Below, piece after piece: positions 1 to 64,000 of a DNA stretch of 64,000 nucleotides (its first letter is position 1; each line of letters opens with the position of its first letter). A program made the translations under genes and the position numbers. Source of the DNA: Alphaproteobacteria bacterium (lineage in GTDB: Bacteria; Pseudomonadota; Alphaproteobacteria; CAAHEQ01; UBA3637); assembly GCA_017559525.1 (NCBI GenBank), contig JAFYRI010000007.1:73132-137131 (forward strand), written 5' to 3'. Under the pieces are notes generated by a model. The model was not told the DNA's origin and did no database searches. It worked only from the letters and a program-made list of their open reading frames with translations.

Positions 1-2
1 TT

Positions 3-1781
3 TTATTTTCCTTTGAACTGTGCTGTATAAAGGGCGTGATATGCCCCATTCTTAGACATTAATTCGTCATGTGAACCAGTTTCAACGATTTCACCTTCAT
101 TAATAACAACAATCTTATCCACATTTTGAATTGTGCTAAGGCGATGAGCGATTACAAAAACAGTTCTGGATTCCATTAAATTATCAATGGCTTGTTGAAC
201 AACTGCTTCTGATTTATTATCTAATGCAGAGGTTGCCTCATCCAAAATTAAAATAGGGGCATTCTTTAAAAAAGCTCTTGCGATAGCGATACGTTGTTTT
301 TGACCGCCAGATAATAAAGTTCCTCGTTCTCCAATATTTGTATCTAATCCGTCTTCTAATTCAGCAATAAAGTCTTCTAAGCAGGCTGATTTTATGGCTG
401 TTTTTATTTCATCTTCAGTCGCATCAAATTTTCCAAGCATTAAGTTGTCTCGAATTGTACCAGAGAAAAGGAAGTTGTCTTGAAAAACAACACCAATATG
501 CTGACGTAATGATTGCAAAGATAAATCCCGAATATCATGGCCATCTATTTTAATATGTCCCGATCCAACTTCATAAAAACGAGGAATAAGACTGATGATT
601 GTTGATTTTCCACCTCCGGAATTTCCAACAAAAGCAATCTTTTGGCCCTTTTTTACTGTTAAGTTGATATTTTTTAAAACGGGAGTATCTTCTTTATAAG
701 CAAAGTTAACGTTTTCGAAAACGATATCTTTTTTTAATGCTTCTAAGGTAATTGGATTTTTTTTGTCTTTTATTGTTAATGGCATATCTAGAATTTCAAA
801 AACACGATCAATTGCCATGAAGGATAATTGAACTTGATTGAAGTTTTTACCAATATTTTTAATTGGCGTATACAACATAAGCATAGCAACCATAAAGGAC
901 ACAAAATCACCAGTTGTAATAATTTTATTTGTAATTAAATAACTGCCATACCAAATAGCAGCAGCCATTCCAATAGAAATAATAATGTGCATCATTGGCG
1001 ATAACCAAGCGGTTCGCTGTGTATTTTTGATGCTCAGTTTGAATCCCTGTGTTAGTAAATTAAAGAATTTCTTTTTTTGATATTCTTGTAAATTATAAGA
1101 AGCAATTGTTTTTGCGCCTGCATAGGTTTCGGTATAAGTTGTTAAAGATGAACCGCCAATTTCAACGGATTTTTTTACGATATCTTTAATTTTTTTCCGA
1201 ATCTTTGTCAGAGGATATAAAGCAAAACCCAAAACAAGGATGGCAATGATGGCAAGTTGCCAAGATGTATAAAGTAAAACACCAACTAAAGCAATAGATG
1301 AAAATAAACGTGTTGTAAAAACCTTAACATTTGACAGTAATCCCGAACATGCTGTTGCAGCATCTCCTGAAAAACGTGTTAGAACCATACCAGAAGTTGT
1401 CATATCCAAATAGCTTTGATCGATAATTAATAACTTACGATATAATTTTTTTTGTAATTCTTGAGTGATTTTGCCCCCTGTCCAAGCATTTAAGTATGCA
1501 GATGTATATTCTAAAATAGCTTGAATAATTGTGAAGAATACAACAAATATAGGAATAATGTATAATGGTAAATTAAAGGGGGTCGCTCCACCTTGTTCCA
1601 TGATAACAGTATCCATAAATGGTTTTAGAGCTAATGCGATAACAGCATCTAATGAACCAATGGGAATCGTAATCAATGTTGCCAATAGAGCACGAAACCA
1701 AAAAGGTTTGATAAATGGCCACATACGTTTATAGTTTTTCACAAATTGAGATTTAGGGAGTTTAGATGTGTTTTTAGACAT
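3..1781 (-). CDS. ABC transporter, fused permease/ATPase (MsbA-like lipid/multidrug exporter)
   Basis: 592-aa ORF with hydrophobic N-terminal half; Walker A GNSGGGKST, ABC signature LSGGQKQRIAIARA, Walker B ILILDEATSALD; TAA stop at 3-5, so complete. Confidence 0.9.
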   Translation of the reverse strand: MSKNTSKLPKSQFVKNYKRMWPFIKPFWFRALLATLITIPIGSLDAVIALALKPFMDTVIMEQGGATPFNLPLYIIPIFVVFFTIIQAILEYTSAYLNAWTGGKITQELQKKLYRKLLIIDQSYLDMTTSGMVLTRFSGDAATACSGLLSNVKVFTTRLFSSIALVGVLLYTSWQLAIIAILVLGFALYPLTKIRKKIKDIVKKSVEIGGSSLTTYTETYAGAKTIASYNLQEYQKKKFFNLLTQGFKLSIKNTQRTAWLSPMMHIIISIGMAAAIWYGSYLITNKIITTGDFVSFMVAMLMLYTPIKNIGKNFNQVQLSFMAIDRVFEILDMPLTIKDKKNPITLEALKKDIVFENVNFAYKEDTPVLKNINLTVKKGQKIAFVGNSGGGKSTIISLIPRFYEVGSGHIKIDGHDIRDLSLQSLRQHIGVVFQDNFLFSGTIRDNLMLGKFDATEDEIKTAIKSACLEDFIAELEDGLDTNIGERGTLLSGGQKQRIAIARAFLKNAPILILDEATSALDNKSEAVVQQAIDNLMESRTVFVIAHRLSTIQNVDKIVVINEGEIVETGSHDELMSKNGAYHALYTAQFKGK

Positions 1782-1850
1782 AAGTATCCTTTTGTTGAAT
1801 TATAAATGTAACAATAACAAAATTTATTTAAAAATGCAAGCTTATTACGT

Positions 1851-2519
1851 TTAGTTATTACAACACTTTTGAATAAAAGAGATTATTTCATTTAAACATG
1901 GTGTATCAATGCCATGACCCAACCCTTCTGATAGGAATATTTTAGGTTTTATTCCCACTTTTGAAAGTTGATGTGCAGATAGATTTACACCGTTGGAGGG
2001 TACAACCTCATCTGAGGTGCCATGAGTTAGTAAAATAGAAGGTTGTTTTGTAATGTTGCTGGCGTTTAAATTTTTTTCAAAAATAATGGGTATTGCAGAA
2101 CATCCAATAAGTCCACTTAATGTATTTTGTGTTGTTAATCCAGTGTATAAGGCTAATAACCCTCCTTGTGAAAATCCCATTAAAATAATATTTTTGTCTT
2201 CTAAATTAAAGTTCTTTTTGATATGTTCAATATAGGATATTAGTAATTTTGATGGTTCTTCACATCGTTGAACAAGTATGTCTAAATAATCATTGGAAAC
2301 GAACTCTGGAGCCATATTATAATCAGATAGAGAAAACCATTCAAAGCCATTGTACATCATGGGTGTTGGACCATTTGGACAAAAAAAACCAGTTTGAGGT
2401 AGGGATTGTTTTAAATATGGGACTAATCCCATTAAATCATCACCATTGGAACCATAGCCATGACATAAAATAACTGCATTTTGTATTTTACTTGGAACAA
2501 AAGAGGGACCATTTAACAT
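1851..2519 (-). CDS. phospholipase/carboxylesterase-family alpha/beta hydrolase
   Basis: ORF 1851..2615 trimmed to the ATG at 2519 (MLNGPS...), which has AGGAG 7 nt upstream; HGYGSNGDD, nucleophile elbow GFSQGG, HGTSDEVVP. Confidence 0.8.
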   Translation of the reverse strand: MLNGPSFVPSKIQNAVILCHGYGSNGDDLMGLVPYLKQSLPQTGFFCPNGPTPMMYNGFEWFSLSDYNMAPEFVSNDYLDILVQRCEEPSKLLISYIEHIKKNFNLEDKNIILMGFSQGGLLALYTGLTTQNTLSGLIGCSAIPIIFEKNLNASNITKQPSILLTHGTSDEVVPSNGVNLSAHQLSKVGIKPKIFLSEGLGHGIDTPCLNEIISFIQKCCNN

Positions 2520-2592
2520 AAAATTCTCCTTGAAAAAAACTAAAAAGAGTGTATAACTATATACTATATACTTAGTAGAAGGAAAAAATGCA

Positions 2593-3054
2593 ATGCAAAA
2601 AATAATCTGTTTCACACTTGGTGTTTTATTTTTAAGTTCTTCTGTTTTTGCAGATAGTCGTACCCTAAAAGGTATTAATGAAAATGAACAATTGGGAATG
2701 ATGGCCGGTTTGGCTTTAGCATGTAATGCTGGCGGAAAATTAGATGATTATGAATTGATTGCTAGTCGCATTATTGCAAATACATCTCAGACAAATTTGG
2801 AACAAAAAAAAGCAGAACGTCAATATGCTGAAGCTAAGTTTAAAGCATATAAAGAGCATAAAGCTTCTCCGAAGGCAGGATGTGGTGAAATTTTAGAGTC
2901 TTTTTCTAATTTACCAATTTTTCGTTCGGTTGTATATGCAGATGGTTCTGTAAAAACGCCAGATGGTAAAATGTTGAAAACAAGACCAGAAGAAAAACAA
3001 GCGCGTCAGCAGGTTAAATCTAAAACACCCAAAAAACAAACTAAGAAAAAGTAA
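2593..3054 (+). CDS. hypothetical secreted protein, Lys-rich C-terminus
   Basis: 153-aa ORF with Sec-type signal MQKIICFTLGVLFLSSSVFA; no recognisable domain. Confidence 0.55.
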   Translation: MQKIICFTLGVLFLSSSVFADSRTLKGINENEQLGMMAGLALACNAGGKLDDYELIASRIIANTSQTNLEQKKAERQYAEAKFKAYKEHKASPKAGCGEILESFSNLPIFRSVVYADGSVKTPDGKMLKTRPEEKQARQQVKSKTPKKQTKKK

Positions 3055-3060
3055 TCTCTT

Positions 3061-5139
3061 ATGCGTCCCGATATCTTAAATTTTTTGTTTTGTCATACAG
3101 AGGCATTAAATGGTGTCGGACCAAAATTAGGTAAAAGATTACAAGCGTTGTGTGGTCCATATATTGTGGATTTATTACAACATTTACCAAGTGGAGTTAA
3201 TCATCGGCCAATTATTAAAGATTTAAATACAATAGTGTCAGGACAATTGGGAACTCTGTGTGTTGAAATAGATGAACATATTTTGCCATCATCTCGGCGT
3301 AGTCCATATCGTATATTGGGTCATATTGGAACACAAGATATTGAACTTGTTTATTTTAATTATCATAAAGATTATTTAAAATCCTCTTTACCAGTTGGAC
3401 AAGTCCGTTGGGTATCTGGTCGATTAGATAAACAATATGGTAAAATCAAAATACTGCACCCAGATTATGTTGGTATTTCTATTCAATCTATTCCAGAATA
3501 TGAAACAATTTATCCACTAACAGCTGGTTTGACTTCAAAAACAGTATCAAAAGCTATAGATACAGCATTAAGACCTTTACCTGATTTACCAGAATGGTTG
3601 GATGAAGCTTACCTAAAAAAACAAGGATGGCTATCTTGGAAAAATGCTATGATAAAGGTGCATCATCCAAAGGTATCTGATGATGTTTTGCCAATAGCTT
3701 TTGTTCGAAGCAGATTGGCTTATGATGAATTACTGGCAAATCAGTTGGCTTTATTGCTTGTGCGTTCTAAAATGAAGAAAAAACGAGGATTTGCTATTCA
3801 AGGAAATGGTTCTCTTCGACAAAAGTTAACGGGTATTTTACCTTTTGAATTGACTGGCGCTCAAAAACGAGTTGTTGATGAAATTATTTTAGATGCTCAA
3901 AGCGATTATAAAATGTTGCGTTTGGTTCAGGGCGATGTAGGGGCTGGGAAAACAATAGTGGCTTTGATGGTTATGTTGAATGCTGTAGAGGCGGGCTATC
4001 AAGCTGTTTTTATGGCGCCGACAGATATTTTAGCGCGTCAACATTATGCTTCGTTATCAAAATATTGCGCCACATTGGGTGTTCGTGTGGAAATTTTAAG
4101 TGGTCGTGAAAAGGGTAAAAAGCGTACTGAAATACTAAATGATTTACAAAATGGCAAGATTCATGTTTTAGTGGGAACCCATGCTGTTTTTACCGATGAT
4201 GTTAATTATCAAAAATTGGGGCTAGTGGTAATAGATGAACAACATAAATTTGGGGTAGGACAACGTTTAGCTTTAACGCAAAAAAGACCTGGCGTTGATT
4301 TGCTTGTGATGACGGCAACACCTATTCCAAGAACGTTAGCCTTAACTAATTACGGTGATATGGATATGTCCAAATTGGATGAAAAACCAGCAGGGCGTAA
4401 GCCAATTGAAACAAAGGTTTTATCTGCAAAAAAAATGGATGAATTGATTCGAAAAATTTATCAGTTAACAGCAGTTGAAAAACGGCAAGTTTATTGGGTT
4501 TGTCCATTGGTAGAAGAATCTGAAAAAACTGACTTGACAGCGGCCATAGAACGTTATGATATTTTGTGCCAAACATTTGGGGATAAAGTCGGTCTCGTTC
4601 ATGGTAAGATGAAGGCAATTGAAAAAGATGATGTTATGATGCGTTTTGCTTCAGGTGAGTTATCTGTTTTAGTTTCTACAACCGTGATTGAAGTTGGTGT
4701 AGATGTACCAAATGCAACAGTTATGGTGATTGAGCACGCCGAACGTTTTGGTTTGTCGCAATTGCATCAGTTAAGAGGTCGTATTGGTCGAGGTAGCGCC
4801 GATTCTGTTTGTTTGTTGGTGTATGGTCAAAATCTTAGTGAAACAGCACGTAAAAGGCTACAAGTTATGCGTGATTCTTCAGATGGTTTTATAATTGCTG
4901 AGGAGGATTTAAAGTTGCGTGGAGCAGGGGAAGTTTTGGGTACGCGTCAAAGTGGATTTATGACTTTTCAAATGGCTGATTTATCAGAACACAGTGATTT
5001 GTTGTGGACCGCAACAAAAGATGCAAAAATGATTTTGAATGCCGATCCGGATTTAAATACTGAACGTGGTCGTGCATTGAAAATACTGCTTTATTTATTT
5101 AAAAAAGATATGGAAATTAATACGTTAAAATCAGGGTGA
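3061..5139 (+). CDS. recG: ATP-dependent DNA helicase RecG
   Basis: 692 aa; wedge-domain N-terminus, Walker A GDVGAGKT, DEQH box VIDEQHKFGV, motif VI HQLRGRIGRG. Confidence 0.95.
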   Translation: MRPDILNFLFCHTEALNGVGPKLGKRLQALCGPYIVDLLQHLPSGVNHRPIIKDLNTIVSGQLGTLCVEIDEHILPSSRRSPYRILGHIGTQDIELVYFNYHKDYLKSSLPVGQVRWVSGRLDKQYGKIKILHPDYVGISIQSIPEYETIYPLTAGLTSKTVSKAIDTALRPLPDLPEWLDEAYLKKQGWLSWKNAMIKVHHPKVSDDVLPIAFVRSRLAYDELLANQLALLLVRSKMKKKRGFAIQGNGSLRQKLTGILPFELTGAQKRVVDEIILDAQSDYKMLRLVQGDVGAGKTIVALMVMLNAVEAGYQAVFMAPTDILARQHYASLSKYCATLGVRVEILSGREKGKKRTEILNDLQNGKIHVLVGTHAVFTDDVNYQKLGLVVIDEQHKFGVGQRLALTQKRPGVDLLVMTATPIPRTLALTNYGDMDMSKLDEKPAGRKPIETKVLSAKKMDELIRKIYQLTAVEKRQVYWVCPLVEESEKTDLTAAIERYDILCQTFGDKVGLVHGKMKAIEKDDVMMRFASGELSVLVSTTVIEVGVDVPNATVMVIEHAERFGLSQLHQLRGRIGRGSADSVCLLVYGQNLSETARKRLQVMRDSSDGFIIAEEDLKLRGAGEVLGTRQSGFMTFQMADLSEHSDLLWTATKDAKMILNADPDLNTERGRALKILLYLFKKDMEINTLKSG

Positions 5140-5143
5140 TATT

Positions 5144-5602
5144 ATGGCAATTACATTTACAGTACAATCTCCGGAAACAACAAAAGCTTTACGTAAAGAA
5201 TTTGACAGACGTGATATGAACCATAAGTTTGTTAAATGGTTATATCGTAAAGGATATTTGGAACCATTTGCGGATAAAATTAATTTAGAACGAGCTAAAC
5301 GTGGTAAAATTCCAAAAGGATTTGATGTGCACCATATTATACCATTGTCCGGTGGCGGAACAAATCACGTTTCTAATTTTTGTTTGATTGAACAATCATT
5401 GCATAAGTTTATCAATAAAAAGTGCTTTGAACCAGCATTAAGGGGCATTAAAATTGGAGAAACTGTAACGGTAGAGGTACCAGATTTTGATCGCGTGGCG
5501 ACCAGACAAATGTATAATGGTTTTATTGATCAAAAACTGAAGCATGCTAAAGATCGTCAAAAGTTTTACCAATACTTACGTCGTTGGGCAAAGGAACAAT
5601 AG
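5144..5602 (+). CDS. HNH-motif nuclease-like protein
   Basis: 152 aa; starts 4 nt after the recG stop; FDVHHIIPLSGGGTNHVSNFCLIEQSLHKF fits the H-N-H spacing. Confidence 0.6.
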   Translation: MAITFTVQSPETTKALRKEFDRRDMNHKFVKWLYRKGYLEPFADKINLERAKRGKIPKGFDVHHIIPLSGGGTNHVSNFCLIEQSLHKFINKKCFEPALRGIKIGETVTVEVPDFDRVATRQMYNGFIDQKLKHAKDRQKFYQYLRRWAKEQ

Positions 5603-5699
5603 GGAAATTATTTTTGCCCTTGAAGTTTTCATAAAAATTGTGTGTCAAGATAGTATGTGTATACTGAATGATATTTATTTATTATTTATGAAAAATATA

Positions 5700-5783
5700 A
5701 TTTCAAATAAGTTATTGAAATTATATGCGCACATTGATTTGTGTCGAGCCAATTTGGGGGTTAATTAATTTTATGCACTTAAG
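5700..5783 (+). repeat. conserved upstream element shared with 18367-18448 (pilin-like gene leader)
   Basis: atttcaaataagtNattgaaatt...cgcac...aattt(t)ggggttNattaattttatgcaNttaa aligns by eye with most positions identical. Confidence 0.7.
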
Positions 5784-5825
5784 TAGATGTTCTGTCTAGC
5801 TGCTTTTTGTAAACAGGAGTAAACA

Positions 5826-5954
5826 ATGAAACAAAATAAAATACTGCAATCTGGCCGCTCTATGACAGAGATGTTGGGTGTATTAGCCATTATCGGTGTA
5901 CTATCTATCGGAGAACGAAATCACTTTGGGGAACATACTGCAGTATGTAAATAA
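5826..5954 (+). pseudogene. truncated prepilin-type N-terminal fragment (stub paralogue of 18465..19538)
   Basis: 42 codons, MKQNKILQSGRSMTEMLGVLAIIGVLSIG then unrelated ERNHFGEHTAVCK*; nucleotide similarity to 18465-18552 ends near 5911. Confidence 0.75.
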
Positions 5955-6075
5955 TTAACTTTCTAAAATAAAAAGCGGTATCCTTTGTAGATGCCGTTTT
6001 TTTGTACATAAAACATCGTTTGAAACGATGGGAGCTATAAAGATGTTTTCTGTAAGATAAAGGAGGCAAAAATAT

Positions 6076-6101
6076 AAAAAAAAGACCCCGAATGGGATCT
6101 T
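6076..6101 (-). terminator. rho-independent terminator downstream of tRNA-Asn
   Basis: minus-strand hairpin agatccc-attc-ggggtct followed by a T-run. Confidence 0.55.
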
Positions 6102-6107
6102 TTTTTA

Positions 6108-6182
6108 TGGCTCCAGCGGTAGGGCTCGAACCTACGACCGATCGGTTAACAGCCGATTGCTCTACCACTGAGCTACGCTGGA
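6108..6182 (-). tRNA. tRNA-Asn (GTT)
   Basis: reverse complement folds as a cloverleaf: acceptor TCCAGCG/CGCTGGA, anticodon loop CTGTTAA, TTCGAGC T-loop, encoded CCA. Confidence 0.93.
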
Positions 6183-6190
6183 CCATGTTT

Positions 6191-6265
6191 TGGAGGCCGA
6201 TGCCGGAATCGAACCAGCATAAAAGGATTTGCAGTCCTCTGCATAAGCCATTCTGCCAATCGGCC
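6191..6265 (-). tRNA. tRNA-Cys (GCA)
   Basis: acceptor GGCCGAT/ATCGGCC, anticodon loop CTGCAAA, T-arm GCTGG-TTCGATT-CCGGC, encoded CCA. Confidence 0.9.
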
Positions 6266-6386
6266 CTCAGGTGAATATCCTTTTACAGCCTTTTTTTTTA
6301 TTAGTCAAGAAAAAAAATAAAAATTGCTTGAAAAAAATTAAAAATTATAATAACCTTAACCTATAACAAGCAATGAAAGGGTGAAA

Positions 6387-7742
6387 ATGTTTAAAAAAAT
6401 CACATATTTAACAATTCTTTTGTGCGGTGTTTCAAATGTGGCGATGGCTGACACTTTAAAGGATGTTTTAGCTTATACTTATGAAAATTCTTTGATGGTA
6501 ACTGCTGAAAGAGCCGGTTTAAAGGCAAAAGACGAAACAGTTGTTCAAGCAAAATCAGGTTATCGTCCTACCATTCAAGCAGATGCCAGCATTGGTAAAT
6601 CTCATAATGAATATACATATGATAACGTGCTAGGGGAAACAGATTATGATCAAACTCCAAAGGATGTATCTATTTCTTTTGTTCAGCCGATTTTTTCTGG
6701 TTTAACAACTTATAATACGGTGCAAGCTACTAAAAACCAAGTGCGTTCTGGTCGTTTTAATTTAAAAAATACAGAACAAGTTACATTATTAGAGGCTACA
6801 GCTGTTTACATGGATGTGATTCGTGATAAAGCTGTATTGGATTTACAAATTAGTAATGAAAAGGTTCTTAAAAAACATTTGGAATCCTACCGAAAACGCT
6901 TTAAAGCTGGTGAACTTACTCGTACGGATGTGGCTCAATCGGAGGCTCGTGTTTCTGGGGCTGTTGCGAATCGGATCGCTGCCGAAGGTCAGTTAGAAGT
7001 TTCTAAGGCAAATTTCTTTAGTGTTGTTGGTATTGAACCTAAGGATTTACAAGATGTTGATGATTTAAGTGTTTCTTTGCCTCAAACGATAGAACAAGCG
7101 ATTGATTTGGCGTTAAAGCATAATCCAAAAATTCGAACAGCGCATTATGCTGAACAAGCTGCGCTTGATTTGGTAAGTGCAAAAAAAGGGAAACTTTCTC
7201 CTTCAGTTGATGTACGCGGGGCTGCGGGTAAACAAAAGAATATGACGACGGTTAAAGAGACGGATTATTGGAAAGTAACCGCAAATTTAAATGTACCAAT
7301 TTATCAAGCCGGTGCAGAGTATGCTGTTGTACGTGAAGCAAAACAATTGGCTAATCAGTACCGTATATTGCTTGCAAAAACACGTCAAGATGTACGTTCT
7401 GAAACTACAGCCGCTTGGGAAAGATATCAAGCAACAAAGGCACAAATTCAATCTATCAAGGATCAAATTAAAGCTTCTAAAATTGCATTGGAGGGTGTGA
7501 TTCGTGAAGCAAATGTTGGTTCTCGTACAGTTTTAGATGTTTTAGATGCCGAACAAGAGCATTTAGATAACCAAGTTAACTTAACAAGAGCTCATCGTGA
7601 AGAAATTGTGTCTGCATTTTCGTTGTTATCTGCAATTGGTCAAATGAATCCAGATGGTTTGAAATTGGATGTGCAAACATATGATCCACAAAAATATTAT
7701 GATGAAGTTCAAAGCAAATGGATTGGTTGGGGGATTAATTAA
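6387..7742 (+). CDS. tolC: TolC-family outer-membrane efflux protein
   Basis: ORF from 6381 (GTG); ATG at 6387 preferred. Signal peptide ...SNVAMA, then the typical TolC start DTLKDVLAYTYENS and two-fold repeat architecture. Confidence 0.88.
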   Translation: MFKKITYLTILLCGVSNVAMADTLKDVLAYTYENSLMVTAERAGLKAKDETVVQAKSGYRPTIQADASIGKSHNEYTYDNVLGETDYDQTPKDVSISFVQPIFSGLTTYNTVQATKNQVRSGRFNLKNTEQVTLLEATAVYMDVIRDKAVLDLQISNEKVLKKHLESYRKRFKAGELTRTDVAQSEARVSGAVANRIAAEGQLEVSKANFFSVVGIEPKDLQDVDDLSVSLPQTIEQAIDLALKHNPKIRTAHYAEQAALDLVSAKKGKLSPSVDVRGAAGKQKNMTTVKETDYWKVTANLNVPIYQAGAEYAVVREAKQLANQYRILLAKTRQDVRSETTAAWERYQATKAQIQSIKDQIKASKIALEGVIREANVGSRTVLDVLDAEQEHLDNQVNLTRAHREEIVSAFSLLSAIGQMNPDGLKLDVQTYDPQKYYDEVQSKWIGWGIN

Positions 7743-7744
7743 AA

Positions 7745-8212
7745 ATGGCTATGTATGAACAAGAACCATCTGTTAATGATATTTTAAGCTCTATCCGTCA
7801 AATTTTATCCAATAAAATTGAAGGAACAGATGAAACTTCTGTTGTGTCGGATAGTATGGTTGATAATGTTGAGATTTCTAATGAGCAAGAGAAAGCTTTG
7901 ATGCAGGCGACAGATGTTTTCTTGTTAACACCTACAATGCAGGTTCAAGATGAACAGAAAAAAGAGGAAACTAGAGTTATTCGAGATAATTCTAAAAATT
8001 ATTTTGTTCCTTCTGTAAATTCTTCAATACAACAAGAAGCTTCTAGCATAACAACAGAGCAATACTTGCAAGAACCAGTTCAAAAAGTTGCTTTAGATAT
8101 TCAAGAGCAAGATGTAAAACCGTTGGTGCAGGAGTGGTTGGATAAAAATTTACCGGATTTAGTTGAGCGGATTGTTGCAGAGGAAGTGCGTCGTATTTTT
8201 AATAAACGATAA
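7745..8212 (+). CDS. DUF2497/PopZ-like acidic protein
   Basis: 155 aa; N-terminal ILSSIRQILS and C-terminal VQEWLDKNLPDLVERIVAEEVRRI match the PopZ/DUF2497 pattern, which commonly follows tolC in Alphaproteobacteria. Confidence 0.7.
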   Translation: MAMYEQEPSVNDILSSIRQILSNKIEGTDETSVVSDSMVDNVEISNEQEKALMQATDVFLLTPTMQVQDEQKKEETRVIRDNSKNYFVPSVNSSIQQEASSITTEQYLQEPVQKVALDIQEQDVKPLVQEWLDKNLPDLVERIVAEEVRRIFNKR

Positions 8213-8221
8213 AGTTATTTT

Positions 8222-8974
8222 TTAAGATACCTTAATAACGCGTGCCAAGGTTAATACAAAGACCTTGGTCGCTCCATTTTTAAGTAGTATTTTAGCGCAT
8301 TCATTTATTGTGGCACCCGTTGTGAATACATCATCGATAAGTAAAATGGTTTTGCCTTGAATAGTGGCTTTATTTTTAATGGCAAATGCGCCGGCAACAT
8401 TACGTTTTCTCTCAGTTGCCTTCATATGCCCTTGTGAAACGGTTGCTCGTTGTCTGGTTAATATATGTGGATGATATGGAATATCTGTTTTCTGAGCCAA
8501 AGCCTTTGCTAAAATATCGGCTTGATTATATTTACGTTTGATGTATCTGAAACGATGAAGTGGAACGCAGATAATTAAATCGGTCTCTTTGAATAAATCA
8601 AAGCCTGCTTGATATAATAAATTGGTAAGGAGTGGCGTTAATTCTAAATGATCGGCATGCTTGAATGGTAAAATTAGTTTTGATGAAAACGAATCGTAAA
8701 TAAATGCGCTACGTGCTTTAGTGTAAAGAGGATTTTTCTTACAACAACTGCCACATCTAGTTTCTTCTGGAATATCAAATTCAAAAGGTCTGCCACAAAT
8801 ATCGCAAAATGGTCTAGAAATAAAATGGATTTTACTAAAACATTCAGCGCATAATCCATGAGGAGATAAAATATGCTTTTTGCATATGGGGCATATTGGT
8901 GGAATGATAAAATCTAAAATAGTTCGAAATAGGGTGTTGAAAAATGACATTATATCCTCAAAAAAGTCATACAA
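8222..8974 (-). CDS. comF: ComF-family phosphoribosyltransferase-domain protein
   Basis: N-terminal CPICKK...CAEC / CDICG...CGSC zinc-finger pairs plus PRPP loop ILLIDDVFTTGATI; alternative start at 8950. Confidence 0.85.
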   Translation of the reverse strand: MYDFFEDIMSFFNTLFRTILDFIIPPICPICKKHILSPHGLCAECFSKIHFISRPFCDICGRPFEFDIPEETRCGSCCKKNPLYTKARSAFIYDSFSSKLILPFKHADHLELTPLLTNLLYQAGFDLFKETDLIICVPLHRFRYIKRKYNQADILAKALAQKTDIPYHPHILTRQRATVSQGHMKATERKRNVAGAFAIKNKATIQGKTILLIDDVFTTGATINECAKILLKNGATKVFVLTLARVIKVS

Positions 8975-9083
8975 TTATATGATAAATATCATCAAAAGAC
9001 AAGGAAAGAATGAAAAATACTTAAGTAATCTTGTTATTTTGACTTTTTTGTGCTATATAAGGCGTGTAAAAAAGGGGAACACA

Positions 9084-9542
9084 ATGACACATCTTACACA
9101 AAATACATTCAGATTATTATTTTTATTGGCTTTAACAAATGGTATAGGCTATGTCGGTGGTTCCTTTATGAATCAAGATGCTATGAATTGGTATGATACG
9201 CTTGTTATGTCTTCTTTGACGCCACCGGATTTTGTTTTTTCCATAGTATGGTTTATATTATTTTTAATGATGTCTGTTGCAGCCTTTTTAGTTTGGAATA
9301 AAGTCAGTCCTCGCTGGTTTGTCGCACAACTTAGTATGAACTTGTTATGGACATTTTTATTTTTTGGTATGCGTGAGATCTTTGCTGCTTGCCTTGTCAT
9401 TGTGGCAATGCTTTATTTTTTATACAGATGTATGTGTGATTTTTATGTCAAATCGCATATTGCTGCATATTTAATGGCTCCAACATTTTTATGGAGTCTG
9501 TTTGCTCTTTATTTAAACGGTTTTATTGTTATTTATAATTAG
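9084..9542 (+). CDS. tspO: TspO/MBR tryptophan-rich sensory protein
   Basis: ORF 8880..9542 trimmed to ATG 9084 (GGGGA upstream); five TM segments, NWYDTL...TPPDFVFSIVWFILF motif. Confidence 0.85.
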   Translation: MTHLTQNTFRLLFLLALTNGIGYVGGSFMNQDAMNWYDTLVMSSLTPPDFVFSIVWFILFLMMSVAAFLVWNKVSPRWFVAQLSMNLLWTFLFFGMREIFAACLVIVAMLYFLYRCMCDFYVKSHIAAYLMAPTFLWSLFALYLNGFIVIYN

Positions 9543-9553
9543 AGGAATATATT

Positions 9554-10756
9554 ATGATCCCCTTGAATTTTGCTCCCAGATGTTTAATCATAGCCCGTGT
9601 TTTACGGATGATGAACTTTTTATTGCCGATTATGGTGTTGTTTTATCAGGATAAAGGTGCAACAATTGGCGATGTTTTCTTAATCCAAGGGGCCTGGGCC
9701 ATCAGTGTTTTCTTTTTGGAAATCCCAAGTGGTTATTTGGGTGATTTATGTTCCAGAAAAACAATGGTTACATTGTCCTTTTTGGTATGTGCCGGTGCCA
9801 ACTTTTTAATGGGATTTGGTTATGGTTTTTGGGTATTGTTGTGTGGTGAATTATTGTTGGGATTTTCCCATGCTTTATACTCTGGTACGGCTGAAGCCTA
9901 TTATCATGATTTGCTGAAAAAACGTTCTAAAGAAGGAAAATTGCATAAAAAATTAGCAAAACTGGAAACGTTTTCTATGACTGGTTTAGCGGTTGCAACA
10001 GTATTGGCTGGTTTTGTATACAGTTGGTTAGGTGCTAATGCCTGTGCTTATTTGACGGGTATTTTATCGCTAGTTGCTTTTGGAATAGTATGTTTCTTGC
10101 CAAATATTAAAGAGTCTAAGCGTGTTGTTGCCGATAATATCAGTAAGTTTAAAGATTTGATGAATATTTCTAAATTTACAATGAAACATCCAGAAATTAA
10201 ATGGTTGATTTTGTTTCCGGCTTGCTATGGTGCTTTAACTTTTGTGCTGTTATGGGGAATGCAACCTATGATGGTTGATAAAGAGGTGCCGGTCTATTTA
10301 TTTGGGTTTATTGCCGGGTTTAATATGTTTTGTCGTACGGGGTGGGCTTATTTGTCCGGTGTATTACTAGATAAAATTAAACTCAGAAAAACAGCTCGTG
10401 TTTTATTTTACACATTATGTATCGGTGCAATCAGCGCTTGTGTGATTATGTCAGCTCATAATATGGTCTTAGTTTATGCATTATTGGCTTTGATTGCAAT
10501 CGCAAATGCTTCACAAATGGCAGTAGAGATTATTACATCAAATTTTGTACACCATCGTATTAAATCTGATGAACGTTCAACAATTTTATCGGTCAAATCT
10601 ATGATATCAATGTTCGCCTCCGGTACATTAATGATTTTAATTAAACCGTTAATTGATGTATTTGGTATTCAAATGACATTTATTTTGTGTGGATTGTTGG
10701 TTATTCCAACATTTGTAGCGATGATGCATTTATTGAAATTACGAATTAAAGAATGA
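9554..10756 (+). CDS. MFS transporter
   Basis: 400 aa, about 12 hydrophobic segments, EIPSGYLGD-type loop motif. Confidence 0.75.
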   Translation: MIPLNFAPRCLIIARVLRMMNFLLPIMVLFYQDKGATIGDVFLIQGAWAISVFFLEIPSGYLGDLCSRKTMVTLSFLVCAGANFLMGFGYGFWVLLCGELLLGFSHALYSGTAEAYYHDLLKKRSKEGKLHKKLAKLETFSMTGLAVATVLAGFVYSWLGANACAYLTGILSLVAFGIVCFLPNIKESKRVVADNISKFKDLMNISKFTMKHPEIKWLILFPACYGALTFVLLWGMQPMMVDKEVPVYLFGFIAGFNMFCRTGWAYLSGVLLDKIKLRKTARVLFYTLCIGAISACVIMSAHNMVLVYALLALIAIANASQMAVEIITSNFVHHRIKSDERSTILSVKSMISMFASGTLMILIKPLIDVFGIQMTFILCGLLVIPTFVAMMHLLKLRIKE

Positions 10757-10847
10757 AAAAGCCTTGTATGCTAATGTTTTGTAGGAAAAATAATTGTGGT
10801 ACTATAGTACCTTGTAAATTTTTTTAATAAAATCATATAAAAAATGC

Positions 10848-10876
10848 TTGACATGTGCAAAAAATTAATATATAAA
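10848..10876 (+). promoter_or_regulatory. sigma70-type promoter of rplM-rpsI
   Basis: aaaaatgcTTGACA, 17 nt, TATAAA. Confidence 0.6.
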
Positions 10877-10914
10877 AACATCGTTTAGAAAAAAATAACC
10901 TAAGGATTAAAACT

Positions 10915-11385
10915 ATGACAATGAAAACAACTAAGACAATTAATCCGGCTAACAGCGATATCAAATGGTATTTGGTTGATGCTGAAGGTTTGGTTTTAGG
11001 TCGTTTGGCCAGTCAATTGGCTAACATTATTCGTGGTAAAAACAAACCATGTTACACACCTTCTCAAGATTGTGGTGACTATGTGGTTGTTGTAAATGCC
11101 GACAAAGTAAAATTAACAGGTCGTAAAATGGAACAAAAAATGTACTACCATCATACAGGTTATGTTGGCGGTATTAAAGGTGTTTCCGTTGCAAAACAAT
11201 TGGAAGAACATCCAGAACGCGTTTTAATCAAAGCCGTTCAACGCATGGTTTCTCGCGGTAAATTAGGTCGTCAACAAATGACAAAATTACGCGTATTTGC
11301 CGGTCCTGAACACACACACCAAGCTCAATCTCCGATTACTTTGGACATTGGTGCTATGAACCCAAAAAATAAAAGAGGTGCATAA
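10915..11385 (+). CDS. rplM: 50S ribosomal protein L13
   Basis: [29 protein letters not shown]...HTGYVGGIK. Confidence 0.97.
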
Positions 11386-11885
11386 TGACAGAAACTAAAG
11401 TTAAAAAAGGTTTGGCTGACGTAAAAGCAGAAATGGCTGCTCAAACTGAAGTGGCTACAGCCGAAACTCCGGCTCCTCGTCAACCGAAAAAAGACAAATT
11501 GGGTCGCAGCCAATCCGTCGGTAAAAAGAAAAATGCTATTGCTCGTGTTATCATTAAAATGGGTAAAGGTAACATCGTTGTAAACGGTCGTACTTTGGAA
11601 GACTACTTCCCACGTCCAGCATTACGTATGATTATCAACCAACCATTTGCTTTGACAGATCGTGAAGGTCAATTCGATGTTCAATGTAATGTTTGCGGTG
11701 GTGGTTTAGCTGGTCAAGCTTATGCTTTACGTCATGGTATCAGCCGTTGTTTGGATATGTTTGAACCTGAATTACACACAACACTCAAAAAAGCTGGTTT
11801 CTTAACTCGCGATTCTCGTGTTGTTGAACGTAAAAAACCGGGTCGTCCAAAAGCTCGTAAACGCTTCCAATTCTCCAAACGTTAA
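11385..11885 (+). CDS. rpsI: 30S ribosomal protein S9
   Basis: ATGA overlap with rplM; [10 protein letters not shown]...[17 protein letters not shown]...[18 protein letters not shown]. Confidence 0.97.
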
Positions 11886-11902
11886 TTTGGAATTTGGTTC
11901 AA

Positions 11903-11935
11903 AAAATCCTCACCGATTGGTGTGGATTTTTTTTA
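11903..11935 (+). terminator. rho-independent terminator after rpsI
   Basis: aatcctcacc-gatt-ggtgtggatt followed by T8. Confidence 0.8.
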
Positions 11936-12186
11936 TTGAAAAAATAAAAATATTAAGCTGAAGGTGAATTATTATAAAATTTAAAATAATCCAATCTCTT
12001 TTTATTTGTGCAGTTGTGCAGTGGTGGCATTTGTGAAGTAATCTGTATTTGATTTATTTATTATTCATCTAAATCCGCAATGGTATACTGTATCATGCCG
12101 GCATTATGGTCTTTCAATTAAAAAATGGCGAATTTTTAGAAAATAAATAAAAATACATTGTATTTCAATGCGTTATTTTGATGTTA

Positions 12187-12215
12187 TTGACAAAAATAAA
12201 TTGGTGTGTTACAAT
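12187..12215 (+). promoter_or_regulatory. sigma70-type promoter
   Basis: TTGACA, 17 nt, TACAAT upstream of 12241. Confidence 0.55.
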
Positions 12216-12240
12216 AAAACAAATTGAATTGGAGGTACAA

Positions 12241-12435
12241 ATGAAAGATAAGTCAACAAAAACGAAGAATAATTCAAAATTAATTTGGGGAATTAGTGCT
12301 TTAATTGTGGCAGTCGCTGCTTTAAATATTTGGGGCGAAATATCGCCTATAAAAAAGCCTGTTTCAAAGAATGATCCTGAGGCTTATTTGAAAAACAATG
12401 CATTAAAAACGGCTTTGGAACGTTCTAGAAATTAA
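12241..12435 (+). CDS. small membrane-anchored hypothetical protein
   Basis: ORF 12178.. trimmed to the ATG after GGAGG; single TM segment LIWGISALIVAVAALNIW. Confidence 0.5.
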   Translation: MKDKSTKTKNNSKLIWGISALIVAVAALNIWGEISPIKKPVSKNDPEAYLKNNALKTALERSRN

Positions 12436-12464
12436 GTTTTAATGTTAGATAGTAGATATAAATA

Positions 12465-12490
12465 TCCCTCTTTCGTTATGGAAAGAGGGA
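12465..12490. terminator. bidirectional terminator hairpin
   Basis: tccctctttc-gttatg-gaaagaggga, perfect 10-bp stem between convergent genes. Confidence 0.75.
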
Positions 12491-12497
12491 TAAAATA

Positions 12498-12947
12498 TTA
12501 TTTTACGATTAATTGAGTGCCTTTGACATCAATAACCGTTACTTCGTCGCCTTTTTTGAAATCATTATCGGATAGGGCGATCCATACGCTGTCCCCAACG
12601 GCAATTTTACCGCGTCCGTTTTTGATTGGTTCAACAACGATAAAGCGAGCACCGACATAACGGTGTGCACCGGTTTTTTTGTTGTGTTCATTTTCTTTGT
12701 TTTTGCCAAAGATTTTTGTGTACACTAAAATACCAAAAGTCACACAAATTAATGACATAATAACAAAAATTAAAAGTTGGATAGATAATGTTATCCCGCT
12801 GAACATTAAAACGGTTAGGCCGGTTAAAATACTTCCCAATCCAAACCAAATTAAAAATGTGCCCGGGATGAGTAATTCTAAAATCATTAAAATGACGCCT
12901 AAGCTCATCCATGACCATACGCCCCAAGTCTCAAAAAGTGTTTGCAT
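12498..12947 (-). CDS. NfeD-family membrane protein
   Basis: three or four TM segments plus a C-terminal OB-like GKIAVGDSVWIALSDN...GDEVTVIDVKGTQLIVK; downstream of an SPFH gene. Confidence 0.85.
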   Translation of the reverse strand: MQTLFETWGVWSWMSLGVILMILELLIPGTFLIWFGLGSILTGLTVLMFSGITLSIQLLIFVIMSLICVTFGILVYTKIFGKNKENEHNKKTGAHRYVGARFIVVEPIKNGRGKIAVGDSVWIALSDNDFKKGDEVTVIDVKGTQLIVK

Positions 12948-12997
12948 ATTTTTTCCTTTTTTTTAAGAGGGGATACGAGTGTTGTATCCCCAATAAT

Positions 12998-13933
12998 TTA
13001 TTTTTTTGTTATTTTTGTATTGTTGTCACCTAAAACTGATTTTGTTAATTCTGCAATACCGGCAATTGAGCTTGCAATTTGTTGCGTTTCAAATGGCAAC
13101 ATTAACAATTTTTGGTTCGGTGAGTTGACAATGCCTTTTAAAGCTTCCACGTATGCTTGACCTAAGAAATAGTTCAAAGCTTGAGGTTGTCCTTTTGCAA
13201 TGGCATCGGAAACCATTTGAGTTGCTTTTGCTTCAGCCTCGGCAGCACGTTCTCTGGCTTCAGCTTGACGATAGGCAACTTCTTTTTCACCTTCTGCAGC
13301 CAAAACAGCGGCTTGTTTTTCACCTTCGGCTTTTAAAACGGCAGCTTGTTTTAACCCTTCGGCATCCAAAATGTTGGCACGTTTTTCACGTTCGGCTTTC
13401 ATTTGTCTGGCCATGGAGTCAATTAAATCACGTGGAGGAGAAATATCTTTAATTTCCACACGTGTGATTTTAGTTCCCCAAGGAATGGTTGCTTCATCAA
13501 CTACACTGAGCAATCTTTGGTTAATAACATCACGTTGAGATAATAATTCATCAATTTCCATGCTACCAATAACTGTTCTGACATTTGTCATAACTAAGTT
13601 TAAAATACCGCTGTATAGGTTGTGAATTTGATACGATGCGGCATATGGATCTTGAATTTCAAAGAAAACAACGCCATCTACACGAACCATAGCGTTATCT
13701 TTTGTAATCACATCTTGTGAAGGAATATCTAAAACTTGTTCCATCATGTTAACTTTTTGTCCGATGCGTTCAATGATTGGAACTAAAAAGTGTAAACCTG
13801 GTTTTAAGATTTTAGTAAAGCGTCCCAAATTTTCAACAGTATATTCATACCCTTGAGGAACAATGGTTAAGCACCATTTTATCAGCAAAATGGTAAAAAT
13901 AACCAATATAAAAACAAAAACGGGAAATTCCAT
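12998..13933 (-). CDS. SPFH/band-7 (stomatin-like) protein
   Basis: N-terminal TM segment, SPFH core (VPQGYEYTVENLGRFTK...), Ala/Glu-rich coiled-coil tail. Confidence 0.9.
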   Translation of the reverse strand: MEFPVFVFILVIFTILLIKWCLTIVPQGYEYTVENLGRFTKILKPGLHFLVPIIERIGQKVNMMEQVLDIPSQDVITKDNAMVRVDGVVFFEIQDPYAASYQIHNLYSGILNLVMTNVRTVIGSMEIDELLSQRDVINQRLLSVVDEATIPWGTKITRVEIKDISPPRDLIDSMARQMKAEREKRANILDAEGLKQAAVLKAEGEKQAAVLAAEGEKEVAYRQAEARERAAEAEAKATQMVSDAIAKGQPQALNYFLGQAYVEALKGIVNSPNQKLLMLPFETQQIASSIAGIAELTKSVLGDNNTKITKK

Positions 13934-14153
13934 ATTTGTACTCCTGATTGTTAAAAGAACCCTATGTTCTTTTTTCTATAGTAACTATATCGTAAGAAAG
14001 GTTAATATTGTATTAATAGTAATTTATATTTTCTCTATTTGTCAAAAACTCTATTGATTATTAATGAAATTGAAACAAGTAGGTAAAAGAAAAAGCACCT
14101 AATCATTTTATTGTATTGGATATATATTGGAAAATGTTTTTTATTATGGCTAA

Positions 14154-14179
14154 TAAAAAAACCGACCAGATGGTCGGTT
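14154..14179 (-). terminator. terminator downstream of tRNA-Gly
   Basis: accgacc-agat-ggtcggt hairpin followed (minus strand) by T6. Confidence 0.7.
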
Positions 14180-14186
14180 AAAATAT

Positions 14187-14261
14187 TGGAGCGGGTGAAG
14201 GGATTCGAACCCTCGACATCAACCTTGGCAAGGTTGCGCTCTACCCCTGAGCTACGCCCGC
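14187..14261 (-). tRNA. tRNA-Gly (GCC)
   Basis: reverse complement GCGGGCGTAGCTCAGGGGTAGAGCGCAACCTTGCCAAGGTTG...TTCGAATCCCTTCACCCGCTCCA; one C-A mismatch in the acceptor stem. Confidence 0.88.
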
Positions 14262-14419
14262 ATCGTTTCGATGAACGTATTTATGACATAAAAAAAAACA
14301 AAATGCAAGCGTTTTTTTTAAAAAATATAAATTATTTTATAACAAATTGAAATATAATGCAAAAAATGTTTTATTTTTTTATATTCTTTTTTGTCTTTCT
14401 AAAAAAAATATGTTTAAAA

Positions 14420-14448
14420 TTGTTAAAAAAGTCATTTTGTGATATAAT
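14420..14448 (+). promoter_or_regulatory. sigma70-type promoter
   Basis: TTGTTA, 17 nt (ending tgtga), TATAAT. Confidence 0.55.
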
Positions 14449-14480
14449 ATAAATAAGATGATTCGTACTTGGAGGTGTCT

Positions 14481-15830
14481 ATGGGGTTAAAAGATACTTT
14501 AAAATCTTTGTCAAGACAAGGTAAAATTGCTGGTACTTTAGCGATGGGGACAATGAGTGCTGATGCTGCTTCAAATATGGACGTGGAGCAAATTCAACAG
14601 GTGGCAGAGGCTATTGTTAAAAAAATCAGTGAACCTCGGGTTAAACGGACAACATCGGAGGCTTTGTTGGAGGAAGTATTGAAAACGCCGACACAACCAA
14701 TTAGCGCAACAATGCGTGTGTTGACGGATAAAGAGTTATGGACGCCTAATTTTAAGGAGGGAATGGATAACTTAGTTCATGAATTTTTGCAAGCTTCCCC
14801 TCATCAAATTCAAAATCAAACTCAAAATATTCAAAGTAATGATGTTGAAAAAGATAAATTTCCGGTTCGGGATTATATCGGTGATTATGCGCGACAAACA
14901 GAGTTAAAAGCTGGAGAGGCTTTGACGATGCGACATTATCGTAACAGTGGTATTGAGTTGCCACTTAGTGTTTTACCAATGCAAAATTTGCCTGAAAGTG
15001 TTTCAAAAATTCGTATTGGCACAAAGCATTCAGGTACGGATATGCAACAACGAAGTTATCTGGATGAGTTGAAAGATAAAGCATTAGGTGCTTTTTTGCC
15101 ACCAAATGCAGAATTTCTTTACGATACATTAAATACAGCTCAATCTGTTATGGACAGTAAACACAGTTCAACCCGTTTGGTTGGAGGTTATGATTTTGAT
15201 GATGGCACAAAATTAAATATTGCATTAGGCACAGTGCCGATTATGGAAGAATTTTCCTCTCGTGGTATGGCGGCCCCTGTTCAAGGGCATACATTACGAG
15301 ACCGTTTTAATGTTGATCAACGCGTTAAAAATGCCATTTGCTTTGATTATGTGGCAAAAGACGGAGAGGTGCATCGCTTGGGTTATGCTGAAAACAATAA
15401 GCATGGTACCATCTTTAGCTATGATGGAAAAGATGGAGAAGTATTTTATGTTGGTTCTAAAAATGCATTAGAGGATAAATTACAATTTGCTTATGGCGCT
15501 CGTGCAACTACGGCACTAGATGGTTTTGAAGGATTTTGTTCCGTCAAATATAATCCAACTGATAATGCTCAAGCGATGTTTGAGGTGCAAGGAATTGGCA
15601 CGAACGATCCCAGATGCGTAGCTTCTTTTCAACAGAATACCCCGAACTTTGTGTTTGGCGCATTGGCGGCAGCCAGTAAACGGGAACAAGCTTTATATGG
15701 CACGGTTGAACATAAAGAATCTGGATGGTATGCAGCTGCTGGAGCAGAACGTGTAGAAAAATCACCAGGGGATAAACAAACTGGATTTTCGGCTATGATT
15801 GGTAAAAAATGGACGTTTGGTGGGCGATAA
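14481..15830 (+). CDS. hypothetical protein (beta-rich C-terminal half)
   Basis: ORF from 14469 trimmed to the ATG 5 nt after GGAGG; no recognisable motif. Confidence 0.6.
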   Translation: MGLKDTLKSLSRQGKIAGTLAMGTMSADAASNMDVEQIQQVAEAIVKKISEPRVKRTTSEALLEEVLKTPTQPISATMRVLTDKELWTPNFKEGMDNLVHEFLQASPHQIQNQTQNIQSNDVEKDKFPVRDYIGDYARQTELKAGEALTMRHYRNSGIELPLSVLPMQNLPESVSKIRIGTKHSGTDMQQRSYLDELKDKALGAFLPPNAEFLYDTLNTAQSVMDSKHSSTRLVGGYDFDDGTKLNIALGTVPIMEEFSSRGMAAPVQGHTLRDRFNVDQRVKNAICFDYVAKDGEVHRLGYAENNKHGTIFSYDGKDGEVFYVGSKNALEDKLQFAYGARATTALDGFEGFCSVKYNPTDNAQAMFEVQGIGTNDPRCVASFQQNTPNFVFGALAAASKREQALYGTVEHKESGWYAAAGAERVEKSPGDKQTGFSAMIGKKWTFGGR

Positions 15831-15932
15831 GATAATCTATCTGTAAATATTATATTTAGAATTATGATGAATTAATTGTAATAAAACGTGGTGATATTTA
15901 TTACTATATGATTTTTTTATTATAAATAGATG

Positions 15933-15961
15933 TTGACACTATTAACGCATTATGTTAAAGT
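15933..15961 (+). promoter_or_regulatory. sigma70-type promoter of the pilin-like gene
   Basis: TTGACA, 17 nt, TAAAGT. Confidence 0.5.
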
Positions 15962-16037
15962 CAAAAAAAAGAGACATTTTAGTGTTTTATATGTTTGAGT
16001 TAGCTTTCAGGTAGTCAGTTAAGGGAGTGTTTTTTTT

Positions 16038-17159
16038 ATGGGTATACAGATAAATTACAAAAATCAGTCCGGACGTTCTATGGTGGAAATGTTGGGAACC
16101 TTAGCAATCATTGGAGTATTGTCTATTGGTGGTATAGCAGGTTATTCTTATGGGATGAATAAGTATTATACAAGTGTAACCGTTCAGGATATTAATTTAC
16201 GTCTTGTGGATTTGATTGCGCAACAAAGTAATGATACAAAGAATTTATCAGATATATGGAAAGATGAAAAAACAGTTTATCCAATAGAAGTTGTTGCGGA
16301 TACTCAATTGAATATTCCATTGATACGAGTATCTCAGGTGCCTCGAGCGGTATGTAATATGCTTGTTGAACAGATGTCTTCAAAAATGGTTGTAACGGTT
16401 AATTCTTATTTTGTTAATGATAAAAATGATACTGGTTGTATTGATGAAAATACGATGACGTTTTATATGGGAGAAGCGGTAGAATGTGGGGAAAAGTATT
16501 GTTCAGGTTCTTTGCCTATATGTGATAATTCAACAAATACATGTGTGGAATGTTTAACAGCTGAAGATTGTGGTGGTGCTCCGAATTATTGTGCCAATAA
16601 TGTATGTGATACTTGTCCATCCGAAAAGCCTGTGTGGGATAATGAGAGTGGTAAATGCGTTGAATGTTTGTTGGATGCTGATTGTGAAGAGGGAGAATTT
16701 TGCTTGAATAGCAGCACAAATCATACATCACCAGCATATAATACATGTAAATCATATTCATATGAAGTTATTTTACCGGCAAATGAATCTCCAGATGGAC
16801 GTGAGTGGGTACAAGTTAAGATAAATAATTCTTATAATCCAAGTCATCATGATGCGATGGCAGTATGTGCTAAATTGGGTAAAAGTCTCCCACAGATGAC
16901 AGATTTAGCAACAAATGCAGATGGTACAGAATGGACGCCGATTGAAGATGGACATTGTCATGGATTGACAAGAACTGCAACTGCAATAAAGTTATATTCC
17001 AAAGTGACATCTCCGAATGATAGTCAAAAATGTATATGGACAACATTGATAAGCCCAACAGTTACTTATAAGGCTTTTTATACAAAGTTAATACATGGTT
17101 GGACTTGTCCTCATCCACGTGCAGAAAATGGTACAACTATGGTAACGCTCTGCCGATAA
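16038..17159 (+). CDS. modular prepilin-type protein: pilin-like module + Cys-rich spacer + CTLD/DUF1566-like C-terminus
   Basis: N-terminus ...QSG|RSMVEMLGTLAIIGVLSIGG (Gly -1, Glu +5); GYSYGMNKY...; repeated C.EC....DC motifs; SHHDAMAVCAKLGKSL near the C-terminus. Confidence 0.75.
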   Translation: MGIQINYKNQSGRSMVEMLGTLAIIGVLSIGGIAGYSYGMNKYYTSVTVQDINLRLVDLIAQQSNDTKNLSDIWKDEKTVYPIEVVADTQLNIPLIRVSQVPRAVCNMLVEQMSSKMVVTVNSYFVNDKNDTGCIDENTMTFYMGEAVECGEKYCSGSLPICDNSTNTCVECLTAEDCGGAPNYCANNVCDTCPSEKPVWDNESGKCVECLLDADCEEGEFCLNSSTNHTSPAYNTCKSYSYEVILPANESPDGREWVQVKINNSYNPSHHDAMAVCAKLGKSLPQMTDLATNADGTEWTPIEDGHCHGLTRTATAIKLYSKVTSPNDSQKCIWTTLISPTVTYKAFYTKLIHGWTCPHPRAENGTTMVTLCR

Positions 17160-17231
17160 TCTTGAAAAAATAATTTGCCTCTTGACATAAAATGTGCTAC
17201 CTTTGTTATGCATTAATGACAGGAGGCAAAA

Positions 17232-17717
17232 ATGATGGAACAAACTCCCTATATTCGCCCCAGTTGGGATGAATATTTCTTAGAGGTTATGCACTCTTTG
17301 GCAAAGCGAGCTACATGCGACAGAGGACGCACGGCTTGTGTTATTGTAAAGGATAATCAAATTATTGTTTCGGGTTATGTGGGATCTCCTCCGGGATTGC
17401 CGCATTGTGACGAAGTAGGCCATTTGCTGAAAAACTTAACGCACGAAGACGGTACTACGACAACACATTGTATGCGTACGATACACGCCGAACAAAATGC
17501 GATTTGTCAGGCTGCAAAACGAGGTGTTTCCATTGAAGGTGCAACGATTTATTGTAAATTGGCACCATGCCGTACTTGTGCAATGTTATTGATTTCAGCG
17601 GGCATTAAACGAGTCGTTGCCGAATATAAATATCATGCTGGTTCCGATTCGGAAGCCATGTTGAAACAAGCCGGTGTGACGGTTGAATACATTCATGACG
17701 AAACATTGTCATATTAA
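17232..17717 (+). CDS. dCMP deaminase (ComEB-type)
   Basis: zinc motifs HAEQNAI and PCRTCA; GGAGG upstream. Confidence 0.9.
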
Positions 17718-17737
17718 TAAAAAGAAAGGAAATAAAA

Positions 17738-18220
17738 ATGAAAGGTATTTTTTCAGAATTTAAAAAATTTGCCATGCGTGGCAATGTGATGGATATGGCG
17801 GTCGGTATTATTATCGGGGCTGCCTTTGGTAAGATTGTCGATTCATTGGTAAAAGACATTATTATGCCACCACTTGGTATTTTATTGGGTAAAGTTGATT
17901 TTGCGAACTTGTTCTTTGTTTTAAAAGACGGTCCAAAAGTGCCGGCCCCTTATGAAAGTTTAGAGGTTGCCAAAAACGCAGGTGCTATTACAATTAACGC
18001 GGGTGCTTTTTTGAATACGATAATCAGCTTTATTATCGTTGCCTTTGCCGTGTTTATGTTGATTAAAGCTATGAACACGTTGCAAGCCAAATTGGATAAA
18101 AAAGAAGCCGAAGCCGCACCGGCAGCTCCAACAACAAAAGAATGCCCATATTGTATGTCTCAAATTGCGATTAAGGCAACAAAATGTCCGCATTGTACAT
18201 CGGATTTACCCAAAAAGTAA
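17738..18220 (+). CDS. mscL: large-conductance mechanosensitive channel MscL with C-terminal zinc-ribbon extension
   Basis: [38 protein letters not shown]; extra tail CPYC...CPHC. Confidence 0.93.
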
Positions 18221-18240
18221 GAATGATTACATTACATAGC

Positions 18241-18269
18241 AAGGTCATCCACAGGGATGACCTTTTTTT
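18241..18269 (+). terminator. rho-independent terminator after mscL
   Basis: aggtcatcc-acag-ggatgacct followed by T7. Confidence 0.85.
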
Positions 18270-18366
18270 GTTGTGTAAAAAAGGGGTTGCAAAGTATGCA
18301 TAAATAGTATAAAAAAATACTATGAAAATAAAAAGTTATGGTAATATTTTTGTCTCAAATAGTAAG

Positions 18367-18448
18367 ATTTCAAATAAGTAATTGAAATTGTACACGCACT
18401 TAGTTTCTGCTAAGCTAATTTTGGGGTTGATTAATTTTATGCATTTAA
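18367..18448 (+). repeat. conserved upstream element (copy of 5700-5783)
   Basis: see 5700-5783; lies 17 nt upstream of the 18465 start. Confidence 0.7.
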
Positions 18449-18464
18449 TTTTATAGGAGAAAAA

Positions 18465-19538
18465 ATGAAACAGAATAAAATGCAACAATCTGGTCGTAGT
18501 ATGGTTGAAATGCTTGGTACTTTAGCTATTGTCGGTGTATTATCCATTGGCGGGATTTTAGGGTACTCTTATGGCATGGATAAATACCGTGCAAATACGA
18601 TTATAAATGATGTGATGTTAAGAAGTGTTGACCTTATCGCTCAGAAAATGCGAGGTGGTAGCCCCAATCTGGCTGAATGGCAAACAACGACTGCTGGGGG
18701 ATATACAATTGGATTGGAAAATGGTACTACAGGTATTCAGGTAGATGGATTGCCTAAACGATTATGTCAAATAGTGTTTGATAGTATGATTAACAATGCA
18801 ACCATTAAAGTTGGTGCTACAGAATATGATACGCGATCCGATGATGTGTGTGGTGATACAAATACGATGGTGTTTTATGTGGATGATACAGCCAGCATCA
18901 AAACAGAAGAAACAACGACAACAACAGAACCACCATGTGAAGGCGATAATTGTCCTTGTACCTCGAATGATCAATGTAATGCTAATCAGTATTGCGCAGA
19001 TACAAATGAAACGTCAGTACACGCAACGCCTTCTATGTGTAAAAGCTTACCTTCTAGTGATACTTATAAAATTTTAGGTAAATCATATTTGATAATAAGA
19101 GATATTCATTCATGGTGGGATGCTGTTAATATTTGTTCAGCATTTGGCAAAAAAAATGGTGTAAATATGTCCTTGGTAAGTTATGAAGACTTTCAAAATA
19201 ATTCTCAATCTTTAATGTTAGCACTTTATCAGAATGTTAGCTATATAGATTTTTGGAGTAGCACAACATTTGATAATTCAGCTTATTATTTTATGGTAGG
19301 ATATGGTAATTATTCTATGGAAGAAAAACATCTGCCTGATAGAAGTATATTATGCCATATTCCAGAAGAAACCCAAGAATATGGAAATGAATGTGTTTCA
19401 AATGAAGAATGTGTTAAATGTGATAATGGTTGGAAGATATTTCAAGCAAATGGGACGCCATGTAAAGCAAGTAATGGGGTTAGCGGTTATTGTTCTGGAG
19501 ATGGAGAATGTATAGTGTCAAGTGTTACTATTAGATAG
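18465..19538 (+). CDS. modular prepilin-type protein: pilin-like module + Thr/Cys-rich spacer + CTLD/DUF1566-like C-terminus
   Basis: MKQNKMQQSG|RSMVEMLGTLAIVGVLSIGG; GYSYGMDKYRAN...; LPKRLCQIV...DDVCGDTNTMVFY; SWWDAVNICSAFGKK...SLVSYEDF. Confidence 0.78.
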   Translation: MKQNKMQQSGRSMVEMLGTLAIVGVLSIGGILGYSYGMDKYRANTIINDVMLRSVDLIAQKMRGGSPNLAEWQTTTAGGYTIGLENGTTGIQVDGLPKRLCQIVFDSMINNATIKVGATEYDTRSDDVCGDTNTMVFYVDDTASIKTEETTTTTEPPCEGDNCPCTSNDQCNANQYCADTNETSVHATPSMCKSLPSSDTYKILGKSYLIIRDIHSWWDAVNICSAFGKKNGVNMSLVSYEDFQNNSQSLMLALYQNVSYIDFWSSTTFDNSAYYFMVGYGNYSMEEKHLPDRSILCHIPEETQEYGNECVSNEECVKCDNGWKIFQANGTPCKASNGVSGYCSGDGECIVSSVTIR

Positions 19539-19565
19539 AAAATAATTTATGTTTGTTTCCTCTTT

Positions 19566-19602
19566 AAAAACCCGCCGAAAATAATCCGACGGGTTTTATT
19601 TT
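19566..19602 (+). terminator. rho-independent terminator
   Basis: aacccgccg...cgacgggtt followed by a T-rich run. Confidence 0.65.
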
Positions 19603-19622
19603 GTTATTTACTATTAATTTTT

Positions 19623-19660
19623 CTCTATTTCAACAATTAACCGAGGCACCTCTGGCTGAT
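19623..19660 (+). repeat. duplicated fragment of the rarA 5' coding sequence (codons 4-15)
   Basis: 19623-19650 is identical to 20704-20731; the next 10 nt differ at 3 positions, all synonymous (both encode LFQQLTEAPLAD). Confidence 0.9.
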
Positions 19661-19673
19661 TACGGTTCCAGAA

Positions 19674-20159
19674 ATGGTTCAAACTGTTAAATCTGAATGC
19701 GCTTATGATTTTACAGTTCCGGAAAAGGTGCAAGTGGTAGCAGCCGATTGCGCTTATGATTTTATCGCGACGGAAATGGTCGATACAGGAGAAGTTGAGC
19801 TATCTTTAATTCCTGTTTCAGGCCAAATATGTGGTAGTGGTGAATATTGTATTTTAAATTGGACGAATGATACATGTACAGGTAATGTTAGCACATATGG
19901 GGTGAATACAACGACCCGTATTTATGGGCGGTGTGCGTCATTTGAGGAATATTATAATATTTGTAAAAGTGTTGAAAATGGTGAATTTTCTATGACTGTT
20001 AATCGGACCTGTCATCAAGAAAATACGTATTGTTCTATTCTTTGGGGGAATAGTATGTGTGAGGAGGTTCGTACCTATGGTGTTAATACTCAAACGGATT
20101 TATATGGGGTATGTTTGTCTTATGATGGCAAAGGTGATACAACCTGTCCATTTAAATAG
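19674..20159 (+). CDS. Cys-rich protein with internal duplications, no export signal (possibly 5'-truncated)
   Basis: 161 aa; CAYDF short repeat x2, then CGSGEYCILNWTNDTC...YGVNTTTRIYGRC / CHQENTYCSILWGNSMC...YGVNTQTDLYGVC. Confidence 0.5.
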   Translation: MVQTVKSECAYDFTVPEKVQVVAADCAYDFIATEMVDTGEVELSLIPVSGQICGSGEYCILNWTNDTCTGNVSTYGVNTTTRIYGRCASFEEYYNICKSVENGEFSMTVNRTCHQENTYCSILWGNSMCEEVRTYGVNTQTDLYGVCLSYDGKGDTTCPFK

Positions 20160-20170
20160 AAGGAGAAAAA

Positions 20171-20572
20171 ATGAAAAAAATAATTTTATTAACACTGGCA
20201 ATTTTGATGATATCCAATGTGGCAAATGCGTGTGGTGGTATTACACTTAAGGGAAAGTCGGGAGCTACCTATTGTCTCAGTAAACATAAACTTCATTGGT
20301 ATAGTGCTTATGCATGGTGTAAAGATCAAGGTATGGAATTGATTGATGTAAAAGAGGTTTGTGGTCAGCTTAGTGGTAAGTGTTCTGAATTAGCCCTCAC
20401 AGATGAAGAAAAAAATAATATTTCGACGTATACAGGGGGGAAAGCAACAGAATTTTGGACTCGTACAGCGGCATCTTCTAGTGCGGCATACTATATCAGT
20501 ATAAAAGATGCGAATATAGGATCGTATGGATTTATGCCAGTCTGGGTTGCTCCAAATGCTCTTTGTAAGTAA
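20171..20572 (+). CDS. small secreted CTLD/DUF1566-like protein
   Basis: AGGAGA 7 nt upstream; Sec signal MKKIILLTLAILMISNVANA; HWYSAYAWCKDQGMELIDVKEV...FWTRTA...ALCK. Confidence 0.7.
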   Translation: MKKIILLTLAILMISNVANACGGITLKGKSGATYCLSKHKLHWYSAYAWCKDQGMELIDVKEVCGQLSGKCSELALTDEEKNNISTYTGGKATEFWTRTAASSSAAYYISIKDANIGSYGFMPVWVAPNALCK

Positions 20573-20660
20573 ATTTTTGTAGATGCATTTATAGTCCCCT
20601 GATGTTTTTAGGGGGCTTTTTTTTATCTTAAAAATTCCCTCGGTTTTTCCACTTTTTCAA

Positions 20661-20689
20661 TTGTAATTTTTTTTGAGATTGTGTATAAT
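20661..20689 (+). promoter_or_regulatory. candidate rarA promoter (would give a near-leaderless mRNA)
   Basis: TTGTAA, 17 nt (ending gtg), TATAAT; the -10 ends 7 nt before ATG 20697 and no SD is present. Confidence 0.4.
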
Positions 20690-20696
20690 CCGCCGT

Positions 20697-22007
20697 ATGA
20701 GTACTCTATTTCAACAATTAACCGAGGCACCACTCGCCGATAAAATGCGACCATCTTCTTTGGATGAGGTGGTTGGTCAATCGCATTTGCTGGGTGAAAA
20801 AGCACCTCTGGCGCGTATGATTGCATCGGGTAAAATTTCGTCTTTTATTTTGTGGGGGCCCCCGGGATGTGGTAAAACCACTATCGCCAGATTACTCGCC
20901 GATGCCACCAATTTACATTTTGAACAAGTATCCGCCGTCTTTTCCGGTGTAGCCGATTTACGCAAAGTGTTTGCTGAGGCTCAAAATCGTCGTCGTATGG
21001 GTAAGGGGACTTTGTTATTCGTGGACGAAATTCATCGTTTCAATCGGGCGCAACAAGACGGATTTTTACCGTATGTTGAAGACGGTACCGTCATTTTAGT
21101 GGGGGCCACAACCGAAAACCCATCATTTGAAATTAACTCCGCTTTGTTGTCTCGGGCAAAAGTATTTGTGTTAAAACGATTGGAAAACGAATCGTTGAAT
21201 GTGATTATGGCTCGTGCCGAAACATTGATGGACAGACCGTTACCAATTGATGAAGTCGGTCGTGATTTCTTAAAGAATTTGGCTGATGGTGACGGACGAT
21301 ATTTTATTAATTTAATCGAGGCTGTTTATAACGGCGCAGAACCAAATGAAATTTTGGATGCTGAGGCTTTGTCCGGTTTGCTGCAAAAACGCTTGCCTAA
21401 TTATGATAAATCGGGCGAGGGGCATTATAATTTAATTTCAGCATTACATAAATCCTTGCGTGGTTCTGATCCCGATGCTGGTTTATATTGGTTGGCCAGA
21501 ATGGTCCAAGCCGGCGAAGACATGAAATACATTTTGCGCCGTCTAACCCGTTTTGCAACCGAAGATGTGGGATTGGCCGATCCAAATGCTTTAGTGCAAG
21601 CGATTAACGCTTGGAATTCTTATGAACGGTTGGGTTCGCCCGAGGGGGATTTGGCTGTCGCCGGTTTAGTGGTGTATTTGGCTACGGCTCCGAAATCCAA
21701 CAGTATTGAGGCCGCTTGGATTAACGTGTCTAAGGTGGCACGGGAAACGGCTTCATACAGCCCGCCAAAACATATTTTAAATGCCCCAACACGGCTGATG
21801 CGTGATTTGGGATATAATGCCGGATATCAATATGATCATGATACCAAAGAAGGTTTTTCCGGGCAGAATTATTTCCCTGAAGCGATGGGGCGCAGAACTT
21901 TTTATACGCCCGTGGAACGTGGATTTGAACGAGAAATTAAAAAACGTATTGACTATTGGAATGATTTAAGGAAGAAAAAAAATGCCCGTAAAAATGATAA
22001 CAGTTGA
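20697..22007 (+). CDS. rarA: replication-associated recombination protein A (AAA+ ATPase RarA/MgsA)
   Basis: start set at MSTLFQQL (ORF track starts at TTG 20673); Walker A GPPGCGKTT, LFVDEIHRFN, C-terminal MgsA domain YDHD. Confidence 0.93.
   Translation: MSTLFQQLTEAPLADKMRPSSLDEVVGQSHLLGEKAPLARMIASGKISSFILWGPPGCGKTTIARLLADATNLHFEQVSAVFSGVADLRKVFAEAQNRRRMGKGTLLFVDEIHRFNRAQQDGFLPYVEDGTVILVGATTENPSFEINSALLSRAKVFVLKRLENESLNVIMARAETLMDRPLPIDEVGRDFLKNLADGDGRYFINLIEAVYNGAEPNEILDAEALSGLLQKRLPNYDKSGEGHYNLISALHKSLRGSDPDAGLYWLARMVQAGEDMKYILRRLTRFATEDVGLADPNALVQAINAWNSYERLGSPEGDLAVAGLVVYLATAPKSNSIEAAWINVSKVARETASYSPPKHILNAPTRLMRDLGYNAGYQYDHDTKEGFSGQNYFPEAMGRRTFYTPVERGFEREIKKRIDYWNDLRKKKNARKNDNS
20704..20741 (+). 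repeat. rarA codons 4-15, partner of 19623-19660
   Basis: direct repeat, offset 1081 bp. Confidence 0.9.
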
Positions 22008-22968
22008 TGAAAAAGATGATAATATCCGTGTGGATCGGTGGTTCGCTCGGCATTATCCTGAACTTAAAAACGGTCAGTTGCAACGCTTAATCCGTGGTAA
22101 GAATATTCGTGTAAATGGTGCAAAAACCTCAGCCGATACACGTTTGCATACCGGTGATATTTTGCGTGTGCCACCAATGGATGTATCTGAAAAGTCTAAT
22201 TTACCTCGGAAATTGTCTAAGGCCGATATCGAATTTATGCAATCTTTGGTTATTCATAAAGATGATGATGTCATTGTACTCAATAAACCATCAGGTATTG
22301 CCGTGCAAGGGGGCAGTGGCACAGTGCGTCACATTGATGGTATGTTGGATGCGCTTCGTTTTGAAAAAGATGAAAAGCCACGTCTTGTCCACCGTTTGGA
22401 TAAAGATACATCCGGTATTTTATTGTTGGGACGCAGTGCGAATGCAGCGGCGAAGTTGGCGGAATCTTTTGCCTCTCGTGAGGCTAAAAAAGTTTATTGG
22501 GCTTTGGTGTATGGTAAACCGAAATTGTTGTCTGGTAAAATTGATGCGCCTTTGTCAAAAATGTCCGGTGAAAAGGGTGGTGAGCAAATGCGTGTGGATT
22601 TTGAAAACGGTCAAAAGGCGCAAACTTTGTACCATGTTATCGATTCGCTTGCTAGAAAGGCCAGTTGGTTGGAAATGATGCCTTTGTCCGGTCGTACGCA
22701 CCAATTGCGTGTGCATTGTTTGACATTAAATACACCAATTGTCGGAGATGGTAAATATATGGATAAAACAAGGGAAACTATGGGGTTAAAGGATGAAAAT
22801 AAGTTGCATTTGCATGCACGTGCAATAAAAATTCCTCATCCACGTAAAGGAGTACTTGAAATTTATGCAAAAATACCGCAACATATAAAAGACAGTTTTG
22901 AATTTTTGGGTTTTGATGAAAAATCTGCCCAAGATCCATTCGAATATTTTGTAAGAGGGGAAAGATAA
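21982..22968 (+). CDS. RluA-family 23S rRNA pseudouridine synthase (RluC-type)
   Basis: S4-like N-terminus RVDRWF...; catalytic HRLDKDTSGILLLGRS; 26-nt overlap with rarA. Confidence 0.9.
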   Translation: MPVKMITVDEKDDNIRVDRWFARHYPELKNGQLQRLIRGKNIRVNGAKTSADTRLHTGDILRVPPMDVSEKSNLPRKLSKADIEFMQSLVIHKDDDVIVLNKPSGIAVQGGSGTVRHIDGMLDALRFEKDEKPRLVHRLDKDTSGILLLGRSANAAAKLAESFASREAKKVYWALVYGKPKLLSGKIDAPLSKMSGEKGGEQMRVDFENGQKAQTLYHVIDSLARKASWLEMMPLSGRTHQLRVHCLTLNTPIVGDGKYMDKTRETMGLKDENKLHLHARAIKIPHPRKGVLEIYAKIPQHIKDSFEFLGFDEKSAQDPFEYFVRGER

Positions 22969-22969
22969 A

Positions 22970-25285
22970 ATGAATATCTTAAAACGCATCTTTAAAGCAA
23001 TTATGATTCTTTTGCTGGTTTTGTTTATTACAATTACTATTTTCTTTATGACATTTGATTTAAATTCATATAAAGGGATTATTACATCAAAAGCTAGTGA
23101 AGCTTTGGGGCGTCCTGTGATGATTAATAGTATGTCTATGAAATTGTCTTTAATTCCAACTATTGAAATTAAAGGTGTCAAAATTGTTAATAATGATGCG
23201 TTCAAAGATGAAGCTCCTTTACTTGAAATCGATTCGGTTGATGCAACATTGGCTTTGTTACCATTATTACAAAGTAAGGTAGAAATTAAAGCTTTTAATA
23301 TGAGTACAGCGAAAGTCAATTTAATTGAAAAAGAGGGAGTAAATAATTACACATTTGGAACGTCAAATGAAAACGCTGTGGAAATTAAAGGATCTCAGGT
23401 GGCTCAACCTCAAAAAGATATCTTTAAATCAATAAAAGATGTTTTAAGTCGATTAAGCATTGATACAATTTCAGTTAAGACGTTAGTTGTTACATATACG
23501 CAAGATACAAAAAAACAAACTTTAGCATTGATGGATGTTTCCATAGATCAATTAAAGTTAGTTAAAATGACAATCATTTATAATGGTAAGACTGTTAAGA
23601 TTATGCTTAATTTGGGGGATTTTTTATCTTTTGTTTCAAGACGTCCTAATTATTCTTTTTCAGCTACTTTAGATGCATTTGATACTCGTGTAGAATTAAG
23701 TGGTACAATTGGAAATACGCTTAATTTTAGTAACATGTTGTTTAATTTATCTGTTGAAGGTAGAAATTTGAAAAAAGTTGTAGATAACTTTGTGAAAATT
23801 GATGGTATTCCTCAAATGAATTTTGGTGCTAAGTTAATTGCAAAAGGTGATTTAAATGGACAAATGAAATTTCAACCATTAACGGCTTATTTAGGGGATG
23901 GTAGTGCTGCCTTATCTGCAGATATAACATTGCTTAATGTTAAACAGGATAAACGTGTTTCAATGGTAACAGAAATACAGCTTTTAGATGCGAAATTAGC
24001 AGCAAAATATGGCATTAAACCATTTTCAGCGAATATTGATGTTACTGGAGATGCTAAAAATATAACATTAAATAAATTAACTCTTTCGGGTGGAAAATCG
24101 GATGTTATTATGAATGGTTTGTTGTCTTTAACAGAAGCTATTCCAACTATTAAAACACAAATTGTTTCGCGTTATTTTGATTTGTCAGATTTTATTTTTG
24201 ATACCGAAATAGAAAAGAGCGTACAAACAGATAAAAATGTAGAAAAAAAACAAACTTCATTGTTTTCTGATGAAAAAATAGATTTGTTTGCATTAAAAAA
24301 AGTAAATGCTGAATTTGCGGCAACAGCTCAATATGTGAAAATTCCACACCTTGATAATATTGGTGTTGCCGTATCAGGTGATTTAAAAAATGGTTTGTTA
24401 TCTATTCCTTCTTTGACGGTTAGAATCCCTGCAGGGACGATTAAGGGGGATGTATTCTTAGATACAGCTCAAATTCCTGCAAAAGTTAACTTGAATATGC
24501 AATCTGATGAATTAAAATTGGATACGGTTAAGGTAATTGCAGAACAAGTTGAAGGTGTTAATGTATTAACAGATTTGCAATTAACAACTCAAGGAGATAC
24601 TATAAAATCTTTTGTTTCTAATTTAAATGGTCGTATTGTATTGGAAATGACAAAAGGTGAAATTCTCAATAAATGGTTTAACTCTTTACCAGTTGCTATG
24701 GGAATATTGCAAAATAAAGACAAAGCTATGAATTTTGCTGTTACAGAACAAAATAGTGAGCTAGTATGTGGAGCAGTTAATTTAGCCATTAAAAATGGAG
24801 TGATTTCATCTGATAACCAAATTGCTCTTGAAACATCAGTTGTTGATTTTTCTGTTAGTGGACAAGTTGATTTATCTAGGGAAGAATTATCATTGACGAT
24901 GGTGCCGTCATTGTCTAATGTAAAATCTTCTGTTCAAGATGCTTTAGCTTTAACAAAAATTGTTAAAGTGTCTGGTCCATTAATGCACCCTTCTTTTTCT
25001 GTTGATGCAAAAGCTGCCGTTCAAACGGCTGTGAAAGATGGTTTAAATGTTTTGGTGAATAAATTAGCTGAAAATAAAGGTATTAAATCCTCTGAAGCAG
25101 TGAATAGTAAAAAAATGCATTTATGTGAAAAGGTATTAGGACGCTCATTAACTGGAGATGTTGTACTAGAAGAGCCTTCAAAAGTGTCTGAAGAGGTTTC
25201 ACAAGAAAAAGAAGAGGTTGTTGATACCAAGGATATGATTAAACAACAGTTATTTGATTCATTAACAAAGGCTTTGAAAAAATAG
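22970..25285 (+). CDS. AsmA-family outer-membrane assembly protein
   Basis: 771 aa; N-terminal TM anchor followed by DLNSYKGIITSKASEALGRPVMI..., typical AsmA N-domain. Confidence 0.8.
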   Translation: MNILKRIFKAIMILLLVLFITITIFFMTFDLNSYKGIITSKASEALGRPVMINSMSMKLSLIPTIEIKGVKIVNNDAFKDEAPLLEIDSVDATLALLPLLQSKVEIKAFNMSTAKVNLIEKEGVNNYTFGTSNENAVEIKGSQVAQPQKDIFKSIKDVLSRLSIDTISVKTLVVTYTQDTKKQTLALMDVSIDQLKLVKMTIIYNGKTVKIMLNLGDFLSFVSRRPNYSFSATLDAFDTRVELSGTIGNTLNFSNMLFNLSVEGRNLKKVVDNFVKIDGIPQMNFGAKLIAKGDLNGQMKFQPLTAYLGDGSAALSADITLLNVKQDKRVSMVTEIQLLDAKLAAKYGIKPFSANIDVTGDAKNITLNKLTLSGGKSDVIMNGLLSLTEAIPTIKTQIVSRYFDLSDFIFDTEIEKSVQTDKNVEKKQTSLFSDEKIDLFALKKVNAEFAATAQYVKIPHLDNIGVAVSGDLKNGLLSIPSLTVRIPAGTIKGDVFLDTAQIPAKVNLNMQSDELKLDTVKVIAEQVEGVNVLTDLQLTTQGDTIKSFVSNLNGRIVLEMTKGEILNKWFNSLPVAMGILQNKDKAMNFAVTEQNSELVCGAVNLAIKNGVISSDNQIALETSVVDFSVSGQVDLSREELSLTMVPSLSNVKSSVQDALALTKIVKVSGPLMHPSFSVDAKAAVQTAVKDGLNVLVNKLAENKGIKSSEAVNSKKMHLCEKVLGRSLTGDVVLEEPSKVSEEVSQEKEEVVDTKDMIKQQLFDSLTKALKK

Positions 25286-25292
25286 GTGTATT

Positions 25293-25577
25293 ATGTCGCT
25301 TCATATTCGAGTTTATGGGCGAGTGCAAGGAGTTGGATATAGGGCTTGGACAGTATACCAAGCTCTCGACTTGCAATTAACTGGATTTGTTCGAAATAGA
25401 CGTGATAGAAGTGTGGAAATATTTGCAGAAGGAGATGAAAAATCTTTAAATATGTTATTGGAACGTTGTTATTCTGGTCCAACATTTTCTCGTGTTGATA
25501 AAATCGAAGTTGTATCTCATCCTGATGCGCCGATGCCCCAGATGTTAGATACATTTACTTCTTCTCAAACAGTTTAA
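25293..25577 (+). CDS. acyP: acylphosphatase
   Basis: 94 aa; VYGRVQGVGYRAW...GFVRNRRDRSVEI. Confidence 0.9.
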   Translation: MSLHIRVYGRVQGVGYRAWTVYQALDLQLTGFVRNRRDRSVEIFAEGDEKSLNMLLERCYSGPTFSRVDKIEVVSHPDAPMPQMLDTFTSSQTV

Positions 25578-25791
25578 TAATTGAAGGTGATACAATGAAT
25601 AATCAAAATTTGCATAAGTTATGTGTCTTGGGCGCAATTTTTAGTTTTTTACCTTTTTTTAGTTTAATTCCTTTTGCCGTTAGAATATGTGGCGGACAAG
25701 CTTCTGGATTGTTGCAATTGGGTAAGGGATTTGATGGAGAGGTATTTTCCTTTATTCGAAGCAAGTAAAAAAGTGTTCTTATCTTAACAAA

Positions 25792-25817
25792 AAGAACTTT
25801 CATTTATGAAAGTTCTT
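25792..25817 (-). terminator. terminator hairpin downstream of 25845..26174
   Basis: perfect 11-bp stem aagaactttca-ttta-tgaaagttctt. Confidence 0.6.
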
Positions 25818-25844
25818 AAATATGTAAATATTAAAGTTTTCGTA

Positions 25845-26174
25845 TTAAATAGCCGTTTGATATTTTTCTGGCAAAGGAATATCGGACATCACTTTAATTG
25901 ATGCATAATATTCTCGAACAATTGAACTACCTTGTGCTTCCACAATCAAAACTGAGGATGCAAGAGCTAAATCTGTGCGAATATCAGGATGGATATAACC
26001 AAGCACAATAGTGTTGTTTTGTGAACGGTATAATAAAGCATGCTCTTTTCCATTATAAACAATTTGTGGATTTACTGCATCATCTATACGTGCACGAATT
26101 AAAATCATAACATCCCCAGAGATGTTTTTCAAAATATTATACTTTGTTTCTTCTTCAATTAAATGTTGTACCAT
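25845..26174 (-). CDS. hypothetical protein
   Basis: 109 aa; AGAGGTGA SD upstream of the ATG; no motif recognised. Confidence 0.6.
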   Translation of the reverse strand: MVQHLIEEETKYNILKNISGDVMILIRARIDDAVNPQIVYNGKEHALLYRSQNNTIVLGYIHPDIRTDLALASSVLIVEAQGSSIVREYYASIKVMSDIPLPEKYQTAI

Positions 26175-26261
26175 GGTATCACCTCTTACACTGTATATTT
26201 AATTATTTCATAATTTAAAAGAAAAAGCAATTAAAAAAATAATAAAAACCAAATAAAAATA

Positions 26262-26290
26262 TTGACAAAAATGTAAAAGTGGGGTATATT
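26262..26290 (+). promoter_or_regulatory. sigma70-type promoter
   Basis: TTGACA, 17 nt, TATATT. Confidence 0.5.
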
Positions 26291-26336
26291 AAAATAATCT
26301 GTGACTTATTTATGAAGTGTAATGTAGAGAAATAAT

Positions 26337-27023
26337 ATGATGAATTTAGAACAAAAAAAAGAAATGGAAAAGATACCTTTTTTAATTGATGAAGCTTTAA
26401 AACATATTTTATCTGTAGAAGATACACAAAATCAAATGATTGTTAAAGCGACACAATCATATATTCTTAAACAGTGTCATCGTTGGGCTAAAAATTCGTC
26501 TCAATTGTTAAATGAACAAGATGTTATGTATGGGTTGCTTCGGTCTTGTGTTATTATGCGAGGGGATAAAAATATTGATGATTCTTTGCCTATATCCCTT
26601 AAGGTTGCTGTTGAAACACCTTTTCGGGTGCCGATGATTCGTTATGGAGTTCGTTCTCATGATGAAAAAAGTGTTAAAAAAGCAGCTTTTTTAATGGATA
26701 TGTTGTATGATGAAAGAAATCAACCTTTGTATGAAAATCAAGGTTTATTTATTGCTACTTTGATTAATCGTTTGGTTGAAGGCAATAAGCCAATGAATAA
26801 GACAACAACTGAAATGGCTCGAGTGATGATTGATAGTATATTGCGTTTACCTCAAGGTCATCAAAAAAGTGCACTGGGATGTCTTTGTGTAAAAGAATGG
26901 CCGTGTGAATTATCGGCTTATTTAGAAGAAGCTCAAATTGCTAAAGGAAATTATAGTCGCTGTATTCATTCTCATTTAAATGGTGTGAATATTACACAAA
27001 AACGTCGCTCAAGAGGTGGTTAA
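26337..27023 (+). CDS. hypothetical protein
   Basis: 228-aa ORF followed by a strong terminator; no motif recognised. Confidence 0.6.
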   Translation: MMNLEQKKEMEKIPFLIDEALKHILSVEDTQNQMIVKATQSYILKQCHRWAKNSSQLLNEQDVMYGLLRSCVIMRGDKNIDDSLPISLKVAVETPFRVPMIRYGVRSHDEKSVKKAAFLMDMLYDERNQPLYENQGLFIATLINRLVEGNKPMNKTTTEMARVMIDSILRLPQGHQKSALGCLCVKEWPCELSAYLEEAQIAKGNYSRCIHSHLNGVNITQKRRSRGG

Positions 27024-27040
27024 AAAATTCTTATTTGGAA

Positions 27041-27066
27041 AAAGACCGTATGAACGGTCTTTTTTA
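27041..27066 (+). terminator. rho-independent terminator
   Basis: agaccgt-atga-acggtct followed by T6. Confidence 0.8.
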
Positions 27067-27083
27067 TAAGGAGGAGTGTCATG

Positions 27084-27106
27084 AAAAAACCACCTTGTGG
27101 TGGTTT
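27084..27106 (-). terminator. terminator downstream of tRNA-Phe
   Basis: aaaccacc-ttgt-ggtggttt flanked by A/T runs. Confidence 0.7.
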
Positions 27107-27112
27107 TTTAAA

Positions 27113-27188
27113 TGGTGCCTGGGGACGGGATCGAACCGCCGACACAGGGATTTTCAGTCCCTTGCTCTACCAACTGAGCTACCCAGGC
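27113..27188 (-). tRNA. tRNA-Phe (GAA)
   Basis: acceptor GCCTGGG/CCCAGGC, anticodon loop CTGAAAA, TTCGATC T-loop, encoded CCA. Confidence 0.93.
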
Positions 27189-27271
27189 AAGGTATCTTTC
27201 TTAATGAAAGTAATGTACTTATACATTATTTTTTTTTACTTGTCTAGTGTTTTTTTTAAAAAAATGAAAAA

Positions 27272-27475
27272 TTATTCATTTTTTTTGAATTCAAAAGCTT
27301 CTTTGACCCATTCTTCTTTAGTCGGAGCCTCATTTGTGTGCATAACATAGTCACCTTTTAACCAGCGTCCCAAATCAATATCTGCACATTTTTTACTGCA
27401 AAATGGTTGATATTCTAAAATAGTTTGTTTTCCGCAGATTGGGCATTTTTTATTTAAAATGGGAGTGTTTGTCAT
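27272..27475 (-). CDS. yacG: DNA gyrase inhibitor YacG (zinc finger)
   Basis: CPICGK...PFCSKKCADIDLGRWL. Confidence 0.88.
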   Translation of the reverse strand: MTNTPILNKKCPICGKQTILEYQPFCSKKCADIDLGRWLKGDYVMHTNEAPTKEEWVKEAFEFKKNE

Positions 27476-27477
27476 AA

Positions 27478-28419
27478 TTAATCCTTTATTTCAAATTGGT
27501 TTGTTGTATAATGAATATCTGCTTTTAATATAGCATAATTTTTTAATTTTTCTCTTAATAACTCAATTACTTGTGGATGAGCAACAACCGTTTTTAAGGA
27601 AGGACTTTTTTTTATGATATCGCAAATTTTATAAATGGTTGATAATGTATTTAATTGTCCATCAGCTGTTAAGAAAACATCATTTAATGGTGCAAAGGTC
27701 CGTGTGCGTTTTATTTCAAATAATCGTCCTTTGGTCCATCCCATGATTTTTGAAAGTTTATCTTCTTTCAATAAATCAATAAGATATTTTTCCAATGCGA
27801 TTCGTTCTTGTGTCTGTTTTGTCCCGATAAAGTCGATTAAAATTAAACCACCTAAATGTCGTTTTATTATCTCTGAAGCAATGATTTTGGCTGCAACATA
27901 GTTTAGTATATGTGGTTTTTCTGTACAATTTCCTGAGTCAACATCTATTGTCCAACATGTTTTTGTGCGTTCGATATGAATTTGAGCACCATGATTGAAT
28001 GTAATTGATGAAGAAAGTGTTTCTTCTAATGCTTCTTCAGTTTCATTATCCCATTCTTTTATATCAGATATATTAAATTGTTGGGATATTGTTTGACTTA
28101 AAGTAGGTGGCGTTGTATTTGTGTCTTCAATAAAAATACCGTTAGCATCTTTTCCTTGTCGTGCTTCTTTTGTGATCTTAATAAATACACGATCTCCTTC
28201 GTTGTGTTTTTCTTTAGATGGTATGAAAACTGACCATTTTTTTTCAGTTTCAACAAAGTATCCATTTAGTGTTTTATCGTATTTTCGGATAATTCCAGAT
28301 AGTGTATCATTTAAATTTAATCGTTCTGGTCTGTAAACAAAAAAGCAATCAACTTTTCCCGCTGTATTTTTAACAGCTACAATTTCTTCTCCACAATTAG
28401 TTTTGACAATTAATTTCAT
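27478..28419 (-). CDS. short RNase E/G-family ribonuclease
   Basis: S1-like N-terminus, CWTIDVDSGNC, GGLILIDFIG; the maf-rng-yacG order is typical of Alphaproteobacteria. Confidence 0.75.
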   Translation of the reverse strand: MKLIVKTNCGEEIVAVKNTAGKVDCFFVYRPERLNLNDTLSGIIRKYDKTLNGYFVETEKKWSVFIPSKEKHNEGDRVFIKITKEARQGKDANGIFIEDTNTTPPTLSQTISQQFNISDIKEWDNETEEALEETLSSSITFNHGAQIHIERTKTCWTIDVDSGNCTEKPHILNYVAAKIIASEIIKRHLGGLILIDFIGTKQTQERIALEKYLIDLLKEDKLSKIMGWTKGRLFEIKRTRTFAPLNDVFLTADGQLNTLSTIYKICDIIKKSPSLKTVVAHPQVIELLREKLKNYAILKADIHYTTNQFEIKD

Positions 28420-29036
28420 AAAATCCCACGCAAAACTTGAGTTACTTCAAATATAGGAAGACCAACAACATTTGGAAAAGAACCTATTGTTTTTCGAACA
28501 ACAGCTGATAACATGCCTTCAATTTGGTAACCCGCGACATTTTGCCATTGATTGGAATTTAAAATAGTATCTATATCTATATTATCCAATTTTTTGATAA
28601 TAACAAAGGTTGTGACGGTTTTTGTAATTGTTGAACCATCAGGTTTGACAACACAAAACCCTGTAATAACTCTATGTCTACGTCCAGATAATAATTTTAA
28701 ATTCTCTAAAGCTTCTTCTCTTGTTGAAGCTTTTCGTATCATGCGTACACCAACAGCAATAACTGTATCTGCTGATAAAATACATTTATTTGGATGTTGT
28801 TTGGCAATGGCCAATGCTTTTTCTTTTGCGATTCGATAAACGTACCTAGCTGGTAATTCCTTTTTTTTAGGGGTTTCATCAATATCTGCAGGTATAATCT
28901 CGCTTGGACATAGTCCTGCATCTTGCAATAAACGCAATCTAGCTTTAGAACCCGAAGCTAAAATAAATGGAGATTTTAATCTCCATGGGGAAGTGTTCGT
29001 GTTATTCATCGGCTTGCGTTTTTTCCTTGCGTTCAT
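28416..29036 (-). CDS. maf: Maf-like nucleoside triphosphate pyrophosphatase
   Basis: ILASGSKARLRLLQDAGL...ADIDE...; start may be the internal ATG at 29009. Confidence 0.88.
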   Translation of the reverse strand: MNARKKRKPMNNTNTSPWRLKSPFILASGSKARLRLLQDAGLCPSEIIPADIDETPKKKELPARYVYRIAKEKALAIAKQHPNKCILSADTVIAVGVRMIRKASTREEALENLKLLSGRRHRVITGFCVVKPDGSTITKTVTTFVIIKKLDNIDIDTILNSNQWQNVAGYQIEGMLSAVVRKTIGSFPNVVGLPIFEVTQVLRGIL

Positions 29037-29421
29037 GACGTTCTTGTGCTTCGATACACAATGTTGCGACAGGGCGTGCTTCTAAACGACCAAGACCGAT
29101 TGGTTCGCCTGTTTCTTCACAATATCCATAAGTTCCATTTTCAATACGGTCTAATGCTTGGTTGATTTTTTTAATTAATTTGCGCATGCGGTCGCGTGTT
29201 CTGAGTTCCAATGATTGGTCGGCTTCATTGCTGGCACGATCATTTAAATCTGGTTCATTTAAATTGTTTTCTTTTAAATCTTGTAATGTGAAGGAGGATT
29301 CTTTAACTAATTCAGTGCGCCAATCTAACAATTTTTGGCGAAAATATTCTAAGTGCTTGTCACACATATATTCTTCTTTGGGGGATGGTTTATAATTTGG
29401 TTCTAATGTAATCAAGCTCAT
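29002..29421 (-). CDS. dksA: RNA polymerase-binding transcription factor DksA
   Basis: ORF trimmed to the ATG at 29421 (GGAGG upstream); coiled-coil DxxDxA tip region NDRASNEADQ, C-terminal GYCEETGEPIGLGRLEARP. Confidence 0.88.
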   Translation of the reverse strand: MSLITLEPNYKPSPKEEYMCDKHLEYFRQKLLDWRTELVKESSFTLQDLKENNLNEPDLNDRASNEADQSLELRTRDRMRKLIKKINQALDRIENGTYGYCEETGEPIGLGRLEARPVATLCIEAQERHERKEKTQADE

Positions 29422-29563
29422 TTTGTCCTCCATAAAACTAATTAAAACAGCTTAGATATAGCTGATTTTCTTTTTCTTGTCAAGTGTTGTTTTTTTTCTC
29501 TTGTCTGACATTTATATTTTTGCTATGTTAGGAAAAAATATGTTTTAAAAGAGGAGAATAGAT

Positions 29564-31027
29564 ATGCAATTTTATGGATTGTTTTTGCTTGGAATTTTAT
29601 TTTCAGTTTCTGCAATGGCTCAAACACAAATAACGCCAGAGTGTGAAGTAAAGTTGGAACAAGCAGAAAAAACAGATGAAACGGCTGTTTATGATGAATG
29701 TGGTTTTGGTGATATTGCAACAGCTTGGAATGAATGGGCTGGATGGGTATCTCAAAAAGAATATAAAAAAGCATTATATCAACTTTGTGCGCGTTGGCCT
29801 GAACATCCGTACAGTGATTTATATTGTGAGAAGTCTGCTAATTTAGGGTATGCGCCAGCAATTGCCGAACAAGGTCATCGCCTTATGAAAAAAGGGGTGC
29901 CACAGTCCGCGGTCGAGTATTATACACGGGCTCTTAAAATTGGGGGCTTGTCAGATGAGCAACAAGGAAAGGTGGCAGAACAACTGGGGGTATACTATTT
30001 AAATGAAAATGCTGGTGCTTTTGAACCGTCAAAGGCTGTTGCATTTTTGGCCGAAGCATCAAAAAAGCGATCTGCATTAGCAAATAATTTAATTGGGTAT
30101 TTGTTTTATACAGGAGATTATGGTCAACCGCAAAAAGATACAAAAGCATTTGAGTATTTATGGCGTTCAATTTTATTGGGTTGTCCATCTGCAGAGGAAA
30201 ATTTAGGTATTTTCCATTTGGCTCGTTCGGGAGCTATTAAACGTGAAACAGCTCAAAAATATATGCGTTCTTTGGCGTTTTCATGTGATGGAACGTCGGA
30301 AAGTGGTGAAAATGTTTTGATTAAGCCCGCTGGATGTGCATGTGAAGCAGCTAAAGAGATTGTATCACGCCATAAAAACAAACCATACTATCTGGTGGAT
30401 ATTGGTGTGAATACTATCCAGTTACGTGATGAAAATAATAAAGTAATAACTGCTCATTTAGATGATAAGTTGTCAGATGGTTTTTTTGTGACTGAAATTC
30501 ATAAAACAGCTGCTATCTTAGAAAAAGAAGGGCAGCGAGTTGTATTGAATTTAGTGTCAAATATGGAATGTTTGGATTATTGTAAAAAAGTGACTTTATC
30601 TGATGGTACTATTGAGGATATAAAAATTAAGCCGTATAGATTATCATTTACGTCTCAAGAGTGTAAAGATTTGTTGTATTATGCGCCAGCATTGGTGGAT
30701 ATGAATAAACCATTTATTGGAAAAAAAGAATGTGCTAATTCTGGTAGTGGTTCAGATGATATTTTGTTAAAAATGCTGCAAGATGATAATGTTGCAAAGT
30801 TGCCGCAGCCCGCTCGTCTTCCAGTTCAGTCAATGCGTCCTATTCAACGAGGTGTAAGTGGTCAAATAGGGATTCCTGTTGCAACACAGAAAAAATCCAA
30901 TAAGGAACAAACAGTGGGTGGGACTTCAAAGGGGGCTGCGCCTACAAAAGAGCGGACAAGGGGGGTACCGAAAAAACAAATTCGTTTTACAGTAGGCAAT
31001 GTTTCTTCTGGAGAAAATAAAAAGTAA
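29564..31027 (+). CDS. secreted Sel1/TPR-like repeat protein
   Basis: signal peptide ...SVSAMA; Sel1-like stretches (AEQGHRLMKKG...AVEYYTRA, ANNLIGYLFYTG...AFEYLWRS, EENLGIFH). Confidence 0.55.
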   Translation: MQFYGLFLLGILFSVSAMAQTQITPECEVKLEQAEKTDETAVYDECGFGDIATAWNEWAGWVSQKEYKKALYQLCARWPEHPYSDLYCEKSANLGYAPAIAEQGHRLMKKGVPQSAVEYYTRALKIGGLSDEQQGKVAEQLGVYYLNENAGAFEPSKAVAFLAEASKKRSALANNLIGYLFYTGDYGQPQKDTKAFEYLWRSILLGCPSAEENLGIFHLARSGAIKRETAQKYMRSLAFSCDGTSESGENVLIKPAGCACEAAKEIVSRHKNKPYYLVDIGVNTIQLRDENNKVITAHLDDKLSDGFFVTEIHKTAAILEKEGQRVVLNLVSNMECLDYCKKVTLSDGTIEDIKIKPYRLSFTSQECKDLLYYAPALVDMNKPFIGKKECANSGSGSDDILLKMLQDDNVAKLPQPARLPVQSMRPIQRGVSGQIGIPVATQKKSNKEQTVGGTSKGAAPTKERTRGVPKKQIRFTVGNVSSGENKK

Positions 31028-31046
31028 AGCTTTTAATAAAAAATGC

Positions 31047-31075
31047 TTGATTTTTTCTGAAAAATGGTATATAGT
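31047..31075 (+). promoter_or_regulatory. sigma70-type promoter of rpsF operon
   Basis: aaaaatgcTTGATT, 17 nt, TATAGT. Confidence 0.6.
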
Positions 31076-31081
31076 CAAACC

Positions 31082-31196
31082 CGTTTCCGACTACCTTGCC
31101 CAATGCTATCGGACTTGGGCTATGTTTCAGGCGGCAGTTCATGGGGAACGAACCGCATAAACCGAAACGAGAAAATCCATAAGGAGAGGATATTAT
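31082..31196 (+). promoter_or_regulatory. structured 5' leader of rpsF (candidate S6:S18 autoregulatory element)
   Basis: ~115-nt UTR that is relatively GC-rich for this window, with local stems gcccaa/ttgggc, gcgg/ccgc, cgtttc/gaaacg. Confidence 0.35.
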
Positions 31197-31574
31197 ATGT
31201 CTTTTTATGAAAACGTATTTATTGCTCGTCAAGATTTGACACCCAATAAAGTAACGGAATTAGCTGATAAATTTGCAGCTGTTATCGAACAAAACGGTGG
31301 TAAAGTGACAAAACGTGAAGACTGGGGTCTTCGTACACTTGCCTATAAAATTCAAAAAAACCGTAAAGGTTATTACACATTATTCAACATTGATGCTCCA
31401 GCAGCTGCTGTTGTTGAAATGGAACGTTTAATGCGTATTGATGAAAACTTGTTGCGCTTTTTAACTGTTAAAGTTGAAGAATTGGAAGAAGGACCATCTG
31501 TAATGATGGAACCAAAATCCAGAAAAGCAAAAACAGAAGATAAATATGATGTAGAAATTACGGAAGGAGAATAA
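31197..31574 (+). CDS. rpsF: 30S ribosomal protein S6
   Basis: [14 protein letters not shown]...[19 protein letters not shown]. Confidence 0.95.
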
Positions 31575-31576
31575 TA

Positions 31577-31810
31577 ATGGCTGAAGTAAAATCTTTTTCC
31601 CGTCATCGTAAAACTTGCCCGTTCTGTTCGGACAAAGGTTTTAAAATTGACTATAAAGATGTGAAACAAATGTCCCGTTTCATTACTGAACGTGGTAAAA
31701 TGGTTCCATCTCGCGTATCTGCAACTTGTGCCAAACACCAACGTGAATTGTCAAAAGCAATTAAACGTGCTCGTATTTTGGCCTTATTGCCATTTGTTAG
31801 CAATGATTAA
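31577..31810 (+). CDS. rpsR: 30S ribosomal protein S18
   Basis: CPFC...[33 protein letters not shown]. Confidence 0.95.
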
Positions 31811-31827
31811 TTTTAGAGGAGTTTAAA

Positions 31828-32349
31828 ATGGAAGTAATTTTATTAGAACGTATTGAACGCCTCGGACAAATGGGTGATGTTGTAAACGTAAAAAATGGTT
31901 ATGCCAGAAACTATTTGTTGCCTCAGAAAAAAGCTTTGCGTAAAACAAAAGATAATATGGCTTTCTTTGAATCAAAACGCAAAGAATACGAAGCTCACAA
32001 CTTAAAAATGAAATCAGAAGCCGAAGCTATGGCCGAAAAAATCAAAGGTTTGTCTGTTGTTATTATTCGTCAAGCCGCTGAAACAGGTCAATTGTATGGT
32101 TCTGTAACAGTTCGTGATATTGCTGAAGCTATTCATGATGCTGGTTTCAAAGTTGAACGTCGTCAAATTGATTTAAATCAACCGTTCAAAAACATGGGTA
32201 TTTTTGATGTTCGTTTGTCCTTACATCCTGATGTAGCTCAAACAATTCGCGTCAATATTGCCAGAACAGCTGATGAAGCCAAAAAATCTGAAGCAAAATT
32301 GGCTAAACAAGAAAAAGTTGTTGAAGTTCAAGAAACTTCTGCTGAATAA
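31828..32349 (+). CDS. rplI: 50S ribosomal protein L9
   Basis: MEVILLERIERLGQMGDVVNVKNGYARNYLLPQKKA. Confidence 0.95.
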   Translation: MEVILLERIERLGQMGDVVNVKNGYARNYLLPQKKALRKTKDNMAFFESKRKEYEAHNLKMKSEAEAMAEKIKGLSVVIIRQAAETGQLYGSVTVRDIAEAIHDAGFKVERRQIDLNQPFKNMGIFDVRLSLHPDVAQTIRVNIARTADEAKKSEAKLAKQEKVVEVQETSAE

Positions 32350-32373
32350 TTTTTCTTGCAATAGATTTGAGAA

Positions 32374-32403
32374 AAGACTCGCCAGGTGGCGGGTCTTTTT
32401 TTT
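32374..32403 (+). terminator. rho-independent terminator after rplI
   Basis: agactcgcc-aggt-ggcgggtct followed by T8. Confidence 0.85.
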
Positions 32404-32434
32404 GGGGTGTAAAGGAGTATAATTTTATATAATA

Positions 32435-32463
32435 TTGACGTAAAGTTAAATATGAGATAGAAT
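32435..32463 (+). promoter_or_regulatory. sigma70-type promoter
   Basis: TTGACG, 17 nt, TAGAAT. Confidence 0.55.
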
Positions 32464-32500
32464 GTAAGATATAATATGATCTGAAAAAGGAAATGGTTTT

Positions 32501-33520
32501 ATGGGTGTATGGTCAAATTTATTTAATAAACTTACGAAAACATCGGAAGAAAACGTTGTTCAAAATACGATACAAGAACCGGTTGTTGAGGTAAAAAAAG
32601 AATTAACGCAGGAAGAAAAAGATAATGCTTTCTTGTGGGCACTTTGTGATTTAGATCAAAAAAAGGCTCTAGAAATGTTGGCCGCTGGTGCTAATCCAAA
32701 TTATGAACGACGTGATACTGGCAGTGCTGTATCTCGTTTTGCATATGAGTTCGCTCATCCTAATGACAAATTTGATGCACAAGCTGTATTTAAAGCTGCC
32801 ATTAAAGCCGGTTTGGATTTGAATAAAAAGGATCGTGATGGTTTAACAGCTATTGCACGTATTGCAGGTGATGGATTAGGGTTTGCAGCTGTTGAAAAAA
32901 TGATGCAATTAGGACATGGTCGTATTGACTATGATATTCCGGTTCAAGATTGTAAAACGACCGGAGAATATATGGAAAGTCATCTTTATCGGATGCGTTT
33001 TGGTCCAAACAATTGGCGTGCAATGGAACAGTTGGGTGATAAAAAAAGGGATGATGCGTTTTTTGCCGAAGGTTTAGATGAAATCAGTTCTATGGTTAAA
33101 TCTTGGAAAATGTTGCATGCCGTTATGCGTGGAGATCAAGCCGGAGCATTAAAAATGTTAAATGAAGGTGCTAACCCTAATGTTTTTTCTATTGTTAATG
33201 GAACATTAGTTGAACAATTGGCTAGAACTATTGAAAGTCCAAAAGAAGGATTTGATCCAAAAGTTGTTTTTGATGCTGCTGTTGATAAGGGATTAGATGT
33301 CAATGAATTTAATGGTCATAAAGGGTATTCATCTGTTATTTCTGCTATTGAGCGTGGGATTTCTGAACGTGGATTAAAAGGTTTTCTCAATATGGCTGGA
33401 GATAAGGTTGATATGAATGCAACTGATAAGGATGGAAAAACATTGGAAAGTTATATGAAGTCAAGACAAGCCCATTTTGCTGCAACTGTAGCAAAAAGAT
33501 ATGGTAGAAAAGTGTATTAA
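32501..33520 (+). CDS. ankyrin-like repeat protein with two-fold internal duplication
   Basis: LAAGANPNYE / LNEGANPNVF and FDAQAVFKAAIKAGLDLNKKDRDG / FDPKVVFDAAVDKGLDVNEFNGHKG halves. Confidence 0.6.
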   Translation: MGVWSNLFNKLTKTSEENVVQNTIQEPVVEVKKELTQEEKDNAFLWALCDLDQKKALEMLAAGANPNYERRDTGSAVSRFAYEFAHPNDKFDAQAVFKAAIKAGLDLNKKDRDGLTAIARIAGDGLGFAAVEKMMQLGHGRIDYDIPVQDCKTTGEYMESHLYRMRFGPNNWRAMEQLGDKKRDDAFFAEGLDEISSMVKSWKMLHAVMRGDQAGALKMLNEGANPNVFSIVNGTLVEQLARTIESPKEGFDPKVVFDAAVDKGLDVNEFNGHKGYSSVISAIERGISERGLKGFLNMAGDKVDMNATDKDGKTLESYMKSRQAHFAATVAKRYGRKVY

Positions 33521-33540
33521 TATTTTGTTTTAATAGAAAA

Positions 33541-33568
33541 AAAACCATCGAAAGATGGTTCTTTTTTT
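33541..33568 (+). terminator. rho-independent terminator
   Basis: aaccatc-gaaa-gatggtt followed by T7. Confidence 0.8.
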
Positions 33569-33647
33569 ATGTTTAAAATATAATGGGGTATTTTTTTGTG
33601 ACAACATTTAAAAAGGTTATATTTTTCATACGGTTATCCCGAAAACA

Positions 33648-33676
33648 TTGACAAATGTTATAATATAGTGTACAAT
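33648..33676 (+). promoter_or_regulatory. sigma70-type promoter
   Basis: TTGACA, 17 nt, TACAAT. Confidence 0.55.
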
Positions 33677-33702
33677 AATAAATGTATCACATAGGAGGGA
33701 AA

Positions 33703-34323
33703 ATGGCAAACAACAGATTATTTCATTGTGTTAAACGGGCGAAAGCATTAAAAACAGTTCCGGCTTTGATTGAATTGGGTGTAAACCCACACGAAACGGA
33801 TGATAAAGGGCGAACATTATTACATTATGCCGCAGAACAAGGGCATCTTCCATTGGTTGATTATTTAGTTAATACTGTTAAAATTCATCCAAATATTCAA
33901 GATCATGATGGTCAAACAGCTATGCATATGGCTGCAACCCAGCATCGCGTTGCTATTGTAAAGACGTTGTCTGCCGCAGGTGGAGATGTTAATGCAACAG
34001 ATAAAGTTGGTTTGAGACCGTTACATATGGCCGCAATTTATGGTCATATTACGATGGCTTCGACGTTGGTTGATAAGGGAGCAGATATTTTTGCAACATC
34101 TTATGCTGCAGGAGGGCATGGTAATTTAACAGCGCGTGAGGCAGCATTGTTAGCTAATCAGCCTAAAATGGCTCAGGTTTTGGGAGCAATAGAACGTATT
34201 GCAAAATTAAAATTAGCGAAACAACAAGAAGCTTCTCAATCTCTTCCGCCAGAACCCGTTTTTATTTGTTCACATGATGATGTTAATACACCAATGAAAA
34301 CAAAAGAAAATCAAAAATCATAA
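33703..34323 (+). CDS. ankyrin repeat protein
   Basis: ORF trimmed to the ATG after GGAGGG; canonical repeats GRTLLHYAAEQGHLPLVDYLV, GQTAMHMAATQHRVAIVKTL, GLRPLHMAAIYGHITMASTLVDKGADI. Confidence 0.88.
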   Translation: MANNRLFHCVKRAKALKTVPALIELGVNPHETDDKGRTLLHYAAEQGHLPLVDYLVNTVKIHPNIQDHDGQTAMHMAATQHRVAIVKTLSAAGGDVNATDKVGLRPLHMAAIYGHITMASTLVDKGADIFATSYAAGGHGNLTAREAALLANQPKMAQVLGAIERIAKLKLAKQQEASQSLPPEPVFICSHDDVNTPMKTKENQKS

Positions 34324-34357
34324 GAAATACCAAAGGTTATTTTGGATAATAACATCA

Positions 34358-34383
34358 AACGCCCTGATTATTCAGGGCGTTTT
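34358..34383. terminator. bidirectional terminator hairpin
   Basis: aaacgccctga-ttat-tcagggcgttt between convergent genes. Confidence 0.8.
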
Positions 34384-34403
34384 GGTAGATTAAGTGGAGC
34401 AAT

Positions 34404-35612
34404 CTAGCGACAAATAGAGTAAGGACTATCGCCGTATACACGAGCACTAGCATAACGAATATACACATCAAGCTGGCTTTTCTCACTAAAAGAAGCATCT
34501 AAGGAAACGAAATGTGCCTGGCAAGAATTGTAACTATCTGATGTCCAAATACGTGGATATCCTGAATTATTCCAACCCTTTTCATATAATTTCTTAGCAA
34601 GCTCAGTACGAGCATAGTAGCCATTACCTCCGCTCCATCCAGTTAGAAGTTCGTCAACACTTATTAGCCCCATTGTCTTTCCCAATTTTTTTCCTAATGC
34701 TTTACATGAAGCATCTGCATCCCACCAACTTATTCTATAGTAGGATATATAATATGTTTTGCCATCTATATCATATTTTACGTAATCTGGTGTTTGGCAA
34801 GTCCCTGTTTCATTATCTGGAAAAGCTTCAGTACAACTTGAATTTGGACTAGCGCAGTATTCCGTTTCTTTACATTTATTTTTATCATAGGTACACCCTT
34901 CTTTGGGGATGCATTCGCCATAATGACATATACCATTAGTGATTGTATCAGTAGAACAATTTATTCCATTTTTACTAGAAACATCACACATTCCATAATA
35001 ACAACTACCACCACAGATGCCACAATCATTATCTATTGAACATAGAGCTGGTGAATATGTTCCAATAGGTTTATCACCTCTAAAACATATTCTTGTATCT
35101 ATATCGCAATAACGTCCTTCGCCACAATCGGTATCTGTTTGACATTCCGGTGTATCATTTGCATTAGATGAAGTTTCAAAATAAAATTCCATCGTATTAT
35201 CATTAGATGCTTCACAAGGATCGGTGTTAGCTGAACCATAATCGACATTACCAACATACACACTTGCTTGTGTTTTTAATGCATCGCCGACCATAGAACA
35301 CACACGAGATGGAACTCCTTCAATAACAATACCATATTTTGTTGTATCACTTGGACTAGGTTCTACCTTAAAATCGTATCCAACACTTGTTTTCTCGCCC
35401 CATTCAGATAAATTTGGTATCCGATCAAATCGACTGATTTGTGTAATCATATCTATCCCCATTAACATTATATCATTAACGGTTTTATTGGCACGATATT
35501 TATCCATACCATAACTATATCCCGTAATAGCAGTAACAGATAAAACGCCGATAATTGCTAAAGTGCCTAGCATTTCTGTCATAGAACGTCCAGTTTCTAT
35601 TTTAAAAGTCAT
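34404..35612 (-). CDS. modular prepilin-type protein: pilin-like module + long Cys-rich spacer + CTLD/DUF1566-like C-terminus
   Basis: MTFKIETG|RSMTEMLGTLAIIGVLS; GYSYGMDKYRANKTVNDIMLMG; VPSRVCSMV...DPCEASNDNTMEFY; ISWWDADASCKALGKKLGKTMGLISVDEL; AGGAG SD. Confidence 0.78.
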   Translation of the reverse strand: MTFKIETGRSMTEMLGTLAIIGVLSVTAITGYSYGMDKYRANKTVNDIMLMGIDMITQISRFDRIPNLSEWGEKTSVGYDFKVEPSPSDTTKYGIVIEGVPSRVCSMVGDALKTQASVYVGNVDYGSANTDPCEASNDNTMEFYFETSSNANDTPECQTDTDCGEGRYCDIDTRICFRGDKPIGTYSPALCSIDNDCGICGGSCYYGMCDVSSKNGINCSTDTITNGICHYGECIPKEGCTYDKNKCKETEYCASPNSSCTEAFPDNETGTCQTPDYVKYDIDGKTYYISYYRISWWDADASCKALGKKLGKTMGLISVDELLTGWSGGNGYYARTELAKKLYEKGWNNSGYPRIWTSDSYNSCQAHFVSLDASFSEKSQLDVYIRYASARVYGDSPYSICR

Positions 35613-35892
35613 TTACTTTCTCCTTTTTAAATCTTATCTATCATAGAATAAGATATTTTTGTGATGGCTTCTATTTTTTATTTTTATAATTTTAATATCG
35701 CATAAAAAAAGTTAATTTTTTGATAACAACTCAATAAAAGATATAAAATTTGCTGAATTTTGGTGATTTTATCTATCACAGAAACATCCTTTTGGTGATA
35801 GAATTAATTTATGATTTGTTTGTTTTTTTTATGGTGTATGAAATGAAAAAAGTGCGGTTTATTATCAAAAAATATATTAAAGAATTATTTTA

Positions 35893-35921
35893 TTGACACA
35901 CTTTTGTTCATTTTATATAGT
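35893..35921 (+). promoter_or_regulatory. sigma70-type promoter
   Basis: TTGACA, 17 nt, TATAGT. Confidence 0.55.
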
Positions 35922-35952
35922 GAAAATATGGTTTACGAAAGGAGTCCCTCAT

Positions 35953-36819
35953 ATGAAATTATCAAAAATATTATTATCTGCTACTGTAGTAGTGTTTTTA
36001 TCTATTCCAGCTTTGGCCCAAGAAACAACTGCTCAGACATCGGAATTAAAAGCTAATTTGCGTCGTTTGGGTTTTGAATATTCAAAAACGGATGTATCTC
36101 ACGCTAAAGAATATGAAAATTCACCGGTTTCCCAATTTAATGCCGACAGCCAATCCTTAATCAAAGGCGTTTTGGATTTTGCTTTGGAATATAACCAAGA
36201 TTCAATGCGTTGGAATAATGGTTTGTTTATGGAATATGGTAAAACGAAATTAAAACCCGTGGATGAACCCGCAGAAAGCACAGAAAATTCCGATAAAATT
36301 TTATTGTCATCCAACTATGCCCATAAATTATGGAAATATGGTACTTACAATGTTGGACCGACTGCTACAGTGGAATATCAAACTGAATTTACCAAAAATG
36401 CCGATGCTCCCAGAACAAAGGTCGCTCGTGGTAAAGCGGGTATCGCCTTATTTGAAGGGAATATTGTCAAAGATTTGTACATTGTGGGTGTAACGGAATA
36501 TGATATGACATATTCGGAAAAAGTCAGCAAAACGGCTGGTGAAATCGGTTGGCGAATTCAATATGATTTGCGTGACGGTGTGCAATTATCCACAGATGGT
36601 TATTACCGTGATTATTTTTCATTCAGCAAATATATTGGCACAGATTTAGAGTATGATTTTAATGCAAATGCGCGAATGGATGTAACTTTGGTTGATAATT
36701 TAGCCTTTGGTCCGTATATTTCATATCGTACAGGTAAAGCGCGTGGAACATCGGTTCGAGGCAGTAATTTGCAACTCGGTGTGGCTTTAACATATAAAAA
36801 TATGTATAAAATTAAGTAA
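35953..36819 (+). CDS. putative outer-membrane beta-barrel protein
   Basis: ORF trimmed to the ATG after AAAGGAG; signal peptide ...SIPALAQE; alternating beta-strand pattern rich in Y/G/T. Confidence 0.55.
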   Translation: MKLSKILLSATVVVFLSIPALAQETTAQTSELKANLRRLGFEYSKTDVSHAKEYENSPVSQFNADSQSLIKGVLDFALEYNQDSMRWNNGLFMEYGKTKLKPVDEPAESTENSDKILLSSNYAHKLWKYGTYNVGPTATVEYQTEFTKNADAPRTKVARGKAGIALFEGNIVKDLYIVGVTEYDMTYSEKVSKTAGEIGWRIQYDLRDGVQLSTDGYYRDYFSFSKYIGTDLEYDFNANARMDVTLVDNLAFGPYISYRTGKARGTSVRGSNLQLGVALTYKNMYKIK

Positions 36820-36841
36820 AGTTTTTGACTTTTAAATAAAA

Positions 36842-36885
36842 AAGGTGTATTTTAGTCGTGTAGAGCAGTTAAAGTACACCTTTTT
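36842..36885 (+). terminator. rho-independent terminator
   Basis: aaggtgtatttta...taaagtacacctt followed by a T-run. Confidence 0.65.
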
Positions 36886-36902
36886 GTTATACGGAGGTTA
36901 CC

Positions 36903-37559
36903 ATGAAATTAACAGACTTAATGCCAGATATCTATCAGTTAATTCCTTGTGGCTATGAAGTTCTTCAAAATGATTCGTATGATAAAATATTGGCAGATGA
37001 AGTATCATCAGCCTCTAAAAATAAAACACCTGTTTTGTATCAAGTCAGTGGTGTGCCTGGGTCAGGTAAGAGTGCTTTTTGTAAACACTTTTTAAAAAAG
37101 AATCCGGATTTTACTTATGTCAGTTTTGATAAAATTATGGAATCAATGCCAGAATATCAACAAGATGTTCATAAAAAAGGATCTGCCTTAGCGTTTGCAC
37201 TTTGGGAAAAACCAGCTAGAGTTATTGGATATGAATTATTGAAACGGTTATTGGATCAAGGTGCAAATGTTTTATTGGAACATTCTGGCGTAAATTCATC
37301 ACATTTGCAATTACATAAAAATGTTAAAAAATATGGATATCAAACAAAGGTAACGTTTTTGATGTGTGATACGGATATTGCAATTGAGCGCGCTAAAAAA
37401 CGTGAAAAATTGACAGGTCGCCATACACCAGATATGATGATATGTGAACGTGCATCCTTGATGCAACAGTATGCTACTAAATACAGTGAAATTACAGATG
37501 ATATTCAATTTTATGATGCTTCTGGAGACAAGTTTCAACCAATGGAGTTTAAATATTAA
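36903..37559 (+). CDS. P-loop kinase (zeta-toxin/AAA_33-like)
   Basis: Walker A GVPGSGKSAF near residue 50, ~218 aa; GGAGG SD. Confidence 0.55.
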   Translation: MKLTDLMPDIYQLIPCGYEVLQNDSYDKILADEVSSASKNKTPVLYQVSGVPGSGKSAFCKHFLKKNPDFTYVSFDKIMESMPEYQQDVHKKGSALAFALWEKPARVIGYELLKRLLDQGANVLLEHSGVNSSHLQLHKNVKKYGYQTKVTFLMCDTDIAIERAKKREKLTGRHTPDMMICERASLMQQYATKYSEITDDIQFYDASGDKFQPMEFKY

Positions 37560-37584
37560 TAAAAAAGCTTTTTAAAAATAATGC

Positions 37585-37613
37585 TTGACAATAATATAAA
37601 AAAAGCGTAAAAA
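37585..37613 (+). promoter_or_regulatory. sigma70-type promoter of tRNA-Pro
   Basis: aataatgcTTGACA, 17 nt, TAAAAA; tRNA starts 14 nt downstream. Confidence 0.55.
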
Positions 37614-37626
37614 GTAAGAACATTTT

Positions 37627-37703
37627 CGGAATGTAGCTCAGCCTGGTAGAGCACTACGTTCGGGACGTAGGGGCCGGAGGTTCAAATCCTCTCATTCCGA
37701 CCA
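37627..37703 (+). tRNA. tRNA-Pro (CGG)
   Basis: acceptor CGGAATG/CATTCCG, D-stem GCTC/GAGC, anticodon stem CTACG/CGTAG with loop TTCGGGA, TTCAAAT T-loop, encoded CCA. Confidence 0.93.
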
Positions 37704-37711
37704 ATAAAATC

Positions 37712-37746
37712 AAAGACTTATGAGTTTTCTCAGTAAGTCTTTTTTT
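37712..37746 (+). terminator. rho-independent terminator after tRNA-Pro
   Basis: aaagacttatgag...ctcagtaagtcttt followed by T6. Confidence 0.75.
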
Positions 37747-38194
37747 AATCTGCAACCATATTGCAACCAAAAAGATGAGAAGTAATATAGCTTGCTTTTC
37801 GTTTTGTAAAATATAGGTTGTTGAGATATTGCTTAATAAGATTAAAAAGAACTTGCGCAACTAATTTAAATATGTATAATGTACATCGTGATATGTATTT
37901 ATTTGCATATTGTTTCTGTCGTGTAAGCATTTGTTTTTGTATATTGAAAGATAGCAATCTTATGGAAATAAATAATAAATTTCTTTTTCTTTTTTTTAAA
38001 GGCTGTTGGTTTGAAGATGATAAAATATAAGTGTCAAAATGAATGTACTCAAGCTCAGTTATCAAGAAAATCTAATTTGTTTGATATCGCTGCTATATTG
38101 TATATAGAACTTATTGAATTATTGTCTGATAAGAATATATTATTTTTAAATAAAGAAAAGTTATCTCTTTTGTTACAGAATAAGGGGATTTTGA

Positions 38195-39130
38195 ATGCCT
38201 AAAGTATCAATCATTATTCCAGTTTATAATGTAGAAAAATATTTGTCTCGTTGTTTGGATTCAGTTTTAAATCAAACATTCAATGAGTTTGAAGCTATTT
38301 GTGTGAATGATGGTAGTACGGATAGTTGTGGTGATATTTTGGATGAATATGCTAAAAAGGATAATCGGATAAAAATCATTACCCAGAAAAATCAGGGAGT
38401 ATCTGTGGCACGTAATACTGGCATTCAATCGGCTATAGGAGATTATGTTGCCTTTTTGGATAGTGACGATGAATTGGCACCATTGTTTTTAGAAAAGATG
38501 TATAACGCTATTATTAAAAGCAATGCTGACGTTGTATGGTGTGATTATTTCCATGGGGAAAAAGTACCGCAATGGTGTATGACAAAGAGTGAAGTTGAAG
38601 CATATTTTTGCCCGTTTGATAAGTTTATTTTGCAAGAAGCAGATATGGAAATGGTTATTTGGAATAAATTATGGCGTCGAGAGCTGGTTTTATCTCATCC
38701 ATTTGTTGGGGGATTAGTTCATGGTGAAGATGTTGTTTTTTTACATCAAATGCTATATGATACGAAAAAGATAGCTCATGTTTCTCAATCGCTTTATTTT
38801 TATCGGGAAAGAGAAAACTCTATTGTGCATAGCTCATTTACTAAAAAAGTTGTGGATGATAATATTTTTGTGGTTAAAACATTACATAATTATTTTGTTG
38901 ATAAGCTAATGAAAGAAAAAACATACAATCGATTGTACAGTCGCTTGAGTAAACGATTGTTTAAATTCTGTGTATTGGAGCCTAAACGTAAAGATAAAGC
39001 TAATGTGGATAAATGGTATATCCATACTCGCCAGTTGTTAAAGGATTTAAAACAACAAGGTATCTATCAGCCACAATACTTGACATTAAAAAATCGTATT
39101 AAATCTTGGGTGTTTTTGAAGGGAAAATAA
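38195..39130 (+). CDS. family-2 glycosyltransferase
   Basis: VSIIIPVYNVEKYLSRCLDSVLNQTF..FEAICVNDGSTD...FLDSDD (DxD). Confidence 0.88.
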   Translation: MPKVSIIIPVYNVEKYLSRCLDSVLNQTFNEFEAICVNDGSTDSCGDILDEYAKKDNRIKIITQKNQGVSVARNTGIQSAIGDYVAFLDSDDELAPLFLEKMYNAIIKSNADVVWCDYFHGEKVPQWCMTKSEVEAYFCPFDKFILQEADMEMVIWNKLWRRELVLSHPFVGGLVHGEDVVFLHQMLYDTKKIAHVSQSLYFYRERENSIVHSSFTKKVVDDNIFVVKTLHNYFVDKLMKEKTYNRLYSRLSKRLFKFCVLEPKRKDKANVDKWYIHTRQLLKDLKQQGIYQPQYLTLKNRIKSWVFLKGK

Positions 39131-40237
39131 ATGTCCGAAATATCTATTATTATTCCAAATTATAATACAGAAAAATATCTGAAACGCTGTTTGGATAGTT
39201 TAATCGGCCAAACTTTCAATGATATTGAAATCATCGTTATAGATGATGGGTCAAAAGATAAATCTGTTGATATTATTAAAAAATATGTACAACAAGATTC
39301 TCGTGTAAAATTAATACAACAACAAAATTCTGGACCAGCTAAAGCCAGAAATCAAGGTTTAGAAAATGCCACTGGAAAATACTTAATGTTTTGTGATTCG
39401 GATGATTGGTATGAGCCGAATATGTGTCAAGAAATGTATGACACTATTGAAAAGCAAAAAGTTGATGTTGTTTGCTGCCATAATTTTTTTGATTGGGAAG
39501 AAAATTTAGATAATCAAGAAAAAGAAGAACGTTTGGTTGAAAAATATTATAATCCTAAAAAATCTGGTAAATATGTTCTTTCAGATAAAATAATACTTTC
39601 TACCAATGTTTTGCTTTGGAATAAAATTTGGCGTCGAGATTTGGTGGAAGAATTTCATATTCGCTTTCCACAAGGTCATGAACATGATGATGATGCATTT
39701 TGGTATATGTATGCAATGATAAGTAAAAAAATTTTCTATCTGCCAAAGCCTTTTTATCATTATTTTTTGCGTTCAGGTTCTATCATGAGTACACAAGCAA
39801 ATAAACAGCCTAAAAACAGAATGGATAGAGTTATTATTTCAGAATATGTTTTGAATTTTTTAATCAAAAATAATTTAAAAAAGACAAAAGCGCATTTGAT
39901 GGCTGGAATTTTTAAAAATCAATTAAGATGTGTTTGTCCTTTTTTTAATTTTGATGAACTGAAAGAATTGTGCCAAAATACCAATAAAACCATAAAAAAA
40001 GAATTGGGTATATCCGAAACAGTTGTTTGTTTTGAAACAGATAAAAAACGTTTTATTTTAAAGGATAAATCATTGATTGTGTTGATTTATGAATGGATAT
40101 GGTATAGACTGTGTATTTGGTTTTGGCATTTTTCAAAAACACCAAAAGGAAAGCAACAATATTCTTTTTATATGCACAGAATAAATAGAAATAATGCATA
40201 TTTGAAACAAAGAAAGGAAAACAAAAATGACGCCTAA
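39131..40237 (+). CDS. family-2 glycosyltransferase
   Basis: ISIIIPNYNTEKYLKRCLDSLIGQTF...IIVIDDGSKD...FCDSDD; abuts the upstream stop. Confidence 0.88.
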   Translation: MSEISIIIPNYNTEKYLKRCLDSLIGQTFNDIEIIVIDDGSKDKSVDIIKKYVQQDSRVKLIQQQNSGPAKARNQGLENATGKYLMFCDSDDWYEPNMCQEMYDTIEKQKVDVVCCHNFFDWEENLDNQEKEERLVEKYYNPKKSGKYVLSDKIILSTNVLLWNKIWRRDLVEEFHIRFPQGHEHDDDAFWYMYAMISKKIFYLPKPFYHYFLRSGSIMSTQANKQPKNRMDRVIISEYVLNFLIKNNLKKTKAHLMAGIFKNQLRCVCPFFNFDELKELCQNTNKTIKKELGISETVVCFETDKKRFILKDKSLIVLIYEWIWYRLCIWFWHFSKTPKGKQQYSFYMHRINRNNAYLKQRKENKNDA

Positions 40238-41192
40238 AATTTCCGTTATTATTCCATGTTATAACGTTGAAAACTTTTTAAAAGAATGTTTAGACAGCGT
40301 TTTTAAACAAACCTTTCAAGATTTTGAAGTTATTTGCATTGATGATTGTTCCTCGGATAAAACGAAAGAAATCTTGGAACAATATGTTCATAACATTCAA
40401 GTGATTCATAATCCAGAAAATAAAGGTCAAGCAGAATCGCGAAATATTGGTATTAATCAAGCTAAAGGGGATTTTATCTACTTTTTGGATTCAGATGATA
40501 CAATCAGCGAGAACTGTTTGGAAATTTTATACAGTAAAATGTTGGAAGATAATTCAGATATGGTGATGGGGGCTATACAGGCCTATCCCCAAAATTCACA
40601 AGATTTATTTTGTGTAAATCATAGTAACCATTTAAACGATTGGTTATTTTTCCCATCTTTTGCAAAGAAAAAAATCACACCAGAAAATGTTTTAGAATGT
40701 TATCATAAATTACACTGTTGTCCAGTTAATAATTTATATAAAAAAAGTTTTTTATTAAATAATGATATTTATTTTATCCATCAAAAATGTTTTCATGAAG
40801 ATAATGGTTTTTGGTTCAAGATACTTGCTTGTAATCCAATTATTTCAGGAATTGATGAAAAAACCTATTTTTATCGTGTCAGAAATGGTTCTACCTCTGA
40901 TAAAATGGAATCAGATAAAAAAGCTCATGAAAAAAATTTAAAACTATCTTTAGAAGATGCTTTAACCTTTGTTAAAAAAAGAAAACATATGGAATTATCC
41001 GATTTTATTTATCAAGAAATCCATAGCAAAGGAAGACGGCACTGGTTGTCTTTCAGATGGTCTAAGAATGAAAAATATTTAACAGTCTTTTTAATTCCGA
41101 TTTTCAGATTAAAATTTAGCGTGAAAAAGCAACGTGGGACATTAAAAATAATGGGAATTCCTTTTTATAAATGGAGAAAGAAAAATGGTTAA
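40227..41192 (+). CDS. family-2 glycosyltransferase
   Basis: ISVIIPCYNVENFLKECLDSVFKQTF...ICIDDCSSD...FLDSDD; 11-nt overlap with the upstream gene. Confidence 0.88.
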   Translation: MTPKISVIIPCYNVENFLKECLDSVFKQTFQDFEVICIDDCSSDKTKEILEQYVHNIQVIHNPENKGQAESRNIGINQAKGDFIYFLDSDDTISENCLEILYSKMLEDNSDMVMGAIQAYPQNSQDLFCVNHSNHLNDWLFFPSFAKKKITPENVLECYHKLHCCPVNNLYKKSFLLNNDIYFIHQKCFHEDNGFWFKILACNPIISGIDEKTYFYRVRNGSTSDKMESDKKAHEKNLKLSLEDALTFVKKRKHMELSDFIYQEIHSKGRRHWLSFRWSKNEKYLTVFLIPIFRLKFSVKKQRGTLKIMGIPFYKWRKKNG

Positions 41193-42861
41193 AATTTCAG
41201 TTATAATGCCGGTTTACAATACAGAAAAAGGATATCTGACCGAAGCAATCGAATCAATTTTAAATCAAACCTTTCAAGACTTTGAATTTTTGATTATTGA
41301 CGACGGTTCCACGGAACCACATGTCAAAGAAACGATTTTATCGTACAATGATGATAGAATTAAATATTTTTATAAAGACAATTCTGGTGTTGCTGATACA
41401 CTTAATTTTGGTTTATCAAAAGCAAGCGGAGAATATATTGCCCGAATGGATGCGGATGATATTTCTTTGCCGGAACGGTTTGAAAAACAAGCCTCATTTT
41501 TAGACTGTCATCCGGATATTTCTCTTGTGGGATCATGGATTGAATTTTTCCCAGACAAAAAAGTATGGAAGACAATGAAACAACCAAAATTGTTTGACTT
41601 TTTAAAGGGAACACAATTGGCACATCCTACTGTTATGTTCCGACATGATGATTTTAAAAAATATGATTTTAAATATAATCCTGAATATCCTGCTGAAGAC
41701 TATGAGTTATGGACACGGGTTATTAGTGTTTTAAAAGTTGATAATATACAAGAAGTTCTGTTAAAATATCGGGTTTCCGAAAAACAAGTAACAGCAAGTA
41801 AAGCTTGTCGGATTGCATCAAGTAACAATAAGATTCAACAAAAATTATTAAATTTTTTAACATCTGATATTTTTGAACAACAAAAACTGTTAAACTTGGG
41901 AAGCCCTTGTAAAAGAAAAGTTAAATTTTTAGGTATTCCTGTTGCGAAAATAAAGAGCACAGCGTCTCAAACAAAAATTTATCTGTTTGGAAAGATACCC
42001 TTGTTAAAAATTAATGCCGATAATGTATCCCCGTTTTCAAGTGCTTTATTAGAAGATGATTTGATTTTACAAGAATTACTTCCTATGCAAAATTTTTCAT
42101 ATATGCCAAACAGCGGAAATATTGGTGATATGTTAATCGCAACAGCAACAATGGATTGGTTTGATAAAAATAACCTGAAATGGCATCGTACAACAGAAGA
42201 TGAATTTCCGGAAAATTTTGTTTACGGTGGCGGTGGTGCATGGCTAAAAGAATGGATTGGATATTTAAACCATGTTATGGATAAAATGAAACGTGCCAAG
42301 AAAGTGGTTATTTTGCCGTCTTCATTCAATGAAGTTCCCGAATTAATCAGTATATTAGATGAACGTTTTGTTGTTTTTTGCCGGGAAAAAAAATCATATG
42401 ATTATTTAATGAGCCAAAACACAAAAGCAAAAATCATATTGAATCATGACATGGCTTTTCGATTGAGTGGTAAATTCAAGAAAAATTTAACACCACCAAC
42501 TAAAAACTTAAAAAAGATGAGTAAAGTTTTGGACGAAAAGGTTGCTACTTTACCTCAAAATGTTCGTTTTTTTAGAAAAGATTCAGAGGCTGTTGGAAAT
42601 AAACAAACGGATTTAGATTTATCTGATACGTTGGGATGGTTCAGCCCATATGAAGACAAAAAAAATATTGACTTTGCATCAAATACAATGTTAAAAGTTA
42701 TTTCAAAGTTTGAAAAAGTAGAAACGGATAGATTACATGTAGGGATTGCATCAGCTTTATTAGGGAAAGAGGTCTATTTGCATGATAATTCGTATGGAAA
42801 AGTAAGCGGTGTTTTTAATCAAACACTTCATGTTATACCAAATGTTCAGCTTAAAAAATAA
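41185..42861 (+). CDS. GT2 glycosyltransferase fused to a polysaccharide pyruvyl-transferase-like domain
   Basis: N-terminal ISVIMPVYNTEKGYL...LIIDDGST...RMDADD; C-terminal NSGNIGDMLIATAT... and TDRLHVGIASALLGKEVYL resemble the PS-pyruvyl-transferase family. Confidence 0.7.
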   Translation: MVKISVIMPVYNTEKGYLTEAIESILNQTFQDFEFLIIDDGSTEPHVKETILSYNDDRIKYFYKDNSGVADTLNFGLSKASGEYIARMDADDISLPERFEKQASFLDCHPDISLVGSWIEFFPDKKVWKTMKQPKLFDFLKGTQLAHPTVMFRHDDFKKYDFKYNPEYPAEDYELWTRVISVLKVDNIQEVLLKYRVSEKQVTASKACRIASSNNKIQQKLLNFLTSDIFEQQKLLNLGSPCKRKVKFLGIPVAKIKSTASQTKIYLFGKIPLLKINADNVSPFSSALLEDDLILQELLPMQNFSYMPNSGNIGDMLIATATMDWFDKNNLKWHRTTEDEFPENFVYGGGGAWLKEWIGYLNHVMDKMKRAKKVVILPSSFNEVPELISILDERFVVFCREKKSYDYLMSQNTKAKIILNHDMAFRLSGKFKKNLTPPTKNLKKMSKVLDEKVATLPQNVRFFRKDSEAVGNKQTDLDLSDTLGWFSPYEDKKNIDFASNTMLKVISKFEKVETDRLHVGIASALLGKEVYLHDNSYGKVSGVFNQTLHVIPNVQLKK

Positions 42862-42872
42862 AGGAAATAAAA

Positions 42873-44579
42873 ATGATTTTAACATATCATAATATCGGAA
42901 AAGGAAATAATAAAACCTATATTACTTTGGAAAGTTTTCAAAGACAAATACAAGATTTAAAAGACGCTAATTTTGAAGTCGTAAAATTTGAAGACTATAA
43001 TCTCCATAATGCAAAACATGTTATATTGACTTTTGATGATGGTCGAAAGAATATTTTGGATATTTTGCCAATTTTACAGAAAAATAAATGGCCTTTTTAT
43101 GTATTTTTAGTTGGAGATTTACTCGGTTCTTCTGATGAATTTTTATCAGAAGCAGATTTTGAAAAAATTACTAAAGCAGGGGGTATTTTAGGATGGCATA
43201 CAAAATCACATCCAGATCTGACAACTTTAAACAGTCGAAAAATTAGACAAGAATTGCAAAATCCTTATGGGTTTAAATATTTGGCATATCCATATTGGAA
43301 AAGCAATGAAAAAGTTGTAAAAATAGCAAAAAAAATGGGATATACCTACGCCAGAAGTGGTAATGGCTTCGCACATCAAAAATTTGGTTGTTTTTCTTTG
43401 GATTCACAATTTATTCAAGAGCATACCAATGTGAAATATATTAACAATAGAATTGTAAAATTTTTGGATTGTTATATTCCTGTTAAAACGTGTAATTTTA
43501 AATGTCATTATTGTTATATTACTCAAAATAAATGGTGGGGTGAAAAATTACCGGAATTCAAATATTCACCGGAGTATATTTCAAAGGCATTGTCTAAGGA
43601 ACGAATGGGTGGTATTTGTTTGGTTAATTTATGTGGTGGCGGAGAAACACTCTTACCTCCGGAAATGACAGACATCGTGCGTTGTTTATTGCAGGAAGGT
43701 CATTATGTTATGATTGTAACTAACTGTACTGTAACAAAACGTATCGATGAAATTTTATCTTTGGATAAAGAACTATTAAAAAGATTATTTTTCAAATGTT
43801 CTTTTCAATATCTTGAATTAAAACGAACAAAATTGATGGATCGTTTCTTTGATAATATTCGTAAAATAAAATCCAGTCCAGCCTCATTTACGGTGGAATT
43901 AACTGTTGTAGATGAATTGGTTCCCCATATTCAAGATATCAAAGATACTTGTATGAAGGAATTGGGTGCTTTATGCCATTTAACAATTGCCAGAGATGAA
44001 ACAAAACCAACCATTCCCAGATTATCTGATTATTCAGAAGACGAATTTGCAAAAATTTGGAATGACTTTGATTCAGAAATGTTTCGCTTTAAGTTACCAT
44101 TATTTGAAAAAAAGCGACATGAATTTTGTTATGCAGGGTGTTGGTCTTATCTTGTTAATTTTGAAAACGGAGATCTAAGTCCCTGTTATGGATGTTCTAA
44201 AATACAAAATATTTTTGAAGATGTAAGTAGTCCAATAAAATCATGTCCAGTGGGATGTCATTGTCCAAATCCGCATTGTTGGAATAACCATGCATTCTTG
44301 TGTTTTGGGGATATTATTGGTTTTAAAGCTCCAACTTTTGCCCAAATTCGAGATCGAGTCTGTAGTGATGGCAGTCATTGGTTAAAACCAGAATTTTTAG
44401 ATATCTTCAACCAAAGATTGGATGAAAATAATCCTCATCTTTCTGAAAAGGAAATGAGACAAATTGAAAAGGATTACAATAAGAAACCTTTTAAATATTA
44501 TAAATATAAATTCTTATCAAAAATTACTTTAGGTAAAATAAGAAAAAAATACAAGAAAAAATTAAAGAATATTAAATAG
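42873..44579 (+). CDS. CE4 (NodB) polysaccharide deacetylase fused to a radical SAM/SPASM-like domain
   Basis: LTFDDGRKN and GWHTKSHPDL (NodB motifs); CNFKCHYCY (CX3CX2C, nt 43491-43514), CGGGETLL; C-terminal Cys cluster CYAGC...SPCYGC...CPVGCHCPNPHC. Confidence 0.75.
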   Translation: MILTYHNIGKGNNKTYITLESFQRQIQDLKDANFEVVKFEDYNLHNAKHVILTFDDGRKNILDILPILQKNKWPFYVFLVGDLLGSSDEFLSEADFEKITKAGGILGWHTKSHPDLTTLNSRKIRQELQNPYGFKYLAYPYWKSNEKVVKIAKKMGYTYARSGNGFAHQKFGCFSLDSQFIQEHTNVKYINNRIVKFLDCYIPVKTCNFKCHYCYITQNKWWGEKLPEFKYSPEYISKALSKERMGGICLVNLCGGGETLLPPEMTDIVRCLLQEGHYVMIVTNCTVTKRIDEILSLDKELLKRLFFKCSFQYLELKRTKLMDRFFDNIRKIKSSPASFTVELTVVDELVPHIQDIKDTCMKELGALCHLTIARDETKPTIPRLSDYSEDEFAKIWNDFDSEMFRFKLPLFEKKRHEFCYAGCWSYLVNFENGDLSPCYGCSKIQNIFEDVSSPIKSCPVGCHCPNPHCWNNHAFLCFGDIIGFKAPTFAQIRDRVCSDGSHWLKPEFLDIFNQRLDENNPHLSEKEMRQIEKDYNKKPFKYYKYKFLSKITLGKIRKKYKKKLKNIK

Positions 44580-44647
44580 GTGTATTTGTATTGACTTAGA
44601 GAGAAAAAGAGGCCGAAAATGAAAAAATAAAAATTAATTTTGCCGAT

Positions 44648-45685
44648 ATGTCTACTGAATTAAAAAATGAAGAAAACTTATATTCAAAAATACTTAAAAT
44701 ACTAAAAAATCGCTATGATATTGAAATTTCTGACAAGCCTGATTTTCTATTTTTTTCATGTTTTGGTGCTGAAAATCTCAAGTATTATGATTGTGTAAAA
44801 ATATTCATTACTGGAGAGAATGTTCTTCCTAATTTTAATCTTTGTGATTATGCTTGCGCTTTTGATGATATATCGTTTGGGGATAGATATTTCCGTAAAA
44901 GATATTATTTCCCAGAAAAAGCTATCCAAGACAGAAGTTTTATAACACCAGATATGGCAAATCGTAAATTCTGTAATTTTATCTATTCAAATAGCAATAA
45001 TGGTGAAGGAAGTATTCTTCGACAGGAATTTTGTAAAAAGCTAATGGAATATAAACATGTTGATTGCCCAGGCAAAATACTCAATAATATGTCTGCAGAT
45101 GATTTGGAGCCTAGAAATGGTGATTGGATAAATAGCAAAATAAAATTTTTGAATAAATATAAGTTTACAATCGCATTTGAAAATTCATCATCTAATGGTT
45201 ATACAACGGAAAAATTATACCATCCTATTCTTGCCGGCTCGGTTCCTATATATTGGGGGAATCCAGATGTATTGCGAGATTTTAATCCAAAAGCTTTTAT
45301 TAATGCGAATGATTTTAATAATGATTTTGATGCTATTGTTGAGTATGTAAAAGAACTTGACTCAAATGATGAAAAATATCTTGCCATGTTACAAGAAAGT
45401 CCAATGCGGGAAGATTTTGATTTTGATCAAGATAAAAAATTTGCTCAATGGATTTATCATATCATTGAAAAGGGTAATAAACCTTTTGTGAAAGATCCAT
45501 TGAATTTTGATATGTCTCGTAGATTAAAAATAGATTTAGATCTTTCTTATGAACAAATAAAAAACAAACAAAAATATTCTTCTTTTAAAAAACGTCTATT
45601 TTCCATTGACAAAACATCAAAGAAAAATAAAATAATTGTGAGATTTTTAGGATTAAAATTATCATTAAAAAAGAAGCATGCTTAA
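44648..45685 (+). CDS. GT10 alpha-1,3/4-fucosyltransferase (start apparently displaced by a frameshift, see findings)
   Basis: IFITGENVLPNFNLCDYACAFDDISFGDRYFR and FTIAFENSSSNGYTTEKLYHPILAGSVPIYWG match the Helicobacter FutA-type motifs. Confidence 0.88.
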   Translation: MSTELKNEENLYSKILKILKNRYDIEISDKPDFLFFSCFGAENLKYYDCVKIFITGENVLPNFNLCDYACAFDDISFGDRYFRKRYYFPEKAIQDRSFITPDMANRKFCNFIYSNSNNGEGSILRQEFCKKLMEYKHVDCPGKILNNMSADDLEPRNGDWINSKIKFLNKYKFTIAFENSSSNGYTTEKLYHPILAGSVPIYWGNPDVLRDFNPKAFINANDFNNDFDAIVEYVKELDSNDEKYLAMLQESPMREDFDFDQDKKFAQWIYHIIEKGNKPFVKDPLNFDMSRRLKIDLDLSYEQIKNKQKYSSFKKRLFSIDKTSKKNKIIVRFLGLKLSLKKKHA

Positions 45686-45700
45686 ATTATAACGTATAAC

Positions 45701-45720
45701 AGGGGCGGTTTCCCGCCCCT
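45701..45720. terminator. bidirectional terminator hairpin
   Basis: aggggcgg-tttc-ccgcccct between convergent genes. Confidence 0.8.
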
Positions 45721-45725
45721 TTGAT

Positions 45726-46028
45726 TTACTCTTTGGGATATTTATTTTTAATCTCGGTAATTTTTTCTTGCCACAAATTTGTGCCATTGACTTTATCCCA
45801 ATAAATCATATCCAATTGATCGGGAATACTTGGATATTCCGCAATACGTTTATCCACATACGTTGGTTCCGGTGCAGCAGGTTCTTCGCCTTTAAAGTAT
45901 CTCTTATTATCATAACCATAAACAATTTCTCTGTCTGTTTTTAATGTTAACCCCAATGATTTTGCAACTTTTTCACTAGGTGTTGAACATCCAATAGTTC
46001 CGTCTGGTAGTAATTCATAATATGTCAT
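45726..46028 (-). CDS. small phage-type protein coupled to the tail-fibre gene (possible fibre assembly/chaperone)
   Basis: 100 aa; its start overlaps the tail-fibre stop by 1 nt (TAATG). Confidence 0.55.
   Translation of the reverse strand: MTYYELLPDGTIGCSTPSEKVAKSLGLTLKTDREIVYGYDNKRYFKGEEPAAPEPTYVDKRIAEYPSIPDQLDMIYWDKVNGTNLWQEKITEIKNKYPKE

Positions 46029-64000: not shown

Follow-up and report, generated by a model that had tools for sequence, protein, structure and literature searches.

What kind of protein is encoded by a gene that, inside a glycan operon, appears to join a polysaccharide deacetylase to a radical SAM enzyme, and what would such a protein do? We analysed this gene in its context, a stretch of 64,000 nucleotides from an Alphaproteobacteria bacterium (assembly GCA_017559525.1, contig JAFYRI010000007.1), henceforth termed the window. 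An earlier note had described the gene product as a NodB/CE4-type de-N-acetylase fused to a radical SAM enzyme. This observation was borne out as a whole, since a single open reading frame begins with ATG and runs for 568 amino acids without any internal stop, and both Pfam domains score above their thresholds. Polysacc_deac_1 (PF01522) was found on residues 46-159 with 64.3 bits against a gathering cut-off of 23.1 (E 1.3e-17), and Radical_SAM (PF04055) on residues 202-297 with 38.4 bits against 29.5 (E 1.8e-9). The start codon is located 11 nt past the stop of the preceding gene, with AGGA 8-9 nt upstream, and the gene is present as one copy without internal stops in the 1.35-Mb genome (Table 1).

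Table 1. Positions of the fusion gene, its parts and its neighbours in the window.
Feature	Position	Strand	Basis
Whole gene: deacetylase-radical SAM fusion, 568 aa plus stop codon	42873..44579	+	Continuous ORF, both Pfam domains
CE4/NodB2-type (PgaB, IcaB, PplD-like) de-N-acetylase domain, aa 1-190	42873..43442	+	PF01522, fold matches
TFDDG motif, aa 53-57	43029..43043	+	Sequence; conservation
HTKSH motif, aa 109-113, two His as putative metal ligands	43197..43211	+	Both His kept in 26/26 fusions
Inter-domain joint, aa 180-200, ..NVKYINNRIVKFLDCY..	43410..43472	+	Alignment A1, pLDDT 85-94
Radical SAM partial barrel, aa 196-415	43458..44117	+	PF04055, invariant motifs, fold matches
CX3CX2C, aa 207-214	43491-43514	+	Invariant in 99/99 relatives
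GGE, aa 255-258	43635-43646	+	G257, E258 invariant in 99/99
Predicted twitch-type auxiliary domain, aa 416-510	44118..44402	+	C419-X13-G433-X4-C438 hairpin and C464-X4-C469
Lys-rich helical tail, aa 521-568, ..KYYKYKFLSKITLGKIRKKYKKKLKNIK	44433..44576	+	Sequence; model helices at 525-567
Three GT2 glycosyltransferase genes, operon head	38195..41192	+	PF00535, E 1e-42 to 1e-44
GT2 fused to WbbZ-like pyruvyltransferase, upstream partner	41185..42861	+	PF00535, PF04230
Pyruvyltransferase domain of upstream partner	~42037-42858	+	WbbZ match
GT10 alpha-1,3-fucosyltransferase gene, downstream	44648..45685	+	FucT_N, Glyco_transf_10

An error of assembly or sequencing could have joined two ordinary neighbouring genes at the joint. 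The source, a metagenome-type assembly of 20 contigs, would be compatible with such an artefact, and a read-level look gave, from one unrelated run, two pieces (43542-43788 and 43954-44193) that both lie inside the radical SAM half and leave the joint uncovered. However, the identical 568-aa protein is recorded on 5 contigs, and 25 more full-length deacetylase-first fusions align straight through a conserved joint. Moreover, the domain order is repeated in locus L077, where GT2, pyruvyltransferase, deacetylase and radical SAM domains form a single chain of 1519 aa, and the AlphaFold model (mean pLDDT 94.4, pTM 0.87) is confident through the joint, with pLDDT 85-94 over residues 160-200. We regard an artefact as extremely improbable. 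The radical SAM part starts at IVKF, the same as near the N-terminus of unfused relatives (P0002, P0003). Whereas the earlier note could not place a fusion of this kind, it can be placed because it is recurrent: both domains were found in 27 of the 120 homologues listed, one of which has them in reverse order, and in some loci the deacetylase is a separate gene. In public records the two-domain homologues are labelled ‘polysaccharide deacetylase family protein’.

Structure prediction, which had been proposed as a check, yielded a NodB2-type CE4 fold for the first half and a radical SAM barrel for the second. All motifs that had been named, i.e. TFDDG, WHTKSH (residues 108-113), CNFKCHYCY and CGGGETLL, are present in the sequence, and H6 of the N-terminal MILTYH has to be added to the list, as this CE4 subtype has its catalytic His there. 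The putative catalytic pair consists of H6 and D55, with D56, H109 and H113 as probable metal ligands, plus R161. In a structural alignment these six residues correspond to H105, D167, D168, H223, H227 and R302 of PplD, the residue roles being those given for PplD in PMC8807736. PplD was also the top fold match (VIA-align; Z 23.9, rmsd 2.5, 193 residues aligned, model 1-193 on chain 100-320), followed by BC0361 (Z 23.4), IcaB (Z 22.0) and PgaB (Z 21.1). The best nine matches for model residues 1-193 all belong to the NodB2 group (Z 20.6-23.9), and sequence identity to the PplD/IcaB/PgaB-type matches amounts to 20-27%. Measured against the NodB topology classes described in PMC10967932, the domain has the permuted barrel with the catalytic His on the N-terminal strand that is typical of NodB2, but not the extracytoplasmic location, as strand 1 lies at residues 2-5, in the MILTYH start. 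Neither a signal peptide nor a helix precedes the domain, and its fusion partner depends on SAM and reductant from the cytoplasm; the CE4 half therefore probably acts inside the cell. The Lys-rich tail of the protein may serve for peripheral membrane attachment.

It has to be considered whether the CE4 domain is a pseudoenzyme, that is, a sugar-binding or recruiting module that presents the glycan to the radical SAM half. CE4 pseudoenzymes exist, and one of them, BA3943, is among the fold matches. In addition, the first Asp of TFDD is replaced in three of the 26 fusions aligned (the window and 25 others), namely by Ala in P0016, Asn in P0022 and His in P0028, so that D55 is kept in 23/26, next to D56 in 25/26. 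The window copy, however, retains H6, D55, D56, H109, H113 and R161, and H6 and both His ligands are each kept in 26/26 fusions. Furthermore, the equivalent His of PplD is proposed in PMC8807736 to serve as base as well as acid, so that an enzyme without the Asp could still be active. A pseudoenzyme thus appears unlikely. Judged from their sequences, both halves of the window protein retain the residues required by their families.

In the radical SAM half, Cys 207/211/214 of CNFKCHYCY and G257/E258 of CGGGETLL are invariant in all 99 aligned relatives. The C-terminal cluster of at least eight Cys that had been noticed comprises ten Cys within residues 419-497 (419, 423, 438, 441, 458, 462, 464, 469, 477 and 497). 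Only C419, C438, C464 and C469 are each kept in 99/99 relatives, as are H468 and H473, which flank the second Cys pair; the remaining six Cys are kept in 1 to 58 of the 99 rows, C462 in 23 of the 82 rows that have a residue. The C-X13-G-X4-C spacing of the first pair fits the hairpin motif CX9-15GX4C. As described in PMC9477430, a SPASM domain contains seven or eight conserved Cys and two auxiliary clusters, whereas in a twitch domain conservation extends to three or four Cys, for one extra cluster. Since only four of the ten C-terminal Cys are conserved, the pattern points to a twitch-type domain with one predicted auxiliary cluster and not to SPASM, for which the fusion protein has no Pfam match (PF13186) at E<=0.01. 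Hence, of the SPASM/twitch-like domain proposed earlier, the auxiliary Cys domain and its twitch-like nature stand, whereas SPASM does not.

The closest solved fold to residues 193-492 is BlsE (PDB 7vob; Z 16.5, rmsd 3.8, 280 residues aligned), and further matches include MoaA (Z 14.3), a viperin-like enzyme (Z 14.0) and DesII (Z 13.6; all VIA-align). As the barrel matches span Z 12-16.5 and the lead of BlsE over MoaA, viperin, anSME, SkfB and DesII is only about 2 Z units, these are generic structural matches. SpeY occurs at rank 50 of the Foldseek list (E 4.6e-4). BtrN is counted among the twitch radical SAM enzymes that act on sugars; there was no BtrN row among the matches. No named family for this half emerged from NCBIfam, the PDB sequence search or the ESM Atlas; the best full-length NCBIfam match, STM4011 (E 3.8e-4), is far under its cut-off. 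The NCBIfam BlsE model (TIGR04466) scored 15.5 bits against a cut-off of 400, and therefore the window protein is not a BlsE orthologue. At E<=1e-3 the radical SAM family counts 670 cluster representatives, of which 278 remain at E<=1e-30.

The gene indeed resides inside a glycan operon, together with three GT2 genes, the GT2-pyruvyltransferase gene and the GT10 fucosyltransferase gene. The pyruvyltransferase domain of the upstream partner matched WbbZ (6x1l) across its whole length (E 6.1e-29), and the NxGD, Rxxx(S/T) and H motifs, which are invariant in alignment A3, are aligned. According to PMC10629545, WbbZ is a biochemically proven terminal pyruvyltransferase of the Klebsiella O1 antigen. 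A complex prediction for residues 1-530 of the fusion protein and the upstream pyruvyltransferase domain (score 0.00, mark 0.32) argues neither for nor against binding.

To place the window operon within the family, we compared 79 loci, i.e. the window and 78 loci fetched when 80 of 201 tblastn-confirmed genome loci were taken; the clustering of neighbours was computed without the anchor genes. The loci span Bacteroidota, Bacillota, Alphaproteobacteria, Verrucomicrobiota, Melainabacteria, Elusimicrobiota, Spirochaetota and others; cultured carriers include Segatella copri AF10-17 (L073), Bacteroides bouchesdurhonensis (L015) and Odoribacter lunatus (L033). A PS_pyruv_trans pyruvyltransferase is fused or adjacent in 64/79 loci (fused in 2, adjacent in 62), lies within three genes in 7 and farther away in 1. 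Fusions of radical SAM and PS_pyruv_trans domains, in both orders, make up 23 of the 83 long family representatives. The radical SAM half thus belongs to a large uncharacterised family with PS_pyruv_trans pyruvyltransferases as its constant companion. In the seven loci in which no pyruvyltransferase was found, the neighbouring genes encode acyltransferase, FkbM methyltransferase, GDSL esterase, GT4 or sulfatase-like enzymes, and other fusion partners of the family are FkbM, GT-D, GDSL, GT2 and class I methyltransferases. Given these seven loci and the other fusion partners, the radical SAM reaction may proceed without any need for a pyruvyl group.

These neighbours also bear on the idea that the radical SAM half acts not on a sugar but as an activase or protein modifier, maturing the pyruvyltransferase or another enzyme. 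Stand-alone homologues carry JGI names such as ‘pyruvate formate-lyase activating enzyme’ and ‘organic radical activating enzyme’, modification of peptides or proteins is common among SPASM/twitch enzymes, of which the fold matches include anSME, SuiB, SkfB and EpeE, and two loci have sulfatase-family genes as neighbours. Yet the NCBIfam activase models stay far under their cut-offs (NrdG2, 30 bits versus 131), and the recurrent neighbour clusters of the 79 loci included neither a glycyl-radical enzyme nor a precursor peptide. Moreover, the partners are many unrelated small-group transferases, and BlsE, the best fold match, decarboxylates a sugar acid. It is very unlikely that the radical SAM half is an activase or protein modifier.

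A different picture emerged for the deacetylase, which is missing from 66/79 loci. In the 13 loci that have it, it is fused in 8 and encoded by a separate gene in 5. Twelve of these 13 loci contain a GT2-pyruvyltransferase partner, and in the thirteenth the partner is cut by the contig end, while a deacetylase is absent from all 49 loci whose pyruvyltransferase stands alone. Each deacetylase-radical SAM fusion is preceded by a GT2-pyruvyltransferase gene, unless it is already fused to it. The deacetylase therefore joins the pyruvyltransferase-radical SAM pair only where the pyruvyltransferase is fused to a GT2. Since 66/79 loci lack the deacetylase and a pyruvyltransferase is fused or adjacent in most, the deacetylase seems to be an accessory to a core made up of pyruvyltransferase and radical SAM enzyme.

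The earlier note had favoured another logic, in which deacetylation is followed by radical modification of the freed amine or a neighbouring carbon. If the amine is the direct radical target, a DesII-like deamination would be one example, and the pyruvyltransferase would be one further tailoring enzyme of the locus. In a DesII-like case, hydrogen abstraction beside the amino carbon would be followed by loss of ammonia to give a deoxy-keto sugar. This reading can draw on the fact that the two domains are found fused in both orders, and are still fused after a domain swap, on the five loci with a separate deacetylase gene, and on DesII being among the fold matches, albeit as one of many folds that score alike. 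In addition, a second NodB-fold family, UNK283, occurs in 19 further loci and is adjacent in 15. Its fold matches are HP0310 (Z 14.4) and ArnD (Z 13.7); profile-profile comparison with the deacetylase fusion family revealed no relation (probability 0.4%), the fold being the sole link. As UNK283 has an N-terminal transmembrane helix, it may act across the membrane, which counts against a freed amine as the radical target. More importantly, 47/79 loci contain neither NodB-type protein, and yet the active-site and auxiliary residues are invariant in 99/99 members; nor was the deacetylase seen without a GT2-pyruvyltransferase, apart from the one truncated locus. UNK283 speaks for some link between deacetylation and the radical step, and the order deacetylate-then-modify may yet apply, but the evidence from the family as a whole, in which the pyruvyltransferase and not the deacetylase is the regular partner, points elsewhere. 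We consider a freed amine as the direct target doubtful.

As judged from sequence comparison, the window gene itself is a chimera of a deacetylase domain of the fusion clade and a radical SAM domain that is locally related and otherwise occurs unfused. Its separate fusion origin rests on SH-aLRT values of 98-99 and on identities of 82% versus 39-47%. When the window and the 25 other fusions were forced into one clade, the cost was 61 log-likelihood units, and the AU test did not reject this topology at 0.05 (p-AU 0.0697). No match at E<=1e-10 was obtained in 60 other genomes searched for relatives in the same family, 5 of them from the same genus. A literature search retrieved no paper on a radical SAM enzyme paired with a polysaccharide deacetylase or with a pyruvyltransferase, and a search on twitch enzymes or epimerases in the context of capsular polysaccharides gave nothing relevant.

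Taken together, it is reasonable to propose, as the somewhat favoured reading, that the fusion protein is a cytoplasmic, probably membrane-peripheral enzyme with two catalytic halves that forms a four-domain glycan-tailoring unit with the product of the upstream gene. The unit would be composed of GT2, WbbZ-type pyruvyltransferase, CE4 de-N-acetylase and twitch radical SAM enzyme, presumably acting in this order. The GT2 domain would add a sugar, likely a HexNAc, onto a glycan that is probably lipid-linked, and the pyruvyltransferase domain would place a PEP-derived three-carbon acid on the added sugar or its neighbour. The CE4 domain would take off an N-acetyl group. The radical SAM domain would cleave SAM at the CX3CX2C cluster, abstract a hydrogen from the sugar and then remodel the residue that bears the PEP-derived group, while the single auxiliary cluster may handle an electron or hold the substrate. 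This remodelling would most likely be an oxidation or elimination of the BtrN/DesII type, followed in likelihood by a PolH-like C-C coupling to the PEP-derived unit and a BlsE-like decarboxylation. More tentatively, and with a probability that we rate as low, the pyruvyltransferase-radical SAM pair could make an undescribed glycan decoration in which the PEP-derived three-carbon acid is radically remodelled after its transfer. The outcome could be an octosyl-acid-like bicyclic residue through C-C bonding to the sugar, a lactyl ether together with a keto sugar through opening of the ketal ring, or an acetal through decarboxylation. If so, the variant with the deacetylase would place a free amine beside the remodelled group, so that surface glycans of gut bacteria from many phyla would bear a zwitterionic cap.

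Sugar-tailoring radical SAM enzymes are known from antibiotic pathways, where their substrates are small molecules. The present family, in contrast, is an uncharacterised twitch-type family located in surface-glycan loci of gut and other anaerobic bacteria of many phyla, and it is tied to pyruvyltransferases through adjacency and fusion. This implies that the decoration of surface glycans includes a chemical step to which structure studies have assigned no gene. In Klebsiella O antigens, terminal pyruvate caps serve as epitopes, as reported in PMC10629545, and radical remodelling of such caps could therefore matter for antigenic variety, phage receptors and recognition by the gut host. With their compact set of domains in fixed order, the window protein and the L077 four-domain chain would be suited to reconstituting the chemistry.

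A comparison with known systems shows what is shared and what is particular. With PplD, which according to PMC8807736 removes the N-acetyl group from GlcNAc of a lipid-built surface glycan in Streptococcus pyogenes, and with the PNAG deacetylases PgaB and IcaB, the CE4 half has in common a catalytic His near the N-terminus, a metal site of Asp-His-His and an Arg at a late position. The catalytic domain of PplD, however, is described there as extracellular, behind a transmembrane helix, whereas in the window protein the CE4 domain opens the chain at residue 1, with neither signal peptide nor helix before it, and is joined to a radical SAM enzyme. WbbZ compares with the partner gene only, the C-terminal domain of which shares its sequence and all three motifs. 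As portrayed in PMC10629545, WbbZ is a stand-alone protein encoded beside a polymerase that needs neither a radical SAM enzyme nor a deacetylase; in the window, on the other hand, the pyruvyltransferase forms one protein with a GT2, and the deacetylase-radical SAM gene comes next. BlsE, the closest fold to the radical SAM half, acts on a carboxylated sugar, cytosylglucuronic acid (PMC3715490), but identity is 12% and its substrate is a free nucleoside and not a glycan. BtrN, DesII and SpeY likewise combine a radical SAM barrel with a short C-terminal Cys domain that accommodates one extra cluster, although the CX13GX4C ... CX4C arrangement with two invariant His is particular to the window family. 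Finally, PolH/NikJ and the enolpyruvyl transferase PolA/NikO of the polyoxin and nikkomycin pathways resemble the proposed unit in pathway logic only: a three-carbon acid loaded onto a sugar hydroxyl by a PEP-dependent transferase becomes the substrate group of a radical SAM enzyme. PolH acts on 3'-enolpyruvyl-UMP, which is cyclised to octosyl acid phosphate (PMC5365060). One cluster is reported for PolH in PMC5365060, as opposed to the four extra conserved Cys of the window family, and the PEP transferase of the window is a PS_pyruv_trans protein that is closest to a ketal-forming enzyme.

The deacetylase and the radical SAM enzyme are encoded in one continuous reading frame (see table). All the motifs quoted in the earlier note were found at their positions, both Pfam domains score above their cut-offs and the frame is open, which confirms the observation of a fusion. 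The gene starts 11 nt past the stop of the preceding gene, with an AGGA 8-9 nt 5' of its start. The identical 568-aa protein has been recorded from five contigs, and 25 further full-length fusions, likewise with the deacetylase first, can be aligned through the conserved joint ..KYIN[DN][KR]IVK[FY]... A 1519-aa chain from Planctomycetota (locus L077) likewise has the deacetylase followed by the radical SAM domain. The AlphaFold model, built with 99 relatives, has a mean pLDDT of 94.4 and a pTM of 0.87; over the joint region (aa 160-200) pLDDT is 85-94. No named NCBIfam family was found for either half, and the top full-length NCBIfam alignment of the radical SAM half, to the STM4011 radical SAM subfamily (E 3.8e-4), lies far below the cut-off.

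Coordinates of features in the window, in the fusion protein and in two related loci
Feature	Position	Strand	Remarks
Deacetylase-radical SAM fusion ORF	window 42873-44579	+	568 codons, ATG start, zero internal stops
Polysacc_deac_1	fusion protein aa 46-159		Pfam E 1.3e-17, 64.3 bits (cut-off 23.1)
Radical_SAM	fusion protein aa 202-297		Pfam E 1.8e-9, 38.4 bits (cut-off 29.5)
Two ORFs between fucosyltransferase and next GT2	window 45726-47041	-	
Lys-rich stretch, fucosyltransferase C-terminus	window 45600-45685		
Lys-rich stretch, GT2 C-terminus	window 41100-41192		
Lys-rich stretch, GT2-pyruvyltransferase joint	window, about 41900-41950		
2106-aa ORF	window 50060-56380	+	sole Pfam match a short M48 peptidase stretch, aa 82-132
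Ankyrin-repeat protein	window 33682-34323	+	just upstream of glycan island
Zeta-toxin-family kinase	window 36903-37559	+	just upstream of glycan island
GT2, PS_pyruv_trans, Polysacc_deac_1 and Radical_SAM in one chain	L077 protein aa 376-503, 702-965, 1030-1147 and 1197-1338		
UNK283 example (P0269)	L033 7108-7989		

The operon contains three GT2 genes, a GT2-PS_pyruv_trans gene directly upstream of the fusion gene and a GT10 fucosyltransferase gene downstream. The G+C content of this glycan island (window 38001-52000) is 29-31%, against 33-38% in most of the remaining window. The source genome (1.35 Mb, 20 contigs, 98.55% complete) has a single copy of the fusion gene, and a search of 60 further genomes from its family gave no match at E<=1e-10. 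The gene is therefore an accessory trait, probably transferred, and its absence from those searches suggests that the island is an acquired, variable locus. Among other features of the window, the 337-aa product of the minus-strand pair has an N-terminus like phage tail/tail-fibre families (phrog_1640, E 2.1e-21) and the 100-aa product has a match in phrog_9114. In L002 and L003 the radical SAM gene is likewise followed by small minus-strand ORFs of this sort, and in L019, L059, L060 and L062 by Mtd_N-type ORFs. Several glycan enzymes of the operon share a Lys-rich stretch of the type FS.K...K(I/V)...G(I/L)K at an end or a joint, and the tail of the fusion protein carries a degenerate form of it.

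The closest structural match of the deacetylase half in VIA-align is PplD (Z 23.9, rmsd 2.5 over 193 residues; model aa 1-193 on PplD chain 100-320), followed by BC0361 (Z 23.4), a B. anthracis deacetylase (23.3), BA0330 (23.1), IcaB (22.0) and PgaB (21.1); Foldseek is in agreement. These matches are the 'NodB2' enzymes, with termini swapped relative to classical CE4 (PMC10967932, PMC8807736). For PplD, H105 is reported as the catalytic His, D168, H223 and H227 as the zinc ligands, and D167 as the water-holding Asp, itself held by R302 (PMC8807736). By structural register, H6, D55, D56, H109 and H113 of the window protein correspond to H105, D167, D168, H223 and H227, and in the model R161 is probably the counterpart of R302. 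H6, H109 and H113 are invariant in all 26 aligned fusions, D56 is kept in 25 and D55 in 23 of them, and R161 in at least 90%. With its catalytic and metal residues kept, the domain looks catalytically competent. Unlike the PplD deacetylase domain, which is reported to be extracellular (PMC8807736), that of the window protein starts at residue 1 without a signal or membrane helix; because it is fused to a SAM-dependent enzyme, we infer that it must work in the cytoplasm.

In the radical SAM half, C207, C211, C214, G257 and E258 are invariant in all 99 aligned relatives. The SPASM-like C-terminus of the earlier note was not borne out: only four of the ten Cys within aa 419-497 (C419, C438, C464 and C469) are conserved in 99/99, along with G433, H468 and H473, and the fusion protein gave no Pfam SPASM match at E<=0.01. 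The other six Cys are kept in 1 to 58 of the 99 rows (C462 in 23 of the 82 rows with a residue). Twitch domains are described as having one extra cluster, SPASM domains as having seven or eight Cys (PMC9477430). As four conserved Cys lie C-terminal to the barrel, the alignment fits a twitch with one extra cluster rather than SPASM. The C-X13-G-X4-C spacing is compatible with the hairpin motif of twitch/SPASM domains. The nearest solved fold in VIA-align is that of BlsE (Z 16.5, rmsd 3.8, 280 residues, 12% identity), which decarboxylates a glucuronic acid nucleoside by radical chemistry (PMC3715490). MoaA (Z 14.3), viperin-like enzymes (14.0) and anSME, SkfB and DesII (13.6) follow, so that the lead of BlsE in the model comparison is small; against the BlsE family model the half scores 15.5 bits, with a cut-off of 400.

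A word-indexed search found 1097 homologues. Both Pfam domains occur in 27 of the 120 listed, the window's own counted; in P0036 the order is reversed, with the radical SAM domain first and the deacetylase last. In the databases these homologues go by no other name than 'polysaccharide deacetylase family protein'. When the radical SAM half was used for an exhaustive search, the cluster representatives numbered 670 at E<=1e-3, 439 at E<=1e-10 and 278 at E<=1e-30. Among the best 150, 83 were scanned with Pfam (those of at least 416 aa, minus P0024, P0035, P0256, P0257 and P0265). PS_pyruv_trans is fused to the radical SAM domain in 23 of these 83, twice together with GT2 and once in the arrangement radical SAM-ferredoxin-FrhB-PS_pyruv_trans. 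Other partners are FkbM methyltransferase (1), GT-D (1), GDSL esterase (2), GT2 (1) and class I methyltransferase (2), and 53 have no second Pfam domain. P0187 (1305 aa) joins radical SAM, 2x[4Fe-4S] ferredoxin, an FrhB/FdhB-like flavoprotein and PS_pyruv_trans in a single chain, tying the family to a further Fe-S domain family (FrhB/FdhB).

For a neighbourhood census, 80 of 201 related loci confirmed in a genome scan were retained, from many phyla and mainly gut or anaerobic organisms. L014 and L020 gave no radical SAM gene, and the other 78 plus the window make up the 79 loci. ORFs were called in each locus and domains marked with purpose-built HMMs; Pfam confirmed representatives of the neighbour clusters. 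The pyruvyltransferase domain is fused to the radical SAM domain in 2 loci and encoded next to it in 62; in 7 loci it lies within three genes, in 1 it is farther off, and in 7 it was not found. Loci that lack it either lie on a very short contig or have as neighbour an acyltransferase, FkbM methyltransferase, GDSL esterase, GT4 or sulfatase-family enzyme. In L039, L052, L072 and L077 the radical SAM gene occurs as two side-by-side paralogues, the second 37-39% identical to the window's domain.

The C-domain of the upstream window protein matches WbbZ (PDB 6x1l) over its whole length (E 6.1e-29). In vitro, WbbZ is reported to put a PEP-derived 3,4-ketal on the terminal galactose of the Klebsiella O1 antigen, and NxGD, Rxxx(S/T) and one His are given as motifs common to its family (PMC10629545). 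The upstream protein has them as N312-G314-D315, R400-S404 and H518, invariant in 18 GT2-pyruvyltransferase partners, and is a credible pyruvyltransferase; a stand-alone partner from another locus resembles yeast Pvg1p instead (E 4e-18).

Of the 79 loci, 13 have the PF01522-type deacetylase, 8 as a fusion and 5 as a separate gene, the latter 38-41% identical to the window protein's N-domain. In 12 of these loci the pyruvyltransferase partner is fused to a GT2; in the 13th it is cut by the contig end. No such deacetylase occurs in the 49 loci with a stand-alone pyruvyltransferase, and 10 loci with GT2-pyruvyltransferase are without it. In L077 the domain order of the single chain equals that of the window's two adjacent genes. 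By this distribution, the deacetylase is a lineage-restricted third or fourth member of a pyruvyltransferase-radical SAM core.

A second neighbour family, UNK283 (220-310 aa, no Pfam match), occurs in 19 of the 79 loci, in 15 of them adjoining the radical SAM gene, and never together with a PF01522-type deacetylase. The 18 relatives of the example in the table are in L013, L021, L039, L040, L042, L048, L051, L052, L056, L061, L064-L067, L071-L073 and L076. Its model (pLDDT 90.7) is a barrel of the NodB/CE4 superfamily, with fold matches to HP0310 (Z 14.4), a mycobacterial deacetylase (14.0) and the lipid-sugar deformylase ArnD (13.7), in which Foldseek agrees. The family has the motifs HxSxDD, WLKFGFH, RLH and FTHE, and HxSxDD, a His and THE are conserved; given an N-terminal membrane helix, it may act outside the cytoplasm. 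Because NodB-fold proteins thus occur with the radical SAM gene in 32 of the 79 loci through two unrelated sequence families, the link between deacetylase and radical chemistry proposed in the earlier note is, with the modelled fold of UNK283, kept alive.

A tree of 72 radical SAM domains places the 25 other deacetylase fusions together in a single group (SH-aLRT 99). The window domain is nested among 12 unfused or pyruvyltransferase-fused relatives (SH-aLRT 98), nearest to P0002 (82% identity) and P0003, and is only 39-47% identical to the fusion group. The deacetylase domain of the window protein is 44-67% identical to those of that group and lies inside their best-supported subgroup (SH-aLRT 100, 19 rows). 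The rest of the locus is like L003, where GT2 and GT2-pyruvyltransferase genes occur with an unfused radical SAM gene, a gene of fucosyltransferase type and one small minus-strand ORF. A single origin of all fusions costs 61 log-likelihood units and is not quite rejected by the AU test (p 0.0697). The window gene is a chimera, most simply read as a radical SAM gene already present at the locus that gained a deacetylase domain at its conserved IVKF start.

Both halves retain intact catalytic residues, the domain order is fixed and the unit is linked to a pyruvyltransferase. The interpretation in the earlier note is partly supported. The fusion protein ends in a Lys-rich tail (aa 521-568), helical in the AlphaFold model, and the substrate of the unit would be a lipid-linked glycan on the inner side of the membrane. 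GT2 would attach a sugar and the pyruvyltransferase a PEP-derived acid, after which the CE4 domain would liberate an amine and the radical SAM domain take a hydrogen from the sugar. By analogy with twitch dehydrogenases and DesII-type eliminations, in which an auxiliary cluster is used or tolerated, a dehydrogenation or elimination could follow, which would give the free amine a role. Another precedent would be PolH, reported to couple a sugar radical to a PEP-derived enolpyruvyl group (PMC5365060), and a third a BlsE-type decarboxylation. Our literature search found no paper on the pairing of a radical SAM enzyme with a deacetylase or a pyruvyltransferase. The gene is of interest mainly as a pointer to a pyruvyltransferase-radical SAM module of surface-glycan loci that is widespread and unstudied; the fusion protein itself combines two known kinds of enzyme, a CE4 deacetylase and a twitch radical SAM enzyme.
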